In this document: piece by piece, positions 1 to 10,672 of the stretch
Layout: every line of letters begins with the position of its first letter
Position numbering within the stretch: the first letter of the stretch is position 1
IMG/VR virus record: IMGVR_UViG_2630968808_000002
Span: 1-10,672 of that record
Origin: a virus
Taxonomy: Duplodnaviria; Heunggongvirae; Uroviricota; Caudoviricetes
Reading direction: 5' to 3' (one strand)
DNA: 10,672 nt
Program-made: the position numbers and the translations under genes
Notes under the pieces: generated by a model
The model's input: only the letters and a program-made list of their open reading frames with translations
What the model was told of the DNA's origin: nothing
Database searches by the model: none

Positions 1-147
1 AATGCCCGGGAATGAGCGAAGATATCCGCTGCTGTTCAGGATTTCTTTGGGTGTAGCCAGCATATTCACTGGCAGATAGTCGATATAGTCGGCGTTTCTA
101 AAGTCTTTGCCGACACCTTTCATAAGCGGAAGTTGCTGAATCGGCAT
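1..147 (-). CDS. Partial CDS (first 49 codons; continues past window start): P22 gp10-like head completion / tail accessory protein
   Basis: ATG at 147-145 on the minus strand overlaps the TAA of the preceding gene (TAATG), with GGGAG 6 nt upstream. Frame is open to position 1, translating [49 protein letters not shown]. Position directly after the gp4-like gene fits P22 gene order 5-4-10. Identity rests on synteny and recollection, not a search. Confidence 0.6.
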   Translation of the reverse strand, partial: MPIQQLPLMKGVGKDFRNADYIDYLPVNMLATPKEILNSSGYLRSFPGI

Positions 148-624
148 TATTCGCTCCCATTATCGCAAGGTTCCTTTCGGTGGAAGTAATTCCAACCATT
201 CCACTTCGCCAACTGGTTACCGCTACCAACAGGCATACGGTTTGGATAACCGGACTTACATTTAGCGGCTTTTGCTCTGTCCATTGCAGACAGTTTGACG
301 AGTCGCTCTTTCCCGTATCTGGCAGTGGTTATAAGTTTTGCTGACGCTTCCAGCGCATAATCCGGAGCAATGCGGCAGGCAAGGTTGAAAATGACGGCAT
401 TGATAGCGTTATTTGATAAACCGTGCTCATCGCCCGGATCCGGAGCGACATCTGCATCAGCAAAAATGTAGCCAACGTTGATCCCAGGTGACGCATCACC
501 GCCAAGCCATTCAGCCATCATCATTTCAAGGTCGTTGACGCCGTCTTCCATAGACTGCGGTTCGACATCAGTTAACGTGGCATTTGATGCCACACCGAGC
601 TTACGTAATGCCGCAAGGACTAAA

Positions 625-647
<23 letters not shown>
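147..647 (-). CDS. Tail accessory factor / head completion protein, P22 gp4-like (166 aa)
   Basis: The ORF track gives 147..746 (199 aa), but the first 33 codons are an (SQ)8 read-through of the hexamer repeat and the ATG at 746 has GAAGG immediately abutting it with no spacer. The internal ATG at 647-645 gives [32 protein letters not shown]..., 166 aa, the size I recall for P22 gp4, with AAGGCGG upstream. Stop TAA at 149-147. Confidence 0.8.
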
Positions 648-885
<238 letters not shown>

Positions 886-898
886 GCTTGTCTCCAGA

Positions 899-922
899 TA
901 AAAAAGGGAGCCGAAGCTCCCT
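899..922 (-). terminator. Rho-independent terminator-like hairpin with U-tract directly downstream of the coat gene
   Basis: On the minus strand: AGGGAGC-TTCG-GCTCCCT (6-7 bp GC-rich stem, 4-nt loop, forward 905-922) followed by TTTTTT (forward 905-900). It starts 8 nt after the coat TGA. Confidence 0.55.
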
Positions 923-929
923 CTGGTTA

Positions 930-2225
930 TCACGCGGTCTGGTTAGGCAGACCAACACCAATTGCCTCTGGTCGTACAGCACATGCTGAATACCACACAG
1001 CAATACGGCACTTACCAGACAGAGTGTTGATATCACCCTGCGTTGCGAAGATGCCGTTAACACCAATACCAGGAATGCTGAAGGAAGACGTTTTCATGCC
1101 AGCAAACAGCTCATGGGTTACCGGGATCGGCTGAGACAGCAGACGGATTGAGTCATCAGCCCAGAACACGTTAGCGGTGGTTGTTGCCACGTTCAGAACG
1201 TTTACCGGAGTGGTATCAGCAAGAGAGGTGTTTACGTTAGCGTAAGCCTTCTCTTCTTTTGTCAGTGACGCGTCATCCAGCGCAATAGGCTTCGGCGTGA
1301 TTTCGATGTGAGTACCATCGATCACACGGGTGATTGAGAAAGTCGCGTCATCAGTCAGCACGTTCTTCGCCATCTGAGACAGGAATTTCACACCAGTGAA
1401 GCTGATTTTGTCGCCGCGCTTAAATCCGGTGGTGGAGGATACGGTCACCGTTGCAACACGGTTATCGACGTTCTCTTTGTTACCATCGGTATCAAGGGTG
1501 TATGCCTGCGGCTTAAACTTCTGCGCACCAGAAACAGTTACACCAGTAGCGGTTGACTTGGTAACTGCCGGAAGTTTCGGTGAGCGAAGAATTTCATCAA
1601 AGCCAGCAATCTGACGCTGAATAGTACCGTTGCGATACGCTTCTTCAGGAACGCGACCGAAGATGTCACCATCTACCAGGTTACGGCCTGCTTTGCGGTA
1701 ATCGTCAGGGTTCAGGAAGTAACTGATGCCCATGTCGCGGTTGAGTTCTCGGGAGAACATCAGGCGCTCTGCATCAGACACAAAATCCCAGCCAGACAGG
1801 CCAGTAGATGGACCAATTGCGCGGGTATCGTGAACAACAAGCGAGCCCATTTCAGTTGCCTGTTTGGCAATCGCTGACTCAATGTTATTCGCCAGTTTTT
1901 TGGCGGATGCCTGGATGCGGCGACGGTAAGAACGCTCATCACGCAGGTCATCTGCACGAAGCTCGAAGAAATCGTTATCCGGATCGCCCATGTTGCATTT
2001 CACGGACAGTTCCAGAATACCGGTAGCGTTGCCAGTTAAATCCCAGCCAGTCTGAGTTGGCGCTTCCTGCTCAACAGGCATCCACACGGTGTTGCTTGAA
2101 CGTTGCATGGATTCTGCCGGAGGGGTGTATTTTGTCACTTTAGACGCCATTGGCGTCAGGTTCTGGACGGTTTCGATGATTTCATCCAGAGCATACGTGA
2201 CCAGTTGACCTTCATTTAATGCCAT
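930..2225 (-). CDS. 5: Major capsid (coat) protein, P22 gp5-like (431 aa)
   Basis: ATG at 2225-2223 overlaps the scaffold stop (TAATG). Protein runs from [20 protein letters not shown] to GVGLPNQTA; I recognise it as closely matching P22 coat protein gp5 in both size and sequence. Followed by the terminator hairpin. Confidence 0.96.
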
Positions 2226-3136
2226 TATCGAATTCCTTTATTCAGTTGCGCCTTGAGCTTGCGGTATGTCTCTACATCCCCTTTGTTTGCTGCCGCTTCC
2301 ATCTGCTTTTCAATCGCAGAGATATTTGCAGCAACAGCGTGTCCCTGAATGGGTTCATCAGGTAACGGGGCTTCTGAAACAGGCTTGGCTCGAGGCTTGA
2401 GAGTTAAACGTTCTGACAGTCGAGTGAGTTCAATCAGCGCGGATTGCCCGTCCATCGCCAGCAACTGGCGTGTTTTCTCAGGATTAGCACCAAGGTGATA
2501 CATGAGAGCAGCGGATTTCTCCGGGAAGAGGCGCATGATGTCGGCACCGACTGCTGGCGGCACCAGTTGCATGAATGCATCCTCTTTCTCCTGATAGTCA
2601 GGGATATTGAGCTTTTCCGCTGCGTCGTAGTGCTTACGGGCTGCCTCGACGTATTGCGCTGATTGCTGGGTGAACTCCTGAGTTTTGCGGCCCTGCTCGG
2701 CTACAGCCTGGCTTCGTGCGTCCATAGCCTTGATCTGCCATTCACTGTTTGCCTGCTGGAAGGCAGCCAGTGCGCGGCTCTGGTCATAGTCGTACTTAGC
2801 CAGTGCGTCTTCGGAAAGATAATCGTTAGGGTCTGGTTGTTTTGGTAACTCAGGGTTCACCCGCAGGTGCTCTGGCAACTCTCCACGCTTAACCGCTTCC
2901 ATCTGCTGCTCAAGCTCACGCTGGCGTTTGCGTTCGATGCGGCGACGGGCAAATTCAGCATTAGTTGCCGGGTCTTGTTTTGGTTTCTCATCGTCTTTCA
3001 GGACAATCTCGAAGCCTTCTTCCTGACCTGCGTTGTCGTTGGCATTATCGACAACTAAGCCATCAGCAGATGCCGCTGCATGATTGCCGGGCAGGGTTAA
3101 TTCTTCAGAAGCCTGAATGTCGGTGGTTTGGTCCAT
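2225..3136 (-). CDS. 8: Scaffolding protein, P22 gp8-like (303 aa)
   Basis: ATG at 3136-3134 with GAGAG upstream. Charged helical protein ([27 protein letters not shown]...; C-terminal ...[18 protein letters not shown]) matching my recollection of P22 gp8 in length and sequence. Sits between portal and coat as in P22. Confidence 0.93.
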
Positions 3137-3149
3137 GATTAACTCTCTC

Positions 3150-5315
3150 TTATTGAGGTGTCTCGGCTACTCCGCCGGAGGGGATTTGAACTTGACGCAT
3201 AAGATTCGCGAAATCCATGCGTTGTGAATGAGTCTGGTCTGCATCTTTAAGAAGCAGCTCAGCGTTAGCACGAGCGTCTTTGCTGCGCTGTTGCTGGAAT
3301 TGACCTACGAGCTTGAGGTACTCACGCAGTTCTGCCTGCTTGTCGAGGTCCATATTGTTGAAGATTTCTGCAATCTTCGCGGCGTTGAGTTGGTTTTGGG
3401 CTTCAACCTTGGCGGCTTCAACCTGAATCTGCGCCTGTTGGTTCTCTGCCTTGAGCAATTCAGCCTGACCTTGCAGAAGGATACCCTGCGCCTGAATTTG
3501 CTCTGCTGATGGCTGCTGCGGCTGCTGTTGCGCCTGTTGCACCATCTCCATCTCTTCAGGTGTTTCTGGTTTCTTCAGCCCCATCATAACCAGTTGCTTG
3601 TTCGCGTACTCTCGCATCATCTCGACGCCTTTACCGTCAAGCAACGTGAAGTATTGCAGCATCAGCATCTGGAACTCTGGAGTACCTTGCGGAACCTTGG
3701 TGAGCAACTCCTGAATCTCTGCGCGATTCTGTTCCTTCATGCTCTGGAAGGATGGTCCAACGTCTGTATAGCACTCATAGCGACCGCGAATGTCGTTGAG
3801 TGTTACCACATTGCCGGACTGGTAATCGACAACTTGCGCATAGAGTTGAACGTCTTTCTCGCTTCCATCTTCGAGTGTCAGCGTTACATGACGAGGAACG
3901 TCATAAATATCGTTGACCATTGAGGCATAAATCTCGCCATCACGTCGCATTGCGGTAGCCAGGTTATCCTGAAACACGTATGTCTCAAGGTCTGCCCGCA
4001 TGTTCAGTTGATTGACGGTATCGAAAGCGACCTGACCATTTGCCGCCTGCGCATCCACGCCAAGACTAGCCACCTCTTTCACTGCGTTGGTGGCAGCCTC
4101 AAGCATGTAAGCGTTGGCTTGCGGCACTTCAGGGTTTTCCATGTAGGAGATTGGACCAATCGGAAGGTCGTTACCGTTTTCATCGGTCTTGTTCTGCAGA
4201 TAGTACGGATAGTCATCATTTCCACCGTACATGTATTCGTAGCCTTCGATTTGCTCAGGGAAGAAGGTCGGTTTCTTCTTCGGTGAACGAGCAACAATAT
4301 CGGCGTTGAACGACATGATCATGTTACGAAGGCGTTGACCGTCTTTCGTCAGCCTTACCACGCCCTCGTAGCACTCCTTGTCACCAGCGAATGACCATTC
4401 GCCGTACACAGGAACGATTGGGATATGCTCTCCAGCTATCTTCTCGCGGTCTTTCAGTATCTGCGTGCAGGTGATGATCGACTTATACACGCGCCGACGC
4501 TTCACCTTGCGCTCTGCTACCTTAATGAATCCACGATTAGCCAGGTCGTCGATGACGTCTTTGATATCCTGCTGGTAATAGCTGACCGGCTCACCTGTCA
4601 GCGGGTCGCGGTAGATGAAGACTTTCTCCTTCTTCTCTTCTACCTCGTAATACTCAGCGACGTAGACGACATCATTCGATACCCACGGAAACAGCCATGT
4701 ATCGTTCGGATTCTGGAAAGATGGCAAGGTATCCGGATCAATACCGTAATCCTCTGCGAACTCTTTCCAGCCATTGCGCGACAAGGCGTTAATCACCGTG
4801 CAGTGCTTAGCGTCGCTCTTATCCATCTGCTTGCTGTTGGCGTCCCATATGACGTGTGAGCAGGCTTCATGAATTGGCAGGCGTCGAATTACCTGATTGT
4901 TGCTTGTTGGATCGTTGTCTTCGTACTGCGTGACCAGACGCCATGCACCAACGCCGGACTCTATCTGCTCACGAACGCCAACGTTAACGGCAATTTTTGC
5001 CGTGTTATGGCGCATATCAGTACGATACATCCCCATCAGCACATCGGCAGCATCAGGATTAGCGCCGTCTTTGGGTCGGAAGAGAACGTCGATAGGGTTC
5101 CGGCGCATCTCTGCGACCAGCTTCCTGACCACCGGGCGAACAACATCGAATTGTCCGCGATATTGCAGGGTAGTGTAGTTTGATAGCCAGTCATCCCATT
5201 GCGACACTCGGCTAAAATACAGGTCATTTGTCGCCTCGGTTCTGGCTTCATCGCTCGCCATCCAGTCCGCGTCAAACTTACACAGAATGGAATTGAGTCT
5301 GTTTTCGTCGGCCAT
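3150..5315 (-). CDS. 1: Portal protein, P22 gp1-like (721 aa)
   Basis: ATG at 5315-5313 directly abuts the TAA of the large terminase. Protein starts [18 protein letters not shown] and has a long C-terminal Gln-rich helical region ([10 protein letters not shown]...[52 protein letters not shown]), consistent with the P22 portal barrel. Size is close to the P22 portal. Confidence 0.96.
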
Positions 5316-6815
5316 TTAAGTTCTCCGTGCGATGGGCCTGATTGGGGCTGGTATCTTTTTCTCTTTTGGTTTTTTGATGTCGCGCATCATTTTGGCGAAG
5401 CGGCGCATCATGTATGCATAGCGAACGGCGGATAGCACGTCGTCGTTAAGCTTGACGATCTTCCCGTTTTCATCACGGTGATAGAGGCGGAACTCCTCAA
5501 AGAATGGCTCACAGGTGTTAAATACTTTGAAGCGACCATCAAGCATCATGTCGCGCAATTCAGTGATTCCAGGCTCCACAGCGTTACCGCCATCAGGCCA
5601 TGTCGCATGCTCCTGCAACATCATAAAACCAGCGTCCGCGTACTGCCCTTTGAGCTGCTCACCGCCGCCCTTCTCATGCTGGTTTCCGTCATGAGGCCAT
5701 GCGGTTGGCACTTTATGCGCCCATGATTTAACAGCTCCCCATGCCTGAACAGCTGTTTTTTCTTTCGCCTTCCACACGCGTGAAACGTAGATTGTGTCTG
5801 CGTCCTTATCCCACCAAAGCTGAACCTGCGCCTGTGGGTGATCCCATCCGAAATCCATCCCACCAATTACGTAGAAGTGATCAGGACACTCGAACGGCTG
5901 ACACTTAATAGTCTCTTCCGGTATCTGGAAGATTCGACCGCTACCCATCGTAGGAATACCGCGAGCACGCGCCTCTCTCTCATGCTCGGGATAGGATGCG
6001 ATGATTTGCTCTTTCTGCTCGTCGGTGTAGTGCTCAGCGTCATAGATGGTCATGTTGACCACTTTCTGCGACTTGCTGGGATTCTTCAGGAACTTGGTAA
6101 CAACGTCAGACATCCCCATCAGCGGGGTAAACGTCAGAATTGAGAATTGCCCGTATTTGTTGGTACGGGTAAGGCCTTCGCCATAAATGCTGTATGGTGG
6201 CTCTTCGTCAAACCACACGCCGTGGATTGTGTCACCCTGCCAGCGAGCGCGACCTTGCGAGTATGGTTTGAAGTAGCAGATTGAAATGCCATCTTCAACG
6301 CCATCAGCCGTGTGATGCTTAACCAGAAGATGATCAACAAGGTTCGGAAAGAAAGGAGACTTCTTCCAGCTAATGATGTCTTCTTTAGGTATGGAACCGT
6401 AGCCTGGCTCATCATTCTCTTCGATACGACCACACAGGATGCGTTGAGTCGTTTTGGTTACAGTCTCGTTTGTCTCGCCGCCAATCCAGAAGACAACAGG
6501 CTCATAGAAACGCTTACCTTTCCACTCCCCACCATATTTACCATCAGCCGGATAGCCTTTTGTTCCCGGATAACGCCCGGTAAGGTGAAACGCGACTTCA
6601 GCAGCCCCAGTAAATGACTTACCAAGCTGGTTACCAGCCATAAAACAGCGCTCTGGATAGTCATGCCCGGCATCGATGAACTCACGCTGTTTGCTGTATG
6701 GCGTAAATTCATATAGCAGGTGTGTGTTCCGGTAGTTCTCTTCTTCTTCGAGTAGCTCGAGCAACTCGATTTGCTCTTCGTCGCTCAGGTTATCAAGAAT
6801 CGCGTCCAGTTCCAC
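5316..6815 (-). CDS. 2: Terminase large subunit, P22 gp2-like (499 aa), GTG start
   Basis: Start codon at 6815-6813 is GTG (reverse complement of cac) and overlaps the small terminase by 23 nt. Translation [30 protein letters not shown]... with a Walker A-like ATPase motif AGNQLGKS near the N-terminus. 499 aa, the size I recall for P22 gp2. Confidence 0.94.
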
Positions 6816-7281
6816 GGTTGAATAGCTCCTTGATACGAGAGCGCCGCTTATCGCGATCTCCCTTATCAGGTGTCACGTCTTCAACTTGCGACTGCTCTTT
6901 GAGGCCCAAATCACGGGCGATGATGTTAGCGTTGAGAAGGTCAGCGGCTGCGCCAGAGAATTTCTGGTCGTAGATGATGTCTTCCGCTCGTGATGTGACG
7001 TCAGAAAAACCTTCCATTGACCGGAAGGTTCCCCATGTTTGCCTGGTGATATCAAGGAAGGTACACAATCCTGAAATAGTCATGGCTCGCATCTTAGGGA
7101 CATTAGCCTTAATTATTTCTCCCTGATATGAAAATACCTTACCCTCCCATAGCGGGTTATCATCAGCCCACTCGAAGTATTCACAACAAGCAGCCCACAG
7201 CGCCTCAGGCGATTCGAATTTAGGATTTCGCCCATGACTACTGCGGGCCTCCCAAAATCGGTTGCCCTTTGGTGCTGCCAT
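6793..7281 (-). CDS. 3: Terminase small subunit, P22 gp3-like (162 aa)
   Basis: ATG at 7281-7279, 5 nt after the stop of the HslV-like gene. N-terminus [38 protein letters not shown] and C-terminus [39 protein letters not shown] match my recollection of P22 gp3, also 162 aa. Confidence 0.9.
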
Positions 7282-7286
7282 ATTGA

Positions 7287-7775
7287 TTATTTCCCTTCTG
7301 CTTGCTTCCCAGTGGTGAACGAATCAACGCCGCCGCCGGAATAGCAGTCAAGATCAATTGCGACTTGTACCGCTTCTCTCGCATTTTTGCCACAGTGCAT
7401 GGCAGTGCGAGCAATCAGCCCACCACTACCAATGGCGTAAGGTTCAACCTGTAGCGAAATACTCGCCCGCGTTTCGCCTTTCTCTTTTGAGATGATGTAA
7501 GCACGACCAGCACCGATGATAGCAAGCGCTGTGAAAGAGAATGTCGGGAGAAATTCTGATGCATACGTCAGGTTGTTCTTAAGCAGTTCCTGCAATTCCA
7601 TCTCCGCGCCGCAATCACCAGAACAACCTAATGCAACCACTTTACTGCCGCAAACCTCCCACCCAGATTCTGGCGGTGTGTAAATCTTTTGTTCTGTATA
7701 CGAACACACAACATCACCAGATGATGCCTGGGTGTCAGATGCCAGGGTCTTTCCATCCCATGCAATAGTGGTCAT
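7287..7775 (-). CDS. HslV / proteasome beta-subunit-like N-terminal-nucleophile peptidase homolog (162 aa)
   Basis: ATG at 7775-7773 with GGAG 8 nt upstream, 1 nt after the stop of the 80-aa gene. N-terminus [20 protein letters not shown] resembles HslV [24 protein letters not shown], with Thr directly after the initiator Met and a D-x-Q-A-S/T motif. EQKIY aligns with the HslV Lys33 region, [17 protein letters not shown] with KVIAGFAGGTADAFTLFEL, and there is an exact AIGSGG motif. Assignment is from manual comparison with E. coli HslV as I recall it. Confidence 0.8.
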
Positions 7776-7776
7776 A

Positions 7777-8019
7777 TCATGCTCCGGTAGTGAACAGGTC
7801 TAACGCTTCCTTCGATTTACGCACCGCTTCGATAGTTCGGGTCGTGATATCTGAATTAGCGCCACCTGACTGGAAGTGAATTTTGAATAGCTCAAGCTTC
7901 AGTTCGTCAGTGCCAATGAACTGAAATGCTTCTTCTGCGGCTGCGTTCTGGTTCATGACCAGTTTGTAAATCTCTAACTGGAATTTCTGTTCTTCAGTCA
8001 TGGGAATAATCTCTGCCAT
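7777..8019 (-). CDS. Hypothetical protein (80 aa), predicted helical and acidic; translationally coupled to the HslV-like gene
   Basis: ATG at 8019-8017 with GGAG 8 nt upstream. Translation MAEIIPMTEEQKFQLEIYKLVMNQNAAAEEAFQFIGTDELKLELFKIHFQSGGANSDITTRTIEAVRKSKEALDLFTTGA. Its TGA at 7779-7777 is 1 nt from the next ATG. No family recognised. Confidence 0.7.
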   Translation of the reverse strand: MAEIIPMTEEQKFQLEIYKLVMNQNAAAEEAFQFIGTDELKLELFKIHFQSGGANSDITTRTIEAVRKSKEALDLFTTGA

Positions 8020-8321
8020 TGTTGGCTCCGTTTATCCGTTAAAAGGGATATCAGTTAAGTTATCCCGTGTAGGGTATAAGCCATTGTCGAGACCACTCAT
8101 TGAATGGCCTCTGCAATAACCGATGTCTTTCCATCAGTCCGCCACCACAAAGAATCTTTTTTGCCATAAGGCTGGAGGTTCATCTTTCAGTGGCTGCCAG
8201 TGTTATTTCCCCACTTACTGGCTTGGGTTGTTTCGCTGTACTGCCGCAACTGGTTGCCCAGAATAAATTCCGGTTTCATTATCAAGCCCACCCGTAGATG
8301 GGCTTTGTAATGACTACATGG

Positions 8322-8801
8322 TTAAATGATTTGCCAGTCTTCAGCCATCAGGTCGCCAATGGATGGAACCCATGTAGCAAGGCGGTTCTGTGAGTTTTTC
8401 AATACAAGCGTGTCATTGAAAGTTGGCTCGCCAACATATTCGCCAAAGCCATAACCCAACGCAGACGCTAATTTTTCCCCTTTCACGAGATAAACAAACT
8501 GGTCTTTCCCATTCCATCCTGCCCGCTGCAAACTTTTGCCCTGTTTTAACGCTTCCATGGCAAGGCCGAAACTTAGTCCTGATACCGGACGATAAGCCTT
8601 TTCGAATACTTCTTTTGGACTCCAGCTAACGTAGCCATCAAAGCGATCGGTGTTAGGTTTCCCGCCATCCAGATATTCAACCAGATAGCCTTCGTCCTCG
8701 CCGTTTTCTCCGGCAGGAAGCTGCCAGCCACGAAAATCGTTATATGCCTGTCTCGTCATCGGAAAGGCGTTAATCAGTTTTACGCCAATATGCTGGGTCA
8801 T
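8322..8801 (-). CDS. Two-repeat DUF2829 / Tad2-like protein (159 aa); candidate anti-defence or accessory protein
   Basis: ATG at 8801-8799. The C-terminal half (FGLAMEALKQGKSLQRAGWNGKDQFVYLV...TWVPSIGDLMAEDWQII) carries the hallmarks I associate with DUF2829: K-x-G-K...R-x-G-W-N-G-K, then W-x-P-S...D-L-x-A-E-D-W at the C-terminus. The N-terminal half (...FRGWQLPAGENGEDEGYLVEY...SWSPKEVFEKAY) looks like a degenerate copy of the same unit. Bracketed by a terminator-like hairpin upstream and a hairpin downstream. Confidence 0.7.
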   Translation of the reverse strand: MTQHIGVKLINAFPMTRQAYNDFRGWQLPAGENGEDEGYLVEYLDGGKPNTDRFDGYVSWSPKEVFEKAYRPVSGLSFGLAMEALKQGKSLQRAGWNGKDQFVYLVKGEKLASALGYGFGEYVGEPTFNDTLVLKNSQNRLATWVPSIGDLMAEDWQII

Positions 8802-8821
8802 AAAATTACCTATGGAGTTGG

Positions 8822-8847
8822 GAATAAAAACCCCGCGAATGCGAGGC
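8822..8847 (-). terminator. Terminator-like hairpin with U-tract between Rz and the DUF2829-like gene
   Basis: On the minus strand: CCTCGC-ATTC-GCGGGG (forward 8831-8846, one internal mismatch) followed by TTTTTATT (forward 8830-8823). Lies about 175 nt downstream of the Rz stop and about 20 nt upstream of the next gene's ribosome-binding site. Confidence 0.45.
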
Positions 8848-9021
8848 TAAATCCTGGTGTTTGTGATGACTGGCTCTTATCTCAACGCAGCCCCTTACCG
8901 CGCGCCAGATGCTCAATATCAAGCATCAGCAATGAGATGTTTAATCTGGATTCACTCCAGAAGTGATCACCACCCTGTCTACAGAGCCAGATGTGAAGGA
9001 TGATGAGTAAAATTATCGCTA

Positions 9022-9459
9022 TCATCGAAGGCATTGCGTCCTGATGTATTCCTGCAGGTAGTTAACCTGCGCGGTTATCCTGTCGATTCCACTTCGGAGA
9101 CGGTAATAATTGAGTTCAGCATCTGCTGTAAGTCTTGGGCTTTCTCCATCGCCCATGCTGCTGGCTCCGGTCGTTGGCTTTGCACAGGTGGCGGCGACTT
9201 GCAGGCGCTTACGACCAGCAGAAACATCAGCACGGAGGCTTTCGATAGTCTCGTTAGCATCAGCAAGCTCCTTTGTGTATCTGGCGTCGAGTTCTGCTAC
9301 ATCACGTTGACGCTTCTGCATGTCAGCAATTGTGGATGCGGCCTTATCGCGCTGCTCTTTGTAGGCGATGGCGTTATCACGGTAGTGATTAACAGCCCAT
9401 GACAGGCAAACGATGATGCAGATAACCAGAGCGGAGATAATCGCGGTTACTCTGCTCAT
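9022..9459 (-). CDS. Rz: Spanin inner-membrane subunit Rz (i-spanin), lambda-type (145 aa)
   Basis: ATG at 9459-9457 overlaps the R stop (ATGA). Translation [31 protein letters not shown]... has an N-terminal transmembrane segment followed by a coiled-coil region, and is recognisably lambda Rz-like. Confidence 0.94.
9075..9260 (-). CDS. Rz1: Spanin outer-membrane lipoprotein Rz1 (o-spanin), embedded in the +1 frame of Rz (61 aa from the ATG)
   Basis: ATG at 9260-9258 with AAGGAG 9 nt upstream; the track begins 2 codons earlier at a TTG. Translation [36 protein letters not shown]... has a signal peptide, a lipobox VSAC, and a proline-rich mature part. It lies entirely inside Rz, the classic lambda Rz/Rz1 arrangement. 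Confidence 0.8.
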
Positions 9460-9932
9460 GCCTGACTCTCTCTGACCGTTCCGCCTGCTTCTTTGAATTT
9501 TGCAATCAGGCTGTCAGCCTTATGCTCGAACTGACCATAACCAGCACCCGGCAACGAAGCCCAGATATTGCTGCAACGGTCGATTGCCTGACGGATATCA
9601 CCGCGATCAATCATCGGTAAAGCGCCACGCTCTTTAATCTGCTGTAGTGCAACAGCGTCCTGACTTTTGGGGGAGAAGTCTTTCAGGCCAAGCTGCTTGC
9701 GGTAGGCGTCCCACCAACGGGAAAGAAGCTGGTAACGTCCGGCTGCCGTTGATTTGAGTTTTGGGTTTAGCGTGACAAGTTTGCGAGGGTGATCGGAGTA
9801 ATCAGTGAATAGCTCTCCGCCAACAATGACGTCATAACCATGATTTCTGGTTTTCTGCCGTCCGTTATCAGTTCCCTCTGACCACGCCAGCATATCGAGG
9901 AACGCCTTACGTTGATTATTGATTTCCACCAT
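9456..9932 (-). CDS. R: Endolysin, lambda R-type lytic transglycosylase (158 aa)
   Basis: ATG at 9932-9930. Translation [51 protein letters not shown]... is near-identical over the N-terminal region to lambda R as I recall it, including the catalytic Glu in WSEGTD. Confidence 0.96.
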
Positions 9933-10239
9933 CTTCTACTCCGGCTTTTTTAGCAGCGAAGCGTTTGATAAGCGAACCAATCGAGTCAGTACCGATGTAG
10001 CCGATAAACACGCTCGTTATATAAGCGAGATTGCTACTTAGTCCGGCGAAGTCGAGAAGGTCACGAATGAACCAGGCGATAATGGCGCACATCGTTGCGT
10101 CGATTACTGTTTTTGTAAACGCACCGCCATTATATCTGCCGCGAAGGTACGCCATTGCAAACGCAAGGATTGCCCCGATGCCTTGTTCCTTTGCCGCGAG
10201 AATGGCGGCTAACAGGTCATGTTTTTCTGGCATCTTCAT
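9916..10239 (-). CDS. S: Holin / antiholin, lambda S-type class I holin with dual start Met1-Lys2-Met3 (107 and 105 aa forms)
   Basis: ATG AAG ATG at 10239-10231. Translation [62 protein letters not shown]... is recognisable as lambda S, with three transmembrane segments and a charged C-terminus. Overlaps the R start. Confidence 0.96.
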
Positions 10240-10244
10240 GTCTT

Positions 10245-10261
10245 ACCCCCAATAAGGGGAT
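10245..10261 (-). promoter_or_regulatory. Stem-loop immediately upstream of the S start codons (lambda sdi-like translational control structure)
   Basis: On the minus strand: ATCCCC-TTATT-GGGGGT (inverted repeat CCCC/GGGG at forward 10247-10250 and 10256-10259) ending 5 nt before ATGAAGATG. In lambda the equivalent structure sets the S107:S105 initiation ratio. Function here is inferred by analogy. Confidence 0.4.
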
Positions 10262-10672
10262 TTGCTCTATTTAATTAGGAATAAGGTCGATTACTGATAG
10301 AACAAATCCAGGCTACTGTGTTTAGTAATCAGATTTGTTCGTGACCGATATGCACGGGCAAAACGGCAGGAGGTTGTTAGCGCAACCTCATGCCACCCGC
10401 TTTCACGAAGGTCATGTGTAGAAGGCCGCAGCGTAACTATCACCGATGAATTCATGATAGCCAGTGGCTACGGCTCAGTTTGGGTTGTGGCGGCCGGAAT
10501 CGAACCGGCTTCCATTGGTGCGCTGCCGATTGCAGTACGCGCGGCGGTCAGCTACATGACTAGTATTTTCACTATCGCCTATCTGCTAGCTCGCCATTGA
10601 GCTTCACCACAACGATAAGAGCACTGCGCGGCACCTTTCACCAATTCCGCGAGGTCTGCGGGTTCAATGCTC

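Follow-up and report, generated by a model that had tools for sequence, protein, structure and literature searches.

Stem-loops directly behind the major capsid gene are an already known, ordinary element of lambdoid phages. The record of phage P22 (BK000583) lists, directly after gene 5, a 'stem_loop 6102..6119; putative; similar in location to stem-loops in phage HK97 and phage lambda', and the record of phage L annotates the same junction as 'terminator'. The P22 hairpin is AGGGGC-UGCG-GCCCCU followed by UUCUUUAUGGAG, and those of L and BTP1 are AGGGGC-UUCG-GCCCCU followed by UUCUUAUUUGAGG. In all three phages, the coat stop codon is followed by a short spacer, a tetraloop hairpin, a U-rich tract, the Shine–Dalgarno sequence (SD) of a small ORF and gene 4, all within the same late operon. 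The lambda hairpin between E and Fi, AUGGCCC-UUCG-GGGCCAU UGUUUCUCU, likewise lies directly past the major capsid gene, 13 nt before the next SD, in a Q-antiterminated late operon. A literature search on the post-coat hairpin in P22, HK97 or lambda, and on RNA-seq of P22 infection, found nothing specific.

Two kinds of better characterized element resemble such a hairpin. Canonical intrinsic terminators, for example lambda tR2 and T7 Tφ after gene 10, consist of a GC stem with a tetraloop and a 7–8-nt U-tract, on the sense strand past a highly expressed gene. mRNA-stabilizing hairpins (the malE-malF REP, Rhodobacter pufBA-LMX, papBA and the f1 gene VIII region) are stable hairpins after a gene whose product is needed in excess and go along with a higher steady-state level of the proximal message; elements of this type generally have no U-tract or are repeated in the genome. 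Lambdoid late operons are switched on by Q (PMC2629481), and RNA polymerase (RNAP) loaded with Q is termination-deficient: Q forms a nozzle on the RNA-exit channel, which precludes terminator hairpins (PMC9388147, PMC6606751). Termination can also be repressed by the ribosome. In a reporter system, the in vivo efficiency of tR2 fell from ~90% to <10% when the stop codon was moved from 28 to 5 nt upstream, as the terminating ribosome blocks folding of the hairpin (PMC4824070).

The coat-gene junction and its operon

The window analyzed here is a stretch of 10,672 nt from a tailed-phage record (IMGVR_UViG_2630968808_000002), and all of its long ORFs and genes are on the minus strand (Table 1). 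According to PHROG and Pfam matches, the order of transcription is S-R-Rz, three small ORFs, terminases, portal, scaffold, coat, an ORF with EP repeats (EP-repeat ORF) and gp4, the start of the gp4 gene overlapping the end of the EP-repeat ORF. The coat protein is 73% identical in amino acid sequence to P22 gp5. The junction region is 93–97% identical to those of the E. coli Lederbergvirus phages APC_JM3.2, Dewey, IME10, Louie and HZ41, and the end of the coat gene is ~75% identical to those of P22, L, BTP1 and ST64T. Because of these gene assignments and identities, the window is identified as the late operon of a P22-like E. coli phage or prophage.

Table 1. Genes of the late operon and elements of the coat-gene junction, in order of transcription
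Feature	Position	Strand	Remarks
Lambda-like S-R-Rz lysis cassette	10239-9022	minus	
Small terminase	7281-6793	minus	
Large terminase	6815-5316	minus	
Portal	5315-3150	minus	
Scaffold	3136-2225	minus	
Coat (major capsid), 431 aa	2225-930	minus	PHROG head protein, E 9e-153; Pfam P22_CoatProtein PF11651, E 2.8e-166
Coat stop TGA and in-frame TAA, in tandem	932-930 and 929-927	minus	Direct reading
5′ arm: AGA (weak extension) and GGGAGC core	924-922 and 921-916	minus	
UUCG tetraloop closed by C-G (hyperstable C(UUCG)G motif)	915-912	minus	
3′ arm: GCUCCC core and UUU able to pair with AGA	911-906 and 905-903	minus	
U-tract UUUUUUAU, 7/8 U	905-898	minus	U6 run at 905-900; predicted site of terminated or trimmed 3′ ends
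SD GGAG of EP-repeat ORF	895-892	minus	6 nt before ATG; 10 nt after last stem C
ATG of EP-repeat ORF	885-883	minus	
EP-repeat ORF, 86 aa, first gene behind the hairpin	885-625	minus	PHROG 1175, E 2.7e-36
gp4, head completion / tail adaptor	650-147	minus	PHROG 637; Pfam P22_Tail-4 PF11650, E 1e-58

Read directly on the minus strand, the junction is GCG UGA UAA CC AGA GGGAGC UUCG GCUCCC UUUUUU AUCU GGAG ACAAGC AUG. The core stem (921-916 : 911-906) has 6 bp, five GC and one AU, and can be extended to 9 bp (924-903) by A-U, G·U and A-U pairs. The 5′ arm begins 5–8 nt past the coat stop, the GC core lying exactly 8 nt after the TGA, and the U-tract directly abuts the last C of the stem. In its GC stem and tetraloop, its U-tract and its sense-strand position 3′ of the stop codon of a highly expressed gene, the element is like the canonical intrinsic terminators, and its dimensions fall within their usual ranges (stem of ~5–14 bp, loop of 3–8 nt, U-tract of ~7–9 nt that starts 0–2 nt from the stem). 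The initial annotation had described at 899-922 a GC stem with a tetraloop and six U residues, 8 nt past the coat stop, and a ribosome-binding site adjoining the U-tract; direct reading agrees on each point (7 bp of the stem fall within 899-922, and the SD starts 4 nt after the U run), to which it should be added that the whole element is on the minus strand. Its placement of the site between the coat gene and the EP-repeat ORF with gp4 stands as well, given the Pfam matches, and relatives retain the hairpin at this junction.

The predicted folding energy is −10.8 kcal/mol for the 6-bp core and −14.4 kcal/mol for the extended stem (z = −3.1 and −3.8, respectively), and a built-in terminator scanner ranks the site first, with nine pairs, five of them GC, and a 4-nt loop. 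A stricter scan of both strands of the window, demanding a core ΔG of at most −9.5 kcal/mol and at least six T among the 8 nt after the stem, returned this hairpin as the sole match on either strand. In 100 dinucleotide-preserving shuffles such matches occurred at 0.03 per window, and none was as good as the post-coat hairpin, which is not a product of chance.

Several additional properties were considered for this structure and rejected. The two-strand annotation in the phage L record implies a bidirectional terminator; here the tail on the plus strand is CUCUGGUU, a poor U-tract, and the hairpin is therefore expected to work in one direction only. An outer helix between the stop-codon region and part of the next SD appears in the minimum-free-energy fold of 66 nt; this helix has a frequency of 0.06 in the ensemble, and P22 and L lack the complementarity. 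RNase III sites need a stem longer than 9 bp, and the 9-bp stem is too short for one. At gathering thresholds the hairpin matches no Rfam family; the best scores, 14–16 bits against family cut-offs of 52–111, fall on the terminator ends of unrelated sRNAs.

The hairpin is a member of the post-capsid-gene stem-loop class recorded in the P22 annotation: the major capsid gene precedes it and a small ORF follows, in a late operon whose Q context is read from relatives. Its order of elements is that of P22, L and BTP1, and it shares the UUCG loop with the latter two. It differs from the P22 and L elements in its stem (GGGAGC/GCUCCC versus (A)GGGGC/GCCCC(U)), in its uninterrupted U-tract (UUUUUUAU versus UUUCUUUA), in the TGA-TAA tandem stop and in the downstream ORF, an EP-repeat version of 86 aa in place of orf69 or orf186. 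These differences are minor. The likeness to lambda is one of position, since neither the capsid gene nor the stem of lambda can be aligned with that of the window. In the records of close E. coli phages that were inspected, the hairpin carries no annotation; the present assignment confirms the classical punctuation of the lambdoid late operon in the E. coli lineage of P22-like prophages. The scientific weight of the hairpin itself is little. In practice, the C(UUCG)G hairpin and U-tract, ~10 nt from an SD, make up a compact natural part for P22-like capsid expression cassettes.

The coat gene of the window ends with tandem stops, UGA UAA (932-927), whereas those of P22 and L have one UAA. Such doubled stops are characteristic of genes expressed at very high levels.

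Conservation of the hairpin and of its U-tract

The set of P22-type coat loci comprised 13 prophages (from Escherichia, Shigella, Citrobacter, Buttiauxella, Tatumella, Pantoea, Providencia, Kluyvera and one further enterobacterium), 80 IMG/VR contigs and three phage records (P22, L and APC_JM3.2). All 96 have a GGGGC or GGGAGC stem, a tetraloop that is nearly always UUCG, a T-rich tract and the SD of the next gene, and the layout of hairpin, U-tract and SD among these ~96 loci includes Salmonella. The spacer between stop and stem ranges from 4 to 20 nt and is not alignable; the distance from stem to SD is 7–14 nt, mostly 9–10, in nearly all relatives. Sf6/CUS-3-type phages, whose coat protein is ~25% identical, have UGGGGC-UUCG-GCCCCA UUUUUAUU in 79 of 80 loci, the remaining one having a stem mismatch. 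A hairpin with a U-tract is found at the coat junction of ~180 loci from more than nine genera, and most of the distant phages that share the P22 coat fold have one too. Among distant phages, stems and loops vary: Pseudomonas AH02 has GGGGCC-GAAA-GGCCCC, Kosakonia Kc166B has GGGGCC-GUCU-GGCCCC followed by U7, and Sortsne and Proteus phage Brookers have post-coat hairpins too. Among the distant phages with a P22 coat fold that were checked, Ralstonia RSK1 is without the layout, its coat gene overlapping the next gene. The UUCG loop is kept in most lineages, lambda and the Sf6 type included.

Covariation was examined in an alignment of 28 distinct variants, anchored on the loop of hairpins that had been searched for, so that pairing is partly built in. 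With this anchoring, 97% of cells are paired and three of the six pairs have changed on both sides. The third pair outward from the loop (columns 7-16) is G-C, A-U or G·U, and the outermost of the six counted pairs (columns 4-19) is G-C, A-U or U-A. The observed covariation was reached in none of 500 shuffles, and only 38–67% of cells were paired in slid controls. A G·U intermediate in a Providencia prophage (L014) links the GGGAGC/GCUCCC stem to the GGGGC type. With the caveat of its anchoring on hairpins, the alignment points to a homologous hairpin maintained by compensatory change, and the presence of a hairpin in each short intergenic gap is the independent evidence. Among single changes within closely related sets, the four loop bases had changed four times (UUUG, UUAG, UUCU and UACG) and the ~12 core stem bases once (in L177).

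The U-tract coincides exactly with a mosaic joint (window 898-911, minus strand) in one group of E. coli prophages (L021, L027, L033 and L082): identity is 98–99% over the 300 nt upstream and ~33% right after GCUCCCUUUU, past which a different downstream ORF, of 195 aa, follows. The hairpin is useful as an annotation landmark for the end of the coat gene and is a frequent joint between phage modules. The abrupt fall in identity exactly at the U-tract speaks for a reading in which the element is no RNA signal, but either a palindrome that arose by chance or a linker at the DNA level, where mosaic modules recombine. This reading is very improbable, in view of the expectation of 0.03 such sites per window, the compensatory stem changes and the lineage-specific stems and loops at the same position; the strand-specific U-tract points to a constraint at the RNA level, and a conserved element would attract homologous exchange as a side effect.

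The U-tract was compared across 21 lineages. T makes up a fraction of 0.79 of the 8 nt on the 3′ side of the stem, versus 0.33 of the 5′ spacer, and in 19 lineages at least three of the first four positions after the stem are U. This T-richness, specific to the 3′ side, argues for selection for a terminator-type U-tract and not merely for a stable hairpin. It bears on the proposal of a pure RNA-stability element, in which Q-loaded RNAP would wholly ignore the hairpin and, once an endonuclease has cut the transcript in the AU-rich spacer, the hairpin would block 3′→5′ exonucleases and prolong the life of the scaffold-coat message in the manner of the malE-malF REP and puf elements. The hairpin is indeed better conserved than the U-tract, poor tracts following intact stems in Pantoea (AUUCUCAC), lambda (AUUGUUUC, which makes the lambda copy less terminator-like than that of the window) and Tatumella (UUUUCGUG). 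The C(UUCG)G cap is kept across deep divergence, the mechanism of Q precludes terminator hairpins in the exit channel, and the transcript profile of BTP1, described below, has a scaffold-coat 'bump' rather than a simple staircase. An exonuclease barrier, however, needs no U-tract, and a terminator is favored over a bare exonuclease block because the T-richness is confined to the 3′ side; unlike such stabilizers in general, the hairpin is found just once in the window and its U-tract is conserved. Moreover, terminated transcripts would be stabilized by the same hairpin, so that the two roles are compatible. Stability as the only role is unlikely.

Proposed termination and read-through in the late operon

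The hairpin differs from canonical terminators in its setting: it lies inside an operon with essential distal genes, the polymerase is antiterminated, and a stop codon lies within reach of the ribosome. Q and pR′ are outside the window, and the Q context is read from relatives. Positions 10672-10230 are 97–98% identical to a segment of HK75/CUS-3 that starts ~20 nt past the annotated Q-pR′-tR′ module, and in Dewey and IME10, which have the identical hairpin, Q is immediately upstream of S-R-Rz. On this basis, the operon would be transcribed by Q-loaded, termination-resistant polymerase. The gap between stop and stem is 4–20 nt in 21 of 21 lineages, inside the repressible range of the tR2 type; since Q-loaded RNAP is fast, its coupling to the ribosome may be loosened, which would weaken the argument from the ribosome. 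With an antiterminated polymerase and a ribosome within reach, the hairpin is expected to be much leakier than its sequence suggests, and a site that scores as a strong terminator should not be taken for an efficient stop when the operon around it is Q-antiterminated and a stop codon lies within a ribosome footprint of it. Gene order leads in the same direction. A promoter scan downstream of the hairpin found no promoter-like site in the window, and the distal genes (gp4, gp10, gp26 and the injection genes) are essential, so that substantial read-through is required.

A second terminator-like hairpin is present at 8848-8829 (minus strand): AGCCUCGC-AUUC-GCGGGGUU followed by UUUAUUCCC, with a folding energy of −11.7 kcal/mol and a z of −3.2. 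It lies between Rz and the ORF at 8801-8322, within the late operon and upstream of every head gene, and late transcription must therefore pass terminator-like sites anyway.

Transcript levels across a homologous hairpin are available for BTP1 as gene-level TPM in 17 conditions (supplementary table of Owen et al., 2020; PMC7067206); the late-gene signal there comes from a spontaneously induced subpopulation of ~0.2%, and TPM are low. The ratio of orf186 to coat, the two genes flanking the hairpin, has a median of 0.59 and is below 1 in 16 of the 17 conditions; in the eight most induced conditions it is 0.56. The eleven genes upstream of the hairpin have TPM of 16–33 and the eight downstream 6–14. 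A fit with a single change point places the break anywhere from coat|orf186 through gp4|gp10, these positions being indistinguishable. The message level increases by +0.59 log2 between portal and scaffold and changes by −0.83 log2 between coat and orf186, the rise roughly mirroring the fall. A drop of −0.90 log2, ~2-fold, is also seen from gp10 to gp26 across a 3-nt gap without a hairpin (L097 8823-8827), and may be an effect of differential decay or mapping. Because this drop is as large with no hairpin, the step at the coat gene is not proven to be caused by the hairpin. The whole profile looks like an extra scaffold-coat RNA species on top of a slowly declining read-through transcript. The BTP1 U-tract (UUUCUUAU) is weaker than that of the window (UUUUUUAU), and given the stronger tract the copy in the window may terminate more than that of BTP1.

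How much of head-protein stoichiometry could such a step explain? The P22 virion contains 415 copies of coat and 12 of gp4, a ratio of ~35-fold, for which an mRNA step of ~2-fold is too small. Portal and terminase are needed in few copies per P22 virion, and their genes lie upstream of the hairpin, which is therefore not a device that separates high-copy from low-copy products. On both grounds the claim of the initial annotation that the hairpin sets stoichiometry is not supported. Its description as a strong terminator is supported in part: every sequence feature of an intrinsic terminator is there, whereas the Q context, the nearby stop codon and the ~0.56× step in BTP1 speak against the strength. 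An efficient terminator, which would halt most late transcription after coat and so yield hundreds of coat proteins and a handful of completion proteins, accords with the energies of the core and extended stems, with the UUCG loop and the seven U of eight, with conservation of the U-tract and with the fact that every BTP1 gene downstream of the homologous site is lower than every gene upstream. It is nevertheless improbable for an antiterminated operon with low-copy portal and terminase genes before the site, essential genes and no promoter found past it, and a step in BTP1 of only ~0.56×, all the more as the hairpin begins 5–8 nt from the stop codon, a distance at which tR2 is <10% efficient.

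The element might instead be a safety terminator for unmodified RNAP only, catching polymerases that escape tR′ or start at internal or spurious promoters in the lysogen, so that distal expression would be strictly Q-dependent and the injection and tail genes silent. The hairpin at 8848-8829, with its U-rich tail upstream of all head genes, would fit such a system, as would the four coding-strand transcription start sites (TSSs) reported within the capsid gene cluster of BTP1 (Owen et al., PMC7067206). The supplement for BTP1 lists neither coordinates for TSSs nor any ncRNA whose end coincides with that of coat at the 3′ side. Against an exclusive safety role, the BTP1 signal comes from induced cells and the step is at the site nonetheless; the position after the major capsid gene in many unrelated phages would also be left unexplained. 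We doubt it about as much as we doubt the efficient terminator.

We think it reasonably probable that the hairpin is a leaky intrinsic terminator and, at the same time, a 3′-end cap for the scaffold-coat message, with a step of ~2-fold. The module is the form that the P22-like and lambdoid post-capsid hairpin takes in the E. coli lineage, made up of a 6–9-bp GC stem, a C(UUCG)G cap, a U-tract and an SD. Most late transcription would come from Q-loaded RNAP, resistant to hairpin-dependent termination, and the ribosome finishing coat would cover the 5′ arm, 5–8 nt from the stop codon; most polymerases would then read through into the EP-repeat ORF, gp4 and beyond. A minority would terminate in the U-tract, including RNAP not modified by Q that started at internal promoters or in the lysogen, which the hairpin would stop efficiently. 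The 3′ ends, arising either by termination or by cleavage in the AU-rich spacer and trimming by 3′ exonucleases, would be capped by the very stable hairpin. The net effect would be a ~2-fold step of the scaffold-coat message over that of the distal head-completion and injection genes, translation efficiency or initiation strength presumably supplying the rest of the stoichiometry.

A further possibility, which we raise tentatively, is that the hairpin forms the 3′ boundary of a discrete, long-lived scaffold-coat RNA, a sub-operon unit nested over the read-through transcript. Such an RNA would originate near the portal/scaffold junction, by internal initiation or by processing. The distance at which the ribosome translating coat trails RNAP might gate the yield of this RNA, because the stem is within ribosome reach of the stop in all lineages compared. 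The rise at scaffold and the fall after coat in BTP1 hint at this arrangement. If real, the nested unit would boost the two bulk head proteins and no others.

The ORF behind the hairpin and the front of the operon

The EP-repeat ORF (625-885) belongs to a modular family that follows the coat gene in all P22-like phages and even in Pseudomonas AH02. GTG 933 was considered as an alternative start and rejected: ATG 885 is preceded by an SD, and the N-terminus that it specifies is conserved, aligning with those of P22 orf69, L orf186 and Sf6-type homologues. Comparison of eight loci (L001, L002, L006, L009, L013, L103, L183 and L187) gives a conserved N-terminus of ~45 aa, M..M.Y/F..G...K.WG...V....HL..GW..HP, followed by a linker that is acidic or made of EP and varies in length, in some members by a WDGH domain (PF25311; E 2e-40 in phage L orf186), and at the C-terminus by a basic tail. 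For the N-terminal module there is no Pfam family. In the Sf101 record, the homologue of the EP-repeat ORF is annotated as a virion structural protein. The EP dipeptides of the window are encoded by a (GAGCCA)n repeat (690-735, minus strand), whose copy number differs between near-identical phages: the aligned segment is 671–707 bp in relatives and 701 bp in the query, and APC_JM3.2 annotates a repeat_region. In Proteus phage Brookers (L187 1992-2246), the annotated start of gp6 is upstream of the hairpin, so that the coding sequence spans it; an SD-preceded ATG past the U-tract, aligned with the starts of homologues, is more likely to be the true start.

At the front of the operon, the leader of the holin gene (10230-10489) matches lambda 44936-45195 at 96.5% identity, and the lysis cassette resembles lambda S/R/Rz; the front end of the late operon is therefore a lambda-type module joined to P22-type head genes. 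A search of the window with ARAGORN found no tRNA gene. A 3′ fragment resembling tRNA or tmRNA, with a perfect T-arm (GCCGG-UUCGAUU-CCGGC), is present at 10482-10560 (minus strand); it scores 11 bits (E 0.013) with the Rfam tmRNA family, against a gathering cut-off of 47, and ARAGORN calls no gene there. At the equivalent position, between Q and the lysis genes, tRNA genes are present in BTP1 and in other P22-like phages, and the fragment may be the remnant of such a tRNA gene.

Follow-up and report, generated by a model that had tools for sequence, protein, structure and literature searches.

HslV (ClpQ) is nearly inactive without HslU. The end of its helix H2 carries Arg86, Arg89 and Lys90 at the pore, in a region remodelled by HslU (PMC5777263). 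A relative of HslV, BPH, is independent of HslU; it forms tetradecamers, is encoded by a cellular, stress-linked gene and is inert in standard assays (PMC5777263). Connectase is an archaeal protein ligase with the same general type of fold, and the site between strands S3 and S4 is where its specificity-determining insertion lies (PMC8665760). Viral proteasome homologs make up a large family that was recognised bioinformatically in 2021, and the hallmarks published for PPH are the lack of H2, of a propeptide and of the C-terminal S12/H5, a length of about 140 residues and an origin in phages or prophages (PMC8665760). Phage genome papers already note HslV-like genes without HslU (PMC7823757). 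Our search of the PPH literature returned annotation-level mentions only, and no experimental study of activity, oligomeric state or substrate.

The window analysed here is a stretch of 10,672 nucleotides of a tailed phage (IMG/VR record IMGVR_UViG_2630968808_000002) and carries a P22-like late region. One of its genes encodes a 162-aa protein that most of the published hallmarks assign to PPH (PMC8665760). A preliminary description of the window, made from the sequence alone, had treated this gene and its neighbour as an unfamiliar pair. That novelty has to be given up, as the family is already described and is also represented by phrog_1040; the P22-like copy adds a member to it. It does place a member in a small, tractable P22-like prophage of E. 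coli, where the gene is clearly dispensable and where the function of PPH could be approached. Other prophages, with orf59c or no gene at all at the corresponding place, offer natural, isogenic-like controls.

The peptidase gene and its junctions

The peptidase gene (7287..7775, minus strand; 489 bp) encodes a predicted PPH-clade, proteasome/HslV-like Thr1 peptidase, and its checked translation begins MTT and contains Lys30 and an AIGSGG string. Next to it lies orf80 (7777..8019, minus strand), a gene of P22-like late regions whose product matches DUF2560 (Pfam PF10834, 1.1e-43; 147.7 bits, gathering score 25) and is identical to P22 Orf80 at 79 of 80 positions. The junction between the two (7776..7785, minus strand) consists of a GGAG Shine-Dalgarno of the peptidase gene (7782-7785), which lies inside the 3' end of orf80, the orf80 stop codon TGA (7777-7779) and a single spacer nucleotide (7776), followed by the peptidase ATG at 7773-7775. 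On the other side, 5 nt (7282..7286, minus strand) separate the peptidase stop from the start of the small terminase gene gp3 (6793-7281; Pfam GP3_package, 8e-31), and the ribosome-binding stretch of gp3 (GAAGGGAAATAATCAAT) overlaps the 3' end of the peptidase gene. The other ORFs of the window comprise P22 gp4, coat, scaffold, portal, TerL, Rz, holin and a 158-aa ORF. The last stands in the position of the lysozyme and has no Pfam match; related records annotate the ORFs that correspond to it as glycoside hydrolase family 24 or endolysin.

No promoter-like site was seen on the coding strand between 6700 and 9100, no terminator follows the peptidase gene, and no tRNA or Rfam element lies near it. 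Nor is its base composition foreign (GC 0.497 vs 0.504 for the window). To judge from the sequence, the gene is translationally coupled to orf80. Because of this coupling and the lack of a separate promoter-like site, the peptidase is probably produced late, at the same time as the proteins for lysis and packaging. The gaps of 1 nt and 5 nt and the embedding in the late operon are thus as the preliminary description had them. Its idea that such close spacing marks a special weld finds no support, since the orf80/orf59c junction of P22 and the hkbM/hkbN junction of HK620 have the same TGA-N-start architecture. At a further locus, L002, the junction between peptidase and terminase genes is identical to that of the window but the small terminase is unrelated.

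Fold, active site and family assignment

The relation of the 162-aa protein to proteasomes and HslV was decided by family profile and fold comparison, not by single-sequence searches. With the single sequence there was no match to PF00227 at E<=1, none to an HslV model of NCBIfam (where only archaeal proteasome beta appeared, at 17 bits with the cut-off at 224) and nothing significant among PDB sequences, where 1q5q was found at 0.8; TIGR03634 matched weakly, with E = 0.0031. The family profile, searched against PDB sequences, found entries for proteasome beta and HslV with E-values from 1.9e-10 to 1e-8, including 3h4p (proteasome beta, 1.9e-10) and 1m4y (HslV, 7.8e-9), and phrog_1040, 'peptidase HslV family', was matched at 3e-37. 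An AlphaFold2 model of the protein alone (pLDDT 95.6, pTM 0.90) has the alpha-beta-beta-alpha architecture of Ntn hydrolases, and HslV is its closest solved fold. Profile search and structure prediction, two of the checks proposed in the preliminary description, both favour a proteasome-like protein, the first at the level of the family and only weakly with the single sequence.

Seven residues (M1, T2, D14, K30, G53, G116 and G118) are the same in all of 52 homologs, the most distant of which are about 30% identical, which argues that the peptidase-like features of the sequence are not due to chance. T3 and D143 are conserved in at least 90% of these homologs, and S117 and S146 are present. 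The protein has no propeptide. Its first three codons (7767..7775, minus strand) specify M1-T2-T3, and Thr2 is the predicted N-terminal nucleophile; the known specificity of MetAP suggests that the preceding Met would be removed. Among the invariant residues, Asp14 (7734..7736, minus strand) corresponds to proteasome Asp17, Lys30 (7686..7688, minus strand) to Lys33 of proteasome and HslV, and Gly53 (7617..7619, minus strand) to the oxyanion-hole Gly47. G116-S117-G118 (7422..7430, minus strand) corresponds to the region of proteasome Ser129 and is part of the AIGSGG string (A114-G119), which is also found in the aligned HslV of T. maritima. Finally, D143-C-Y-S146 (7338..7349, minus strand) probably provides the equivalents of proteasome Asp166 and Ser169, as suggested by the D-x-x-S spacing and by a position in helix H4. 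By sequence, the Thr nucleophile is accordingly accompanied by counterparts of Asp17, Lys33, Gly47, Ser129, Asp166 and Ser169. The threonine after Met, Lys30 and AIGSGG had all been picked out in the preliminary description, and translation, coordinates and conservation bear them out. These data support the fold of a Thr1 peptidase of the proteasome/HslV kind in which no member of the catalytic set is missing; activity as a peptidase and the oligomeric state are predictions.

Two regions set the protein apart from HslV. Where HslV and proteasome beta subunits carry helix H2, the profile alignment and DSSP place a loop (residues 67-80; 7536..7577, minus strand). DSSP assigns to the model a single helix, 57-66, between strands 48-53 and 81-88, and in the profile alignment to HslV 1m4y about 15 HslV residues (..AVELAKDWRTDRVLR..) that belong to H2 are left unmatched. 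The Arg86/Arg89/Lys90 pore cluster of HslV is lost together with the helix, and identity to HslV is about 20-21%. The second region is a beta-hairpin insertion (residues 33-47; 7635..7679, minus strand), found by alignment and in the model, where its strands are 39-41 and 44-46; it falls in the stretch from Lys30 to Gly53, in the S3/S4 position beside the active site. The hairpin is shared by enterobacterial and jumbo-phage members of the family and is missing from those of about 140 aa. The insertion of connectase at this site consists of two helices instead of a hairpin, and connectase is a much more distant fold match to the phage protein.

That the protein is a peptidase of HslV/proteasome type was therefore a sound call as to fold and catalytic residues, but HslV proper it is not, since it lacks H2, matches no HslV model of Pfam or NCBIfam and has no unfoldase gene nearby. 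It is phage-encoded, with no hslU gene adjoining. BPH differs from it in keeping H2 and in having a long acidic pore loop, neither of which is present in the phage protein (PMC5777263). With PPH it shares the absence of H2, propeptide and C-terminal S12/H5, the start MTT, the full catalytic set, a distribution over tailed phages and prophages of Proteobacteria and a closest kinship to HslV and BPH. At 162 aa it is longer than the typical 140 or so, owing to the 15-residue S3/S4 hairpin and a short tail; the best 150 representatives of the family are mostly 138-155 aa long. Work on the protein would bear on the question of how such a fold functions in the absence of H2.

Optional cargo in a variable slot

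In P22-like phages the position that directly follows orf80 in the late operon is a swap slot, and the peptidase gene is optional cargo there. Among 5426 complete E. coli genomes, 10 carry the peptidase gene, compared with 899 that carry orf80 and 159 that carry orf59c. P22 itself has the order orf80-orf59c-gene 3, orf59c and its HK620 counterpart hkbN filling the place of the peptidase gene; many prophages, that of ETEC4085 included, have nothing there. One and the same gp3 (WP_000729920.1) is found in prophages with and without the peptidase gene, and TerL is 93-100% identical across the two groups. Beyond the P22-like prophages of E. coli, PPH homologs were found in 123 phage records and 185 IMG/VR stretches, and the family profile is matched at E<=1e-10 by 9167 representatives of clusters made at 50% identity, a number that may include some distant relatives of the HslV/proteasome type. 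Genomic settings vary. Terminase and portal genes of several unrelated families follow immediately downstream of the gene in at least 15 of 35 clusters. Skatevirus-like contigs have it between TerL and portal, and in Klebsiella phage IME346 it belongs to a small cassette of three genes that stands within the tail module in the opposite orientation.

Orf80 is a neighbour of the peptidase and not its dedicated partner. The gene is standard in P22, HK620 and Sf6, where P22 Orf80, HK620 HkbM and Sf6 gp67 are the same gene as the 80-aa ORF of the window and stand in the corresponding position ahead of gene 3. The dedicated pair envisaged in the preliminary description is contradicted by the genome counts and by the survey of co-occurrence, in which DUF2560 was near the peptidase gene in 8 of the 35 clusters and absent from the vicinity in the other 27; in phage Dewey one further gene separates the two. 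A conserved small partner of another kind was also sought, but the genes found upstream in Dewey, IME346 and SeSz-2 fall into PHROGs unrelated to one another. A literature search for DUF2560 returned passing occurrences only.

Proteins with a Tad2-like domain and Acb2/Tad1-hairpin proteins are encoded no more than three genes upstream of the peptidase gene in 4 of the 35 clusters, the window among them. PADLOC gave no match for the peptidase, Orf80 or the Tad2-like protein.

Proposed role and alternatives

We lean, if only slightly, towards a PPH-clade peptidase that is optional in the late operon, self-contained, narrow in specificity and accessory in function. The compact subunit, made without a propeptide, would expose Thr2 as N-terminal nucleophile once Met is removed. 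It would then act without HslU and, late in infection, cleave a single protein or a small number of proteins of host or phage. Being dispensable, such a function would lie in host takeover or counter-defence more readily than in virion assembly; judged from the gene neighbourhood, the role may be one in counter-defence. Since HslV is nearly inactive without HslU and BPH is inert in assays, the peptidase might need an activator. A more specific proposal, that PPH are late-made phage proteases directed at host proteins such as those of defence or stress response, working either alone or docked on host HslU, is rather doubtful. If true, it would define a new class of factors that serve counter-defence or host takeover by proteolysis.

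Use of a host unfoldase, one of the roles raised in the preliminary description, would have the peptidase rings dock on HslU or compete with HslV, giving a hybrid ATP-dependent protease whose substrates the phage selects, or diverting HslU from its usual substrates. Some unfoldase use by PPH is conceivable because the hosts seen for the family are all Proteobacteria, which have HslU, and because some jumbo phages with PPH also encode an HslU-like AAA+ protein. Yet the gene for the latter lies about 100 kb from PPH and its neighbours are not PPH-like. RAY gp117 and gp118, next to the HslU-like gp116, bear no relation to PPH, nor do RAY gp1 and ChrisDB gp129-gp134. No record resembling Pseudomonas phage EL was among the HslU-like matches listed. 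The window, as had been stated before, contains no HslU-like ATPase or other AAA+ unfoldase, and among 170 neighbouring genes in the 35 clusters no HslU/Clp-type (AAA_2) family was reported; the sole AAA-type Pfam matches there were single ones to AAA_30, AAA_19 and AAA_22, downstream and beside one PhoH-like match. The missing helix H2, the end of which bears Arg86/Arg89/Lys90 in HslV (PMC5777263), weakens this reading further, as does the lack of a match to any HslV model of Pfam or NCBIfam, and we regard it as unlikely, though still worth consideration.

Much less probable is a moron, a lysogenic-conversion or superinfection-exclusion factor made from the prophage in the lysogen and not in lytic growth. 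It would suit an optional gene in a variable slot, and the reversed cassette of IME346. It sits badly with a gene that has neither a promoter-like site on its strand nor a terminator after it and that gaps of 1 nt and 5 nt couple to orf80 and gp3, and with homologs in jumbo, Klebsiella and Salmonella phages deposited as isolated genomes with no evident prophage state.

A morphogenetic protease, which would process scaffold, coat, portal or terminase as heads are assembled or packaged, is slightly less probable again. The frequent adjacency to terminase and portal genes, and the Skatevirus-like position, could reflect a packaging or head role and not merely a permissive insertion site, and the peptidase would be made with the late proteins. 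Heads of P22-like phages, however, assemble without proteolysis. Whereas a prohead protease is expected in all members of a lineage that share head genes, the peptidase gene is present in 10 E. coli genomes against the 899 with orf80, and identical gp3 and near-identical TerL proteins occur with and without it, which makes the head-maturation role offered earlier unlikely; ChrisDB, moreover, has PPH plus a separately annotated head maturation protease.

The least probable of the readings is a dominant-negative decoy, itself no protease, that would block HslUV by mixing into or capping host HslV or HslU: the general fold is that of HslV and there is no partner gene, but catalysis would be superfluous to such a protein, and yet the equivalents of Thr1, Asp17, Lys33 and Gly47 are invariant and GSG is strongly conserved down to about 30% identity, while the low identity to HslV and the loss of H2 make mixed rings unlikely.

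Some observations concern jumbo-phage proteins as such. RAY gp116, assigned to the 'HslVU protease family' in a preprint, was considered as a candidate and set aside, being the HslU-like AAA+ protein and not HslV-like. Neighbours of 461-498 aa and 282 aa accompany the jumbo-phage PPH arrays, and no obvious Walker A motif was seen in them by eye. Four upstream neighbours in jumbo phages, most likely those of 282 aa, match DUF7484.

A proteasome-like hydrolase in a P22-like late region

The genes in the window are all encoded on the minus strand and together represent a late region, that of a P22-like phage or prophage of the Lederbergvirus type. The lysis end carries a holin (9916-10239), a 158-aa ORF in the lysozyme position (9456-9932; no Pfam match, counterparts annotated as GH24 or endolysin) and Rz (9022-9459). 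A 159-aa protein with a Tad2-like (DUF2829) domain (8322-8801), the 80-aa orf80 (7777-8019) and the 162-aa peptidase gene (7287-7775) lie between these and the small terminase gp3 (6793-7281), large terminase (5316-6815), P22-type portal (3150-5315), scaffold (2225-3136), coat (930-2225) and gp4 (147-746). The window encodes no AAA+ unfoldase, HslU-like or otherwise, and none is adjacent to the peptidase gene.

The peptidase gene is embedded in the late operon: a single spacer base separates the orf80 stop from its ATG, a Shine-Dalgarno GGAG lies 6 nt upstream of that ATG, and its stop is 5 nt from the gp3 start. Given these tight junctions, and as the coding strand from 6700 to 9100 showed no sigma-70-like site, the gene is probably read from the late transcript. 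Its GC content is the same as that of the remainder of the window.

The 162-aa ORF begins MTT and carries Lys at position 30 and AIGSGG at 114-119, as the preliminary description had claimed; it has no propeptide. Single-sequence searches are nearly blind to the family (no Pfam match; TIGR03634 at 0.0031; PDB 1q5q at 0.8). PHROGs assigns the protein to phrog_1040, "peptidase HslV family" (3e-37), and 102 homologs came from a search of a 5.8-billion-protein collection. Aligning 52 of these, which reach down to ~30% identity, shows M1, T2, A5, D14, K30, G53, G116, G118, A122 and A135 to be invariant, and D143 and G147 to be conserved at ≥90%. These columns correspond to proteasome Thr1, Asp17, Lys33, Gly47, the Gly-Ser-Gly around Ser129, and Asp166, so that the catalytic set is complete and conserved. 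The family profile matched proteasome beta subunits and HslV in the PDB at 1.9e-10 to about 1e-8, and an AlphaFold2 model built from the homolog alignment has a mean pLDDT of 95.6 and a pTM of 0.90. The protein is a proteasome/HslV-type Ntn hydrolase; with both a profile match and an Ntn fold in hand, the enzyme class first proposed stands.

It is not HslV proper, and almost certainly belongs instead to the phage proteasome-like (PPH) clade, one of 22 new proteasome-like groups described by Fuchs, Alva and Lupas in 2021 (PMC8665760). PPH proteins are of about 140 residues, occur in Caudovirales and prophages, fall in group I near HslV and BPH, have no propeptide and no C-terminal S12/H5, and are, with RPC, the only groups lacking helix H2 (PMC8665760). 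Length aside, the testable features in that account fit the 162-aa protein. HslV and proteasome subunits have two helices where the model has one (57-66), followed by a loop (67-80), and in the profile alignment ~15 residues of HslV H2 have no counterpart. An exhaustive profile search with a cut-off of E≤1e-10 returned 9167 cluster representatives, and most of the best 150 are 138-155 aa long. The greater length of the 162-aa protein is due mainly to a 15-residue beta-hairpin (33-47) between Lys30 and Gly53, which jumbo-phage members have as well. It lies at the S3/S4 site, where connectase bears an insertion covering its active site (PMC8665760).

The family, its phage distribution and the absence of a partner ATPase are already published (PMC8665760, PMC7823757), including a jumbo phage with HslV but without HslU (PMC7823757), and annotation already covers it through phrog_1040 and the label "peptidase HslV family protein" in phage Dewey. 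The small new points are the exact P22-like swap slot, the S3/S4 hairpin subclade, a recurrent site upstream of packaging genes and tandem paralog arrays in jumbo phages. Our literature search turned up no experimental work on a PPH, and the P22-like copy is a convenient place to work out what these proteins do.

The swap slot after orf80

The preliminary description had coupled the peptidase to the 80-aa protein. The latter is a DUF2560 protein (Pfam, 1e-43), identical at 79 of 80 positions to P22 Orf80. In P22, orf80 is followed after one base by orf59c and then gene 3, and the order is the same in HK620 (hkbM-hkbN) and Sf6 (gp67-gp68). Whichever gene follows, orf59c/hkbN or the peptidase gene, the junction reads ...GGAGCATGA-T-(A/G)TG without change; the tight spacing is thus the normal architecture of the slot. 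After orf80 the slot is empty in ETEC4085, and in phage Dewey a 95-aa gene separates orf80 from the peptidase gene. Among 5426 complete E. coli genomes orf80 occurs in 899, orf59c in 159 and the peptidase gene in 10. When peptidase-bearing loci are clustered at 90% identity, a DUF2560 gene lies within two genes in 8 of 35 clusters and not in the other 27; in other phage groups the upstream gene comes from unrelated families. On these grounds orf80 and the peptidase gene are neighbours in a swap slot and not a functional pair. The early account had picked out a real feature and named its class rightly, while the pair and the P22-specific roles it proposed are unsupported.

Presence of the gene is optional. 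An identical gp3 (WP_000729920.1) is found in a prophage with it (MS 115-1) and one without (ETEC4085). At another E. coli locus (L002, strain Res13-Lact-PEB17-18) the orf80-peptidase unit precedes a different terminase module through the same 5-nt junction as in the window. The next gene there (3070-3495, minus strand), in the small-terminase position just before a PBSX-family large terminase, encodes WP_194153723.1, whose RefSeq label "ubiquitin carboxyl-hydrolase" is probably a misnomer.

Within four positions downstream, the genes seen across the 35 clusters include two families of large terminase (Terminase_6N in 12 clusters, Terminase_3 in 3), small terminases from three families and portals from at least three. 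In Skatevirus-like contigs the gene sits between TerL and portal, and in Klebsiella phage IME346 it is part of a three-gene cassette that lies within the tail module but is oriented the other way. Genes on the upstream side include DUF2560 (7), Tad2-like (2), Acb2/Tad1-hairpin (2), Rha (2), KilA-N (2) and lysis genes. Among 170 neighbours of the 35 clusters no HslU/Clp-type AAA was reported, the only AAA-type families being single downstream AAA_30, AAA_19 and AAA_22, beside one PhoH-like protein. Cyclic-nucleotide sponge genes thus recur beside PPH genes: of 87 upstream neighbour proteins in IMG/VR loci, two match the Acb2/Tad1 hairpin (PF24729, best 9.5e-19) and two are Tad2-like. The simplest reading is of a mobile accessory gene landing in permissive slots that border the packaging module and that also gather known counter-defence genes; a real link to packaging is conceivable.

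The window's own Tad2-like gene (8322-8801) shares this late accessory region with the peptidase gene, being placed two genes upstream of it, and is found in related prophages both with and without the peptidase gene. Its Tad2-like domain (Thoeris anti-defence 2; PF11195, 6e-22) spans residues 77-159, and the N-terminal 75 residues match phrog_872, which has no assigned function. A 97.5% identical peptidase gene copy lies in an apparently complete P22-like prophage of E. coli MS 115-1 (NZ_CP146665.1, 3234867-3235355). This strain, a model for a CBASS defence system, is possibly a convenient experimental host.

Possible roles and the question of HslU

Methionine aminopeptidase tolerates Thr as the second residue, E. 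coli HslV being an example, and removal of Met1 would expose Thr2. The product would be an active Thr1 peptidase, acting late. Our preference, held with slightly more conviction than doubt, is for a self-contained, narrow-specificity peptidase whose function would be dispensable and directed either at the host or at its defences.

The main rival, that the phage peptidase uses host HslU, is unlikely but deserves serious weight. The nearest fold is that of HslV, which like BPH shows little or no activity by itself (PMC5777263), every host seen has HslU, and the jumbo phages ChrisDB, Huxley and MET_P1_082_240 encode both a PPH and an HslU-like AAA+ protein. However, Arg86/Arg89/Lys90 of HslV stand at the pore, where H2 ends, in a region that is remodelled by HslU and required for activity (PMC5777263). 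The phage protein lacks this helix, and canonical HslU activation is therefore disfavoured, though not disproved. Moreover, the two genes lie ~100 kb apart in those three jumbo phages, the genes beside the HslU-like genes are not PPH-like, and no EL-like phage, a group with PPH, is among the HslU-like matches listed. Among 170 neighbours of the 35 clusters no HslU/Clp-type AAA was reported, the only AAA-type families being single downstream AAA_30, AAA_19 and AAA_22, beside one PhoH-like protein.

Expression from the prophage as a moron is improbable, as no promoter was found and homologs occur in phages deposited as isolated phage genomes. A head-maturation protease, one of the P22-specific roles suggested earlier, is marginally less credible still and conflicts with the gene's optional distribution. 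A catalytically dead decoy, the least probable of these, conflicts with the invariant active site.

Jumbo-phage relatives and other features of the window

On jumbo-phage contigs (L058, 6001-7954; L062/L063, 5081-7124; L056, 6001-7209; L057, 3219-4492) PPH paralogs are arrayed in tandem, two or three together. Some paralogs begin MS (Ser1), one has Arg at the Lys33 position, and many carry a C-terminal extension with a PPxPxVxSxRP-like motif. Their sequences suggest that the arrays may form hetero-oligomers in which some subunits are inactive, in the manner of alpha/beta proteasomes, and they may correspond to the RPC group that Fuchs et al. described. Nearby is a tubulin-like gene (TubZ_C_2 matches, most likely the 321-322-aa ORFs). 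The HslU-like AAA+ proteins of Erwinia and Salmonella jumbo phages have AAA and AAA_2 domains and a large insertion; they include ChrisDB gp132 (L094, 3001-4743), RAY gp116 (L090, 1353-3062) and further hits H126-H133. RAY gp116 has been reported in the phage nucleus (bioRxiv 10.1101/2023.02.24.529968).

Within Rz, in another frame, a 63-aa ORF (9075-9266, minus strand) has a LVVSAC lipoprotein-box-like motif followed by a proline-rich stretch, which would fit a candidate Rz1 o-spanin as in P22 and Sf6. A terminator-like hairpin and T run (8829-8848, minus strand) lie between Rz and the Tad2-like gene, and the 302 nt upstream of orf80 (8020-8321) hold no plausible gene, the gap at this place being longer in P22; searches of this region for promoter-like sites, tRNAs and Rfam families gave nothing. 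Finally, at 695-740 the hexanucleotide TCTGGC is repeated 7.7 times in perfect tandem. Its minus-strand reading gives (EP)n close to the C-terminal end of a 102-aa ORF (625-933) and (SQ)n in an upstream extension of the gp4 ORF (147-746), in which the Pfam P22_Tail-4 match begins only at residue 35.

Follow-up and report, generated by a model that had tools for sequence, protein, structure and literature searches.

What kind of protein lies between the lysis genes and the packaging genes of this phage, and would it act as a sponge for host immune signals? The window (the whole stretch of DNA analyzed here, 10,672 nucleotides) corresponds to the late region of a P22-like (Lederbergvirus-type) Escherichia coli phage or prophage, in which every gene is found on the minus strand. 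The holin (9916–10239), endolysin (9456–9932), and Rz (9022–9459) genes are followed by a 50-residue ORF (8882–9034, minus strand) that resembles Sf6 gene 65 (phrog_11822, E = 3.9e-38) and is annotated in E. coli prophages as well as in Sf6. The target ORF (8322–8801), DUF2560 (7777–8019), an HslV-like ORF (7287–7775), and the small terminase gene (6793–7281) come next, followed by the genes for large terminase, portal, scaffold, coat, and gp4. The initial annotation had placed the target gene directly downstream of the lysis cassette, which requires a minor correction, as the conserved 50-residue ORF separates it from Rz. No tRNA gene was detected when the window was scanned, in contrast to Sf6, which carries tRNAs upstream of its holin. 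Among phage records, Escherichia phage HZ41 comes closest, with 97% DNA identity and an identical protein, and at least 80% of the 1-kb locus is present in only 34 of 5,426 complete E. coli genomes; genomes with the locus annotate the gene as a “DUF2829 domain-containing protein.”

The ORF is real at exactly 8322–8801 on the minus strand, as judged from the ORF list, and specifies an ATG-initiated, 159-residue protein of 17.8 kDa and pI 5.0 with a stop codon at 8322–8324. This protein harbors two modules, an N-terminal domain of 72 residues (hereafter the N-domain) and a C-terminal Tad2 domain, and matches phrog_872 over its full length (E = 1.9e-69). We retrieved 2914 homologs, among them an E. 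coli protein (P0001) that is 99% identical; an NCBIfam search with the 159-residue protein gave no match. Although the gene was at first thought to encode an unusual fused version of a domain that normally occurs as a single unit, the two-module architecture is the common form of phrog_872 and is found in 93 phage records, including gp49 of phage N4. The full-length AF2 model, built with 41 homologs, has a mean pLDDT of 89.9, with the relative orientation of the two domains undefined because the pTM is only 0.62; a linker of four to five residues joins the N-domain to Tad2 helix α1, which is part of the tetramer core. With good though not complete confidence, we read this protein as a Tad2-type sponge joined to an unrelated N-terminal module and carried in a cargo cassette.

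The C-terminal module (aa 75–159; 8325–8579, minus strand) contains the G-W-N-G-K and D-L-x-A-E-D-W motifs from which membership in DUF2829 had been proposed, and the HMM search bears this out, with PF11195 matching aa 77–159 over profile positions 2–73 of 73 with a score of 78.3 bits (cut-off 25; E = 6.4e-22). In a phmmer search of PDB sequences, aa 75–159 align with SPO1 Tad2 with zero gaps (E = 3e-26), and 41 of the 85 residues are identical (48%). The AF2 model of this half consists of helix 78–86, strands 91–93 and 102–106, helix 108–114, strands 131–135 and 141–143, helix 148–152, and strand 156–158, which gives an α-β-β-α-β-β-α-β topology. Foldseek matches this half to the SPO1 Tad2 chains 8sme, 8smf, 8smg, and 8wje, which include apo and gcADPR-bound forms, with a probability of 1.0 and a TM-score to the target of 0.80 to 0.93; the next matches are ModTad2 (the His-ADPR complex), HgmTad2/AcrIIA7, and SptTad2. 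From sequence and model together, the C-terminal module is clearly assigned as a bona fide Tad2 sponge domain, and the early suggestion of a Tad2-like anti-Thoeris protein or signal sponge, borne as cargo where lysis and packaging genes meet, has good support from the sequence, the predicted structure, the conservation of ligand-contact residues, and comparative genomics.

To place these ligand-contact residues in a structural context, we mapped them from SPO1 Tad2, which binds 1''-3' gcADPR through van der Waals contacts from W25 and W73 and polar contacts from N26 and D79, with S76 among the water-mediated contacts (Yirmiya et al., bioRxiv 10.1101/2023.05.01.538930). In the ungapped alignment, SPO1 W25, N26, W73, S76, and D79 correspond to W96, N97, W144, S147, and D150, and these predicted pocket residues are invariant in 41 family members except for N97, which is conserved in 40 of the 41 (≥97% throughout). 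Five of the 10 residues of the SPO1 ligand shell are substituted (I63L, T65N, D67Q, H71A, and T78G), all of which make peripheral adenine or water contacts. Characterized Tad2 homologs vary in specificity and act on types I, II, and IV Thoeris, CBASS, or Pycsar (bioRxiv 10.1101/2025.08.24.671296); this variation and the five differing shell residues make the exact ligand uncertain. The most likely ligand predicted from the sequence is a TIR-derived ADPR-type signal, with gcADPR the likeliest candidate, and we do not commit to a single ligand. The β2–β3 insertion has the same short length as that of SPO1 Tad2. In HgmTad2, long β2–β3 insertions create a cyclic-dinucleotide pocket (bioRxiv 10.1101/2023.11.15.567273), and a pocket of this type would not be expected here because the insertion is SPO1-like in length.

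The region around this insertion is variable or mosaic within the gene. The allele in phage Huey is ≈94% identical to the gene in the window except at 8348–8503 (minus strand; aa ≈100–151), where blastn breakpoints delimit a block of unrelated sequence. In alignment A1, the same central block varies en bloc among otherwise near-identical enterobacterial homologs, which suggests recombinational swapping of a specificity-relevant loop.

The N-domain (aa 1–72; 8586–8801, minus strand) is an autonomous small β-rich module for which the Pfam search gave no match; a profile search with this domain against PDB sequences, a set that did not include the RyR Tad structure, likewise returned nothing. Modeled alone by AF2, it has a pLDDT of 95.7 and a pTM of 0.81 and adopts a β-β-α-β-β-α topology; this monomer model has an N-terminal strand (residues 2–5) that could swap. 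Its signature consists of K8, W26, EGYLVEY (37–43), DGG (45–47), N50, GYVSWSPK (56–63), F66, and Y70. Alignment A1 contains 21 invariant positions in the N-domain versus 10 in the Tad2 half, and those that are polar or aromatic include K8, N21, W26, E42, Y43, D45, N50, Y57, S59, W60, S61, and Y70; the aromatic content of the domain is 15%, and its pI is 4.9.

The distribution of the N-domain is broad. An exhaustive profile search recovered it in 2866 representative clusters (50% identity) at E ≤ 1e-3, and tblastn places it in 135 phage genomes (INPHARED records). Free-standing phage proteins of 73 to 78 residues that are 55 to 70% identical to aa 1–72 are also found. In other phages, the domain is fused to further modules: in Acinetobacter phage 4316 it is joined to PF21825 (Sequestin), and in gp069 of Achromobacter phage Axy13 it is followed by PF13876 (Acb4) and then by PF21825, both of these families being experimentally validated sponges. 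Partners among the 145 best N-domain representatives comprise Tad2 (44), Sequestin (42), Acb4 (15), and the Acb2/Tad1 hairpin (2), and the N-domain occupies the N-terminal position in 127 of 144 representatives. Phages have joined this independent, mobile module to no fewer than five unrelated sponge folds, and it is the only part of the protein that goes beyond known biology.

Two known families were considered as identities for the N-domain and rejected. A divergent Acb4 is disfavored by an hhalign probability of 0.3% against an E. coli Gp49-family protein, by the lack of a PF13876 match, and by the published Acb4 fold, a three-strand core with five flanking helices (PDB 9E4W), whose topology differs. 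Lockin proteins are elongated β-rich hexamers reported to be absent from INPHARED, and the N-domain is found in the 135 INPHARED records noted above.

One characterized protein does contain this domain. RyR Tad, gp68 of Pectobacterium phage CB1, is a gcADPR sponge with a C-terminal domain resembling Repeat12 of the ryanodine receptor, and its N-terminal domain crystallizes as a domain-swapped dimer in which β1 is inserted into the partner to form a five-stranded sheet (bioRxiv 10.64898/2026.06.04.730250). The same study describes this N-terminal fold as frequently constituting a single ORF and finds that, against type I Thoeris, the domain can be dispensed with and has no activity by itself. 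Our N-domain aligns with the first 70 residues of CB1 gp68 at an hhalign probability of 97.5% (E = 5.4e-12, 70 columns; BLASTP E = 2e-6), and a BFVD search with the N-domain model returned a RyR-domain protein of Yersinia phage TG1 (E = 3.8e-4, TMq 0.76). In our literature search, no characterized protein that joins an N-domain to Tad2 was found, and only the RyR Tad preprint discusses the N-domain. All of the 18 Tad2 homologs screened by the Sorek and Kranzusch groups (bioRxiv 10.1101/2025.08.24.671296) are 80 to 98 residues long and lack the WSPK motif and hence the N-domain. That the N-domain acts mainly as a dimerizing brace is the reading we prefer for its role, with a case that we judge to be about evenly balanced.

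The strongest competing explanation gives the N-domain a ligand-binding or inhibitory activity of its own, making the protein a dual-specificity anti-defense fusion comparable to Acb4–Tad2; we regard this as possible but rather doubtful. The fusion network speaks for it, with at least 103 validated-sponge domain matches among the 145 representatives in addition to RyR Tad, and the same guilt-by-fusion logic uncovered Sequestin: Tal et al. found this sponge through its fusions to Tad2 and Acb4 in a screen of Pfam families (bioRxiv 10.1101/2025.07.12.664507). With Pfam families as its queries, that screen would have missed the N-domain, which is absent from Pfam. The many free-standing copies, the greater number of invariant positions relative to the Tad2 half, many of them polar or aromatic, and the high share of aromatic residues point in the same direction. 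Against an inhibitor function stand the behavior of the homologous domain in RyR Tad, which is inactive alone against type I Thoeris and can be dispensed with, the role of this domain in the RyR Tad crystal, which is dimerization (both from bioRxiv 10.64898/2026.06.04.730250), and the overall acidity of the N-domain. This alternative concerns the role of the N-domain only and is compatible with the assignment of the C-terminal half as Tad2.

If this tentative explanation were true, the N-domain would be a new and very widespread anti-defense module, either a sixth sponge fold or an inhibitor or shield against signaling defense or sponge-sensing systems (e.g., Panoptes), which phages combine modularly with Tad2, Sequestin, Acb4, Acb2/Tad1, or RyR Tad or else encode alone. 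The P22-like gene and N4 gp49 would then be dual-function inhibitors, and the type I Thoeris test of the RyR Tad N-fragment, the only published test, would have probed the wrong signal.

Far less probable is the proposal, made in the initial annotation, that the N-terminal half is a second, degenerate copy of Tad2, such that the protein would be a tandem duplication of a degenerate N-terminal copy and a canonical C-terminal copy, possibly with pseudo-dimeric pockets within one chain. The halves do echo one another, with RGW/AGW, YLVEY/VYLVK, and SWSPK/TWVPS in the same order, and in each of them β strands come after a helix and a W-x-P-S/K turn leads into a helix. BLASTP of aa 1–74 against aa 75–159 recovers the proposed register, but only at E = 1.6, and hhalign of a profile of 35 N-domains against one of 20 Tad2 domains gives a probability of 0.2% over seven aligned columns in another register. 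The order of secondary structure elements differs as well (β-β-α-β-β-α in the N-domain versus α-β-β-α-β-β-α-β in the Tad2 half), PF11195 matches aa 77–159 alone even when the Pfam threshold is relaxed to E ≤ 10, and the N-domain is found by itself as well as joined to four further partner families that are unrelated. The N-terminal half is unrelated to Tad2, and the tandem interpretation is abandoned in favor of a Tad2 domain preceded by a distinct module.

An anti-CRISPR of the AcrIIA7 type is just as improbable: automatic annotation labels the homologs in phages Huey, Louie, and Mimir124 “anti-CRISPR protein,” and the DUF2829 N-terminal motif is also present in AcrIIA7 chains (8kbi, E = 4e-6; 9kzr, E = 1.6e-5), but that annotation stems from DUF2829 membership, the AcrIIA7 similarity spans only ≈35 residues versus the full domain for SPO1 Tad2, and E. 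coli is not known to carry type II-A CRISPR–Cas9. The AcrIIA7 homolog HgmTad2 has, moreover, been shown to be a sponge for gcADPR and cyclic dinucleotides (bioRxiv 10.1101/2023.11.15.567273), and Yirmiya et al. argue for an anti-Thoeris rather than an anti-CRISPR role of the family.

The gene resides in a discrete cassette. Relative to Sf6, blastn and a junction alignment (A4) define an insertion of 556 bp (8316–8871) that comprises the ORF and an upstream terminator-like hairpin, and this cassette, with sharp breakpoints, is absent in Sf6, CUS-3, and Dewey; the cargo-gene layout at the lysis/packaging boundary recognized early on is thereby upheld. In CUS-3 and Dewey, the same flanks enclose unrelated cargo. 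The insertion is flanked by an imperfect 12-bp direct repeat, with a left copy, TTTGTAATGACT, at 8304–8315 and a right copy, TTTGTGATGACT, at 8860–8871 that is identical at 11 of 12 bases (alignment A4); Sf6 has a single copy, at which the blastn matches overlap (Sf6 1201–1210).

The description of the gene as terminator-bracketed holds only in part. Upstream, a terminator-like hairpin (GCCUCGCAUUCGCGGGGU + UUUUUAUU) lies at 8829–8848 on the minus strand, 28 nt before the ATG, and was delineated by scanning, folding, and blastn breakpoints; read from 8848 to 8829, it forms eight pairs, five of which are G–C, followed on the coding strand by the tail TTTATTCC. This hairpin belongs to the cassette relative to Sf6 and is common to CUS-3, whose cargo differs. 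The terminator scan alone is weak evidence because its eight terminator-like hits in 3.5 kb compare with 3.6 ± 1.9 expected. Downstream, a strong hairpin (8276–8313, inner stem 8284–8305) is located just after the stop codon; its fold z-score is −3.86 for the minus strand and −2.62 for the plus strand, and 0 of 200 shuffles were as stable. It is not a canonical terminator because the coding strand has no U-tract, a T-rich tail being found on the plus strand only. By blastn and alignment A4, it is part of the conserved backbone, as it is present in Sf6 (after gene 65) and in Dewey, both of which lack the gene.

A second insertion point lies further downstream. Another strong hairpin (8079–8121, minus strand; fold z = −4.03) ends at the blastn breakpoint 8121. 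An Acb4 (PF13876) gene occupies this junction in Sf6, Huey, and E. coli FDAARGOS_1251, and the slot is empty in the window; the Gp49-family proteins from the loci of these relatives match PF13876 in Pfam at E = 3.4e-35. The interval from Rz to DUF2560 is a hairpin-punctuated cargo slot that often contains anti-signaling sponges; in it, Huey and the E. coli prophage hold both a Tad2-like and an Acb4 gene, and Sf6 holds Acb4. In the classical definition, a moron comes with a promoter and a terminator of its own; here, hairpins lie on both sides of the gene, and we found no sigma-70-like promoter on the coding strand upstream of it. Read-through from the Q-antiterminated late promoter would be the simplest route of expression. 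Sponges are typically encoded by early genes, and placement in a late operon is unusual. Late expression would match the timing of the structural-protein triggers of Thoeris and CBASS.

The results described above cover the identity of the domains, their predicted folds, the conservation of residues, the network of fusions, and the boundaries of the cassette; the oligomeric state, the ligand, dimerization of the N-domain, and the timing of expression are inferred as follows. By homology, the C-terminal Tad2 module would assemble as a homotetramer with interprotomer pockets, which, lined by W96, N97, W144, S147, and D150, would sequester ADP-ribose-derived Thoeris signals made by TIR proteins, the likeliest ligand being 1''-3' or 1''-2' gcADPR (3'cADPR). 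With the signal sequestered, a ThsA-type effector would stay off and the phage would replicate. The N-domain most likely pairs as a dimer, possibly domain-swapped, on the outside of the Tad2 tetramer, where it may brace the oligomer or bring a second activity. The gene, whose variable cargo slot has the lysis genes on one side and DUF2560/terminase on the other, would be read within the Q-antiterminated late operon.

The protein is of a known kind, a Tad2 sponge in a common two-module form, with sponge activity predicted. The Tad2 half is ordinary in that it represents one more allele, from a P22-like E. coli prophage, of a well-studied sponge family. What the N-domain does matters more broadly: if it merely dimerizes, sponges benefit from an accessory clamp, and if it binds something, it constitutes a new and abundant immune-evasion family. 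The slot between lysis and terminase genes in P22-like phages emerges as an anti-signaling island with Tad2, Acb4, or both, probably expressed with the late genes, and such a late island would accord with recent evidence for structural proteins as triggers of Thoeris and CBASS.

Comparison with named systems places this gene among several known anti-signaling loci. The Acb4 (PF13876) moron, Sf6 gene 66, is a small, hairpin-bounded anti-signaling sponge gene in the same lysis-to-DUF2560 slot; it belongs to an unrelated family, targets the cyclic dinucleotides of CBASS, and is absent from the window (junction 8121). SPO1 Tad2 (Gp34.65; 8SME, 8SMF, 8SMG, and 8WJE) is alike in fold, in the equivalents of the pocket residues, and in its short β2–β3 insertion but is a single domain of 89 residues, whereas the protein described here has an additional N-terminal domain of 72 residues and, unlike SPO1 Tad2, is encoded in the late operon of a temperate P22-like phage of a Gram-negative host. 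Two-sponge fusions of the Acb4–Tad2 and Tad2–Sequestin types are established (bioRxiv 10.1101/2025.07.12.664507) and follow the same principle, in that Tad2 and a second small phage module share one polypeptide; the partner set of the N-domain overlaps that of these fusions (Tad2, Acb4, and Sequestin).

RyR Tad shares the two-module plan, a homologous N-terminal domain followed by a C-terminal gcADPR-sponge domain, but its sponge is an all-helical, dimer-forming domain similar to RyR Repeat12 in place of the Tad2 found here, and the N-domain of CB1 gp68 lacks the DGGKPN loop through a six-residue deletion. Phage N4 gp49 (YP_950527, 160 residues) is a full-length homolog with the same two modules (44% identity, E = 9e-45) and differs in having a shorter and distinct β2–β3 insertion with a six-residue gap. 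It adjoins the Acb4-type gp48 in an anti-signaling hotspot, and while N4 is a lytic member of the Schitoviridae in which the gp49 neighborhood lies beside the vRNAP gene, the gene described here occupies the late region of a P22-like phage.

Comparison of the Tad2-encoding gene with its allele in phage Huey reveals that the two are ≈94% identical apart from a single exchanged segment, at 8348–8503 in the window and 1022–1200 in the Huey locus (L001), which encodes the β2–β3 insertion of the Tad2 domain. This β2–β3 block is also variable across enterobacterial homologues that harbor near-identical N-domains. As judged from these alignments, the replacement relative to Huey is intragenic mosaicism.

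A strong hairpin (z = −4.0) at 8079–8121 ends exactly at junction 8121, the point at which a gene for the anti-CBASS sponge Acb4 (PF13876) is found in Sf6 (as gene 66), in Huey, and in the prophage of E. coli FDAARGOS_1251. No gene occupies this Acb4 slot in the window, and thus the phage represented here has a Tad2-type sponge and lacks the Acb4 sponge. The gene following Rz (8882–9034, minus strand) is a conserved 50-residue ORF resembling Sf6 gene 65 (phrog_11822, E = 4e-38), with a hydrophobic N terminus and a 13-nt overlap with the end of Rz. Flanked by DUF2560 and the small terminase is a 162-residue ORF (7287–7775, minus strand) with the N-terminal sequence MTTIAWDG, which matches phrog_1040 (“peptidase HslV family,” E = 3.3e-37). 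A Pfam search of this ORF returned no match, and NCBIfam gave only a faint one to archaeal proteasome beta; on these profile matches, the product resembles an N-terminal-nucleophile peptidase of the HslV/proteasome-beta type. This ORF is found in phage Dewey as well.

A perfect TCTGGC hexamer repeat of 7.7 copies (695–740) encodes (EP)n in a 102-residue ORF (625–933, minus strand) that lies between coat and gp4. It also falls within the gp4-like ORF (147–746), whose 5′ extension reads it as (SQ)n. Since the Pfam P22_Tail-4 match begins at residue 35 of the gp4-like product, the true gp4 start is probably an internal Met, with the repeat belonging to the 102-residue ORF.

In phage N4 (L010, NC_008720; region 1133–1986), the N-domain–Tad2 protein is gp49. 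In Pectobacterium phage CB1, an ORF bearing the signature motif of PF13876 has an annotation that likens it to N4 gp48, so the Acb4-like protein of N4 may be gp48; if so, the Pfam name “N4 Gp49/Sf6 gene 66 family” (PF13876) would mismatch the RefSeq gene numbering. Finally, Achromobacter phage Axy13 joins three modules, the N-domain, Acb4 (PF13876), and Sequestin (PF21825), in a single 232-residue polypeptide, gp069 (L008, 1870–2568), and two of the three are validated sponges.
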